Shown in pieces: positions 1 through 64,000 of a stretch of 64,000 bases of DNA. The DNA lies in contig BAAIJX010000021.1 in the NCBI GenBank assembly GCA_054600435.1, positions 62,001 to 126,000 of the forward strand. The letters run 5' to 3'. The DNA comes from Neophaeotheca triangularis. Lineage: Eukaryota. The position numbers and the translations under genes were made by a program. The notes below the pieces were generated by a model that made no database searches, was not told the DNA's origin, and worked only from the letters and a program-made list of their open reading frames with translations. The number at the start of each line of letters is the position of its first letter. The stretch's first letter is position 1.

Positions 1-1204
1 CAGAGCTCGATTAAGTCAGAAGGTATAGCAGAAAGTCCTGGATGCTTTGGACCGGGGCCGATGCAACCGGGGCTCACAGCACCATCATTGCGATCATCGG
101 AGAGTTGTGCATTCTCCAGTCGCTTGCGGACAATCTTCCACACCCTTTGCAGACCGCGTTGCATCGCGAGCCATTGAAGGTCGAGGCTCGGGCTTTCGCT
201 CTTGCGCAGCGGCCAAGCTGACTCGATACGGTCGTCCGTCTCCACGGCGAAGATGACGGCAGCGGAGAGAAAGCCGGCAACGAGCCAGAGAGCCGTAGCA
301 TGTCCTCTAAGACACCCTGCAGAGAGTTCTGAGTTGAATAGGCTGCTCGCCTGGGCCCAGTGGTAGCATTCGAATGCCGTGCGCTTCTGAGGTCCACGCT
401 GCTTTAAATGGCGATCATGCATGGAAGCCAGCGTTTCCACGATGTGAAAGAGATAAGGGTGGGTACAGCAAAGCTCAAGCAGGTTGTGTCGCAATGCGAA
501 CACCACGTGAGAGGCCCCGAAGCTCACTTCAAGGGTCCGGTTTTGGAAGTGATTCAGGAGCTCGAGTTCGCGCGTACCTATGCTCTTGAATGGTTGGTCT
601 ATGGATAAGTAGTCGTCCCATCGTTGGTAGGCATTCTCCAAGGAGGCATTCAAGATACTCAGCATAGATTGGTTGGCCGAGGGAGAAAGTGGGAGCCATG
701 CAGAACTTTCTGTGTCGCGATCCTTGGTGTCCCGAAGTGTCTGCACAGGGTATCTGTCGCTACCAACGGCCCTGGGACTGGATTGTCTCCTATCGATCAA
801 GCGCCTAGAGTATTCAGTGATATCTTCTCGGCCTTGTGGCGGTCTCTGCGTCCGAGGAAGAACCTGCCACGTCGTATCGAACGTCTGCTCATACTGATAC
901 TGAAGCGTCTTCGGTACGCTTTTGCCGTATACGCAGACCAGTCGCATATTCTGGCAGTTCTGACATGTCGGCTTCGTTTCATCACACTATACTTCGATAT
1001 TAACCGATGTATTCAATTCACGCAGGCCGACGATCGAGAATCCGTGTCGATTCTGTACCCACCGGAGGGGGATATAATGAGTAAACGTACCTTGACGCCT
1101 CTTCCCTTACAGCTTCCGCATCCATTTCGCGACTTATGATGTCTCTTTCTCTTCCTTGCTAAGTCATCAGCCTCGCGCGCAGGCTGCGAACGCTTGGGTC
1201 CCAT
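1..1204 (-). CDS. Zn2Cys6 fungal transcription factor (UPC2/sterol-regulator-like architecture), 3' end outside window
   Basis: ATG at 1204. Intron 987..1090 (GTACGT...TAG) splits the cluster KSRNGCGSCKGRGVK|CDETKPTCQNCQNMRLVC (C-x2-C-x6-C-x6-C-x2-C-x6-C). Exon 2 stays open toward the window edge and contains RELELLNHF, typical of this family's middle region. Confidence 0.85.
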
Positions 1205-1625
1205 TGCGAGTGGACAGGCTCCGGTGACTCCGGTTGTGTAAAGATGGAGTGGGTCAGTGGCCTTCAATGAAGTGGCGGTGCGAGAGCATGCTTACATACT
1301 AACTCTCGGTGCTCGATCAGAAGCAGCCCGCTGCATGAGGTACGTACAGTAGCTACCTGGGCACATTGTGATTGTTGGCACACTGTGATTGTTAGAATGC
1401 AAGCGAGTCTCTAGGAATCCGATAAGTCGGAGTAATTCGATTAAGTACGCTTCAAAGCACGTGTTATGGGTATTGTACAGCTTATGGCTTGGTTACAGCA
1501 ACGCAGAGCGACACCCACAAGCCACGTCCTCGCCGATATCTCGCATGCTGGATAGCGCGCAAAGCAGCCCGTACGAAGATATGATGTTCGTCCCTCGGTA
1601 GCAACACGAACATGCAACTCTTCAC

Positions 1626-4600
1626 TCACTTCTTCGCCTTCCCCTTGCCCTTAGCGGCTCCTGTTGCTGCCTTGCCTCGCCCCTTCTTTGGCTTGACATC
1701 CTCCTCCTCGCTCGCATCTTCCATTTCCTCATCGCTGTCGTCCTTCGCCTTGCCTTTCCCTTTTGGCTTAGCAGCTGCCTTGCCCTTACCCTTCGGTGCA
1801 GCAGCAGCCCTCTTCTTTTTGGGCGCCTTGACATACTTGTCCTTGGTGAGGTCGTCTTCTTTGGCTTGCTCCTTAGCCTCCTTTTCTGGGTCAGCAGCAG
1901 CTTCGTCGTCAGACTCGTCGAGGGCTTCTTCGAGGTCAGGCTTGACTTTCGGCGCCGCTGTGGGAGCCACGACTTGGCTGGACTTGATGAAGGGAAGCGG
2001 ATGGGATTGAGCATTGTACCTGCAGCACACGAATCTGTTAGCAAGTTGGCCGGTCATCGTAAATGTAAGCAGGCTGATACTCACAGCCTTGTGAAGGTAG
2101 CTTTAGCTTGAGTCTCGATCTTGATCTTCTCCATGTCGAAAGTGCCCACACCGAGTTCCATGATAGCGTCCCAATCTTCTTTCGTCAAGTAGTAGCTATC
2201 CATGAGCTCGATAATCTCAGGCACTGCCTCTTTGCCCTCGGCTTCGAGCCTCTTGACAAGAAGCTCCCAAAGCAGGGGCATGTAAGTCTGCCGCACTTCA
2301 TGCCTATCACCCGATGTGCGGAGCCTCATGTGGCCTTGGATGTCCTTGATCAGGCGGACCAGTCTTCCCTGCTTGCTATTGTTGCCCATCCATTGTGTGA
2401 ACCGGGTCTGGTGGCCAGCCATACTGCCGTGAACATACGAAGCTGGGCGCACGAACGAGAAGACGGCGTGAGTCGGCATAAGTGACCACTGCTGCTGCGA
2501 GCCGTGGATCATTCGGTCGACAAGGTCGCCATCGCTAATGGAGTCTGCCGCCTTTGAGACAAGGTCGAGCTGCCTGAACGCTTTGCGCCTTCCTGCTTCT
2601 GTGTTTGAGCGCTGAGGATTGGTGCCCAGGTAATTCTCTTGCAACATTAACGGGGCAAAATCGTGGTCGTTGAAATAGAGCTCAATCTTTTCGTTCAATG
2701 TGCTCTTGCTCGCTGGATTGAAGAGACCGCCACCAAGAATCTTGCCAGTGAGATCCCACGGTTTCAGTACGATGTGCTTCTCCCACGCTTTGCTCATGTC
2801 TTTGCTGTCCTCGAACGAGAGAGACTGACTGTCCAGCTTCGAGGTTGAGATCATGTTGACGACTTGCCTGATGTCTGCGCCGGTCCCCTCGATGAGCGCG
2901 TTAATAACGTTTGGCGGCATCTTGAGGCCCTCGCGGAAGGCGATAGTCGAGATTCGGGAGCGAATCATCTCCGTGGTAGGCCGACGGAATCCAAGGTCGT
3001 ACGTGACGAAGTCGAAAGGCTTCATCTTGGGCTGCTTGCGATCATTGCAAATAAGAATCATGGGAATCTGTGCCTTTTTGCATACTGCTGCGAGAGCACC
3101 CACGCCGCCTCGGTCACCGGCAGACATGCCGTCGACCTCGTCCATGATCAAGCAGAGCTTTTTCTTGGAAGACTCAACGTCAGCGCCACCAGCGCCGAAG
3201 TAGCCCATCAAGGAAGTCGTAGAAAGAACACCCTTGAGTCCAGTCTCGACAAGCTTTTTGCTGCGTGTGTCAGAGGCGTTGGATTCAACAATGTCGAAGC
3301 CTTCAAGCTTGGCGATCAAATGGGCTGCGGTAGTCTTTCCAATACCAGGAGGGCCGTGGATCATGACAGCACGGTACATGCCACTGCCATCAGGGCCCGG
3401 TAGCTTGAAATTCGTGCGCTGATTTTTTGGAAAAGCTCTGAGCCAGCGCTGTAGCTTCTCTACTTGGCCCTTGTTGCCACAAATCTGATTGACGGATTGT
3501 GGAGCATACTTCACCGTCCACAGCCGGCTGTCTGGTCCTACTTCAGACTGCTTGCCCTTGTCTTGAGAGGCTGCACTAGAACCTGTGGCACCGTTCTGAG
3601 ATGGCTTGGGCTTAGAAGACGTAGCTTGAGCACGCTCTTGCTTCTCCATTTCCGCAGCTGCCTTGCGAATCTGTTCTTCCTCTTTGGCAACCTTGTCGGC
3701 CTGCTTTTCAGCAGCCGCAGAGTCGCCGCCATTTGCAGGCAGCCTTGAGATGAGCGCAAAGAGGCCTTCTTCGTTGATGACCTTAAGCTGATAGTCTTTG
3801 ATGGTCTGCAACTTCTTCGGACCTGCATCCTCACCAAGCACAACGTAACTAGTTTTCTTCGAAGGCGCCGCCATGCACTTGCCGCCATATTGCTTGACGA
3901 GGTTTTGGCCTTGATCACGTCCAAGACTCTGCAGCTGACCGGTGAAAACGAAGCTGAGTCCGGCTAGACAGTTCTCCTGGCCAGTAGGTAGATCGTTGAA
4001 ATCGAGCGCACCGGCAGGCATAGCAGAATTGGCGTGCTGGCCGAACTGAAACTTCTTCTTCTCGCCGTCTGGGCCTGGCGGCTCCGGTGCATCAATAGTA
4101 GGTATGTCGTCCAGGATGCCTTTGATCTCAGCGCTGTCCTGTGGCTCCTCTTTCTTCGTTTTCTTAGCTGGTGCCTTCTTCGGGGCGGCCTTTTGCTTCT
4201 TGGCTGCCGGCTTCTCCTCAACCTCCAAATCTTCGTCGTCTTCATCGTCGATCGCAGTCGACTTGCGTTTGCTCGCGCCTTTAGCTGGGGCCTTCTTCGC
4301 AGGCTTGTCCTTGACAATTTCCTCGTCATCGTCAGGCACCACGAAATCGTCTTCTGGCTTGTCATCCTTCATATCGACATCGCCATCAGGATCATAGTCA
4401 TCCTCATCCTCCCGCTTGAGTGCCTTTTGCTTGCCAGCCGATCTCTTCTGTGGGACAAGAGGCTTGTCATCTTCGCCATCCGTAGCTTCCTCGTAGCCAT
4501 CGCCGGCCTTCCTGCCAGTTGCAGCCGAAGCTTTGAACACGTCGTCCTTGTCATCCTCCATGTCATCGTCGGGGAAGTCATTGATGTCTAGTTCGGCGTA

Positions 4601-4981
4601 GTTTGTCGTAGCTTTCTTCCTGGCGGAAGACCGTTCACTGGGAGTTGTTTTGCTTTCTTTGGCCTTGGAGGTGCCCTTCTTCGGCGTGGACTTGGTCGTC
4701 TCATCGCTCGCAGGCTTGCCTTTCTTCAATACTTCGGAACGTTTGGGCTTGCTACCCTTGCCGAAATAGTCCGCAGTGGTCGTTTCTTCGAGCTCAGGCG
4801 TCTGTTCCTTTTTGGCCGTCTTCTTCGGTGTAGCCTTTTTAGGAGCCGGCTCATCCTCGTCGTCTTCGTCGACAACCTTGCGCGCCCGTCCACGCTTGTT
4901 CGGCTTTTCCGGTTCCTTGGGCTTCTCGGCGGGGGTGCCCGCGGGTTTGCCCCCAAAGAAGGAGCGGATGTCGCTAGGCAT
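1626..4981 (-). CDS. RFC1: Replication factor C large subunit
   Basis: BRCT domain (CLAGLSFVFTG...), Walker A GPPGIGKTT, SNASDTR, Walker B MDEVDGM, RFC1 C-terminal domain. Intron 2020..2084 (GTGAGT...CAG) joins ATFTRL to YNAQSHPLPF and a Lys-rich tail. Confidence 0.97.
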
Positions 4982-5027
4982 TGCGATGGGTTTGAGCGGC
5001 TTGGTGGTATCTATTTGTAGTACATTG

Positions 5028-5158
5028 ACGCGACCTGCTCTCCAATGTCCGATGTCGAGTTAAGAAGGATTGAATGTAGATAAAGTGCAGCTCAATCACA
5101 GCCAGGCAATTGAGTACCTTCCTATTCCGCCAGACGCGTGCCTGCCGGGAAACGCGAA
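5028..5158. promoter_or_regulatory. MCB-like (ACGCG) cell-cycle elements in the RFC1/MRPL16 divergent promoter
   Basis: ACGCGT at 5134..5139, ACGCGAA at 5152..5158 and ACGCG at about 5028..5032, upstream of a DNA replication gene. Confidence 0.5.
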
Positions 5159-5366
5159 GCGTTGTGTCACGCACGGAAGTGGCCCGCTTGCACCGCCGAT
5201 TGGCCCCGCGCAACCTCACGCTCGACTTCATCCTTTGATGCCAAGACTCGGAGGTTGACGTTCGTTCCATACTGGCTACACCAAACACTGAGGCACATCA
5301 CGACTACTTGTGCCACTCTGTACAGCTCCCTGAGTGCTGGACGGACTCGTTACCTCGCCATCCATC

Positions 5367-6158
5367 ATGGCCGCCCCTCGCGTGCGAACAGCACTGCCGT
5401 CCTTCTCCCCTCCCTCCTTCACAGCTAGAGCATGTTGTAAGTCGCATCAACGATTGATGCATACGCAAGACCATCCCGCTGACATGGCATTAGGCCTACG
5501 AAGCACTCTCCAAGCCATGTCTGGCTCCTTCCAGCGCCCCGCCCCCTCCAACACCATCCGCGCCTTCTCCAGCACCCCGTCAAACTCAAACTGGCTTGCT
5601 CCCAAAGCTGGCGAATCGAAGAAATCTCGCAAAGGGCGGCCACGAGTCCCCATAGGCGGCAGCACTCGTGGCACAACGCTCGTCTGGGGCGACTACGGCA
5701 TCCGTCTCCGCGACCACGACCGTAGAGTCTCTGCTCAACAGCTCAAGATCGCCGACGAGACCATCCGTAAGCGCCTGCGAGGCATGAAATACCGCCTCTA
5801 TCACCGCGTCAGCGCAAACATAGGCGTCTACACCTCGGGTAACGAGAGCCGTATGGGAAAGGGAAAGGGCACATTCGACTACTGGTGTTGCCGACCGCAC
5901 GTGAGCAAGATTCTGTTCGAGCTCAAGGGGGATGTGCACGAGCAGGTCGTGAGAGACGCTATGAGATTGGCTGGTAACAAGTTGCCGGGCTTGTACGAGT
6001 TTGTGAGGAAGGGCGACCCGCCAGTCATGGGTATCACCAAGCTTGAAAACGGGGTGACAGAGCAGAGCTTGAAGATGGCGAGGCGGCCACTTCCTGGGCC
6101 GAGTCTGGATGCTACTGCGAACAAGATACCGTCAACGACGCCAGGAACGTCGAGCTGA
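5367..6158 (+). CDS. MRPL16: Mitochondrial ribosomal protein uL16m
   Basis: uL16 motifs WGDYGIRL and RMGKGKGTFDYW; Arg/Ser-rich presequence; probable 57-nt intron 5437..5493 (GTAAGT...GCTGAC...TAG). Confidence 0.93.
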   Translation: MAAPRVRTALPSFSPPSFTARACCKSHQRLMHTQDHPADMALGLRSTLQAMSGSFQRPAPSNTIRAFSSTPSNSNWLAPKAGESKKSRKGRPRVPIGGSTRGTTLVWGDYGIRLRDHDRRVSAQQLKIADETIRKRLRGMKYRLYHRVSANIGVYTSGNESRMGKGKGTFDYWCCRPHVSKILFELKGDVHEQVVRDAMRLAGNKLPGLYEFVRKGDPPVMGITKLENGVTEQSLKMARRPLPGPSLDATANKIPSTTPGTSS

Positions 6159-6614
6159 GCTCGAGGCGTGGCAATGTACTATGGCATGTACTACTATGAA
6201 GATTCAAACCACCTGATGTTCAATAGCGCTTGCACCTGCTGGCCTCATCCCATGTATGTTAGTCAATAGTGTGGGGGCATGATGTTGCCGGACCAAGAAT
6301 AGTCGGCGATGACTGCATTTCAACCTTTCAAGGGTCAGGCAAACATGAGGGAACTACTAGACAGGACGCTTTATCCCATTGCTTTGTCTACAGATGCACG
6401 TTAATAGGGGTTATAAATCTCGCAGGACCCGTGGAACGAAGAAAGAAATCGAGGGAACCTTGTAAATCATTTCTGTTTCATAGTCGCATTTTCTATCTAA
6501 CCGCAACCTTACGCGCGAAACAAATCACATGCAGAACAGGTATCTTTACATGACCGTCAGCCGCCAGCTTGGCAGCTCATCGCCACTTTACCATGCGAGC
6601 AAGACGTGTACAGC

Positions 6615-8891
6615 TTAAAACCTCAAATCCCAGCCGATCTTGGGGCCGATCTTAGGGAGCTCCTCTGCCACACTCTGAACATCCTTGTCACCACGTCCAC
6701 TGAGGCAAATGACAATGTTCTCGTCCTTGCTCATGGTCTTGGCTAGTTCAACAGCCCCGAAGATGGCGTGGCTGGTTTCCAGTGCAGGGATGATGCCCTC
6801 CGTCTCGCTCAATGCACGGAACCCGATGAAAGCCTCGGCATCAGTCGCAGCGACGAATTTGGCCCTCTCGCTGTCTTTCCAGCCGCTCAGTTCTGGGCCG
6901 ACACCAGGGTAGTCGAGACCAGCAGACACACTGTGCGTCTCGGATACTTGGCCCTCGGGAGATTGGAGGATGTACGTCCTCACTCCGTGAAGAACACCAG
7001 GTTTGCCGCCGGTAAGCGTAGCAGAGTGTCTCGCAGTCTCAACGCCATCGCCACCAGCTTCCACGCCGAGGAGCTTGACGCTTGTGTCTTCGGCGAAAGG
7101 ATGGAACATGCCCGCAGCATTCGATCCACCACCGACGCATGCAACAACAGCATCTGGCAGACGACCAGTCTGCTCTTGCATCTGCTCCTTCGTCTCGCTT
7201 CCGATGACGGATTGGAAAGTTCGGACAATGGTAGGGAATGGGTGAGGGCCGATCGCCGAGCCGATGATGTAGTGAGTAGTGTCAAGCTGCTCCACCCACT
7301 TACGCATGGCTTCGTTGACGGCATCTCTCAAAGTTCTGCTGCCTGCATCCACCGCAAAGACGCTAGCACCGAGCAATTTGATGCGGAAGACATTCAGTGC
7401 CTGTCGACGCACGTCCTCGGCGCCCATGAAAATGGTGCACTTCAACCCCATCAAAGCACAAACAGTAGCAGTGGCCACGCCGTGCTGGCCAGCACCGGTC
7501 TCGGCGATGATTTCAGTCTTGCCGATGCGTTTAGCAAGGAGGATCTGGCCAAGCGCATTGTTGATCTTGTGGGATCCAGTGTGGTTGAGGTCCTCGCGTT
7601 TCAAGTAGATGTTGGCTCCCTTGCCGTCCGGACAGTGCTTGCGAACATACTGCTCGGTCAGTCGTGATGCAAGGTGGAGAGACGAGGGCCGAGACATGTA
7701 GGCGTAGTATGAACGATACTCTTCCCAAAATTTTGGGTCGTTTCTAGCTTCGTTGAAACCTTGCTCAAGTTCAGCAAGACAGTCCATGAGAGATTCAGGA
7801 ACGTATTGACCGCCAAACTGGCCGAATCGAGAAGGCAGAGCATTTTCGTCGGTACCCTCCCCTGCATTCAAGGCTTCCAACTGATCCGCAAGGCCAGGGC
7901 CATCCTCGCCTTTCACCACGCCATCCACATGGACAGCACCGTTGGAGGGATCGCTCTGGTCGGCAGACTGCTTTGTGGGGTCCGCAGTCGAAATATCTTT
8001 GGGAGCTTCGCCGTTCTCGTGTGTGATCCAGCCGCTGCCATCGCCGTTCGGGTTTGCATCAGTGCTGATTCCGTTGCCGTTGGGCACGTGAGGCTCGCCC
8101 TTGCGCTCTGTGATGTAGTGGCAGTACTCCTCGACAGCCTTACCAACTTGACCCTTCTCTGCCTTGCCAACGGTAGTGATGATTTGACTCCCGATTACAA
8201 CACCTTCACTGGACTTTCCAACTTGCACAAAGTGCTCGCGCGTGCTGACACCAAAGCCGACAGCGGCCGGCACACCTCCAGAGAACTTGTGCACCTTTCC
8301 TACCAACTCGTCCAGCCCTGAACTCAGTTCGCCCGTGGCTCCAGTGACACCCATTCTGGAAACAACATATATGAAAGAATCGGCGATGGTGCACAGAAGC
8401 TTCATCCGCTTCTCACTTGTCGCAGGAGCGATTAACGGCACATACGACAGCCCGTAGCTCTTACAGTGTCCTCTGAACCGGACAGCCTCCTCGGGCGGTA
8501 GATCTACCATGATGAAACCGTTGACACCAGCAGCCTTTGAGTCTTTGAGCATCTTTTCTTCTCCGTACGCCAGTAGAGGGTTGTAGTAACCCATGAGCAA
8601 CACAGGCGCCCTCAGACCTCTCCGACGAGCTTCTCGAACAATGTTAAGACAGGTGATGGTATTGGTTCCATTCTTCAAGGCTTGCGTGTTGGCTCTTTGG
8701 ATCGTAGGGCCGTCTGCAATCGGGTCTGTGAAAGGGGTGCCGAGCTCTATCACGTCTGAACCACCGGCTTCCATCCCAAGGAGGATATCGGGCGTCTCCT
8801 CGATAGTGGGATAGCCGGCAGTGACATAGGTGACTAAGGCCGGTCGATTCTCGCTCTTCGCACGAGCGAAGGCTGCTTTGATTCCCTCCAT
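6615..8891 (-). CDS. TRP5: Bifunctional tryptophan synthase (alpha-beta fusion)
   Basis: Intronless 758-aa ORF. Alpha motifs [13 protein letters not shown] and GFGVST; beta PLP motif [10 protein letters not shown], plus ETGAGQHG and GGGSN. Confidence 0.98.
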
Positions 8892-9094
8892 GGTGGAAAG
8901 GCTTCGTTCGAGTCAGAGAGTGTGCGTATGCTGTTGTTCTTCGTATCGCGGAATGGGTCACTCGGCAGGATCACAACCAGAGACGGAACGACTGATAGGG
9001 CTGAACGAATGTTCTTCGAGTGTATGTTTGTAATCGGCAATGTACTGGGTGAGTGTAGAGGTTGGTTTGGGCGAAAGTGGGCGGTAGAAGAAAG

Positions 9095-9101
9095 TGAGTC
9101 A
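9095..9101. promoter_or_regulatory. Gcn4/CpcA (cross-pathway control) response element TGAGTCA
   Basis: Perfect TGA(C/G)TCA about 200 bp upstream of the tryptophan synthase ATG (8891, minus strand). Confidence 0.7.
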
Positions 9102-9640
9102 ATAATCAACCACAACCTTTAGCGGCAGCTGGAGCCATTGAACACGGCGGCATGATTTCGCGGGGCATAAATTTGATAGCATGACGCTCTGAATCCTCCG
9201 TGACCGGCAGGGTTCAGCCCCCGATTCCGAAGTACCTTACTTACATAAGGTACCTAGCAATCAATGAATCTTCCAATTCTTTAATTATCACCTGAGATTA
9301 ATCTTGACGAGAAGAGGTCAAGGTTGACATTTGGACGTGCGGGTGAAGTCATCATCACTAGTTCTCATACCACGGCTGTACAACCCAATTCTGCACTGAA
9401 TCTGGCTATCTTGCAACAATTAGCCTCTACGGGCCAGTTGGGACCCTGGTATGCTCTCTCTGAAATGTGAATATCCTTGTCGTGGTACTCGATCCAACCC
9501 GCTACTCCTCTAATGTCCCCCAAATTTGTGTTCTCGAGACCTCTACGAGCCTCCTTTGAGAGCCTCGTCGTAGTGCAAATTCAAAGCTTATGTTGCAACA
9601 CCCCTCTCATTGAGACGGACGCCCCTGGGAGCCGCGCGCT

Positions 9641-10296
9641 CTACCGAACAGACTGTCCTTGCCCTGTCACCCCTCGTCCACCGCTCCGGTCTACCATGAC
9701 ATAGTCATCCCCCCTTCCACTGTATGATCTGGGTGTCTCCGGCATTTGGCCTGGCATGTTGCTCATCATCTCCGCTGTTCCTCCACGGCCGGGCTGCGGT
9801 CTTCCTCCTCCGCCTGTAGGCGGCCTCTCTTCCGGATACGTCGGTACTTGGCCCAATGGGCTCAGCCGCGATGCTCCGGCCTCTGCGCCTGGTGTTCGTG
9901 ACGAGGAAGAGCTCGCATCGGGCTGCGTCTGGGTTTTACGGGTGGGGGAAGAGGTTCGAGAAACCTTGGCGAGACGCTGTTCGGTCTCCTTCAGGCGTAC
10001 TTCAAGTTCCTCCAATTCTTTGGCGCTATTGGTTACGGTACGCTTCCTGGGAGACATCAGCATCACATGTAGAGCTGGAAGGGGAGCGCCGCAACCGACT
10101 TTTCTTCAACGCCCTCCGACATGCCGTCAACCCCGCCACTGAGGCCAAACATTGATTCGAGCTCAGTTGCAAAGGACTGGGCGATGGTGCTGGGCAGGTG
10201 TCAGTATTAATGCTGCCTGCAAGAGAGGTTGATCGCATCAACGTACGACTCCGGTCGCGGGGAGGATGTCCTCTGTTGCGAATCGCCGCCCTCCAT
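9641..10296 (-). CDS. Small hypothetical protein with a coiled-coil segment
   Basis: ATG 10296; introns 10190..10246 and 10047..10099 give the open product MEGGDSQQRTSSPRPESTIAQSFATELESMFGLSGGVDGMSEGVEEKKRTVTNSAKELEELEVRLKETEQRLAK..., followed by a low-complexity tail. Confidence 0.75.
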
Positions 10297-10810
10297 GGTG
10301 GTGAATTTGCAGTTGGTTGCGCTGTAGTGTGTTGGGCGGCAGTGGTGACGGATGGTAGATTATCTGAAGCCGTGTAATGAAGCAGGTGATGTATGACTAC
10401 GCGCCAACCTTGGTTGCAGTAATGCCCAGGGCATCCGAGAAAGGGTGTCGCGAAGGCGGTCCTGAGGTAGAGCTTGCGCGGTCACGAGTGCGAAGCAAGG
10501 GAAGAGCAATGGGGTGGGGAGGGGGGGTTGACACTTCAATCGCCTGGTGGAAGAACAGCTGTTGATGGTACGAGCTCGGTAGAAGGGTGGAGGTCCAGCA
10601 TCTACAGTACGAATGGGACGGATGGCAGAGGAATGATGGGTTGAGAGACGAGGGTGATGGATGATGGGCGAGCTATGAGCAGCGACTGGCTCGTTGTCAG
10701 GGGACCCCTTTGATTTATTACCTATTGTTGCATACCTAAGGTACTAGTAGTAAGTGGTACACGGGTACAGCGCGGAGAGAGGTCTGTTTGACTTTTGGGG
10801 AGGGACACCT

Positions 10811-10977
10811 CATGCTCATGCTCATGCTCATGCTCATGCTCTCGCCCGCCGCTCGGGATTCGGGAGTGCCAAGGGAAGCAAATTCATGCCTGACTTTTGA
10901 GGCATCACAAAATACGGTGCGCTTTTGGAAAGACGGGAGACGGAACGAGGCCTTCTTGTCCCCGGTCGCAAAATGAA

Positions 10978-11009
<32 letters not shown>

Positions 11010-11085
11010 CAGTGGGAGTCAAAGTGAACGTGTGCTCACGACTCAAAGATCACCATCACCATCATCATCATCATCATCATCATCA
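10811..11085. repeat. Microsatellite cluster: (CATGCT)5, (AGCC)8, (CAY)11
   Basis: Read directly at 10811..10840, 10978..11009 and 11051..11085. Confidence 0.95.
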
Positions 11086-11297
11086 AAGGCCATCTGCATC
11101 TTACAAGCACCTCACGCCGATGATGCCACTGCTCGATTAAACCCATCTGCTCGCTACCTTGGCCTGCCTTCACTGCTACCTTTGCGCGACACAGTGAAGG
11201 CAAATAATGAGCGTGCTCGACACCTGCAACGCTGGCTCCCTTTCCACCCCCTCCGCAGGCGCGCTTACACAGCGAAGCCCATCTCTTCACAAGCTTC

Positions 11298-13826
11298 ATG
11301 ACCTCTCCATATTCGACCAACTACACTCCACTCGAACAAGTCCTGCTCTTCCAGGCTCTACGCGCCCATGGTATCGCGCCCACTAGCTTCACTACCATCT
11401 CCAACCAGTTAAAGGCTTCCCGTTTGGTCACTTCCGACCCCCAATACGATGCAACCCGACTAGACCCGGACGCGCTTGGACAACTCTACCTGGCTCTGTT
11501 GAAGGATGAAGTTCGTTACGACCAGGAGCGACTACAGAGTACTGTCGACAATGGCTCCCAATCGCCAGGTTCGAAAAAGAGGAAGGCGCAAAGCCCTAGT
11601 TTGACGACAGTGCAAGAGGCGGCACAGCACTCGCACTTGCTGCCGAAACTAGTTGAAAGACTCTATGCGCGATACCGCAAAGTCGCCGTCGAGAAGATAA
11701 AGCGACAGGAAGAACGGCATGCGCAGCTGGGGCGCGAGGCAGACGAGGCTCGCAAATCTAGAGCGCTCGAGGCAGCGCAGAAAAAGCAGCCAGCCTCTGC
11801 GTCGCAGAGCCCTAGGCCCTCGACAACTGCTCATACGCAGCCGGCTCTACGTGTCAACGCCTCTGTACAGGCCACGCCTTCGGCCAACGGAAGCCCAGTC
11901 CCCTCCCAGCGTTCTACGGATACGAACGGGCCAGCCGTGCAGAAGCCGTACAGCACTGCGAGGATCGACGCAGTTATGAACCATGGCCCAGAGCCGCAAA
12001 GTAATCATGGTAATCACCGTAGAACGTCTTCCAATACCACTTTGCCACCACTTTCCGAGATGGCACCAAAGTCACCGAGCTTTGGTATACCGCCCAAATT
12101 TTCGGCGCAAGGCCACCAACCCGGACATGGCTACCAAAAGTCGCCAGTAGGCATGCAACCTTCGCCATACGCTACCCATCACGGCCACCCGGCGGCAAAC
12201 CCCATGGCAAGCCCGCAATTACAACATACCATGTCGCGTCCCTCTTCATCGCCCCGGCCGATCTTGCCCCCTATCCCCGGTATGCAGCTACCTGGTCCTA
12301 ACGCACCCTCTGGCTCACCGGGGCTGCGAGGTTCCTCCCAGCATCAGCATGTACCTCAACAGCCCCATTACTCGACACCAGCCCGAGGCACCCCTACAAT
12401 GCCTCACGCTGGCCAAGATAGACGCGCTAGCGCCTACAGGCCGGGTCCACCAGTGCAAGCACAGTATCATTACCCGCAGCAGGCGGTTCCTTATTACGAA
12501 AACACGCCTCATTATCACCACGGACAGGCTCAGAATCATCACTACCAGCATCAGCAGTCGCCGCAGCCGGCTGGTTATTACGCACAACCCTTTAACGTTC
12601 AGCCACAGCTGCCTGCCAAGGCGCCTCAGCAGTTCAATCAAGCGCCGCAACCTCCCCAGAGACATCATCCATCGCCTGCTCGTACCGCTCAGCATGTAGC
12701 TCAGCAGCCTTACACTCCAAGTGCCCCAGCTACTGGGCCCCGAGCGCCCCAAAGACCTACGGATAGCATTGCTGCAAGAGCCATCAAGATCCTCGGTACC
12801 CCGAATGCATTTCGCAAGTCTCTTTGGAAGCCAAGTGGAACTCCTAGAGCCGCTAGCCCACCGCGCCCCGACATCGAGCCACTCAGCCCCAAACTATCGC
12901 GGAAAGCTCCTTCGGAGTCTTTCGACGGAAAAGAAGAGCTCAACGAAACGATTGACCGGGACGATCATCATGTAACCGACAGCGTAGCAAAGCCGCGTAA
13001 AGTTGGTCGTCGGCAGTCTCGTCAAAAAGGTGCTGGTAGTGCAACATCTGTTCTCTCTACTCGACCACGAAGCCACTCTGTTGGATCAGCCACCGCTACA
13101 TCGACTGTTGCAGACGAGGCGACATCCAGCACGCAGGGAGTCAAGCACGAGCCCTCGACTCCGGCAGATCCCATGGATATTGACGAACTTGCTCACGATG
13201 CGGAGCCTGCAGCGACCACGGCCGGAGGACCAATGACACGGAAGAGACGAGGCACAATGTCTTCTCAATCTCAGCCTGCTTCGAAGCGCAGTAAGCGCGC
13301 CAACTCTCCAAACACCACCGCAGGAACCCACGAGGAAGTCGCACGCTCGCAGTCACGACCCAACATTGTCACAGCGACTCGCAACTTTGCGAAGGTGTCG
13401 CAAGTCATCACAAGCGAGATTCTTAGTCACAAACACGGCTCTCGCTTCAAGTTACCGGTTCGCGACAAAGATGCAGAAGGTTACAGTGAGATTATCAAGC
13501 GTCCACAGGATCTCAAATCGATAAGGGCTGCTATCACTGCAGGATCTCGAGCAGTCGCGGCCGCCAGTGCGATTGCGGAAGCACCAGGCACGCCATCTTC
13601 GAGCAAAGATTCTAGCGCCACGGTTGATCTTGAGCGTACCGCGGACCTCATTCCCCCCAAGGCCATTGTCAACGGTAGTCAGCTCGAAAAGGAGGTGATG
13701 AGGATGTTCGCAAACGCCGTCATGTTCAATCCCGGCGAGGATGGCATGGTGGCTGACACGCGGGAGATGGCGGAGAACGTTGAGACTATGATCCGTGACT
13801 GGCGAGGGGCTGAGAGGGAAGGCTAG
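11298..13826 (+). CDS. Bromodomain protein, BRD8/Bdc1-like (NuA4-associated type)
   Basis: 842-aa ORF: N-terminal helical YTPLEQVLLFQAL segment, long Pro/Gln/His low-complexity centre, C-terminal bromodomain (FKLPV...YSEIIKRPQDLKSI...MFANAVMFN). Confidence 0.8.
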   Translation: MTSPYSTNYTPLEQVLLFQALRAHGIAPTSFTTISNQLKASRLVTSDPQYDATRLDPDALGQLYLALLKDEVRYDQERLQSTVDNGSQSPGSKKRKAQSPSLTTVQEAAQHSHLLPKLVERLYARYRKVAVEKIKRQEERHAQLGREADEARKSRALEAAQKKQPASASQSPRPSTTAHTQPALRVNASVQATPSANGSPVPSQRSTDTNGPAVQKPYSTARIDAVMNHGPEPQSNHGNHRRTSSNTTLPPLSEMAPKSPSFGIPPKFSAQGHQPGHGYQKSPVGMQPSPYATHHGHPAANPMASPQLQHTMSRPSSSPRPILPPIPGMQLPGPNAPSGSPGLRGSSQHQHVPQQPHYSTPARGTPTMPHAGQDRRASAYRPGPPVQAQYHYPQQAVPYYENTPHYHHGQAQNHHYQHQQSPQPAGYYAQPFNVQPQLPAKAPQQFNQAPQPPQRHHPSPARTAQHVAQQPYTPSAPATGPRAPQRPTDSIAARAIKILGTPNAFRKSLWKPSGTPRAASPPRPDIEPLSPKLSRKAPSESFDGKEELNETIDRDDHHVTDSVAKPRKVGRRQSRQKGAGSATSVLSTRPRSHSVGSATATSTVADEATSSTQGVKHEPSTPADPMDIDELAHDAEPAATTAGGPMTRKRRGTMSSQSQPASKRSKRANSPNTTAGTHEEVARSQSRPNIVTATRNFAKVSQVITSEILSHKHGSRFKLPVRDKDAEGYSEIIKRPQDLKSIRAAITAGSRAVAAASAIAEAPGTPSSSKDSSATVDLERTADLIPPKAIVNGSQLEKEVMRMFANAVMFNPGEDGMVADTREMAENVETMIRDWRGAEREG

Positions 13827-14318
13827 GGAGTTTCACACCAAAGTCAATGACAGCGATTATGGATATGCGCTGTTGGAATGCAACAAACCTCCCGTATGTA
13901 GACGGTACTCATTGTGTACAATACCATCAGCTGTCTCATAAAGTTCTAGCCACGCAATTGAGGGCCACTGTATCGTTACGCTGTTACTCCAAGCAATTGT
14001 TTTGTAGAGGTAATAATTAAGAGCACCATGTGTGGTTCTTCCTGATCGTGTTGTTGGCCGTCGTAGTCACTTCATCCGAGCACCTCCTAGCCTTGTACTA
14101 TTCACAAAACAAGCCGACAGTTGGACGGCCCATGGGGAAGGCGCTCGACGACGCGGGCAAGCAGCAAGGCTGAGCGGAGTGCTTGTACCTACTTACACTA
14201 TTTCGCGTGCACACCTACCTACTGGCTTGTCCAATATCCCCTCCCGCATACCACGTTCCGACCTTTTGGAACAAATGCCACGAGGCACATCAGGGCCTAC
14301 CTGGTGCGGCTACTGCAG

Positions 14319-15928
14319 ATGCTGCTGACAAGGTTCGGCGGCCTGAGCAGGCCTTACGCTGTTCTCCTCCCCGCCGTCGTCTTCTGCCTAATCGTGTCGT
14401 ATCTTGCGCTCGGTGGCAAGTCTCACTTTAAGAAGGTCGACGACTGGCTTGCATCTTCGACCGAGGTCGAAAATGTGCCTGTCGACAATGCCGACGACGG
14501 CGACGACGATCCCGCCAACAACAAGTTCTACACCTGGACTTCCCAAAGCAACTTTGCGCCTGTGAATCGCGCGAACGTCAGCGACGCAAGCATAGAAGAG
14601 CTCTGCGCCTCCTTCCCTCACCACCTCCTCAACGACATACAGCCAGTTCTCAAGACCGGCCATGGCGTCCTCGATGCCCGCGTGCGTCCACAATTGCAGA
14701 GCTTGTCTGCCTGCCTCAGCAACCTTCTCATATTCTCGGATCTCACAGAGGAGTTCGAGGGCCACCAAGTCATTGACGTGATAAACGAGATACCACCAAA
14801 GCTCTCCCACCACACCGATCAGCTCGAGAATTACTTCCTGATGCAAGAGCTTGCTTCAAATGGGTCGCTAGCTACGTTCGATCAAAAGGAACTTCACCCA
14901 TGGGCTTTGGACAAATTCAAGTTTCTGCCGGGAGTCTCCAAGGCCTGGCAAATGCGACCTGAGAAGAGATGGTATATTTTCTATGAAGCCGATACCTATA
15001 TCGTATGGGACAACCTCTTTCGGCTGCTGGAACATTTCGACGCGGATAAACCACTATACTTCGGATCCCCATCACCAGGGAGGAAGTGGTTCGCCAACGG
15101 AGGGCCTGGGTTCGTCATATCTCGAGGTGCTATGAGAAAGCTGATTCAAGAGGACTGGGATAAGGAGACGGGCGAATACTTGGGCTCGAGGCTTACCGAG
15201 TATCTGTGGGCCGATGATTTGCTGGGCAATTGCTGCGGTGATTCTACTCTTGGATGGGCGCTATTCAGGGTGGGCGTGGAAGTGAGTGGAATGTGGCCCA
15301 TGTTCCAACCGCATCCTGCGCACGGTGTCCCATTCTCAGACTTGTACTGGTGTCAGCCATTAATCACGATGCACAAACCGCACGTAGAGGACATGGTCGG
15401 GTTGTGGCGCTGGGAAGAAGCTCGAAGGGACCCCAATGTAAGTACTACAACGCTAGATTGGTGCCTGTATAATGCTGATTCTCAAAGCGACCCCTTCTCT
15501 TCCGCGACCTCGCCGACTACCTCAACATCACGTCCGTCGCCTTTCGAGAAGACTGGGACAATGCTGCCTGGGATGGCTACCCGGCCCCTTCGGGAGGACC
15601 TGATGGCATCGATCCCCATTCGTCCCTCGAGGCTTGCAGCAGAAGTTGCGACGAGAGCGGTAACTGTTTTCAATGGACTTATCACCTGAAACGCTGCACT
15701 TTCGTGCGTTCGTTCCGACTTGGCACTCAAAAGGAGCCGCGGGGCGAGAAGCCGAAGACCCACAAAGATGAGGAAGGCAACGTGGTTGAGGAGCCTGTAA
15801 AGGAGTGGAGCCTCGAGGATCAGAGGTACATGGCTGGCTGGGACGTTGACAATATCAAGAGATGGATAGAGAAGAGACCGTGCGAAGAAGTTGAATGGGT
15901 CAAGCCTAGCATCGAGAGGATCTTTTGA
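14319..15928 (+). CDS. Glycosyltransferase family 31 (Fringe-like), type II membrane protein
   Basis: N-terminal TM; motifs WALDKFKFLP, WYIFYEADTY, FANGGPG, CCGD. Intron 15438..15487 (GTAAGT...AAG) leads to a Cys-rich C-terminal exon ending at 15928. Confidence 0.88.
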
Positions 15929-16668
15929 GGCTGCGGAAATGATATAGGTGCTTCGGCATCAGGGACAGGGCTGTCACAATCTGCCAGAGCTGTTGCTCTA
16001 TTTTGCTGCTTGCGGACGAAGGATTTATCGCTCCCGGGCCACTATTGCGATGCCCACGCTCATGGGGCACAGACGTTGAATCCACCTCGACACCTTCTAG
16101 TCACGACTAGCTTATGCGTCGTGGCTGGAGGCCGTGGATAGATAGACCACTGTCCTAGGTTCTATTGAAATGGGTGCAAGGTCAACTGGGGCAAGAGGGA
16201 TCTTGAGGGATGATTCGACTTGGTGAAGAGAGCTTAAGGATTGGATACCCGAAGTGGAATTACAATTTTCCAGCAGTAATGACAATGAGCCACCTGACTA
16301 GACCTGCCAGTTTCAGACATCTTGAAATTTTCAGAAGCAGGGACTTTGGTGGTGTCTCAGAACCTCGCCGCTATTCGATATACTTATATAGTTCCAGAAT
16401 TGATCAATGTGCAACTTGACATTACTCAATGTACCTTAGGGTTAGCGTTTGGGTAGGAGCCTCGCCTTGCAGTTCCGGTCGAAGCTAGAGGTGAGTCGGT
16501 ATTTCGTGGCAGGTGATCTCTCAATATCCATTGCTCTCGAAGGCGAGTTGTGTTAGTGGTGTTGGGGTGTGGAGACAAGTGAAGCTCTTGGTGACTTGGG
16601 CAGCAATCGTTGGCTTTCATCCGCAACGGGACTATAAGCTGCCACCTTTACAATCTCCAACTCACAAC

Positions 16669-17742
16669 ATGTCCACTAACAAGACTTACGAGACAATCGT
16701 CCGTTTTCAGCCCAAGCAGGCTGTGACTGACGGCAAAGGCTACATCGATTCAACGCTCAGCAATGAACCAACGTTTGTGGCCTATGACAATGCCTTCAGC
16801 CATGTCCTAGGCGATGAACCGCAGCTAGTACTGGTGGAAGGACGAAGCGACAGATTCGCACACGAAGCTGGAGTCTACATCAAATCGAACAACACAGAAT
16901 GGTTCTCCAGCAATTACCAGACGGGAAAAGCCATAGAAATATACAAAATCGACTGCTCCACGCAGAGCATACAGCTCCAATCGCTCCCCGGCGTTGTCCA
17001 TGCCAATGGAGCCTGCAACTACCGGGATAAGGTTCTCTGGTGTGCTCAAGGGTCCCTGACCGCGCCCTCTGCCCTGACCTTGCAAGACCCCGAGACTCTC
17101 GAGACGGAAAACCTGCTAGACAACTTCCACGGCCGCCCCTTCAACTCCATCAACGACGTGGTCGTGCACCACGCCACCGGCGACATCTGGTTCACCGACC
17201 CCATCTACGGCTACGAGCAAGCTTTTCGCCCTCCCCCTCAGCTGCCGAGCCAGGTCTACCGCTTCCGACCCTCGACAGGGCAGATCTGGTGCGTAGCCGA
17301 CGGTTTCGAGGAATGCAACGGCCTCTGCTTCAGCCCGGACTACAGCAAAATGTACATTACAGACACGGGCGCTCTCAAGGCCCACGCTACGCCGGGGAGC
17401 GGCACGAATTTCTCCTTCAACCCGCGACTTCCCGCAACTATCTACGAGTACGACGTTGTAGCCGGGGGCACGCGGTTGGCCAACAGAAAAATGTTCGCGT
17501 TTTGTGACGTGGGTGTGCCCGATGGCATCAAGTGCGACGAGGCTGGGAATGTGTATTCGGGCTGTGGGGACGGGGTGCATGTGTGGTCTCCGGATGGCAC
17601 GCTCATTGGGAAGATCCGCACTGATACGGTAGTAGGTAACTTCAACTTTGCCAGGGAGGGTATGTGGATCTTCGGGGAGGAGAAGTTGTTCTGGTGCCGA
17701 CTTGGGAAGAAAGGTGCATTGTGGCAGGTCGAATGTGCTTGA
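16669..17742 (+). CDS. SMP-30/gluconolactonase (lactonohydrolase) family beta-propeller
   Basis: FAHEAG, FNSINDV, IWFTDP, CNGLCFSPD and PDGIKCD motifs; TATAAG about 35 nt upstream. Confidence 0.9.
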   Translation: MSTNKTYETIVRFQPKQAVTDGKGYIDSTLSNEPTFVAYDNAFSHVLGDEPQLVLVEGRSDRFAHEAGVYIKSNNTEWFSSNYQTGKAIEIYKIDCSTQSIQLQSLPGVVHANGACNYRDKVLWCAQGSLTAPSALTLQDPETLETENLLDNFHGRPFNSINDVVVHHATGDIWFTDPIYGYEQAFRPPPQLPSQVYRFRPSTGQIWCVADGFEECNGLCFSPDYSKMYITDTGALKAHATPGSGTNFSFNPRLPATIYEYDVVAGGTRLANRKMFAFCDVGVPDGIKCDEAGNVYSGCGDGVHVWSPDGTLIGKIRTDTVVGNFNFAREGMWIFGEEKLFWCRLGKKGALWQVECA

Positions 17743-17803
17743 TTTGGATTCGGCAACGCCGGTCCGCTATGCTTGCTGCTATATAGACTCTTCTACGCTG
17801 ACA

Positions 17804-19736
17804 TCAACGAAAGCCCACCTGCACCACGGCTTCACTTGCCACGGCTGGCCCTACGCAAGCAGCAAACTCATAGAATTTGCCCTTTAGACTTGTCGGGTCC
17901 AGTGGGGAGCTATCATCCCAAATCACCAAGTCCTTCTCGAGAAGTCAGCATTCGTATCTGTGGTGAGAGATTTTGGGGTTCATACCTCCGCTTGGAAGAC
18001 CCTGCCGCCCCCTGGCGTGAGTTTGATGGCCCCAACGTTCATCTCTTCATCAATTTTTGCCACGTCCGTCATGCCTGGCATTCCGATCGCGAAGAGCGAT
18101 TCGTCAGACACCATTGCATCAGTCGGATTTGGGTGCTTGATAATGGCTTCCTCTCCTTGGGTGTTGTCAACAGCGACGGAAACAACTTCGATGGTTCGTT
18201 CGCCCCCCGCAACAGAAGAAGATGCTCGGCTGGTCAGTCCCCTTCTCTTCCTCGCGAAATCTGTGAAGGTTGGGGACTCCATCGCGCGACCCATCTCTTC
18301 ATCGAGCAGGTCCCAGTCCTTGCTTTCCGCGTCGAGCACATATTGCGGCTTGTAGTCACCCTTGTATCTCATCTTCACGCAGCTGTGAATGTAGAAGCCC
18401 ATGTAATAGTACTGATATTCACCCTCGAGCGCCAGTGTCGCTTCTCTCATGGCTGAGAGCTTGCCGAAAGACCAATGCTCGAAATCGTTGTGATAAATGA
18501 AGTAGACGGCGCTGACGGCGTGGTCCAGGAGATCGAGCACACCAATGGCGATGAGACGGCCATCTAGACGATAGCACTGATGGAAAGAGCCAATCTTTCT
18601 GCCCTCAGAGGTTCTGTGCTTTGGAATCGGTGAGTTGCAGAGAAAGCGTTTGAAGCCTGCTTTTGAAATTTCGCCAGGCTTTTCGTGGTGGACGTTGCGC
18701 TGGTAGTTTTCGAAGAGAGCAAACTTTTCATCAGTGAAATTGTCAGGCTCCAGCGTCACATTGAATTGGTGTTCCGGCTCGACGCCTGGCCTCAAGTTGG
18801 CAGTTTCGGGCTCGTGGACTGATGCCGCGAGATCGGGTACTGCATTTCTCTCGCGCTTTTTCTCCCTGATGACCGTTAGGACGAGAATTTCGGAGGAGCA
18901 TCAGTTGCCAGGGCTCACTCTTTGCTCTTCGGAAACCTTTTCTTAACCTCTTTGATGTATTTTTCTCCGAGAACGAAGCGGTTCCAGCGATTGAGAGCTT
19001 GTCTTTGGTCTCTTGTTGGGTTGTATTCGGCAGCAGGCAGTCTAGAATATCATCAACATATGTATGCTTGCAATCTGTGTCAACAACCGTACCTGATCGT
19101 ATGATGGGGGCAACATGACCTCGCAAGGTCTGGCAGGTAAAGTAACGTGCCGGATCTTCGATACTTGTCAGTGTCTTCTTTCCCTGACCAAGCCGGCGTC
19201 TTTTCAACGACTGTTCTGGCACCGAGCATTGTCTTCGCTGTCTTACCTTCGCCATCCTCTATCCATCAGCACCTGATAATGTTTGGCGCTCAGGAGCTGA
19301 GCGTTCACATAGTATGAGCCGCCTTTGTCTAGTCAGAACAGAACCCATTGCACGGAAAGCGCGGAGATGCTTCTTCAAACGATCGACGCGATGAACCCTT
19401 GGAAGCAAAAGGAGAAGAAACGAAGTAACGGCAGCGAAGCATACGAGATCTGGGAGTCCGACTTGAATCAATTCCTTTGCAGTACCCGCAATCCCCGACT
19501 TGGTATCCTGCGAGTCATTGTACTTAGCTTTGCAATAAAAGGCAGAGGTCTCGATGACATCCCAAATGACATCCTAATTGGCACAGAGCTGCCTGTGAAA
19601 GAAGAGGTGCAATTGCGGTTAAGGAGGGTGTTCCCAAGCACGAGCTCGAACTATAGGGTACGGTGGACTCGTAGAACAGCTTACCTAGAGGCGATAGGAG
19701 CGATGGAGCTCCACCCACGCCGGTGGTAGACTGCAT
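17804..19736 (-). CDS. ATE1: Arginyl-tRNA--protein transferase
   Basis: Hand-spliced multi-exon model: GYQVGDCGYCK, LMDRGWRRSG, SCCPHHTIRL, GSFHQCYRLDGRLIAIGVLDLL, YYYMGFYIHSCVKMRYK. Introns include 19508..19684 and 19323..19444; the last exon ends VGFR-stop. Confidence 0.93.
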
Positions 19737-19882
19737 GGTGAACGCAGAGACAGGCGACAGCGACAACGGTGTGAGGTGGCTACTAGTAGCTGCGGCTGGC
19801 TTCAGCTGTTGTTGCTGTGTGGGATGGCGTGTGAAGGTTGGGGCGAATAAGGTAGCGCGGAGCCTACCACGTACTGCTCAGT

Positions 19883-19908
19883 GAGAGAGAGAGAGAGAGA
19901 GAGAGAGA
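19883..19908. repeat. (GA)n microsatellite
   Basis: About 13 GA units read directly. Confidence 0.95.
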
Positions 19909-20804
19909 AGAGAGAAGACGAACAGAGGGAATATTCTGGGTAGAGCGGATACGGTGATTATTGATGATGTTCTTGTTGAAGAAGGCATCCATGTACCTGC
20001 GAATGGATAGAAAGAAAGTGAAGGCTCCTTCACACATACCTCAGGTATGCCCGACCCCGAACCCGACGCCAAGCCGAGGCGTTGGAGGGGGTGACGGCGA
20101 CGACACAGGCGCATCGATATTCTCATGTGTCCAAATACATACCTTAAGTACAGTAGTGATAGAAATAATTAACGTCTTCTCGGTGTTGTGCTTGAGAAGG
20201 CGTAGCAGAAGTGTAGGTCGTTAATAAGGAGGTATTAATTATATTGATTGGCGCCGCCCACTTCCAAGATGATGGCGGGCAGTCCGGAGGTACCTTACTA
20301 GCCCACGGAGCCCGCCCACCTGGACCTGAGCAAGTGAAAAAGACTTGACAAGTCGAGCGGCGGCGGCGAGTGGTGCCCACCCACTCACGCCCACTACTGC
20401 GCCCGTCTGACTGTGGGCGCCTGCTGAGAAATTGTTCTAGCTCGACTCCGTGCTCGCGGCGGGGGCCTATTACACCCTGCCTCTGTCCCTTCTCTCCGTC
20501 ACTACATCTCCCTTCAACAATGCTGAATTTCGTAGTCTTCTCTCACCACCTGCAAAGGTCACAATCTCGTCCTCAGCCCCGTTGCAGACGGGACTGAAGG
20601 GCCTTTCGCTGCCTCCCACATACTCTGGCCTTCTCCCTACCCCCACGCTCCTCTTGCCCTCGCTCCAGCTTCGGGTCTGCATTGTCGCGTGTCCACCCCG
20701 ACTCGACGGCAAGTAGAGTCGGATTAGTGGGTATTTGACAGACTCAGTCGATCGCCAAATCGCGAGCTCCACCCCGTAAAGGAGCGCGGTCCGCAACGCC
20801 CATC

Positions 20805-21397
20805 ATGGCGCAAGAACAAAAACAGCCATCTGAGCGGCCGATGAAGGCGAGAGTTGGCAGAGACAACCAACGGTAAGCGCTGGCGTCTTCTTGCTTGTCT
20901 TACATACTTTGCTCTCTTTGCATCGTGACCCTTCAGCGCTCTGACCTCCTCCAAGATACGGCCCAGGCGGTGAACGACTTGTAGCCGGCGTTGTCCCTCT
21001 CTCCCTTGACAAATCAAAGGTCCTCCTCATTCAGTCGACTCGGCGAAACGGATGGGTCTTGCCAAAGGGCGGCTGGGAAACGGACGAGCCTACAGAGGAA
21101 GATGCCGCCTGTCGAGAAGCGTGGGAAGAGGCGGGCATCGAATCCAAGATTGAGAAAGACCTGGGCTTCATCGATGAGCAGAGGACAGAGGCGCAGATCA
21201 AGAAGTACGGTGCCGAAGCTCCACGAGCCAGATATCGCTTCTTCGAGGTCACGGTTGAAAAGGAAGCGGACAGCTGGCCAGAGGCTCATAAGCGGACGAG
21301 GCAATGGACGAGCTATGCCAGCGCAAAGCAATCATTGCGCGACCGACCTGAGCTCCTTGAGGCGCTGGAGAGGAGTGGCATCAAGAAGGAGGACTAG
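20805..21397 (+). CDS. DDP1: Nudix hydrolase, diphosphoinositol-polyphosphate/diadenosine polyphosphate hydrolase (DDP1/Aps1 family)
   Basis: MKARVGRDNQRY...RLVAGVVPL, WVLPKGGWE and Nudix box AACREAWEEAG; intron 20873..20955. Confidence 0.88.
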
Positions 21398-22581
21398 GCA
21401 TGACGTTTCTATACTGGCCAAGCACGGAGGGGAAGGTGCTGAATCTGCGCCCAATGTAAAGGAGTAAAGGCCGCGACTATCGACCAGCTGCCGCAAAATC
21501 ATCCCCTTGATCTCTCCAATCGTCGCCCATGCGACATAGCTCCAGAGATGGCTTGGTGACAGTACCAAGGATCTAAGCCCAACAGCTTTCTATCCAGCCA
21601 AAAGGGAAGATCAGGTCTTACTGCACGTAGATGAGCGCTCGTGAATCGAGTCCTGTCTCTGTGGTTCCGTGCGAAAGTACCACTAAGTGTAGAAAGCGTC
21701 GAATGGCCATCGCCTGGCCTTGTCCTCGTATCTTGACCTAATGTTGGTCAGGCATTCGTTTCTTCACGATGCAGAAGTCGGTCGAGAAGCGTGAAGGTCG
21801 CAAACATGATTATTAAAGCGCCAGAAACCCCTGTATCCCCTCACTCTCCGCGAGGCTGCACTATGACCTTGTTAAGCATGTCTGTTAAGCATTACGGGCT
21901 GGCTGAAACCTCATTTCCTCGCGTCCTGCCGCAGCAAGGCGTTGCTTGTGGGCGATGTCACGAGACTATGATTGGCTAAAAGGTGTCTGAGGCCACCCGT
22001 ATACGATACCGGCCCAGTGGGCAGTGAGTGTGTCGACTCCCCAAGAATAATGCAAGGCTGAAGCGTAAAGTCAATTACTTTTATGATTCTGACTGCATCT
22101 CATCCGTTCGTGTCCGTCGAACGTTTTCCTTTTTCCTGCCACCATTGACTCAACTTGCTTCGCATACTGTGAAGTGGTAGTACGTCTCCGAAGCCCTTAT
22201 CGCACACGGTGCGTCAAGCGTAGAAGCGGGACATGGTCGGTGCTACTCGTGATGATGCGGCATTCTTTAGACGAGCCATTCAGCAGTTGTTACAGCGACG
22301 GCTTCGCTTGTTGATCGTCTTATCTGACACAACTGGCTCCACTTTCGTGGCAGACGAGGCGAAAGCACCTTGCCAGGTTGACGACGACTGTTTACATCCT
22401 TTTTGGGGGGTCAAGGAGGTACAATAACATCTACACGCCTTCCTTGCGCCGTTGCCGGTAGTCCTGTGCGCTCCTATCTCGCTTTCTTGGATCTCTCTTC
22501 ATCGTCCTTGCCTTTGCCCCCTTCTCCCCTTTCGCATTCTGCATTGCAAAAACGCCGAACGAGGCAGGGCCCTTAAATGTC

Positions 22582-23967
22582 ATGTCGAAGGCCTCGTTAA
22601 GAGGTCTGCAGAACTGCACCAGATTATGCATCTTTCTCGCCGCGCTCTTTACACTCCTGCTCGGCTGTCATTTGTTCTATGGTCTTGCGCCTCTGCACAG
22701 GTGGAAGGTTGCGGCCCCTTATGATGCCAGTCCGGCCTACAATGCCTCCCATGCCGCAATTGGAGACCTGCCCTGCAAACACCTTCCGGGCTCAGAGGAC
22801 GTTACCGTGGTTATGCGCACAGGCGCCACCGAAATCACCGACAAGCTCCCCACGCACTTGAATACGACTTTCAAATGTTACAAGGACTATCTCATCTTCT
22901 CCGACTACCCGGAGGACTTCCTGGGCTTTCCCGTTCACGATGCGCTCGCGCCCGTCGACGATGCGATCAAGGAGACAAACAATGACTTTATGCACTACAA
23001 TCGTTTGCGCAAACACGGCAGAGAAAGTCTAGAGCAGTCGGAGTTGAGCGGTCAAACTGCCTGGGAGATTGGCAAAGGGGGGAAAAAGGACAATGCGGGG
23101 TGGAAGCTGGACAAGTGGAAATTCTTGCCCATGGTGAATCGCACGTTGGAAATGAGGCCGTCTTCGAAATGGTATCTATTCGTCGAGCCCGACAGTTATG
23201 TCGTTTGGTCCAGCCTGCTGCGATTTCTGGATCGTCTCGATCCTTCCGAGGATATTTACACCGGGAGCGAGAACAAGATAGGTGAAGACATTTTCGCACA
23301 CGGCGGGTCGGCTTTCGTACTCTCGCATTCTGCTATAGAAAGGGCGGCGGGCATCTATCGAGACGACCCGCAAGGTTGGCACGAGCTGACGGCGCGACAC
23401 TGGGCGGGAGACTGCATTTTGGGCAAAGCGCTGCACGATGCAGGCGTGCCTCTTGATTTCGCATGGCCCATGTTTCAAGGTGACACGCCTTTCGACATGA
23501 ACTTTACCGAAAAGAAGGGGAAGAACCACGACCTCTGGTGCTCACCGGCGATTTCCTACCACCACGTGTCGACCTGGGAGATTGAGCAAATGTGGGAATT
23601 CGAACAGCGTTGGTTGCAGGACAGTCCTTCTGGGCCCATCCATCACGATGACGTTTTCCACGGTCTTGTGATGCCGGAAGTGGTCGACGAAAGAAGGAAC
23701 TGGACCAACGCGTCGCCGGATGTTCAACCGGATACCCAACACCTGACGACCGAGGAGTGCAGGGAGCTTTGCAAGAGCCGGTTCGAGTGTTTGCAGTACT
23801 CAAAGGGACCGGATGGCTGCTCTCTTTTTGACGAGGTCAGAATCGGTTCCACCACCGAAGGCTACGATTCTGGCTGGATCAGAAGCCGAGTCGAGGCATG
23901 GAACCAAGAGCGTGAGAGCTGTAGTGTGCGAGGATGGTTACGACCCGAGGGGCTGTTAGTGGAGTGA
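22582..23967 (+). CDS. Glycosyltransferase family 31 (Fringe-like), second paralog
   Basis: 461-aa ORF with TM anchor; GWKLDKWKFLP, WYLFVEPDSY, FAHGGS, WAGDCILG; Cys-rich C-terminus. Confidence 0.88.
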   Translation: MSKASLRGLQNCTRLCIFLAALFTLLLGCHLFYGLAPLHRWKVAAPYDASPAYNASHAAIGDLPCKHLPGSEDVTVVMRTGATEITDKLPTHLNTTFKCYKDYLIFSDYPEDFLGFPVHDALAPVDDAIKETNNDFMHYNRLRKHGRESLEQSELSGQTAWEIGKGGKKDNAGWKLDKWKFLPMVNRTLEMRPSSKWYLFVEPDSYVVWSSLLRFLDRLDPSEDIYTGSENKIGEDIFAHGGSAFVLSHSAIERAAGIYRDDPQGWHELTARHWAGDCILGKALHDAGVPLDFAWPMFQGDTPFDMNFTEKKGKNHDLWCSPAISYHHVSTWEIEQMWEFEQRWLQDSPSGPIHHDDVFHGLVMPEVVDERRNWTNASPDVQPDTQHLTTEECRELCKSRFECLQYSKGPDGCSLFDEVRIGSTTEGYDSGWIRSRVEAWNQERESCSVRGWLRPEGLLVE

Positions 23968-26005
23968 CAATTGTTCGTTTTCTATTGGAAAAGCAGCGTC
24001 ACGCAGGCAAGTGCTGCCTTGGGTGCTCGTTGCATTGCGTATACCCAGGGAATATATCGACGGGCGTTGAGGATTATTATTTTTCGAGCAGCTTATTACG
24101 AGGTCGTTCCCTCGTACCAAAGTTTAGACATACAGTAGATATACAGTAGATATATAAGACCCCGATCAATTCTGTGTCAATGTCAGCTATGCGAACGATA
24201 TTACGCAGGACTGGTTTCCGATGGGAAGTATCTCTTGTTACTAGCCACGCGTTCATTCATTTCACCTTGGGTAGAGAGCGAAAGTAAAGACGGCCTTGGA
24301 AGACCCCTCGGAGTCGCGGAGCCTCCTTCATGCTGCCGGCCGAGACGGCATCCGCATGGGAAAGAAGATCTCGATGACAGAATTATTAAGCGGCGCGATC
24401 GCGGCGAACTGACTCGTTGGCACCGCAAAACAACGTTTTATTTCTTTAAGGTCTGCGTGACAGATGCTTGAGTCACTCGGGCAGTGCTCGAGCCAATACC
24501 TTGAGAACACGAGGAGTGTTATTATTTCCAAGGCTTCGTATTGAGGCGATAGTCTCGGATTTTGATACAATGGCTTCGATGGTGGCGATGTTGCCCGATT
24601 GCAAGTGAGTCTCGATCAAAAAAGCAGTGTGCGTGGCCTTTTCTCAGGGCGATGCTCCAGGAGGCAGTAGTACAGTAGATGAAAAGCTCGCCGCTAAGCT
24701 TGTCCTAAAAAGGATCTGCGTACGACGTTGACTGTTGCAGTTGCAGTAGTTGCAGGTGTCATGGCTGATGAGCGTTTTGAGCCAACTCCGTGATTCCGTA
24801 CTCGATTAGAGCTCTGTGCCAGCGCTGAACATCTAGTTGTTGCTACGGTGTTTTGCTGAGTCGCCGGTGAAGGGTCGGGTCTGCCAGGGGTATCAAGATG
24901 CTGACGTTGTGATCTCGGATGCTGTCGTGTGTGCTCATAGATCTCGGACCGGCGTCTGCGGTGATGCGTCGAATCGAGCTAGAGAGTACCTTTCCACTAC
25001 CCTAATCCTGTACAGTATAGAAATGCGAGAGATCCTTAGTCCATACCGTCAGGGCGAAATCTGACAGATCTGACCCAAACCGAATCGCTGAGAGCTTGCA
25101 GGCTCAGCATGTCATGTCGTGCGACCGACGCATGGTCTAGCAGCCAGCAGCATGTGCGACGAGCTCGATCCATGTGCACAAGGGTCGGCACCGCGCGTGG
25201 GCGGCGTGGCAATGTATGTGGCAGCGTTATTAGATGCTCCTACATGTTAGAGCACGTGAGATTGTTGATCTCGTCTCCACCTCACCCGACATTATTGTCT
25301 GCCACGAGACTCTGGAAAAGACGGTCCGCACGGCCAAAGTCTACCACCTGAGCACTTTTCCAGATCGACAACTACTGCGCCGAAGTGCTCTAGTCTTTGC
25401 TTTTTACTGCATACAAAACTAAGGACGATAGCACAGCGGCTCGCATTGCCATTTTTCTTCGATTCAATCGCCGCTTGGAATTCGAAGAAAAGTCCCATGG
25501 TACTGCTTTGCAAGAACAGCCGAGAGAAAGGCCTACAGGATGCTGCCACGAGTCCACGACTGCCCAGATGTTGCTAGTTGCGGCCTCGGAACGGTGACAG
25601 AACAACAGAACAGAGCGAGATGATGGCTGGGATGAGTACTTAGCTAGTGTCATCAGAGTGCGGAGCGTTAGAGACGTGGCAGGCCGTCTAGGCCAAGGGC
25701 GAAAAAGGTCGGAAAAGGGCTAGGTGTTCAACACAACCTTATTAGGTAGGTAGGTAGGACGCGCAATCTGTTGCGCTCCAATCACATGACGGTAAATGCA
25801 TCCATGCGACGGACGGGAAACCAGAACAGCCTGCATGATGAATTGATGATAATATTATTTTATTGGGTGAGCACGTTGTGGATTCGGTCCCAGTGACAGT
25901 CGACCAAGTTGCAGAGATAGAGATGACCATGGATCATTTTATTCGGTACGGGCAGTAGACGAGTAGGCGATAGTAGCAATTAGTGAGCCAACATGTGAGC
26001 TACGC

Positions 26006-26106
26006 AACGTAACGTAACGTAACGTAACGGAACGTAACGGTAGTAGTAGTAGTAATAGTAGTAATAGTAGTAATAGTAGTAATAGTAGTAATAGTAGTAA
26101 TAGTAG
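26006..26106. repeat. Compound microsatellite (AACGK)7 followed by (TAG)n/(TAGTAGTAA)n
   Basis: Read directly from the sequence. Confidence 0.95.
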
Positions 26107-27375
26107 AATCTAGTCGTAGTAGTAGAGCGGGCTCATTGCAAAGGGAAGAGAGTAGAGAAGAGAGCGGACGCCGCAACGCCGAGCTTTTCCTGCGACTCGG
26201 CGAAAGAAAGCCGGTGCCGGCCCAAGTAAGGTACTAGTAAGCGTCCAGAAGTGCGAAGTGGCCTGGTGGTGGGTGAGAAATTCGAATCTCGCACTTTCTT
26301 CTTGTCCGCTCTGAATTTCCCTTCCCGTCCACCGAGAAGGTTGTCCAGGTGCTATGTCATGATGATTCTTGGCCGACAAGACCGCCAACTTGGTGATGAA
26401 GTGTATGGCTGCGCCGACTGGCCCTTTACCTTGTAGGCTGGTACCATTGAAATCATAATGAAAAAGTGTGCGAGCCACAGTGGAGACCCAGCCATCCGGG
26501 TAAGAGCAGACCAAGACGTCGCGGCCGAGGCTTCTGATGTCCCCTGCCGAATCATGGGGCAGAGCGAGTCTGGTCGTTGACGTCCCCCCTCGTCCGCGCG
26601 GGCAAACAAGGTTGGAAGAAAAAAACCTTTGCTCTCTTCCCGGCGGCCAGCGCAGAACGCAAGCATCAACCGTCGTCCAACGGCTACGTAAAGCGGCGTG
26701 CTCGTCTCCAGGTACCGCGTCGATCCGCGAATCACAGCCCCTTCCACCCTCGGTGCCTGGTCCCGAGCGCCCAGTGACAGTTGGGTAAATGGGTACCTCG
26801 TCCCAGGAACCGCAAGCCACCACCGCGAAAAGTCGCCCTCGCCAACCAACACATACTACGGTACATCGCGTTCCTGGAAAATCCTGGCCCTCTTCTGCAG
26901 ACGCGGCATAGGGCTGCCTTCTCATTGATCCGGCCCATCGATCCTCTGCCCCCATCCGGCATAGCACACACGAGACACGTTCTCTTGGCTTTCTTTGCCA
27001 GTCTGGCTGACCCACTGCCGTTGAGCGCCCTCTGCCGGCTCAGCCTGATGGAGGTGTGGAGTGAGATCGCAGGCTCTGCTTGCTGTGCGACGAGTAGAAA
27101 AGATGGTAATGTCGCGCGCTGCTCATCCTTTTCCTTCCCTCCTCCTCAACCCAACCGCTCTCTACCGTATCATTTGCGCTTAGACAGCTGCTTCTTCGCA
27201 ATACAGATCACTCATTTTTCTGTATCGCAGTCACTCTTTTCAAACCCATCCCTTACGTGCTAAGTTGTCATCACTCTCTTGACACTTGCCTAGACTTTCG
27301 CAACACGCGACCTATTCCAACACTTCCAATTCACGGGCTAAACAAGACTCGAGTCTTACTCATCAAATCGCCAAG

Positions 27376-28146
27376 ATGTTGAACACCATTCTCGCCTCCG
27401 CCGCCCTCTTCGCGGCTTCTGCTGCCGCTCAGGGTAGCGCTGTTGTCATCAACAAGTGCAACTACGATGTTTTCCTGGCCAACACCCCCGCCAGCACTGC
27501 CAGCAACAACGGTGGATTCGACATCATCCACGACACTTTGTCCCCCAACGACGTTTACACCCAGCAGTGGACCGAGTTGGACTTTGACGGTGGTTGGTCC
27601 ATCAAGCTCTCCAAGAACGAGAACTCCTTCCACGACAACATCCTGCAGTACGAGTACACCTTCTTCAACAACGACATCATTTGGTACGACCTGAGCGCCG
27701 TCAACGGCAACCCATGGAACGGCAACTGGGAGATCAGCGCAGATGACAGTGAGGGCTGTTCGCCCCGTCAGGCTGCTTACCGCTACGCTACCGACGACGC
27801 GTACGGCATGCAGTCCTGCCCGGCTGAGTCTACCATCACCGTTGTCTTGTGCTCTGGCGAGGAGCAAGCCGATGACCTCGTTGCCTCCATCTCTGCATCT
27901 GACGCGGCTCCCCCATCCGCGCCCACCATCGATCTCGACACCCAGAACCGTCGCGTCTCCCCCGCTGACAACGGTGCCGTCGAGACCTCGTCCGCTCCAT
28001 CCCCGACGACCTTCGAGACCATGGTCACCGAGGCTCCTCAAGCCCCGACCAACGTCGACGTCAACACCATCATGGAGACCGAGGTTGTGACTCAAGTCTA
28101 CACCATGTGGCGCCACCGCCACGGCCGCCACGGTGGTCGCGCTTAA
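27376..28146 (+). CDS. Secreted BYS1/thaumatin-like protein with Ser/Thr/Pro-rich tail
   Basis: Signal peptide MLNTILASAALFAASAAA; AVVINKCNYDVFL, GGWSIKLS, ILQYEYT, IWYDLSAVNG; strong C-ending codon bias. Confidence 0.75.
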   Translation: MLNTILASAALFAASAAAQGSAVVINKCNYDVFLANTPASTASNNGGFDIIHDTLSPNDVYTQQWTELDFDGGWSIKLSKNENSFHDNILQYEYTFFNNDIIWYDLSAVNGNPWNGNWEISADDSEGCSPRQAAYRYATDDAYGMQSCPAESTITVVLCSGEEQADDLVASISASDAAPPSAPTIDLDTQNRRVSPADNGAVETSSAPSPTTFETMVTEAPQAPTNVDVNTIMETEVVTQVYTMWRHRHGRHGGRA

Positions 28147-29635
28147 GAGGTCATCGCGCCGAAATCATTGATGTGCCCACGACAAAACGCCTTTTAACTT
28201 TCTCATGTCGCCTGCGCCGAACAAAGACGTAGACGATCCTTTTTGGCAACCTTCTCGATAGACACCCCTTTTTTCTGATGACCGCAACGGAGAGCGGCCG
28301 GCTTGGAGACTTTTATTTCCTTTGTTTTCACACACATTTCTTGAAACGCTGGCCTATGCTTCACGAAAGTCAACAGGTAGAGCGCGCTGTGCCGCTGCCG
28401 CCTCTTCGCCGATTGATGAGCCATGGCCACATCTTCTAGCATGAATGCGTTACGACATTGGAACCGATGGACATACAGATATTTTGGATATGGGTATGCG
28501 TTGTCTGCTTCTTAGTGCTCCTCTTTGCGAGGAGTCACTGTCAGTATATATATGGTTTATTCCACTATATGTGCGACGCATGCGTTCGCTTCTTAAAAAA
28601 AAAAATCCCCAAACCACATCCTCAATTGCAGTTGAATATTCCCGTTTTCGGTTCGTGTCCGTTGTACCAGATGGAATGCTTGGCTCCGTGTTAGCTTCAA
28701 CACTCTTCGCGGATCAGCGTTGGCAGCGTAGTCTTGTTTCAAAGATATGTAGGAACCCGGTGTTGATCATGACTAGCTGCACGAATGGCCGGTTGAGCAG
28801 CAGAAACGCGCACTTCAATTGGTCGCGCTATCTGTCGTCAGCGCAGACCAACTTTGTTCGTTTCTCTGGATTGTGTGATTGGTCTTGTTTTCGTCGTCAT
28901 TCAAAAAAGCCATGTGAGCGCGGGCGCTCTCATCGCGCCATTATTGTATATTGAGCAATGACTTGAAACGGTGTGCAAGGTTTCTCGTCATTCTATTGCT
29001 AATGGACCGGAGTAATGAACCCTATCGGACGAGCTTTAGGAAGGTGTCGCCGAAATCATAAGTGACAGCAGTCAGTGCATTGTGTGATCACGGTCGAGAG
29101 GTTTACACAACCTAGACCTCGCGCTTGGGCTCTACTAGCAGATGAGGAGATGGAGAGCGAATAATCCTAATGACAAGTCGCTTTCTTCGCCGAGCGAAAT
29201 GGCGGTGAGAGGAAGTAACAGAGTGCACGGTGCCGTCGTTAACCGCTCGGATGAAACTGTGGTTGTTGTTGGCATCAACTCTGGTAGCAAAGTCTAGAAG
29301 CGATGCCAATGCTTGAAACAGCCTGCCGAGGCGCTTTTTAACTGGCAACTCGGTAGCCCGCGATATATTATGCTGAAAGCCCGTAGTGCTCAGAAGCATG
29401 GTATTTACCTACGCATTCAACAGTCACGCGACTTTTTCGAACTAGCGAGGGAGATATCGCCACGGGGGCGCTTCCGTCACAGAGCCATCTTGTCTCAAAT
29501 CACGCCAAGTGATAGCACATCTAGTTTGGCCCTCTTCCAGTCCTGCTAGCGCGCACGCATGCTTCTCCACGCTAGTTTCCCACCTTGCGCCAACGACCTC
29601 GAGCTCGATTGCCTTTTAGATGCTTAGAACGGCTT

Positions 29636-30401
29636 TCATAGCAACTTGAGGTGGCCCGTGACTTCGTCGATCTTGCTCTTAGGCGCAGGACCGATGCCGA
29701 GTACGGTGGCGGAGCCGCTGGCTATCTGCGTCCTTCCGGCATCGTGTATCACTTGTGCGCAGAGACCCAGACTGACGGCTTGGGCTTGGAGCATCAGCAT
29801 GTCCTCTTCGTTCTCAGCCTTGAGGGCGACCTTCGCTTGACCGAGCCTCTCCCATTGTCTGAGGACAGGGTGTGCCGGATCCTGCTTGAGCAAAGTCTTG
29901 TAGCAAGCCAATGTTGCATGCCCACATTGAGCTGCAACTTTGCCTAGAGCTTCTGTTAGGTCATGAGGTAGCATTGCGGGTGAGTCACCGGAGCAAAAGC
30001 TGGCGCGCAAATCTCCAAATGGAAGGTTACCACGGTAATGTGGAGCTGTGATAGCGGTAACAGTTGGAAGATGCAACGGAAACAGGCATACCTTTCCCCA
30101 TCCCAAGATCACTCCGCACTACCAGTACAAGCTTGCATTCTTCGGTGCTGCCGAGAAAAGTCTTGAGCTCTCCTAGATCTTGCACATCATCGTCCGAGCT
30201 TTCGGAAGCGGCGTCGCTGATGTCGGAATCGGCTTGTTTGGACTCGTCGCTTCCTACGGTTGCTCGTGTGCCGGATTGCTGTCCGAATAGACCAATAGAA
30301 CGTGCCTGGCCTAGAAAATAGCCGGCAATGCCAGATATAATGGCTGTGCTCACGGCTATAGCAGCCGTTGAGGGAGGACCGTGGTCTTGAACGTTTGCCA
30401 T
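29636..30401 (-). CDS. PTH2: Peptidyl-tRNA hydrolase 2
   Basis: N-terminal TM; KLVLVVRSDLGMGKG|KVAAQCGHA, GQAKVALK, DAGRTQI, VTGHLKLL; intron 29944..30091. Confidence 0.95.
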
Positions 30402-31138
30402 TGCTTCGCCGCTGTTACCGCTCGGGCTCAAGGTCCAAGGCTGCACAAGATGTGCGCTTCGCTGGGCTCAACGTGGGGTATAGACCGGTCGGACCTTCCA
30501 GAAGAGGACAGTGGCCTCGTGATAAATAACAGCTAGCAGCTCGTTGCTTATCGAAACGAAGTGCGGTGCGGCGAGCGGCGTGCCAGGGCGCGCAGAGCTA
30601 GACCCCAGGTGTAAAAAATTCGTCAGCAGGTTCAAGCGCGTCGCCACGCCAAGACCGGGCTTCACTGCGACCCCGAGATGAGCACACCGTAGAAGTGCAC
30701 AAATTTGAGACTGGATGCTGGAAGAGGATGGTCCAGGGGCGAGTTTCAAAGTTGAAGCAAAGTTGCAATATGAAGGGTGTACAGTGAGAGTCGTGAGGTG
30801 ATGTCTGGGTCTGAAGCAAGCATGGCAGCTAGCGGCGCTAGTGGGAGACTAGCGCGAGCACCCCAGGAAGTCGCTGGAAGGGGCAGTACGGAGGTAGGGG
30901 GGGCGCGATCACCTCATGTCTAGACGCAGTCGCGCGAGCATTCGCAATAACATGAGGACAAGACGGGAGACGAGCACGATGAGGACATTTGGACATGGCG
31001 GAAAAGCATAAAGGACGCCGCTCCGCCCTCTTCTTTGTTCACTGACCCTTTCCATCCATCATCCCTCCTCCATTCACACACATTTTCGACGACTTCCCAC
31101 CCAACTTGCTGGGACGTCAAATCACATACCCATACCGC

Positions 31139-31190
31139 TACTACTAAGCCGACTACTACTACCACTACTACTACTACTACTACAACTACA
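31139..31190. repeat. Imperfect (ACT)n microsatellite upstream of choline sulfatase
   Basis: CTA/ACT triplet run read directly. Confidence 0.85.
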
Positions 31191-31384
31191 TTACTTACTG
31201 CTTACCACTACTCCACTCTACTCCCGAGTACTAGGCTTGACCACTTCTTCCCTCTTCTCTCACTCGTCGTCTGTCTCTCCTCCTTCCATACACCGCCCTC
31301 TCCCCACATTACTCAAGGCCGGGCGTCTGCCTCCTCCTTGCAGCAGCCTCGCCAACACTCACCACCCACCCACACCGCACAACC

Positions 31385-33085
31385 ATGGATCCTGTCAACC
31401 GAGTGAAGCAGGTCCCCGATACCCCCCCTGTCTCACCACCAACCGGCTTCATCGATCAGAATGGCTTCAGCATGCCTCTCTTCCAGGAAAAGCCCAACAT
31501 TCTCTACATCATGGCCGACCAGCTTTCCGCACCCTTGCTGAAGATGTACAACAAGGACTCCCAGATCAAGACACCAAACCTCGACAAGCTCGCTGAGAAG
31601 TCTGTCGTTTTCGACTCGGCCTACTGCAATGCTCCACTGTGCGCTCCCAGCCGTATGGCCATGGTGACTGGCCAGCTGCCGTCCAAAATCGGTGCTTACG
31701 ACAACGCGGCGCCAATCAGTGAAGATACACTGACATACGCCCATTACTTGAGAGACGAGGACTACGAATGCGTGCTCGGCGGCAAGATGCACTTCATCGG
31801 TGACCAGCTCCACGGGTACGAATACAGACTGACTCCGGACATCTACCCTGGCGATATGGGTTGGTCGGTGAACTGGGACGAGCCAGAGAAGAGACTCGAA
31901 TGGTACCACAACAGCTCGTCCATCCTCCAGGCGGGCCCATGTGTCCGGAGCAACCAGCTGGACTACGACGAGGAGACCATGTACAAGGCCAAGCAGTTCA
32001 TGTACGACCATGTTCGCCAACCGCCTGGTAGCCGTCCATTCTGCCTTACCGTCTCGCTTACGCACCCCCACGATCCATACACCATTGAACGCAAGTACTG
32101 GGACATGTACGAGGACGTCGACATTGATCTGCCGACGGTCAGCATTCCCAAGGAGGATCAGGACTCGCACAGCAGGCGCTTGCTGCAGGTCTGTGAGCTT
32201 GAGGACCAAGAGTTCACTCCCGAGCAAGTCAAAAAGGCGCGCAGGGCGTACTATGGCGCTGTCAGCTATGTTGATGACTGCATTGGCAAGCTCTTGGAGA
32301 CGTTGAAGGATTGTGGCCTCGACGAAAACACAATGGTCATCTTTTCAGGCGACCATGGTGACATGCTAGGCGAGCGTGGGCTTTGGTACAAGATGTCTTA
32401 TTATGAGGCTTCCGTCCGCGTTCCCATGCTCTTCAGCTACCCAAGGCTGTACCACCCCCACCACGTCCCTCAGAATGTGAGCACTCTTGATATCCTGCCC
32501 ACGTTGGTCGACTTCGTAGGCGGTCAAATTGATCCGAGACTGCCTATGGATGGGGTTTCTCTGATGCCGCACCTCAAGGGCCAAGACTCCCACGATACCG
32601 TCTTTGCCGAGTACATGGGTGAGGGTACCATTGCGCCCATGATGATGATTCGTCGTGGCGCCTGGAAGTACATCACTTGCCCAGCCGACCCAGACCTGCT
32701 CTACAACCTGGCCGACGATCCGCGCGAGCTTCAGAACCTGGCTGGTAGTGAGGACCCGGCCACCAAAGCGGTGTACGATGCTTTCGTCGCCGAATCCAAG
32801 GCCAAGTGGAACATGGAGGCCATTACTGCGGATGTCCAAAAACGCCAACGCCAGCGGATCAAGGCTCACCGAGCCCTCAAGAAGGGGAGATGGACTCCGT
32901 GGGACTACCAGGTCCCTGATGACAGCCAGTCGAAGTACATTCGCAGTCATATGGAGCTCGACGATCTTGAGCGTCGCGCCCGCTACCCCATTGTTGACGC
33001 CAACGGAAAGCCTAAACAACTCGGGGCTATTGGCAAGGGAGGCGTCCTCTCTGTACCGATGCAAGCTGGCGCTTACGGTCAGTAA
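31385..33085 (+). CDS. Choline-O-sulfatase (BetC-like, Cys-type sulfatase)
   Basis: Intronless 566 aa; PNILYIMADQ, formylglycine motif LCAPSR, GKMHFIG, GDHGDMLGERGLWYKM, C-terminal WDYQ...YIRSH...LERRAR. Confidence 0.9.
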   Translation: MDPVNRVKQVPDTPPVSPPTGFIDQNGFSMPLFQEKPNILYIMADQLSAPLLKMYNKDSQIKTPNLDKLAEKSVVFDSAYCNAPLCAPSRMAMVTGQLPSKIGAYDNAAPISEDTLTYAHYLRDEDYECVLGGKMHFIGDQLHGYEYRLTPDIYPGDMGWSVNWDEPEKRLEWYHNSSSILQAGPCVRSNQLDYDEETMYKAKQFMYDHVRQPPGSRPFCLTVSLTHPHDPYTIERKYWDMYEDVDIDLPTVSIPKEDQDSHSRRLLQVCELEDQEFTPEQVKKARRAYYGAVSYVDDCIGKLLETLKDCGLDENTMVIFSGDHGDMLGERGLWYKMSYYEASVRVPMLFSYPRLYHPHHVPQNVSTLDILPTLVDFVGGQIDPRLPMDGVSLMPHLKGQDSHDTVFAEYMGEGTIAPMMMIRRGAWKYITCPADPDLLYNLADDPRELQNLAGSEDPATKAVYDAFVAESKAKWNMEAITADVQKRQRQRIKAHRALKKGRWTPWDYQVPDDSQSKYIRSHMELDDLERRARYPIVDANGKPKQLGAIGKGGVLSVPMQAGAYGQ

Positions 33086-35603
33086 AGGGATCAAATTAAC
33101 GGAGTGACGATTGAGCGCAACTGGTTCCCTAGGCCTTTTTGACCGAAAGATGGCGCGCCGAGACAGCGGTCTCCATATTCAGCGAGATCACAGCGCCTGG
33201 TGCCATTCTCGAGGCCACCTGCTTTCTTCAAACTTGCAGCGACGGCGCAAGGGGGGGAGTTTGCAGGCATTGTAGCGTTTGCTTTGTTCAGATTGTATCA
33301 TGCGAGCGGCTTTTCTTTGTTTCATCGCACCATTCTGGAAGCAAGGGACTCGACGCAAGCCAACGACCGCGCGGCCGCTGGCTTGTTGTCCTTTTCAAGG
33401 ACTACGTGCATTCCTCGGCGCCGGTCGATTCGGTGATTCACAAGACGTATCTTCCCTGTTTATGAGCGAGGCGTCTAGGGAAAGGCGCATGGGATGTTTT
33501 CAAGGTAGTTTTCGGAGATGGTGGGTGGCAGTAGATTTTGGCATATACTAGTAGTTTAGCGAAGAAATTGTGAACATTGTTATTAAACAGAAAATCGTTG
33601 CTTTTCAGCAAGAGAGGTGGAGTACAGTAATAAGTAACTACTCGTAGTTGCATCGAGCTTCACAGCATGCAAGTTGCTTTTGTTGACAGCCCCACCAACG
33701 ACCTCGGACTTGGAAGGCGGTACCCGACGTCCCGATGTCTCTCCTGGTATGATGAAACAAATATCTTGACACTCAGTACAGGCATCTAGCTCACGAAACA
33801 GAGTGCTGCTGTAGCAACCTACACGACTATAGGTCGACAGCAGTGTGCTTGCTCCAAGCGCGGATACCGTGGCAGTCGCGCTGTCGAAACCATCCTTTCC
33901 CCTCATTCTTCTTGCGCACCTCATCTCGTAGTTGTTCACGTGCCTCTGTCGACCGGCCATGCATCATGGAAAGACTCGGTTCGAACTACGCCGATCTAAG
34001 ACGTTTGCGACGACCTTGTACGCAAACCGTCGGCCAGCCTTTCCATTTCGTTGCTGGCGATTGCAGGCCGGCCGGGACAACAACGACTCATCATCGTCCT
34101 CTCAACTCAAGCTAGGTACGTCAAGCTAGACCACTCCCAACGACTTCGAACCATCAAACAAATCCCTCTCTCCGCTGCCGTGAAGATAGCCTCAGCCCCC
34201 TTGGCAACGGACTTGAACTGCGCTTGCTCGAGGTCCAGCCCCGCTTGATCCGACAAAACAGGCGAACGCCTTTTAACCTTTGGAGCGCGCGAGGAGGAAG
34301 AGGAGGAGGAGGCAGGTCTCATGTGATAAATTCATGGCCGGAGTTCCGACAAAGAACTGGTTTTCCACTTCAACGGTCACGATTGATTGGTAAAGGTTCG
34401 TCGAGCATCGGAGTTCAAGGGAGACGGGAAGGGGACTTTACAAACAACCCTTGACTGCTTTTGGGAGTGTGGCAGGCGCAGGGAGCCGTAAGAGGGTCTC
34501 GTGCAGATCTGCTCACGTGTCGTGTGATGGATGGTGCTGTGGGGAGCGGGATATAAGTTACCCATCTACGATGCACTAGCGAGAGGCAATCTAGTGTACG
34601 CGGTACGTACTGCGCACTTGTAGACACCTCGCCCCAGTTCGGCGCAACGTTGCCGCATTTGCTCGCCCTTCCGCACTTTTCCAGTAGTGAACAAGGCCCC
34701 GCGGTGACGTTTGTTTGTAAAGAATGATAGAATAATGGAGGAAATGGCTCTCGTTGTCGTCCCCGCATCACAGATAGAAAAGCTACAGCCATGATCGTCG
34801 GTAGGGTACGACGACGCGGACGACAAAGACCGAACGAGCATTGACACGACGGCAAGCCATGGCGCTACTGTTTTGCTTCATCGAGCGACCGCTCGACCAG
34901 GGCAGGTGACAAGACATTTCGACCTCCCCGCGGTAACATCATCGACGAGCCCGTCACAACGGTTGAGACGGTTCGGGGGAAAGATTATGTTGGTGAGGTC
35001 CTTTTCTGTAGATTTTGAGTTCGGGTATTAGGATGAGCTATTTCGAGCTCTTTTTTGACATTCTAGTAGCGCGGGCCAAGTCACCAAGTACATTATTGTA
35101 TTGTACACACATCACTCGATCAATGATTATTGTCCCATGTGCAAGCGTACTGGAACTTTGGTACTTACGCTATCGCCACCGCAGAGCCGCGTCGGTGGAG
35201 CTCGTCGAGCCGTTTACCGACGATAACTTCGATACTCAAGACGGTAAAGCATGCCGTGAGTCGTCACCATGGACGTCTTGAGGCGGGTTGGGGTGGCGGC
35301 AATGGTCCTTTGAGACCTAGCCGGGGGTGGGGTTTGGGGCTGCTCAGTGGTCTGAAGTAGTACAACAATGGTCAAGGAGGACGTTGGCCAAGACTATGCC
35401 GGTCGATACTCATGCAGGTGAAGGCGCCGTAGCGCGAGACTTGGTACGAGTAAAAAGTGTAAGCCAAGGCATCACGTACGTTTATGCATGTCTGGATGAG
35501 CTATACTACTCAGCGACGTGATCATGTAGCTAGGTTAGGTTGAAAGGCTGCCCATGTCGATTTGGGGGAGCTTGATGAGGAGCAGCTGAAGAGGCTGGGA
35601 ATG

Positions 35604-35659
35604 AGGTGTTAGGTGTTAGGTGTCAGGTATCAGGTATCAGGTATCATGTATCAGGTATC
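35604..35659. repeat. 7-bp minisatellite, 8 units (AGGTGTT > AGGTGTC > AGGTATC)
   Basis: Read directly from the sequence. Confidence 0.9.
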
Positions 35660-36287
35660 AGTACATAGCACTACTGTATGCGAGTAATAGTAATAACTAG
35701 TACTGAAGACGTCCCCGCTCCCTCGATGCGCCTTCAGCCAGCCCAGACCAGCCTGAGCCAACCTGAGCCAACCTTTTACTAGGCATTTGCCGGATGATGC
35801 GCTAAGCAATTGCCTAGCCTGGCGTCAACGCTAACCTCCCGTCTCACTATGGTGACCACATCATCAACAGGCGAGCGACATGAGGTGGTGGCAATTGTTC
35901 CTGTTTCTCTCCCTTCCCCCCCCCCCCAGGGTGGCGGGCGGGCGGGCGAACTCCACGGGCAACCGGTTTGCTCGTTGCCGGGACAATAATAATGAATGTA
36001 ATTCACTACTGACATGGAGACGATCAAGGCCGTGCTTTTGCGGCGATCCCACCACCCATCCAACCTCTCCGTCGTCACTAGCGTGTATGGCGGCGTCCTC
36101 GTAACTACATTAAAGGCCCTCTTCTCACCTTCCATACCGGCTTCTCCTGCAATACTCTCCAGTACTCGCATATCAACCTCACTCTCATCCACAGGCTTAC
36201 CTTCGCTCATAAGTCTATCAACAACTGTCGCTACACGACCCTATAACCTTTAATCCTCCGTCGTTAATACCGCCTACCACCATCACT

Positions 36288-37493
36288 ATGCAGTACTCCA
36301 TTGCTCTCCTCGGCCTTGCCGCCGCCGCCATCGCTTCCCCCACTCCCCAGGAGGACACCAACGCTGTTGTCGAGGACGTCTCCCCTGATGCCTCCGCCCC
36401 CCAGGGCTGCGAGACCAGCTACGACGGTACCTTCCAGATCCAGGTTGTCAACGTCTCCTCCACGAGCACCACTCGCAGCTTGACCAAGGTATGGAACAAT
36501 CGGATCGATCTGATCGATTGATCTCTGTGAAAATGGACAAGAACGTGGGTTGACACATCACAACAGAGGCAGCAGACTTCCGATGAGGAGGCTACCCTTC
36601 TTCTCACCCTGAACGACGGTGTCCTCAAGGACGACGAGGACCGCACTGGTTACATTGCTGCCAACAGGCAGTTCCAGTTCGACGGTCCTCCTCAGGAGGG
36701 TGCCATCTACACTGCTGGTTGGTCTGTGTGCGGCAACGGTTCCCTCGCCCTTGGCGACGACGCCGTCTTCTACCAGTGCCTGAGCGGTGGCTTCTACAAC
36801 CTCTACGACCAGGCCCAGGCTGCCCAGTGCTCTCAGGTCTACATCAACGTCGTTGGTGAGGACGAGGCGGCTCCTGTTGCCAGCCAGGCCGCTGACGGTA
36901 AAACGCCTCCAACGACACTGTTGCCTGACGATAACCTTTACTGACACTTATCTAGGCCAAGTCACCGAGACTCCCATTTCGTCTGCTGCACCGGTCACTC
37001 AGATTGCTGATGGACAGGCAAGTCTTGACACTAATCTTGCCACACCATTGACAAATGCTAACCCCCCACAAGATCCAAGCCTCGACGTCCGTTGTTGCGA
37101 TTGAGACCTCCAGCGTCCGCCCGGTCTCGCAGATCCCCGACGGGTATGTCGAATGCATCATCTATGAACCTTCTACTGTTCATTTACTGACTACATAAAG
37201 GCAAATTCAAGCAACGACGGGCGTTCAGGAGGTACCGGTCCTTTCCACCTCCGTTGTAACCAGCGCTGCCACCAACGTGGTCAGCCAAATTGTAAGCATT
37301 ATTTTCCCAGCATATTTGAAGCCGGTATCTAACTCTATCGCAGCCTGATGGCCAGGTACAAGCGCCTGTCCGAAACACGACCAACGCTACCATGCCCGTG
37401 ACGCCATTCGAAGGTGCTGCTTCCTCCAACAACATCGTTGCTGGCTCTTTCGTCGCCGCCGTTTTCGGCCTCGTCACAATTTTCGCCCTCTAA
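36288..37493 (+). CDS. PIR-family cell wall mannoprotein with probable GPI signal
   Basis: Signal peptide; Kex2-like KR formed across intron 1; Cys domain [16 protein letters not shown]...WSVC...FYQC...QC; four (S/T)QxxDGQ repeats; hydrophobic C-terminus. Introns 36489..36566, 36898..36955, 37018..37072 (GC-AG), 37144..37200, 37292..37343. Confidence 0.92.
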
Positions 37494-38899
37494 GTCATCT
37501 GATGAGGGGTTTTCTTGCCGCGATCGGGTGGCTGCCGTTTTCTCAGCCCGAAGCAGACAGCGCCTGAAGAGCACTACGTTGACTTGACGCGATTCATGTG
37601 CATACGACACTCTCTCAATTGGATTAATGGGAACTGGAGATGGGTAATTATAAGGAAGGATGTGTTACGGGCATTTTGATGGGTGGAGCTTGGTGTTGTT
37701 GCGGCGTTCACTCGTTGAAGTAGAAACGCTTCGGCATGTCAATCGCTACAGCGGCATCAAGCAAGGAACGTTTAGGAGAAATGAACAGGTTGTAACTCGT
37801 TGGACACTATTGCATCTCTGTTTTGCTGCGTTGCATACCATGGAGACGGCAGTCTAGCATGGCGGCAAACCTTCACTGCTGATAGTCTAATTAATATTCA
37901 TTATTACCACTTTACATAACAGCACAATGTTCACCTTCTACTTCAGTCAATGCATTTCCTGCCTTCACAACTCTCGGGACGCTCGCTTCAAACATCAAAT
38001 CAACCAACACCTGGCATTCCAATCCGATATTTTATGTCAGATCGCCCTGCCCTATCACCCAGCTTGCGCGGCCATCTAAAATGGGAGCAGTCGGTCGCCT
38101 AATGTGTACATACCTTACATCTGATGTGATAGCGCGGGTAACAAAAAGGCTGACGCACGCAGGGCACCCACACCGCAACCTTGCCACGCGGACTGAGGGC
38201 CCAGTCCATCCAGCCATTCATTCCCATGAATCGACCGACCCCCCAACGGACATCCTTCCCATCCACTGCTTGAGTACGTACACTCTTTAACCCATGGATT
38301 CTCCATCAATAATAATAAGTCACTCGATACCGATCGTACGCTGCGCGGTATGCATGCATGCAAGTAAGTAAGTAAGCACAGTACACACACGCACATGCAA
38401 TCGTCGAACGTCGAGAAACAAAAAAGAGGGGTCGAGTCACACCACTCACTCACTCACTCCCTTGAGCCGCCGTCACCCAAGGTTGCGCAAAGATCGCGGC
38501 GTCTGCACGATCGCGAGTACGTATCGCGGTTGTTGTACGAGAACACCGCATGGCGCAGGACGAGGCTTGATGCATCGTCACCCATCCTGCGGCTTATCGC
38601 TTACGCACGTGGAGCTTTGCTGGGAAGTGGATGGTTTTTCTATCTTTTGTTCTTGTTCTTGTTGTTGTTCTCTGTCTCGCAAGGCCCAGCTGTTCTTCGC
38701 TGACCTTTACCTGGGACACATTGGGGTGTTTGCTGCAGAGAGTCGGTGGGTGGACCTTGGGGGGAGGTCGCAAATGACGGTGGCGAAGGGCAAGGTACAC
38801 GATTCGACGCTGCCAAGAGTGTGAAAGGCGCTTAGGCACTGGTGGTGGCTTGAGAGACTGAGTTGAGAAGGGTGCTTTTCATATTTGGATATATACGTT

Positions 38900-40300
38900 G
38901 CACTAACTGTTGCACTTTTGTTGCCGGCGGCGCTGCGGATTTCTCAAAGGAAAGTCTGCGAAGCCGGTGATGAAGCAAGTCCTCCTATTCTCGTCACTGG
39001 GAAGTACCTCCTATGAGGAAGCCAGGGCAACAGGCGCCCGGAAGCGATGCAGAATAGACGTGTCTTCCTTCGAACACCCGTCGTATGTGATGAGGTGTTT
39101 CTCAACATCGTTGAATGGAAAAGCCTCGTCGCACGCTGAGAAGGAGCATTGAAGACGTTGTGACTGTACTCGTTGATTATTCATTGATGTTGGCTCCAAT
39201 ATAACGCAACGTACACCAAGGCACCACCCGTTCCTGCAAAGGTAGCTACTATCGACCATTTGTTGACCAGGGCCACGGCCATTATACGCAACAATCGCTT
39301 GCCGTTCTTGGAAGCTCAACCGACCCAGAGAGAATAGAATTCTGGAACACATACGAGCAGGACATGCCCCGGCGTCAAAAGACTCTTGTTGACATCGAAG
39401 AGGTTTTTGGTGAACGGCGCGGATAGCAGCTTCGGTTCAATCGCTCGCAACGTTAACCGCGCTTTGTAGGCCGCGAGGGCCCGGAAGTTCGTATTAAAGA
39501 AGCATTTCAACCTCGCTCGAGCACATGCGGCTGAAACTAGATCCGCATAGACAGAGCGTCCACTCGCTGGCTTCATCGCCCAGGTTTCAAAGCCCGGGTT
39601 CCACAGCCCGGCGCTTCTCGTAAATGATATGCCAGACGATGGCAGGGGCATCATGGTGTCCAGCCCGGCGCCAGAGCATTGGAGCCGATGCGGTCATTTG
39701 TTTTTGCGACAACTAGCAGCCGAGAAAGATACGTCTTGAGAACTCAGAATACCAGTCCATTGCCCTCGGCGTTGCAGTGACGCCGCAAAGAAATTCGCAA
39801 TCTTTGTTTCAGAGCCGGTCCAGTTGGTCGAGAAGCCAAGCAATGTGGCCACCCTAGCCCTTCGCCGGAAGCAAGATTTCAAGAGTGCTTGTGACACCGA
39901 CTCTAGTGCCCACTGCTTAGTTTCTGCCTGGGTTGTTTCTTCAAGTTTCATCTCGATGATCTCCACTCTGCCTTCTTGACCTTGCTAGATGTATCAGCTC
40001 TGGAGACAGGCCTCTCCCCCCTAGGGTCTGGTATCACTTTCTCGGGATCTGTAGATTCCTTCGCCGTGGTGCAATGTTCGCGGGTAGCAGGTCTCGAATT
40101 CAGGACCAAGAGTTTCGCGAGATCTGCGTTCATTTGTAATAGCTTCATAGACGGTCTGGGCGTTAGAGCAGAGAAGCTCACGGCTTGGGCATCAGAGGGG
40201 TAGTAGTCAACGGCTTTAGCGTTCAAGCATTTGTCGGGCGGAAGACTTTATAAAACCTGCAAGGGTCATCCGCCTATCTTTGAGTTTACAGCGGGCGGTC
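38900..40300 (-). pseudogene. Decayed ORF relic with His-Cys-box-like (homing endonuclease zinc-binding loop) and C2H2-like motifs
   Basis: Chain of four closely spaced or overlapping minus-strand ORFs broken by stops or frame changes. The last contains SSYLCRNGWCLGVRCVILEPTSMNNQR and CSFSACDEAFPFNDVEKHLITY. Confidence 0.4.
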
Positions 40301-40599
40301 GCATCAAAGCCGGTACTTTTTATTGCTCAGGCGGGCTTGCGTCGGGGGCCACGGTTTTTCTTGATTGCTTCCGGTCGTGACTTCCTCGTCTTCCGTAGGG
40401 CTGAAACCAACGATGCGATGTATACTTCTCCGGCTAATGGCGGAGATGTAGGAGATGTAAGGTATACCTTTCACACATCTTGTGTAATCGCAAGTTGAAA
40501 GCCCAGATCGCAGGTGGTAGTGAGCTTTAGCCAAACTCTCGCCCCTAGGCTCGCGTGTAACAAAGCGCAGAGTTCCATGATTGGCAGCCGGATAGCCCT

Positions 40600-41196
40600 T
40601 CAAGTGGAAGAAGACTGTTTGTCGCCGAACCTCATCCGACAAAGCATCACAAACTCCCTCATGCCCTCAGCCATTTCAGATTCGTCGTCCTCGCTACGAG
40701 CTTTCTTGATGATGCTCAAAGCTTCCTTGTCACCTTTCTCCCGCGACCACGCACCATACTGCCTGTCCTCGTCGGATTGACCGTGACCATGACCTCTTCC
40801 AAAGTTCCCACGCCCCCTGCCTCGCCCGCGGTTAGTGGGACCTGGTGGAAGGTTGTACGGATGTCTAGTCCAGGTACGGGCATCGTCCGGTCCAGGTTCA
40901 ACAGTCATGGCGTATGTAGCTTGTAGCTGGTACTTGAGCATGGGATAGCGGGTCAAGAGCCTCAAGAAGTCTGGGTCGTTCTCAAACCCCGAGAAATCCT
41001 TTTTTGGTTGCCTTTGGCTTCCCGTTGAGTTTGGTGTCGATTCGGATAGTTGCAAGGCCGGTGCAGAGGTTTGAACTTCTTCCTCGTGGCTGGCCTTGTG
41101 CGGTTTGTAGCATAGTAGGGAGCAGTATCGCAATCCGCATTTTGGGCATTTGTACTTGGAGTCGTTGGTGTAGCAGATTTCACATGCAGGCGCCAT
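40600..41196 (-). CDS. HIT-type zinc finger protein (Hit1/ZNHIT3-like, snoRNP assembly)
   Basis: N-terminal CEIC...KYKCPKCGLRYCSLLCYKPHK; Arg/Gly-rich patch. Confidence 0.85.
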   Translation of the reverse strand: MAPACEICYTNDSKYKCPKCGLRYCSLLCYKPHKASHEEEVQTSAPALQLSESTPNSTGSQRQPKKDFSGFENDPDFLRLLTRYPMLKYQLQATYAMTVEPGPDDARTWTRHPYNLPPGPTNRGRGRGRGNFGRGHGHGQSDEDRQYGAWSREKGDKEALSIIKKARSEDDESEMAEGMREFVMLCRMRFGDKQSSST

Positions 41197-41473
41197 GACC
41201 GCAGAGTTGTGTGAGGCGATTCGTACCTACCTAAGGTAGTGCGTACGCGTATCTACGGCCAGCGTGTAGTAAGATTACCACAAAGTATTGAAGGTGTAAG
41301 GTATGCATAGTTTGTTCGGGAGCAATGAGGAAGAAGGAAGGGGTGGGTAAGGTTTGTCAGTTCTAGAAAGCAGGGACCGCCAAGCAATTTGCGAGCATCA
41401 TGCACCTCGGAGGCATGCATGAGGTGCAAGGTGAGGGCGAAGCTCTACTACAACATATCTCGACATCTACATC

Positions 41474-42391
41474 ATGAACCCCCCGAGATACAGAAACTTG
41501 CTTGAGCTGGCGACCAGGCGAACGCAATGGAGGTGCTCAACATGTACGCGCAAAACCACGCCAACGCCGTCCTTTCAGAGTTGGCAGCCCGCCAGGCGCC
41601 TGCAGACGACATCGAAGCCAGGACAGTCCAGTGCATCCATGGCGCATGAGCAATTGAGGAAGCCCTCTAGCATCAAGAACCAGAACACGATGTAGGTTGG
41701 AAGGGACTACTTTGCAGGACCATCCCCGCCCACCTACTAACATACTCAAAAGGTACTACGTCCTCTCCATCATCCTTGGCACCGTCGCTCTCTCTTACGG
41801 CTCAGTCCCCTTGTACAAGACAATATGTCAGCAAACCGGCTGGGGAGGGCAACCGATCAAATCCGCCGCACACGCCTCTCCAGACGGTGAGGACGACGTC
41901 GCAGCCAAATTGACGCCCGTAACCAGCTCACGGCGATTAAGGATCACCTTCGCAGGCTCTACCTCGGACGTCTTGCCCTGGAAATTCTCGCCCCAGCAGC
42001 GAGAAGTACGAGTGCTGCCCGGCGAGACCGCTTTGGCGTTCTACACTGCCACCAACAAGAGCAAGGAGGAGGACATCATCGGCGTGGCAACATACAGTGT
42101 GACACCTGCGCAGGTCGCGCCGTACTTTAGCAAGATACAATGTTTCTGTTTCGAAGAGCAGAGGCTGAACAAGGGCGAGACGGTCGACATGCCCGTCTTC
42201 TTCTACATCGACCCGGAGTTTTTGAAGGACCCGAATATGAAGGGGATTGACACCATCACTCTGAACTACACGTTCTTTAGTACGTCTCGACCAGCACAAC
42301 AGCATATTGCCCCTTTCAGCTACTGACAAGTACAACAGAAGCAAAGTATGATAAGAACGGTCATCTGTCTCCCATGCCAGTCTCACGATAG
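41474..42391 (+). CDS. COX11: Cytochrome c oxidase copper chaperone
   Basis: Presequence, TM YGSVPLYKTICQQTGWGG, KIQCFCFEEQ motif; introns 41692..41752 and 42280..42338. Confidence 0.96.
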
Positions 42392-43456
42392 TCTGGGCAT
42401 TTATGCCAAATGACATTGCATCTGACCCCCTCTCACCCTGGCTGATCCAATAGCACTGCCGGGCTTTGCAGGATGGTTTTCTGAACATTCAGTCTCGGTC
42501 GCACCAAGCTGTGCACAAAGTTCCGAAATTGGACGTTGTCTTTTCACACTTTGAAAGGGAAACATCTTGACTTTGAGACGAGGGTGGACTGGTCGAGTCC
42601 TGGAGAAGTCGAGCCGGGAGCGGATCCAAACACGTTCGAGGTCAGAGTGCTACCTTCCGATCATCGGACCCGTTTTGGGGAAAATGACCACTGGAGCAAA
42701 CAGTGGCACGCCAACCTTCTCGAGCAGGCTAATGCGCAGGCGGAGAGCCCCAGAGATAAAGCGCCTCGATGCTGTAGTAACATCCTTGTACATTTACAGA
42801 CCATGTCGCCGAAGGCGCCCCCAATTTCTGAGCGGCAGCCAGGAGCACGGCCGGAGATATCAATGCGGCGAGTAGCTAGCTAGCTAGCTCTTGAAGAACT
42901 CTAAGCAGTGCATACAGTATGTGGAAGACGACTTCCCGTTTCCAGATCGCAAACACCTTGAAAACCCCCCCATCTTGACCAGTAAGACGCCGCTCAAAGC
43001 GCGACTCGCTGCATAAATTCCCGATTCAATCACATGGTGCTTCCAAGAGGCAAAAAGGCCACGGGCCTAAAGACCCTCCTCCATTCCCACGTTCCTCCAC
43101 CAAGGCTTCTCGCCTGACATATTCTGACCCTCCTCATCACCACCAGTAGTATCCGGCCGGTTAACCACACTTTCCACATCCCCCACCATTCGCCTAGCGC
43201 TGATTTCTCTCGCGCCCTCATCTCCCCCTTTTAGCCTCATACCCCTCCTCATCATGGTAAGCGCCGGATAACGCTCCGTTTGCTGCCGACTCTGACCAGG
43301 CCGCGTCAATCCCTGAGATGAAGGCGAGTTGGCCGTCGCGCCGCTGCCGCCGCCGACGCCCGCGTCCGGGTAACGGGAATCGTGAAATAGGTGCGTTGGG
43401 ATCTGGCGGCGTTGCGTCGCGGCTGCGAGCCATTCATCTCTCATGACTGGTCGTTG

Positions 43457-45162
43457 TCATTGCAGCGGTTCAGAGGACGAGGACAGTCGATTGAGGTGGA
43501 GGTAGACGTCCGTGCCGTAGCTGTGTGGTTTGCTGTGTCAGTCTTTGCTATTCTCGCAGCTCAGTGCGGGACTTTGCGTTTCTTACCCTTCCATGCTAAT
43601 CAGTTTCAGATCACCGCCGAAGTATCTGGCGTAGAGTCTTGAGATGGGTAGACCGTAGCCAAACCCAGCCATTGGCGCTTTGAAGTCGCTCTTGTTGAAG
43701 TCCGGGTCCAGGTTCGGTGTCTGATCGACCGTCGTGTACATGTACGTCCAAACAAGAGGAATGGCACTTCTCCTAATGCCACCCCCCTCATCGCTGACTT
43801 TGATGGTAATATCCTCTTTGCCCTCGCTGACAATAACTTGCGTAACGGGGAAATCTTCCTTGTCCTGTCCGTGTGTCTCGACAACAGCTCGCAGCGAATT
43901 CTTGAGCGTCTCGAAAAGCATGTGTGACAAATGTCCGGGCACGTACATGAAGTTGAGATCCGGGGGGCAGACAAGGCGGACTTTGGGAGCGTCGAACAAG
44001 CCATAGTGGTCCTCGCAAACGAAGCGTGCATTCTCAATCGCCTCCTGAGCTAGATCACGCACGTTGGTTTTGGTACAGATGATTCCCACGTAGTTTGGGT
44101 CCGAATGCGTTCTCTGGTCCGTCAGAGCAATGTGTTGGCCTATAAGCATACGAATGCCAATTCGGGACATGTAAAATCTGTCGAGAAATTGCTGTATATT
44201 GTGGTCGATTTGCAGGCGCTGTCGTTTCCGCTTGTACTCCAGAATACCCTGCGCTACCGTGGTGACAACGCTGTCGTGCCTCCGTTTGATCCTTTCCAAA
44301 GTGTTCTTGAATCGAATGTTGTAGTCGTTGAGCTCCGGCGGCCAGTTGTTCCCATCGTCTGCAGCGCTGAAGTATCGACGGAGATTGGTACCCTTTTTCT
44401 CAGGGCCGCCATTGCCGTTGCCATTCCCATTCTCTTTGCCCGGAGGCTGTGATCTATACTGGCCTTTGGCGACACTAGGGTTATTCGACGTCTCGCTCAG
44501 TATCCTCGATGTCTTTCCGTTGGTTCTAGCGGGCTTCATCAAGCGCTCCTTGACCTCTTCGGACAGAGTCGGCTTCGACAGTTCCGTGATTTCCTGGCGT
44601 GATGCGTGTGAGTTACTCAGATGCGATTGGCAATAGGATAGTGATCACCACCCACCTGAAACGACTGAGCGTACCAATCCTTGACCCTATTGATGCTGGG
44701 CATCTCGTTCAAGCCATCGGGGAGATCGTCCAACTCTTCAACGCGGTGTGCGAGTCGTATGGGCAGTTCCTCGCTGAGAAACTGTGATGCGCGGAACAGG
44801 GTGCCAGTGGACTGCGAGCTATGGGGTTAACGAGGGACTTGGGGGACGCTGTTGCCGAAGGAAACCATACAGGGTTGCTCCCAACTGCTGGCAGGTGATT
44901 AGCGATCACACTCGCATGCTCAAGTAGAACACACACAGAGGGCTACTTACACTGCACCATCTGCCTCAAGCTCACACCAGTCGCCTGGCTTGGGGTCAGT
45001 CATGGCCAGGATGCGCCGTGGGGGTCGAATCAGGTACGCACTGGGAACTTGCTGTAATGCGATATCTGATTCATGAGCTCAGCGCTCCTCTTCCCTGCGA
45101 CAGGGTCAGCACAGCCTTCTCATTGCAGTTGTCTTTTTGCGCCGGTACTACTCACACGACAT
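43457..45162 (-). CDS. Mitochondrial pyruvate dehydrogenase kinase (PDK/Pkp family)
   Basis: Seven exons (45156..45162, 45042..45094, 44951..44984, 44871..44884, 44656..44811, 43587..44593, 43457..43520) give MSWKRS...ELPIRLAHRV...ETLKNSLRA, VSDEGGG, MAGFGYGLPISRLYARYFGG, ending SSEPLQ. Confidence 0.95.
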
Positions 45163-46020
45163 GGTGGGCGACAGTGACGGGCCTTTCGGCCACTTCTCGA
45201 CGGCGTTACGGAGCCAATGCGGAAGAAGAATGCAAGTTTAGGATAGAGGGCATAGCAATACCGCCGAGTGGGTGGGTGAGAAGGACGAGCGGGCAATATC
45301 AAGACATTTCAATGATAGAGCGACGACAATAGAGGAGGAGTAGTATGTAAGGTCCTCGAGACTCTCAGACTCACACTACTCACACATGCTTCTCGGCCTG
45401 ATGGAGCACAACAGCCAAAGTTTCCCCATACTTACCATAACTTACCCCATCCCCGCGGCCAAATCTGACGTCGCTTTGATCACCACCTGCAAGTCTACCA
45501 GTCACATGCCGAGGCCTCCCGTCTCTCTGTAAATGCAAATGCAAGTGCCCGGAATCTTTAGGAATCGAATACTATTACTGCTTGCAGTGCATATCATGAG
45601 TGCTCGGGCAATTGCGGACGCTCAAACCATACACACACAATACAGTCGATGTACCTAGGCATGCAGCTCAGGTGCATACATAACTAGGTAATTTCGATCA
45701 AAGGCCGGCGGCTTCAGCTTCGACCTTGTCGTTTGCTTCAAGAAGCTCCAAATGTCTTAGATTGGTGTTTGCTAGGAGATTGGGTTGTTGAGCGTTTGAC
45801 GAAGCCATCATCCACGGCCAATATCCTATTGTCCATCTTCCGCTAATATGACAGTATAATACAATTATGCACCTCCGCTCTCATCTATACAGTAGCCACT
45901 CGTGGCGATGCCTCCAATGCTCGTTGAAAGGGGAGATGATATACAATAGTCGCCATGCATTCGACGACCCGTTCATGGCAGTCAATGGTGTATAAAGATT
46001 CCAGAATCCTAGCGTTCGAT

Positions 46021-46895
46021 CTACGAGTTCTTGACAACGCCGACCTTGGCAGCCTGGTGGTTTTAAGATTAGCAATAGTTCATTTCACAGTCGCAAGTCA
46101 TCTACTCACCCTCAATATCCTCCCGTTCAGCGAGAATCCCTTCTGCTGCGTGTGGAAAACGGTCCCATCCTCCTTGTCCGGCTGCGGTACCTGGAAAGTG
46201 GCCTCGTGCTTGTTGGGGTCGAATCGGTCGCCCGCTTCGCTAGGGTCGAACCTCTCCATGCCGTGCTTGGCCAGCGTCTGCATCAGAATCTTCTCCGTCA
46301 TGGTAAGACCGCTGTGCAAGCTCATCAATTCCTTGTTCTCCTCCGTCAGCTTCTCCTGAGGCACTGTGCCGAGCGCGCGGTCGAGGTTGTCGATCGAGTC
46401 GATGAGGTCTTTGGCAAACTTTTGGAGAGCAAAGTCCTTTGCGGCTTGCACCTCGCGCTTGGTTTGGTGTTGCAGGTTGGCGAAGTCGGCTACGGAGCGT
46501 TTTAATCGGTCCTGGGGCAATTGGTATTAGCTACCTCCGTCATTCGTCAAAGGCGCCTGCGCGTCTGCTTCAGTGGCATAGTGGCATACCGTGAGGTCAA
46601 TGACTTCGGCATTCTTCTTCTCAAGCTTCTTTGCATCTTCTGATACGGCAGCCTCCTCTTTAGCTTCGCCCCCTTTTGTCCCGGCGCTTTCACCCTCCTT
46701 TGCGGCTTCTTCCTGTTTTGCGCCGGCGTCGGAGTACCATCGTCGACCTTGCACAGCTGATCGTGCTCCCGCTGATACTACTCGGGAGGTCTTCGAATAT
46801 GCGCCAGCGAAGCCTCTGCTGTTCCGCAGGCACTGTTGTGTCGGCTGAGATGATGCGAAGCTCTGCAGAGCGCGGGCGAATTGCGGTTGGACCAT
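46021..46895 (-). CDS. MGE1: Mitochondrial GrpE nucleotide exchange factor
   Basis: Presequence; RSVADFANLQ, FAKDLIDSIDNLDRAL, FDPNKHEA, GRILR|AAKVGV; introns 46512..46589 and 46054..46109. Confidence 0.96.
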
Positions 46896-47326
46896 TTTGT
46901 TGTACGTAGGATTTAATTTAGAGGTTCTGATGGTGGTCGTGAAACGGGAAGATGTATAAGATGGAGACTCGCAATGGTTTTGGTGTACACAGAGGCAAAG
47001 GGCGTGACTTGAGGTCTGCCAAAAAGTTCAAAGATGACGGAGGAGACTCGGAGCTCGGTTTCGGACTGACTGCTCGCGTGCTCTTTGCCACCTCGAAGCC
47101 ACTCAACTACAAGTACATACATACATATACATGATCAAATATACGATTTCAAGGAAGACCGTCGCCATCCATGGACTTATTATCCATGGTACTTGTACAA
47201 TTACAATGCTTTTCTAAACTAATCACTATGGGTATCTCATACAAAGCAGATGCACACATCATCTGTAGAAAATCAGTCTTGCGACTCTACACAACACCTC
47301 CCATGACGCCCGCCACCAGATGGTGA

Positions 47327-49892
47327 TCAGCTCGTTCCATGCGACGTGCGTGCGTACCCATTGTACAGCTCCAGTAAGTCGTCATCAATAACCACCTCAA
47401 TAGCCTGTACTATGCTGGGTTTTCGTTCCTCGCTGGCGTCTTTTGGTGGGGCGGGCGGGCCCAGTCTGGGGGCCGTATACTCCTCGGTGGGCGTTTTTAT
47501 CTCGTTCTCGCTACTTGAAGATACAGATGAAATGGCAGATCTGTGTGTGGGTTCATGAAGCCCAGTCCTCGGCGGTGGAGGTGTGGGTAAAGGTCGTGAC
47601 GGGGGCTCGCTAGCTGGCTTCGAATGCAATCGGCTTGGTCGACGTTGGGGACCCCCTGGCATAGGGCTGTTGCGGCCGCTGTTGCGATCAGTTCGAGGCG
47701 AGTGAATTGGCGGTGTGAGTGTTTTCGCGGCTGCCGTCCCTTTGGTAGGTTGCTGTTCTCGCTCTTCGCCACCAAGCGACATTGGTGAGTCTGAGCGTGG
47801 AGGGTCCACGACTGCCACCTCTCGCCTGATACTGTGAGCTCGCGCAGGAATATTTGCGGGCTGTCGTTGGTTGTTTTGCAACCTTTCTTTGTGCAGAATG
47901 CTACCAAAACGGCCCAGTTTCCTGCCTGCGGAGTCTGGAGTGGATCGACCGGTTTCTTTCGGTTTCGGAGCCTGGAGGGTCGTCTGCGGCTTCATGCTCT
48001 CAGGAGTAGCAGAATACTGGCCAATGAGCGCATTGATAGCTTCCTCCTTTCGACAATCAAGGGCATTGAGGCGTGCGAAGCATACGTCCATGGCTGAAGT
48101 GATGGCGGCAAGTGAGAGTTGCTGATCAAGCAGCACGTTGACATACTCTGGGCTGGGCCGTTCGTCCTTCAGACTGGCAAGCAGTCCAGTTGATACCTGT
48201 TGCCTCTCGGTACGTAGGTCTTTGTAACGTGCCTGCAAGGCTGCGGACTGCTTGGATAGCTCTTTCAGCGTCTGCGCGGGATTTCCCAGCTTTTCAGCAC
48301 TCAGAGTCTTTCCGACCGATGGCTGTTCAGTGGGAAAAGCAGATGTTGCCTCGGAGCTTGTATCTCTGATGTTATTTGGCTGCCCGCAAAGATCGCCTAT
48401 ATTAGGTGTCGGCGTTCGCTTGTGAACAGCAGTTTTGCAAGCTTCCGAAGTACACGAGTCGTTGATGTGAATGTTCTTGCGTGGAGTGTCATCCGTTGCT
48501 TCTGATTTGGCGTCTCTTGACTGAGATCGGCTAGCAGAACGATTGATTATTAGAGGCTGGGGCATGTCTTCGTCTTTGCGCGTTGGCCGTAACCAGCTAT
48601 CCTTCAAGGGTGGAGGATGTGGAGCTTCGGTCGAATCTTTGCTGTGAGTGAGGAAGCGGCGCTCAGAATGTAGCCTCGAATGCTGGTGGACAATATGTGT
48701 CGAGCCACTGCTAGCGTGACTTGGTCTTCTGTGAACCTCCTGCTTGCGAGCCCCGTCTCCTTCATAGGTTGTAGAGGGCAGGAGCATGTCCTTCGTATTC
48801 TCCCCGCTCATACCATGTTGTAGATGTTGTGATCGGCTAGTGCCACCGGAGCCATTCTCTATCCGATTCGCTACTTCACGAATGCGCGCATCTGTTTTAG
48901 AAGGGAAGTAGGAACCGTCTTCTCCAAGACCCGCCGACGGGATGGAGGGAGCGCTTTGGGGACCAGATGCGTGCTGGAGTTGGTCGAATTTCATGACCTG
49001 TGAAGTAGTCGCCATTGCGTGTGGTGACAATGTAGGTTCCGCGGACACATTTTTGCGATGCTGCTTAGGCGACTTGGGTGGAGGCGGCGGTCTGCTGTCG
49101 CGAACTTTGATGCTAAGATTCGGCTTTGCGCGCTTGCTGAACGTTCTTTGAACAGGGGGAGAGGGCTCCTCGAACGTTAAACCGAGGCCATTGATGATTG
49201 ACGTAAGGTCTCCAGTGTATGTGTCGTCGAGAGGAGAAGAGGGGGATACGGTTGGTAATGTGGGAGTCCATCCCTTGTTGGTGTCGACGCGTCCGTATTG
49301 ACCCGGAGCACTACTCGATCGATTGTGGCCACTCTCTTCGGGCAGACGAGGCGAAAAGAAGATTGGGCCTGGCACCGTGGCTTGATTGTTTGTCAGTCGA
49401 TCTGCTTTCAATCGGAGCTTCCATTGAAACACTCACGAGAGTCTATTGCGGTTTCCCGCACGGTAGACATTGGCTTTAGAAGGGGAAAGGCGACCTGTCG
49501 GCCACGCCTGGACGCTATCATTCTGTGGGAAGGGTCCGAAGGCGGGCTCTTCAGGTCGTCGAGTGATTGAGAACGACGTCGCTCGTATTCGGCTCTGCTC
49601 GAAGCTGCACTTTGCGGACGAGCGTCATGCGAAGTATTGGGAGTTGACTGTTCACCACCAGGGAAAAGACGATAGATTCCCCCTCTCCCACTACGACTTG
49701 ACGATCTTGATGGCGGCTACGCAAGAAGGGTCAGTGAAAGTTCATATCTTCCGTCTGGCTTGCCCTGTTGGGCATGGCTACCAGATTGCCGGCGTAGGAC
49801 AAATCGCTTACCCTCGCTGAAGGAGCATAGATCGAGTTTTGGAGAGAGTCGTTGGCCTGATTGGGGCCACTGGGGAGGGTGTCTTGACGCAT
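47327..49892 (-). CDS. Large Ser/Pro/Arg-rich hypothetical protein with central coiled coil
   Basis: Roughly 700-codon open exon. Upstream exons via introns 49717..49811 and 49381..49436 give the continuous frame ...MSTVRETAIDSPTVPG...; heptad-like LKELSKQSAALQARYKDLRTERQQVS. Confidence 0.75.
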
Positions 49893-52800
49893 GCTATGGG
49901 TTCCCCGGCTCTACTTGCGAAATCATATAGTATACATCACAAAAGAGAGAGGGAGTCGCAGAGGTTCTCAAAAGTACAGGCACAGGCTTAGAGCCGCTAT
50001 ACATACGGCACGCCTGCGGGACCTGGTCGATGCAGCAGATCAACGTAACTTACAAGGGACGGCGGAACCTGCCTGCATGGTATCATGTTCGGCTTCTAGG
50101 CGATCGCGCCCACTGCACCTAGCCTGAGACGAATCTGGCATTGCGACCTTGCGGACACATGGGGGACAAGGGTGACTGCTGTAGCCCCGAGACGGCGGAC
50201 CCGCAGGATAAGGAGGTGCAGACGAGGATCTGCGAGCCTTGTGCGAACACCTGCAGAGGCAGCGATGGGGTGCAGGGGCGAGCGTGGGCGAGGCACAAGG
50301 CACGAGGCACCGAGGAGTGTATGATGGATGCGTCCGGAATGCGCAATGTGGAGCCAGCTCGACCGTTTGCGATACCTCGTGCTGGGCTCGAGTCGTGAGG
50401 CTCCATGGCGTGTTTCAGGGGCTCCGGCGTGCCGGACGGTGTCAGAAAGCGCAGGGCAGGGTTCATAACCGACCTCTAGCCGACGTCGGGCCAAGGTGTT
50501 GATGGTGTTTTGTGTCTTTCCAAAAGATGCTTCTGCTTGAGGAAGAAAGAAGAGAACGAAAAAATCTGCAGAGCCTGGAATGTCCACCATATACTGCGGC
50601 CACTTCAATGTTGACAGTGGTGTTGTTGTTATAGTGAAGAAGAATTCGAGGCAACACTACTGACTAACTCAGCCAATGTCTACCTACCTATACTAACTAC
50701 CTAGGTAGAGAGAGGTATACCTAGGTACCTAGATAGACCACCTGCATAGACCACAATAATTCACAAGAAAATAATAAGATCATGACCAGAAGGCGAAACG
50801 TGCCCCAACGCCTCGCACCGTCCCACGACGGACTACCTTCCTACTAGTACTATAGAATAACACCTACGCTCCCTCCACACGCGAGCACCAGTACGCGAGC
50901 ATGCAACCTTCCAATAAGCAAGCACAAAAAGAAAAGCGTCTCCGAAAAGTCTCCCCCCCAAACCTCAACGTTCTGGAATGACTCGCCGCGTAAGGCGTAA
51001 ACATGACCACTGTCGCAACTACTGGTAAGTAGCTAGGTAGGTAAGATACTCTCGCCAACATCCCTCCCACCGAGTCTGAGAGTCTCACACCAGCCAGGGG
51101 CAGTCATCGCCTGTCAAGATGGCGACGGCGCAAACCTTGAGCGTCGAAACGGCCTCTTCGCCTTGGATACTTGTAACATGCGACATGTAACCGTAGCGTA
51201 TATTCGTAGCGTATATAATACTTGGTAAGGGTGTTCCGTCTTTCGTCTTCGTCGTCGCCGCCGCCGCCATCGCCTCGCTTTGCTTGCCTTGGCCTGTGAC
51301 CGTTTTGACTTATTATGAGCCGTCGGCCGCTAGAGCTAGGTAGACTGGAGGTATGTACATAGTAGGGAGGACGTCTGTGATTTTGTGTATCCTGATCGCC
51401 TCGGATGTACCATGTAAGCTCGAGCTTCTCGCCGTAAGAGGTAGTAGTAGGAGTAGTACTAGTGATACTGCCAGCATCGATCAAGTCAAATGCATCAAGT
51501 CAAATGCACGGGTGCATACTAGTATGTGTCCAAGTAGGTAGGTGCAGGTCGACATGTCGCGGTTATATTACTTCTTCTTGGCCGAAAGCTCGACTTGTCT
51601 CGGAGAAGGAGACGGAAGCACGGGTTCAATTAATATTGTATCGGCCGGCTATTGCTATTGCTATTGTTGTAGGTACTTGTTAATAGACCTGACGGTAGTT
51701 GTCCTCTACACTACTGCCCAGGTGCCTACAGTCTTTTATTCTTTTGGCTGCCAGCCTGTAAAACTGAGAGGAGGCATCGAGATTCCGAGGATCCAACAGC
51801 TCCTCAACCCTCTTAGCTCTCTTCCTTATAATGCAGCTACATTACACACACATTTGCTCTTAGCGAGGTCGACTGCACTATTTTCCCTACCTATTACTTC
51901 TAGAGTCTACCCGCTCTACTAGTGCGGCGAGAAGCTATGCATGAGCGTTGAGCGAGCGAGCGTGGCTGTGGTGCTATCGTGCTAGTTGGAAAGACCATAA
52001 TTGCCGAGTCGGTAGGGTTGCCACGGGGTTGGTCTCTGCTACTACTACTGGCACTACTACTGTCCTCGGTACTGCTAGTCACGGCTCGCATGGGGGAACT
52101 TGGTCAACAGTTGGTTGGCATCGCGTGGCATTTCAGTGGGGGGGAAAAAAGGTGTGGTTGGACCCATTCCAGTGGTCTGCCGAGATACTTGTCTGTGATG
52201 TTCATATTTGTACACAGGCAGATACGAGAATCGTCAGGGCAGGGCATGTGGTTGTAGGTGGTGTTGGGCGTTGTGCAAGTATCGCTATTCGCTACCTCTG
52301 GACGTAAACCGCCAGTCCCTTCGGGAGGCCGACCACATGGACCACGCCAGCCTGCTGCGGCCTGTGGATACCGAGAAGGGCTCGGCGAACCGGTTCGCAA
52401 TGACTATCTGAATTTCACGATTGTTCTCAGAGCGTCCAACTCTAGGCCGTCAATCGACAATGCTTGCGTGATCTTCAACCGACCGGCCGCTCCGTGACAT
52501 AGAAGCTTTCGCCGTCCAGAAGCAATGAGGTCTTTCGGGTCGAGACGACCGCCAGGTGCAGACTGCTGCTTTCGCCGAAAGCTGAAGAGTATCTCCCTAG
52601 CTCTAGCAGCGACGCGGCCCATACGAGCAGGAAGGTGAATCTAGCAAAGCAGTCGCTCCATAAGACTGTGCCGGACCTACTGTACTCGGTGCAGCGAGAG
52701 CAAGAAGTTTGAATCGCCGTATGATAAGATTCCAGGCAGTGGAAACGGCAAGACCTTGGGAGGCGTTCGCTGCCCTGTGGCGACCGCACTGTCATTTCCA

Positions 52801-53318
52801 GCTTACCTACCTCTTGCCCACCTTCCTTGATGCCTCGCCCATCGCAACGACCTCGCGCGCTACAATTGTCATGTCAAAGCCGCGAGGGTTCTTATTGTTT
52901 CCCTCGTTGGGGCACTCGTTTGGCGTGAATATAGCTTGTAGACAGATAGATAACATGAGGCCCATTCCCTTTGCCCGCACATTGTCCCAGCATTCCCAAC
53001 GCCTTCAAAACACCTTCCTCGTAATCCAAGTTTGGTTAATAGTGAGGGAACAACCTTCCGTTTCCTGAATGCGTTCGAGCCAGCTCTCGATAAGACGGGG
53101 GTGGGGAAAGTATTTTACTCGCTGCAAAGGTTACTAGTATCAGCCCGTGCTCTCGTAGTGTGTTGACGGTTCTTCATGCACTATGCCAAAATATGTTAAA
53201 CAAGTTCAGTTTTCTCTTGGCTTCATGGTTGCAGTGGCATGCTGACCGGTCGAAAGAGGGTAGGGGCAAGGTCTAGGGCGTGTGACAAGGCTCCAGGGAG
53301 AGGGCGGTGATATGTGAC

Positions 53319-53937
53319 TTACAAGAGTGACAGCGTCAGGTCGCCGCGTATGCTCGCTTTGAGCTCAATCTCTATGTCCAGGTTCGCCTCAAGAGACAGC
53401 TTTAGCCCGTCATTGTCCTTTAATTCACTCTGTCGAAAGTCACACGGATCAGCCAAAGTCCTCACGCAATATTCGCAATGCGCGCATCATAGGCCGCGAC
53501 ATGGCGACAAAACTCACCCCTGCGCCGGCGTCTTTCTCGGGCTTCAGATAGTACTCCTGCCCCGGATGTGTACCTCTGACGGGGATTTCGCCCCTCTTCG
53601 CTCTAGCCATGGTCACGGGACCGTCCATACTCGTGCTATCGGGACCGATACGCTCAAACGGCTGCATTGCCTTGCCCTCTTGGTTGGCGTCGGCTTCCTC
53701 GAGAGCCTCGAGCGGCGCCGTCTTCATGACCTTGTTATCTTGCTGGGACTGCTTGACTCGTTTCCTTCTGTCGCGGCGAGAACTGGATCGCGAGCGGTTC
53801 GTCTCTTCGCCATTCTCGCGCCGTATTTGCTGGATGGTGTTTTGTTGCTTGTTCTTCTGCTCGACGGTGCGCTGGGAGATGGGTTGGCCATTGTCGTCGA
53901 AATATTGAGGCTGTTCGGCCAGAGATTGGGACGACAT
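53319..53937 (-). CDS. Hydrophilic hypothetical protein with C-terminal LxLxLxxNLDIEIxLKAxIxGDLTL motif (paralog 1)
   Basis: Exon 53518..53937; intron 53430..53517 (GTGAGT...CAG); exon 2 SELKDNDGLKLSLEANLDIEIELKASIRGDLTLSLL ending at an in-frame TAA that overlaps a GTAAGT, so a tiny last exon is possible. Confidence 0.8.
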
Positions 53938-54972
53938 GATTGCGGCAACGTCCTGGGATTAGGAGGATGGCGGTAGTACAGGATCGATGATGGATTGGTC
54001 GACTTGGATGTTCAAACTCGGCGGGACGTAAAGATGGATTTCGAAACGGATTTACAGTATAGTTGGGTTGGTCGGGATAATGTTGGTGCTGCCCTTGGAG
54101 GCGTGATGATGGAGGTGAATGGCTGAGGTAGTACCTACTAGAGGTACCCAGTAGGTACCTAGCAAGACCAGACAGGATGTGCCAAGGTCACGATTCACGA
54201 AACAGCTCCGAGCCCCACGCAAACCTGCTTTGGCGCCGCCTGCAGGCCCAAGCTCCTCCATCCTCTCCGCCACGCCACGCCTCCATCGCCGTCTCCTTCC
54301 ACGACCTCCCAGCTATGGTATGTACCTTCCATTACCTCAGGCATGAGAGACGGTCATTGATCACGGCCATGTCCCAAATCAATCGTCGAGGTCGTCGCCG
54401 AGCGAGCCGGAACGCGTCCCTTTTGGCAATTGACTCAAAGCCAGCGCAGTCTAGAGCAGCAACCAACCGTCCATCTTCCTAACCTGGAATCTTCAAAGCT
54501 GAGGTTCCATCGCCGCACCGCCACACCTTTGACATCACTCGTTCCACTCGATGCAGCTCCTTCCCTGTTCTGGCCTCGACAAGCTTCCTCATCGGGAGTA
54601 GGCTTTGCTCAAAACTACCAATCTTGGAAAACTCTCCGTGGCCAGCGGGGATCCGTCACCTGACATGTCCTCTCCTCTCCTCTTCCGTCCATCTGAATCG
54701 AGCGTGATCGTGGAGCAATTCCAATGACATGGACCATGGCAAGGCAGCGACTCTGAGCACCAAAGCACCTAGCCATGATGCGAGACTGCAATCAACAATG
54801 TAGGGATTATATCTACGCTATTAAGCAATCGTCTGGAAACCTCAAAAGAGATATATATCATACGTAGCAACACCCAGAGCAGACCAAGCATATCCAATTA
54901 CATAGTAAACACCTCATCCAACAGGTCCTCCTCCAACAACATTCAAACTCTTCCATTATCCTCCTCGCAACT

Positions 54973-55752
54973 CTAGTTGAGCAGACCGAGCGTAAGGTCA
55001 CCGTGAATCTTTGCCTTGAGCTGGATCTCAATGTCCAAGTTCAGCTCCAGCCTCAGTCGGAGCTGCTCACCGCCGCCCTCCTCACCCTCATCCTGACCGC
55101 CCTTCTGAGCCTGCTGGCCGCCGCCACCAGTCAGTCCACCCAGGGCCTTGCCGGCAGTGTCTCCCACTTGGTCAACGGCCTGACCAGCGGTGTTCTGCAC
55201 CATATCTCCCGCCTGGCCGACCATTTCGCCGCCGGGGACATTCTCGGTAATGTCCTCCAGTGGGCCACCGCCACCCTGCTTCCCGCCCTGCTGGCCCTGC
55301 TGCTTCTTCTGCCTCTGGCGCTGGCGTCGGCCGCCCGTTGCGCTTTGGTCGGAGCGAGCAACCGACTCGGTATCGCTGGCCTCGGCCGTGGCACCGCCGC
55401 CGCGACGGCCACGACCACGGCTCTGTCTGCGGCGCGATTGCTGCCGCGACTGCGACTCCTTCTGCATCTGCGGCTCCTCATCGTCGGCCTCGGCGCCGTT
55501 TGCGTTTGCATTTGCGCCGGCGCCGGCTTCGGCTCCCGCTTCAGCGTCGCCTTCGCCCTCGTCCTGGGTCTGGTCGGGAGTCGCCTGCTGTTGCTGCTGT
55601 TGCTGTTGTGGCTGCTTGCGTCCTCCGAGCTTCTTGGGCGTCTTCTTCTCAGTCTTTTGCGCGGATGCTTGCGCGCCGCCAGAGGCATTGGCGTTCATGC
55701 CAGCGCCGCCCTCGGCGTTCATGGAGGCGGATTGCTCTGTTTGTTCAGACAT
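54973..55752 (-). CDS. Gln/Gly-rich hydrophilic protein with the same C-terminal motif (paralog 2)
   Basis: 259-aa GC-rich ORF ending LRLRLELNLDIEIQLKAKIHGDLTLGLLN; TATAT-like box near 55856..55861. Confidence 0.85.
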   Translation of the reverse strand: MSEQTEQSASMNAEGGAGMNANASGGAQASAQKTEKKTPKKLGGRKQPQQQQQQQQATPDQTQDEGEGDAEAGAEAGAGANANANGAEADDEEPQMQKESQSRQQSRRRQSRGRGRRGGGATAEASDTESVARSDQSATGGRRQRQRQKKQQGQQGGKQGGGGPLEDITENVPGGEMVGQAGDMVQNTAGQAVDQVGDTAGKALGGLTGGGGQQAQKGGQDEGEEGGGEQLRLRLELNLDIEIQLKAKIHGDLTLGLLN

Positions 55753-56461
55753 GGCGGCGGCTTTTTTCGTACTGAGTTGCTATCGAGCGGTTGTTGTGGT
55801 GTGGGAAGGATGATGATGCCCTCTTTTGTTCGTTTCGCGTGAGATTGAAACACAGATATAAAGTCAAAAGAAACACGCAGGCCTTCTAGAGCGATGAGTT
55901 CTTGGTCGACCGGGGAAGCCAAACCTGTTTCACGGCGCGCTGGCTGTGTTGGCCAGACGAAAGCTCGAGAGCTCCGCTGACGCAACGCCTGCCGAGGGTG
56001 CAAGCCCGCACCAAGCCTTTCATCAGCCACACCTCCTCCACTGCGCAACGCAACGTCTTTCAAGTCTCCGGCGCTACGCGGCTGTCGGCTAGCATTGCTT
56101 TCATTATTGTTATTATCACTGCCACCGCTGACCAGCCTCCGGTCTTCCATTCTTCTAACATCACGTGTCTATCGTCAGTGGTCACCTAGTCATGACAACC
56201 TGGAAGTCCTGGCCCCAGGTGCACGAAGCTCGACACCTGTGTACCAGCCTTGCACGACGAATGTGACAGACTGCGACGAGGGTGAAACGTCGACGACAAG
56301 ACCAAGCGCGAGTCAACACGATGACAGTCTGGTGACCAGACATCCGTCGCCCCGCCCCACTGGTGAATGAGCAATTCAGTCGTTGACCACACAATGACTT
56401 CCTAGCACCGTAGTAGTGGCCATCAATATGTGTACCCGCAACAGCACTGTCGATCAGCAGG

Positions 56462-58174
56462 CTACTCCCTCACCACCTCCGTAAGCTTCACAGCCAATTC
56501 CGGCTTCTTCCAAAGCGTCTCGACCCTGCAATCCGCCATCCACGTCGCGCTCTGCGCCATCAACTCCCAGTCAAAACTCCACACCATCTTCGCCAGAATC
56601 AGTCTCATCTCTGCATAGGCCAAGTTCTTACCCAGGCACGCTCTCGGCCCGAAGCTAAAGGCTTTTGCGCTACTTCTCTTGTCGTCGGCGTATCGAGCGT
56701 CACCCAGCCAGCGTTCGGGCACGAAAGCCTCGGGGTCCTTGAAGTTGCCTTCGCTGTGCCCGACGGCGAGCGAGGAGACGTAGACGGATGTTTGCTCGGG
56801 GACGTAGTGCCCGCTGATGACAGCGCCTCCGGGCGGGACCACACGAGCCAAGCCCGTCGGAATTGGAGGAAAGTACCTGAGGCCCTCGGCGAGGACGGCT
56901 ACAAGGTAGGGCGCCCTATTTACTTGCTCCAGCTTGATCTCATTATATGTCTTCCAGCGACCACGTATATCATCCTGCAGCTTTCGAAGCACGTTTGGGT
57001 TTTTGAGGAGAAGATAGGTGACGCCGCTGAGAAGGGTGGCAGTCGTCTCGCTGCCGGCTGTAAGCAGGGTGGATGAGTTGCTGTCGATCTCTTCCGAGCT
57101 CATGTTGTTGGACCCATCGTTATTATGGGCCTGGATGTAGGTGATGAAGTCAGGGCGCTGGGTCTCCATTGCCTGACGATTCCGCGATTGTCGGTACACC
57201 CATTTCAAGTACTCCAGCCGGCCTTGCACGATGGTGGGGTCGACAACGTACTTGGTAAGTCTTTTGAACATCGGATAGTATTTCATCAGGTAGTGGACTC
57301 TAGTGAATGAGAACGGTTTGAACAAGAGCTCGATGTAAGGGTGAGTTTGAGTGTCTTCGAGGCAGCCGAATGGTTGTCCAAAGAGTAAGTCCGCCGTTAT
57401 GTCGAACTGAATAATGTCAGAATAAATGCAAGTCTACCTAGTTGGGTTCATCAGTACTTACTGTCGTCCAATTATACCATTTCACAAGATCTACCGAAGC
57501 GTCGGAGGTAGAGAGAGTCTCCTTGAGTCGTAAGATTAGCAGATCGACGTAGCCCTGCAGCAGCACCTCTTGCTCAGCCAACACCTTCTCACTGAAAGCG
57601 TGAGAGAGCAGCTTCCTCTGCCGCTGATGGGTCTGTTGGTCGGAGTTGAGGATATGGTCGGCCTGTTCGGGTGCTTCGCGTACCAAGCGGGGTCCTTGGA
57701 CATCTCTGCCTGCCCTTTGTGCTTGCCAGTGCGAAACCCGTAGATATCTTGCCATGCGGTGTCCCCAGAGCTAAACGAGATTTCATTCGGGCTTATGCGA
57801 ACGACCTGTCCGTATTTCTGGTGCAGCGCTTTCACATTCTCGCCGGTGGTTCCTAAGATTAGATGGCGGATGTATGGAATTCTGCTAAGAGCGTTGATCT
57901 TTGGTCCGGGGATGTGATGCAATGGGTGAACGCAGATGCAATGTACGACATGGCTCGTGACGTACAATGTGAGCTGCGAAGTGTTAGCCTTTTATCTGCT
58001 CCCGTATATTTCTTCATTCGTGCATCGCCCGATCAGCGCAATAGTGCAGCCTCACTGAAAGATGCAGAGGGCTTCAGATGCAGAGAGGGGGCTTCGGATA
58101 CTCACCAGTGCCGTCAGAATTCCTATAAGCGCAACCGACTGGTTGCGCACCGGCTCGATGTCGAAAATGTCCAT
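56462..58174 (-). pseudogene. Cytochrome P450 (CYP65/TRI11-like), with an apparent frameshift near 57665
   Basis: AGSETTAT, EGLR, PERW and FSFGPRACLG motifs; introns 57974..58105 and 57407..57461. The coding frame switches between [11 protein letters not shown] and ADHILNSD with no usable intron. Confidence 0.8.
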
Positions 58175-58608
58175 TCTTGCTGATGCACGTGTGAACGTAA
58201 AAACCATGACTGCGATTCGAGGCGGTAGATTTCTTCTTTATAGGTAGCTCAGGACGAAGCTTACGATACCCTGGAGGTAAGCTGCGGGCCTCTCTGTCAT
58301 CCTTCGACAAGATTATCGGGTTGCAAGGATGGTCTCACGGTAGCTTTTGGACTGTACTGCTGGCTTTTCGAGCGCCGAAGACGGTAAAAAGAATGCGGCC
58401 TGGTCGCATGCTCACATACTTCAGCTGGTATTGCTGTCATCTGCATAGTTGTGCTGATTGTAGCTCTACCTTCGCATTCGCTGCGAGCAGGCGTCAGCAG
58501 CAGCTGCATGTGGCGAAGTTTAATTGTCCGTAAGAGCTGTTGCGCTCTTCGATCTCAGAGCGTTTAGAAACGATTCTCTCCGACCAGCAGATCCCGCAAG
58601 GTACGTCT

Positions 58609-59049
58609 TTACGAGATGGCAGTCCCAACGGGCTCGGGTCGATGCGCAAAGAGCAACTTGTAGTGAACAATTTCGACGACTTCCAGATCGCTCGTCTCAG
58701 AAGCGCCATTGCCGCTCCTTTTCTGTATTAAAGCGAGAGGTTTAACCAGCTTCTTGACTTCGCCAGTCATGCGTTGGTGCTTGCCGATGTAAAGGTGCAC
58801 TCGCTTATGCCAGGTGGTGTCTTCGGGAGGATTGTTCGCATTGTAGAGTGGAAAGGCTAGCCTGCCAACGGGTGAGACTTTTGACTCCTGATCGAACTCG
58901 CCGTCTGCTGCGTTCGGCGCGGGTGCATTCAGAGTTCCCTGTATTTCGAGTACGGCGAGGCCTGATGGAGTTTGAAGCAACTGGGGCAGTGGATTTGCGT
59001 CCATGGCCGCACGATTCTCTGATGGACCGTGGAGTTTAACCGAAGGCAT
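58609..59049 (-). CDS. CTF8: Chromosome transmission fidelity protein 8 (Ctf18-RFC subunit)
   Basis: LAVLEIQGT, VGRL, LYIGKHQRMTGEVKKLVKPLA, YKLLFAHRPEP. Confidence 0.9.
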   Translation of the reverse strand: MPSVKLHGPSENRAAMDANPLPQLLQTPSGLAVLEIQGTLNAPAPNAADGEFDQESKVSPVGRLAFPLYNANNPPEDTTWHKRVHLYIGKHQRMTGEVKKLVKPLALIQKRSGNGASETSDLEVVEIVHYKLLFAHRPEPVGTAIS

Positions 59050-59414
59050 TGTCGTGATTTTCTCACTCAATTTGCGCAAGTGCGTGTATGCTAGCAGCCC
59101 GAAAGGTACTGAATTGGCACTGGACTGACCCTTGGTGTTTCAAGGTTGATTCCAGGTTATTGGGAAGATTGAGCGGCCAGGCATAGGTACGTCGAATATC
59201 GCAACGCGCTTTCTTTGCCACGATATATAGAGGGTCAGGGTTTGGGTTGCTACGTGCACATCACTCCAAGGAGCAACGATGCGTGTGCAAAGTTAATGGT
59301 TTCTTCTATATGTTGCTTGATACTAACATACGACGGGAAAAAAAAAAAAGACCGAGTTCAATATCATTACATACAGCTTGCCTTCTATCCAGCGCCCAGA
59401 AGGTCCGCTCCTAC

Positions 59415-62400
59415 TCATACGGTCCCGTTGATCGCAGGACCGTGTGCCCCGTCGTCATCCCAGTTCACCTTGAGGCCTGTAGAATGTGTCAGCATGGCCG
59501 TTGCAAGCAAGTGACTCGGCAACTTACTTTGAGGGAATGGGAAGTACATGTCCCAATCCTCCGTCAAATAGGCATGATATTGCCAGCTCTCCGGTAGTGT
59601 CTTCGAATCACCCGGCACGAACTCTTTGACGACCTTCTTGACATGGCTCTTGACCTTTTCTCGACCAATCGCCACGTCTGCCGGCCTCAAACCATTCAAC
59701 TTCCCGATTTCCTTGAGCATGGTCGTGAGGGCTACTCTCGTCATAGGCAAACCTAGGCACTGGTGAGGACCGTGTCCAAGGTGGATGTACTTCTCAAGCG
59801 GTCTTGTCGGGTCGAAAGCATCCGGGTTGGGAAAAGCCTTGGGATCTCGCGAAGCCGCCTTGAGATTGACCATGATCTTGTCGCCAGGCTTGAAGTTGTG
59901 CTTCTTAGGCCCGAGGACGTCGGTGTTGTCTTCGACGGTCTTCTCCCTCGCCACTACCCTAGCTACTCCAGTCTCGCCGTTCAGTCTTGAAGCCTCCATC
60001 AGGTAATGCATGAGCTCCTCGTCAGCCTCGGGTGTGTCCTTTTTGGCAAGCTCGTTAATCTTCGGCAAGTGCTCTTGCCCTTCAGTGAAGAAGTAGTCTA
60101 GAGCCTGAGCAAAGAGCTGCCCTTGGTTAGCAACCATACCTCCCGCGGTGCCCATGATGTTCCCCCAAACAAGGTCTTCGACGTCTGGGTTCGCTTCTAC
60201 AAGGCGCTTGAGCATGTGCACGCCATAGTCACTGAGCGCCGGGTTAGTCGGACGGACTGCAGAGATTGTCGCTTCGGCAACATCGCCCATGAAAAGCGGT
60301 GCGGACAAGGCTTGCACACCAAGCTTGACAATCTTCCCCAGCTGCTGTGTTGCTTCGCGAGCTTGCGCGCGTAGGCCAAAAGACTTGGGCGGGTCTTTAT
60401 CGAAAAAGACACAAGTGAAGACAGCGGCCATGATGAGGTAAAGCTGCTGCTCGGTGAAGATACCCCTTTCGAATTTCTCCGTCTTGAGCGGAAGGCCAAA
60501 GAGCTCCGCAGCGAAGTGCACGTGCGCCATGTTGCCGACGTCACGGATAATGTCGACTTGGTTGAGTTTGCCGAGCTTGTACGCTTTACGCTGGAGTAGC
60601 GTACGTGTGATCTCCTCATAGTAGCTGCGAACTGCCTTGAGCCACTTGTCGTCGGCTTTGGGGACTTCTCGAGACGAACCACCCTGATACAATGCCTTCT
60701 CCATCAGCTCTCGTGACCGCTTGTTAGGCTCGTCGTCTCCCGACAGCATGAAATTGTTGGCATTTGGACCCATCAGGAACTCCATGGCTTTCCCCCAAGT
60801 CACCTTGTAAGTCTCTTGGTCCTCAAGCACCGTCGCTGCAGCATTGTAGCTGAACAACATTGTGGGTTTGCTGATATGCGTCGGCTCATTGTAGTCATAT
60901 TTGGAGAGCTTGTCGATCTCGCTCTTCTCGAGACGCTCGAAGATGTTTTTCATTTCGCCCGGTATTGTGAGCGGGTAATGTACGTAGATACTGTTGGGTT
61001 CGTAGTTGTTGGGCAAAGCGCGGAGAAACAGCTTGTAAAAGACGCAGCCATTGTCGATCGCCAGGTTGGAAGAGGACTCCGCGAAACCCCAGTTGGTCAG
61101 GTTGGCTGCATTGTAGCTGGTGGTGTAATAACGATCCCCCCTTACCAAAGCGACTGCGTCTGAAAGCACGCCACGAGAGACGGTGTAGGAAGGACACAGG
61201 CCGGATCCTGGCAGCATGGGTTGTTTGGCATCCTCTACCACCAAGCCTGGATAGAGCTCCACATTATCTGGCGTGTCGTAGAAGTGTTTGAGAGCTTCCG
61301 CTACTTCTTTGTTTCTAGTGATATCGTCGAATGTCTCGTGTCGTTTGAGGTGAAAATGCTCCCGGAACTCATTCAAAGTAGATAGTTTCCACGTGCGCGC
61401 TTGCTGGATCCCTAGAATCTCGATCGCCCTCATGACAGTCGGCACTTGTTGAGGCCCCATAGCGTTCGCACAATCTTCGATGCTCCTGTTGAGAAAGTCG
61501 GCGATGTCATCATCTCTGAAGCGACCAGCAAAGGGACCGTCCTTGATCCTCTCCATTTTCTCCGAGTCAAGGGCAGGGAAAGAACGCTCTTCGGGGTCTT
61601 GCGCTTTTGTGTCTTTTTCCATCTTCCCAAGAGTCCTGATAAGTTCTTCCTGGGAGACTTCGTGCGGCTCCTTGCCGAAGATTTGAACGTAAAGGCTCCT
61701 CGTCCATTCATCGTCCTTGTTTGATATGGCGGCATGCCAACGATAGACCAGGTTGAACTCTGCCGAGACTTGATTTCCGGTACCCTGTGGCGGTCCACCT
61801 TCAATGTCGACTCTTGGATCCAATTGCCAGTTGTCCTCGGTTCGATTCAGATTCAAAATGGTGCGAACGTAGTCGATCAAGATGATGTTAACGTACAAGC
61901 CACAAGTGATGAGGCGTCCAGTCTGGAAAAGGTCATCATCGCGCTGGTCCAAGCCTTCTGCACCGTACCGGTCAACCTTGGCTCCCTTGTCAGTAAATCT
62001 GCCGTCCTCGTTGATAGCGGCCAGCTGCTCGACGACGTAGTTATGATACCGGTTGAACATGATCAACAGACATCCAACGCCAGGAGGAAAACTCAAAAGG
62101 CGGGTCTCCGAGAAGCAATCCGGCTTGATCTTGCCGTCTTTGAAAGTTCGCATCTTTTGCTGCTCGCTCCAATTGCTACCGTACAGGGGAGCGAGGTCGA
62201 GATATGACGATGTTGTCGACATGCGGTAGTCGGTGTGACTTGTCCTGAAGCAATCGTGGATGATGATAGAGGCAAGATTGAAAAGCATGCTGGAGATTCT
62301 GTTGGGGTGTAATTCGGGCTTCTTTCTTGCCAGAAGTGTATCAAACAATACTGCAGGGTCTGGTAGCGATCCGGGCTGCATGGTCTTCGGTGCTACAGTT

Positions 62401-63312
62401 CTGGCGTACGGCATATCTGCTGCCCCCAGGCTTGGGTTGACGAAACTGTTTCCTCTACCATCCGGATGACGGAATTCGAATTCTGGTGTCATCAAAACCT
62501 GAGGAGGGTGATCGAGATCGTTCCAAAGAGCCGTCAAAAAGCTGTCTGTAATCTTCTTGCTGGCAAGATTGTCGGGTAACTTGGCGGCGGCTTGAATCAG
62601 ATACTCCATCTTGTACTCGCGATCGTTCATTGGTAGTCCAAGCTTCATGTTGACGCCAGTCGACACCACGTCTTTGACTGACTTGAAACCGAGTATTCGA
62701 GCATCTCGTAGCACATCGCGGATATCGTAGTCGAATTCGTCGTCAGAGCTTTGCTCAAGCGTCGTCCCGTTACCAGTCTCTTTGGGTAAGGGTGCCTTTA
62801 TGGCCTTGAGGAGGGTTCGCATCTGCTCGAGTGATGCTCCCGCCTTTCGACGCAACAGTGTAAGATGGGAACTTGGCTCTGGCTCTGAAGGAATCTGGAA
62901 CCCATTGGCGTACGGACTGGGAGTGCCTGGCTGAGAGATGTTTTTAACAAACTCCCCTGCTCCCTGGCGTATACTGTCAAGCATTGAAAGGTCGTCCTTC
63001 TTCTCGGCGGGTTTAACGCCATTAACCTCCAGGGACTTCATCTTGTACCTACTATAAAAACGTCAGTGGTTGGGCGCTGAAGACACTCCGCAACTTTTAC
63101 AATAGCTGTTGGATGCTCATTGCTCTCCGCCATTTTGAGGGAGACGTTCCAGTCCGGGCACGCCGACTCCTGAATCGCTCCAGCAGGCCGATGGAGCGTG
63201 GTCTTGAGTGGCCGTCTGTTGCGCTTAAGCTTCTTATCGATTTTCCAAGACCCGAGGAGACCAATGGGTTTTCTTCTACGCTGTCGGAAACCGCCATATC
63301 TTCATGAGACAT
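59415..63312 (-). CDS. Fatty acid dioxygenase-cytochrome P450 fusion (psi-producing oxygenase / linoleate diol synthase family)
   Basis: Heme peroxidase domain with IIIHD and FNLVYRWH; P450 domain with ANQGQ, EASR and HGPHQCLG. Probable 5' exon (63101..63312) spliced via intron ~63049/63052..63100; 51-nt intron 59477..59527. Confidence 0.93.
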
Positions 63313-64000
63313 TTCGGTTGTGTTGCAATTGGACGCAGCGACGGTGGACCCGCTTTCGTCGTAGTCCCTGGGAAATGATGTCGAGCCAAAACAAACCCTG
63401 AGGGTCAGTAAAGCTGCATTTGACCGGTTGTGCTATGAGCATCCTAGGTAACCACGGTTTCGTATGGTTCCTGCCCGAGCGGACTGTAGCTTGGCAAGCC
63501 GGTATAGCTGATCCGAACCGAAACACCTTTAAAAGACGACAACCTTAGAGAGCGATTTTAATGTATTTGACTTACTTAATTGAGTACGCCTGCAGTAAGC
63601 GTCAGCGGTACGGGCAAATGCTGTAACGATGAGCTTCAACAGAGTCTGGCGCAAGATGGTGTTGCAGGTGTCTTGGGATTCGAAAAGAGCGCGACAGTAT
63701 GGAATGATAGTGCAACCATGGGCGGTTGTGAGATGCCTTATATGCTGTGGCTACCGTAGGGAGCCCGCCCAGGAACGGGGGAGCCAAACCAAAAGCAGCG
63801 TCGGATGAGAAAAAAGAGCAAGAAGAGCAAGCAACTACGCCAATTGGTCCAGCTCACAGCCGCAGCTGAGGTCAATGGTTTGGGGCCGCTGAGCCCGTAT
63901 TCGGTCGGCAGCTTGCACCGCTGCTTATCGCTATACAACAACACCTTAAAATGCAAGCTGCCTACCTAGGTACGTATGTAATAGGTGAGGTGGTGGTGGC

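Follow-up and report, generated by a model that had tools for sequence, protein, structure and literature searches.

A pyruvate dehydrogenase kinase gene ends in a candidate leaky stop followed by a long open frame

The window, by which we mean the whole stretch of 64,000 nucleotides analysed, carries on its minus strand a gene for a pyruvate dehydrogenase kinase (PDK) whose stop codon is followed, in the same frame, by a long stretch of sense codons. The features at this gene end are as follows.

43457..45162, minus strand: PDK coding sequence, 7 exons, 444 codons (444 aa)
45162-45156, 45094-45042, 44984-44951, 44884-44871, 44811-44656, 44593-43587 and 43520-43457, minus strand: the seven PDK exons
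43451..43462, minus strand: leaky context CAA-TGA-CAACGA (CAR-stop-CARNBA), conserved across 41 loci
43070..43456, minus strand: candidate readthrough tail, 129 codons (product 574 aa), predicted mostly disordered
43067..43069, minus strand: second stop, TAG

All PDK introns are GT-AG. Considering this seven-exon model and the five exon joints confirmed in RNA contigs, the kinase frame does truly end at this TGA. On the minus strand the gene ends GAA CCG CTG CAA TGA CAA CGA CCA GTC ATG, with the TGA at 43459-43457, and 129 sense codons (43456-43070) then run to the TAG at 43069-43067; stop, open frame and translation are all as the initial annotation had quoted them. Compared with solved structures, an orthologue of the kinase is closest to human PDK1-4 (E 1e-75 to 1e-82), with BCKDK at 1e-54. 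The large exon of the window gene agrees throughout (100% identity) with a Neophaeotheca triangularis protein at NCBI, and the NCBI model of this same gene stops one exon early, without the last exon. Two other kinases of the family are found in the genome at about 30% identity to the PDK of interest. Based on the PDK1-4 match and on the low identity of these two paralogues, the window PDK is probably of the PkpC/STK-48 type, an assignment that uses a table in PMC3591445. Both paralogous kinases terminate in double stops and serve as a natural control.

We asked how surprising such an open frame is. From base composition, a frame of this length has a 0.7% chance, and 103 of the 4158 stop-to-stop intervals in the window are equally long (2.5%), which would fit a frame left open by chance in a GC-rich 3' UTR. 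In a single sequence the frame is therefore only modestly unusual and, taken alone, gives poor support. Of the 4164 stop triplets in the window, 3 have the context CAR-stop-CARNBA, and the PDK stop is the sole one among them with a long frame behind it.

Orthologues keep the context around a stop that changes identity

Orthologues were collected by a metagenome contig scan, and the best 80 of 258 confirmed fungal PDK loci were used, a sample confined to the nearer classes. The kinase stop is reached in 76 of the 80 (4 end earlier) and the second stop in 70 (6 without it). Removal of near-duplicates gave 42 non-redundant loci including the window; one, the Dissoconium-like L012, was set aside, leaving 41. 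A quick tree, with many forks open, contained Dothideomycetes, a Leotiomycete-like clade and Lecanoromycete-like rows.

The yeast readthrough consensus downstream of a stop is CARNBA. Results showed that the codon 5' of the PDK stop is CAR in 41/41 loci and that the 3' hexamer fits CARNBA in 38/41 and the narrower CARYYA in 21/41, the window hexamer CAACGA fitting the former and not the latter. This bears out the proposal of a leaky context made from the window alone. The kinase stop itself is TGA in 17 of these loci, TAG in 14 and TAA in 10, and it switches among the three across the Dothideomycete-, Leotiomycete- and Lecanoromycete-like clades, never becoming a sense codon. Moreover, none of the 147 tail homologues examined is fused in frame to the kinase; therefore, the stop is kept. 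L012 acts as another natural control, as it has lost context, stem and tail together. The comparison of orthologous 3' ends, set beforehand as the decisive check, thus came out in favour of conservation of context, frame and codons (below), but against conservation of the stop triplet.

Selenocysteine insertion was also considered and is excluded, since the stop is TAG or TAA in 24/41 loci and the Sec machinery is missing: a search of the genome for tRNA-Sec and SelD found neither (the assembly may be incomplete).

The tail evolves as protein in the kinase frame

Three motifs were recognised in the tail.

43229..43240, minus strand: M-x-L-K, tail residues 73-76, pN/pS 0.22, leucine codons free
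43172..43210, minus strand: core R-E-[VI]-S-x-R-R-Q-V-G-D-A-E, residues 83-95, pN/pS 0.14
43070..43105, minus strand: terminal aromatic/acidic motif P-W-W-x-N-V-x-M-E-E-G, residues 118-129, pN/pS 0.42

Among the 71 sequences that reach a second stop (window included), 67 have the core motif in the kinase frame; among the 42 non-redundant ones, 38 do. Codon statistics were taken over 39 rows, leaving out L012, L053 and L068, and pN/pS values are pairwise counts that ignore kinship, with synonymous sites near saturation. Read in this way, the core gives 0.14 in frame 0, while the two other frames give 1.44 and 1.54, and stops within it number 0 in frame 0 against 14 and 25 of the 39 rows in the others. 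A nucleotide profile of the core that is blind to frame placed it in frame in 39/39, over 25 distinct distances from the kinase, all multiples of 3. Core valine and glycine use all their codons, unlike two upstream blocks that are fixed at synonymous sites. Judged by its codons, M-x-L-K is likewise conserved at the protein level. In the Leotiomycete-like clade, G-F-F..G-E-V stands in place of the terminal motif.

These codon patterns strongly support purifying coding selection on the tail. With homologues numbering 242 among representatives of 50% clustering, and with frame and codon-level selection, the idea that the frame is open by chance is refuted by conservation, and we give it a negligible probability. 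Tail length varies from 53 to 141 aa among loci; in L068 an in-frame TAA, 20 codons in, interrupts a tail that is intact elsewhere, and the tail of L053 diverges beyond the second conserved block.

We also looked for what the tail could be. A Pfam search of 38 tails gave no family in common, and an ESM Atlas search with the tail gave no usable match. None of 41 tails has a PTS1-like (SKL-like) C-terminus, in agreement with the earlier remark that this is not the peroxisomal pattern. AlphaFold2 of the tail alone yielded only short helices (pLDDT 60, pTM 0.18), and its model of a readthrough orthologue was unusable (mean pLDDT 52, tail below 50). A complex prediction of kinase dimer plus tail, made without alignments, scored 0.00 and is evidence for neither side. 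The tail is thus modelled mostly as a disordered arm with three short conserved motifs.

RNA contigs cross an unedited stop

Three spliced RNA contigs of the window gene cross the stop, unedited and with no alternative letter; they come from three runs on two samples of one study, with strand and developmental stage unknown. Two further RNA contigs of the organism cover the distal tail and none spans both stops; positions 43247-43365 are uncovered, a gap that carries no weight. Of 13 full-length contigs from relatives that are free of introns, 10 include both the stop and the complete tail and continue for a further 166-329 nt.

These data bear on two ways of removing the stop from the message. 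A-to-I editing at the sexual stage could open the frame, considering that stop-loss editing is widespread in Sordariomycetes and produces kinase tails (PMC13123824). That route targets UAG, while at the PDK loci TAG makes up just 14 of the 41 stops and the 10 TAA stops would need two edits. The window stop is TGA, with no A-to-G change at the stop in the three contigs (contigs drop rare variants), and editing would leave the CARNBA context unexplained. We consider editing highly improbable.

Alternative splicing could skip the stop, as in 11 annotated PDKs of 473-587 aa that include the tail, and a YAG lies 8 nt past the stop in 28/41 loci. On the contrary, this YAG is missing in 13/41, its use in the window would shift the frame, and the RNA contigs retain the stop. 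Furthermore, each annotated long PDK skips the stop by a different junction, with three junctions within Aureobasidium alone, and most of these junctions delete the last kinase strand. As each annotation differs, we read them as gene-finder artefacts, and splicing becomes a most improbable source of the tail. The same annotations read as an independent sign that the tail has coding potential.

A long-range stem is conserved after the stop

The part of the tail nearest to the stop contains two arms of a predicted RNA stem.

43448..43456, minus strand: spacer from stop to stem, 9 nt, fixed in all loci with the stem
43433..43447, minus strand: 5' arm of the stem, with NC helix GUCA (43447-44), U 3n, GA 2n/1n (43442-41) and C helix (43440-33)
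43323..43432, minus strand: unconserved loop, 110 nt (5-151 nt among loci with the stem)
43305..43322, minus strand: 3' arm of the stem, with C helix (43322-15), bulge AGG (43314-12), GA 1b/2b (43311-10), U 3b and NC helix UGAC (43308-05)

Within the arms, synonymous sites are fixed: valine is GTC in 37/37, glycine GGA in 35/37 and leucine TTG in 31/35. A compatible 3' partner exists in 36 of the 41 loci; 300 shuffles averaged 0.66 such loci and never exceeded 3. In an alignment trimmed to the predicted arms (A2, with L004 swapped for L005, and L036 and L055 omitted), 91.1% of cells pair (NC helix 100%, C helix 85.4%) and two-sided changes occur at 8 of 12 pairs, counts that disregard kinship and are inflated, because the alignment was cut to the arms and the stem-less L004 and L055 were left out. 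None of 500 shuffles reached the observed pairing, and slid controls gave 28-57%. RNAalifold recovered the same two helices unprompted. Reading A2 by eye, the second C-helix pair changes from G-C to A-U in six rows belonging to at least 3 separate clades; the outer helix is nearly invariant, with a single two-sided change. In the window the inner helix has pair probabilities of 0.92-0.98.

A different stem had been proposed between 43414-43423 and 43349-43359. It can be drawn, but its pair probability is 0.00 at all 10 pairs and it falls in the unconserved loop; we replace it by the conserved pairing of 43447-43433 with 43322-43305. In L004/L006 and L055, hexamer and tail are kept and the stem is lost, so that the stem is dispensable in some lineages. 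Taken together, the stem probably stimulates readthrough.

An Rfam search over 42800-43700 returned three matches (E 3-8), all far below the gathering score. Pattern searches for a second copy of the element in the genome gave 2 and 5 other matches, none of them confirmed; the five such places examined lie away from tailed gene ends, and the RNA model gives none of them more than 8.4 bits.

The 5' arm also contains the in-frame ATG located 12 nt past the stop, from which reinitiation had been suggested. By reinitiation or separate initiation, there or at the Met of M-x-L-K, the tail would be made as its own small protein. This ATG is present at tail codon 5 in 34/41 loci, with a purine at -3 in 40/41; all loci that do not have it contain a later in-frame Met ahead of the core, and gene finders report separate ORFs for the tail. 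Nevertheless, the ATG is absent in 7 of the 41 non-redundant loci, which stay open, in frame and with the tail, and this makes reinitiation unlikely. Over the 25 distances the tail keeps to the kinase frame, a constraint that an ORF translated on its own would not face. The letters of the ATG are moreover stem positions 4n/3n/2n, changing together with the opposite strand, and can be explained as part of the RNA element. Under independent initiation the leaky context would stay unexplained. Therefore, we judge independent initiation very improbable and do not retain the earlier suggestion.

The internal loop has the layout of a kink-turn

Between the two helices lies a 3x6 internal loop, in which U-G-A of the 5' arm faces a three-purine bulge, G-A and U of the 3' arm. 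A standard k-turn consists of a 3-nt bulge followed by tandem G.A and A.G pairs (PMC8191799, PMC5689011), and this layout is found in 35 of the 41 loci. The bulge is AAG in 15, AGG in 11 and GAG in 9. The first C-helix pair (-1b:-1n) is C:G in 39/39, and 3b:3n is U.U in 29 loci, with both strands changing together to C.C in 2 or G-C in 1. In Kt-7, U.U at 3b:3n leads to moderate ion-induced folding (PMC5689011).

On balance the loop is likely to fold as a k-turn, judging by its letters. We say likely rather than demonstrated because a slipped register, in which 43449-45 meets 43311-07, has 93.3% of its cells paired against 100% and is preferred in 17 of 39 loci by an energy model (22 for the k-turn register) that has no k-turn term. 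Proteins of the L7Ae family bind k-turns (PMC4316175, PMC4382518), and this therefore offers, as a speculation, a possible route to regulation; binding of a protein to the PDK element is a tentative suggestion.

Readthrough could also be real with a plainer purpose: the tail would be a degron, a stalling peptide or a shield against NMD that sets the kinase dose, and the stem an ordinary bulged helix. The predicted disorder of the tail fits this view, as does the report that fungal stop-loss tails are often destabilising (PMC13123824), and in L060 Watson-Crick pairs replace the G.A pairs while the tail is retained. However, a generic degron would not call for residues to be conserved exactly over three classes in which synonymous sites are saturated, and the unpaired GA/GA with its purine bulge is retained in 35/41. 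We regard this plainer reading as possible but doubtful.

Comparison with known recoding signals and RNA motifs

The type I readthrough signal, exemplified by the TMV replicase with UAG-CAR-YYA, works with all three stops and is described as needing no downstream structure (PMC13517186). The fungal PDK loci resemble it in the CAA before the stop, in CAR-Y-Y-A after the stop in part of the loci (21/41, the window not among them) and in the use of all three stops. They differ in being a cellular metabolic gene, not a viral one, and in the conserved stem that follows the stop (36/41). As type I is said to need no structure, a type-I context together with a stem is unusual.

The extended 3' stems of alphaviruses, furoviruses and Drosophila kelch are similar in their paired peaks of synonymous conservation, 8-12-nt spacer and long unconserved loop (PMC3159437). 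Those stems go with a UGA-CGG/CUA-type context and have 10-14 bp and a 1-nt bulge (PMC3159437). The fungal PDK element, unlike the alphavirus type, combines a type-I context with a 3x6 loop bearing tandem G.A; the UGA-CGG/CUA-type context is not the one seen at the fungal PDK loci.

Regarding the internal loop, standard k-turns (Kt-7, U4, box C/D, yeast L30e mRNA) share with it a duplex, a 3-nt bulge and then tandem G.A/A.G (PMC8191799, PMC5689011, PMC4382518, PMC4316175), and box C/D is also similar in that 3b:3n is mostly U.U in the PDK element. The PDK element is different in lying inside a translated frame just past a stop, with as much as 151 nt between its arms, and its k-turn is a prediction from sequence. 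SECIS elements likewise recode a stop with a tandem G.A RNA, described as a putative kink-turn (PMC2761289), but the PDK stop is not fixed as UGA and the element sits 9 nt from it.

Peroxisomal PTS1 readthrough and DBF2 stop-loss editing also extend fungal proteins C-terminally past a conserved stop; the PDK tails, however, have no PTS1, carry conserved motifs, are not restricted to UAG and are unedited in the contigs. In metazoan PDKs, a C-terminal cross-tail has a regulatory function. It starts where the fungal enzyme stops, and a pairwise alignment with human PDK2 continues for 15 residues beyond that stop. The cross-tail is constitutive in animals, on the contrary, and its sequence likeness to the fungal tail is weak: a profile of the last exon plus tail, run against the PDB with E up to 10, hit only a nickel-binding protein (E 0.15) and no PDK. 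No counterpart of the conserved fungal tail motifs was seen in the cross-tail.

Proposed model

Sequence and conservation together make readthrough itself highly probable, and programmed readthrough is with nearly equal confidence the best explanation of this conserved candidate. The C-terminally extended PDK proposed from the window thus gains strong support from the conserved leaky context and from the in-frame tail under purifying selection. Most ribosomes would terminate at the TGA, yielding the 444-aa kinase, while a minority would insert a near-cognate amino acid and go on for 129 codons to give a 574-aa isoform. Two cis signals would favour the leak, the CAR-stop-CARNBA context and the stem 9 nt downstream. 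The start of the stem would coincide with the end of the mRNA entry channel of the terminating ribosome (PMC13517186), and its arms would come together across a loop of free length. The internal loop, most likely a k-turn, may bind a protein of the L7Ae family and so make the leak tunable.

The tail would most likely dock on the kinase or on a partner and alter activity or location; that it is a binding arm and neither a degron nor a stalling peptide has, in our view, even chances. The tail may tune PDH control, as proposed from the window. In A. nidulans, however, the probable orthologue PkpC was found in the cytosol on glucose when tagged with GFP, and deleting it did not change PDH activity (PMC6027865); the target of the tail therefore need not be PDH.

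A bolder model can be drawn, which we offer as speculative and rather unlikely. The long-range k-turn at the entry channel would be a protein-gated switch that sets the dose of tailed PDK, a kinase of central carbon metabolism, through an L7Ae-family protein (eL30 or Snu13, for example), possibly toggling with the slipped register, and would amount to a selenium-free, SECIS-like recoding in at least three fungal classes.

We searched the literature on fungal PDK readthrough, on readthrough in Neurospora and Pezizomycotina, on fungal readthrough stem-loops and on kink-turns with readthrough, and found no report of this case, although supplementary tables, for example Table S6 of PMC12790415, could hold it. 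The accessible text of a 2026 review of readthrough structures in animal viruses leaves kink or k-turn unmentioned (PMC13517186). The combination of a type-I hexamer, an alphavirus-like spaced stem and a k-turn-like loop was not found in the literature searched.

If true, these results would add to fungi a deeply conserved readthrough gene that is not peroxisomal, and would reveal a hidden isoform of the kinase nearest to the human PDKs, missed or mangled by annotation: at least 12 database models invent introns around the PDK stop. Control of ordinary (non-Sec) readthrough by a trans-acting RNA-binding protein would become a testable question. A second one concerns the odd behaviour of the human-PDK orthologue in A. 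nidulans, cytosolic in glucose and with no PDH effect (PMC6027865), as tagging the protein at its annotated stop would eliminate any tail that this species may have.

Alternative pairing and divergent loci

The stem 3' of the kinase stop can also pair in a slipped register (43445-43449 with 43307-43311 of the window), which competes with the k-turn register. If formed, this slipped register would bury the GA of the bulged strand, and the two modelled registers could act as a two-state switch.

Several orthologous loci depart from the usual pattern. In L060 (4118-4220), Watson-Crick pairs stand in place of the tandem G.A, with the stem and the bulge kept, so that nature offers a test of the k-turn at this locus. 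L004, L006 and L055 retain the hexamer and the tail with a degraded or absent stem. In L068 (1097-1163) the tail is interrupted after 20 codons by a TAA in the reading frame, directly 3' of the 3' arm, and all later motifs are intact; this TAA may represent a recent loss, a sequencing error or a double readthrough.

The two other PDK-family paralogues in the genome of the window end in tandem stops:
L086 (G000:C10), TGA-TGA at the gene end
L087 (G000:C4), TGA-TAG at the gene end
Both are the opposite of a leaky context.

Tail core, gene neighbourhood and gene model

The tail core starts with R-E-[VI]-[ST] (tail residues 83-86, window 43199-43210). The basophilic phosphorylation-site consensus is R-x-x-S, and the core's first residues fit this pattern.

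The kinase is flanked by two genes:
46098-47027, upstream, same strand, presumably GrpE/Mge1-like
41658-42326, downstream, opposite strand, presumably COX11-like
Among the 33 PDK loci having long flanks, 6 showed an Mge1 exon upstream and none a COX11 exon.

RNA contigs back a 14-nt micro-exon (44871-44884), at which the NCBI model uses another acceptor; that model also leaves out the last exon (43457-43520). At the 5' end of the gene (45162-45100) the kinase begins with MSWK, and a long mitochondrial presequence is not obvious, in agreement with the weak targeting prediction given for A. nidulans PkpC in PMC6027865.
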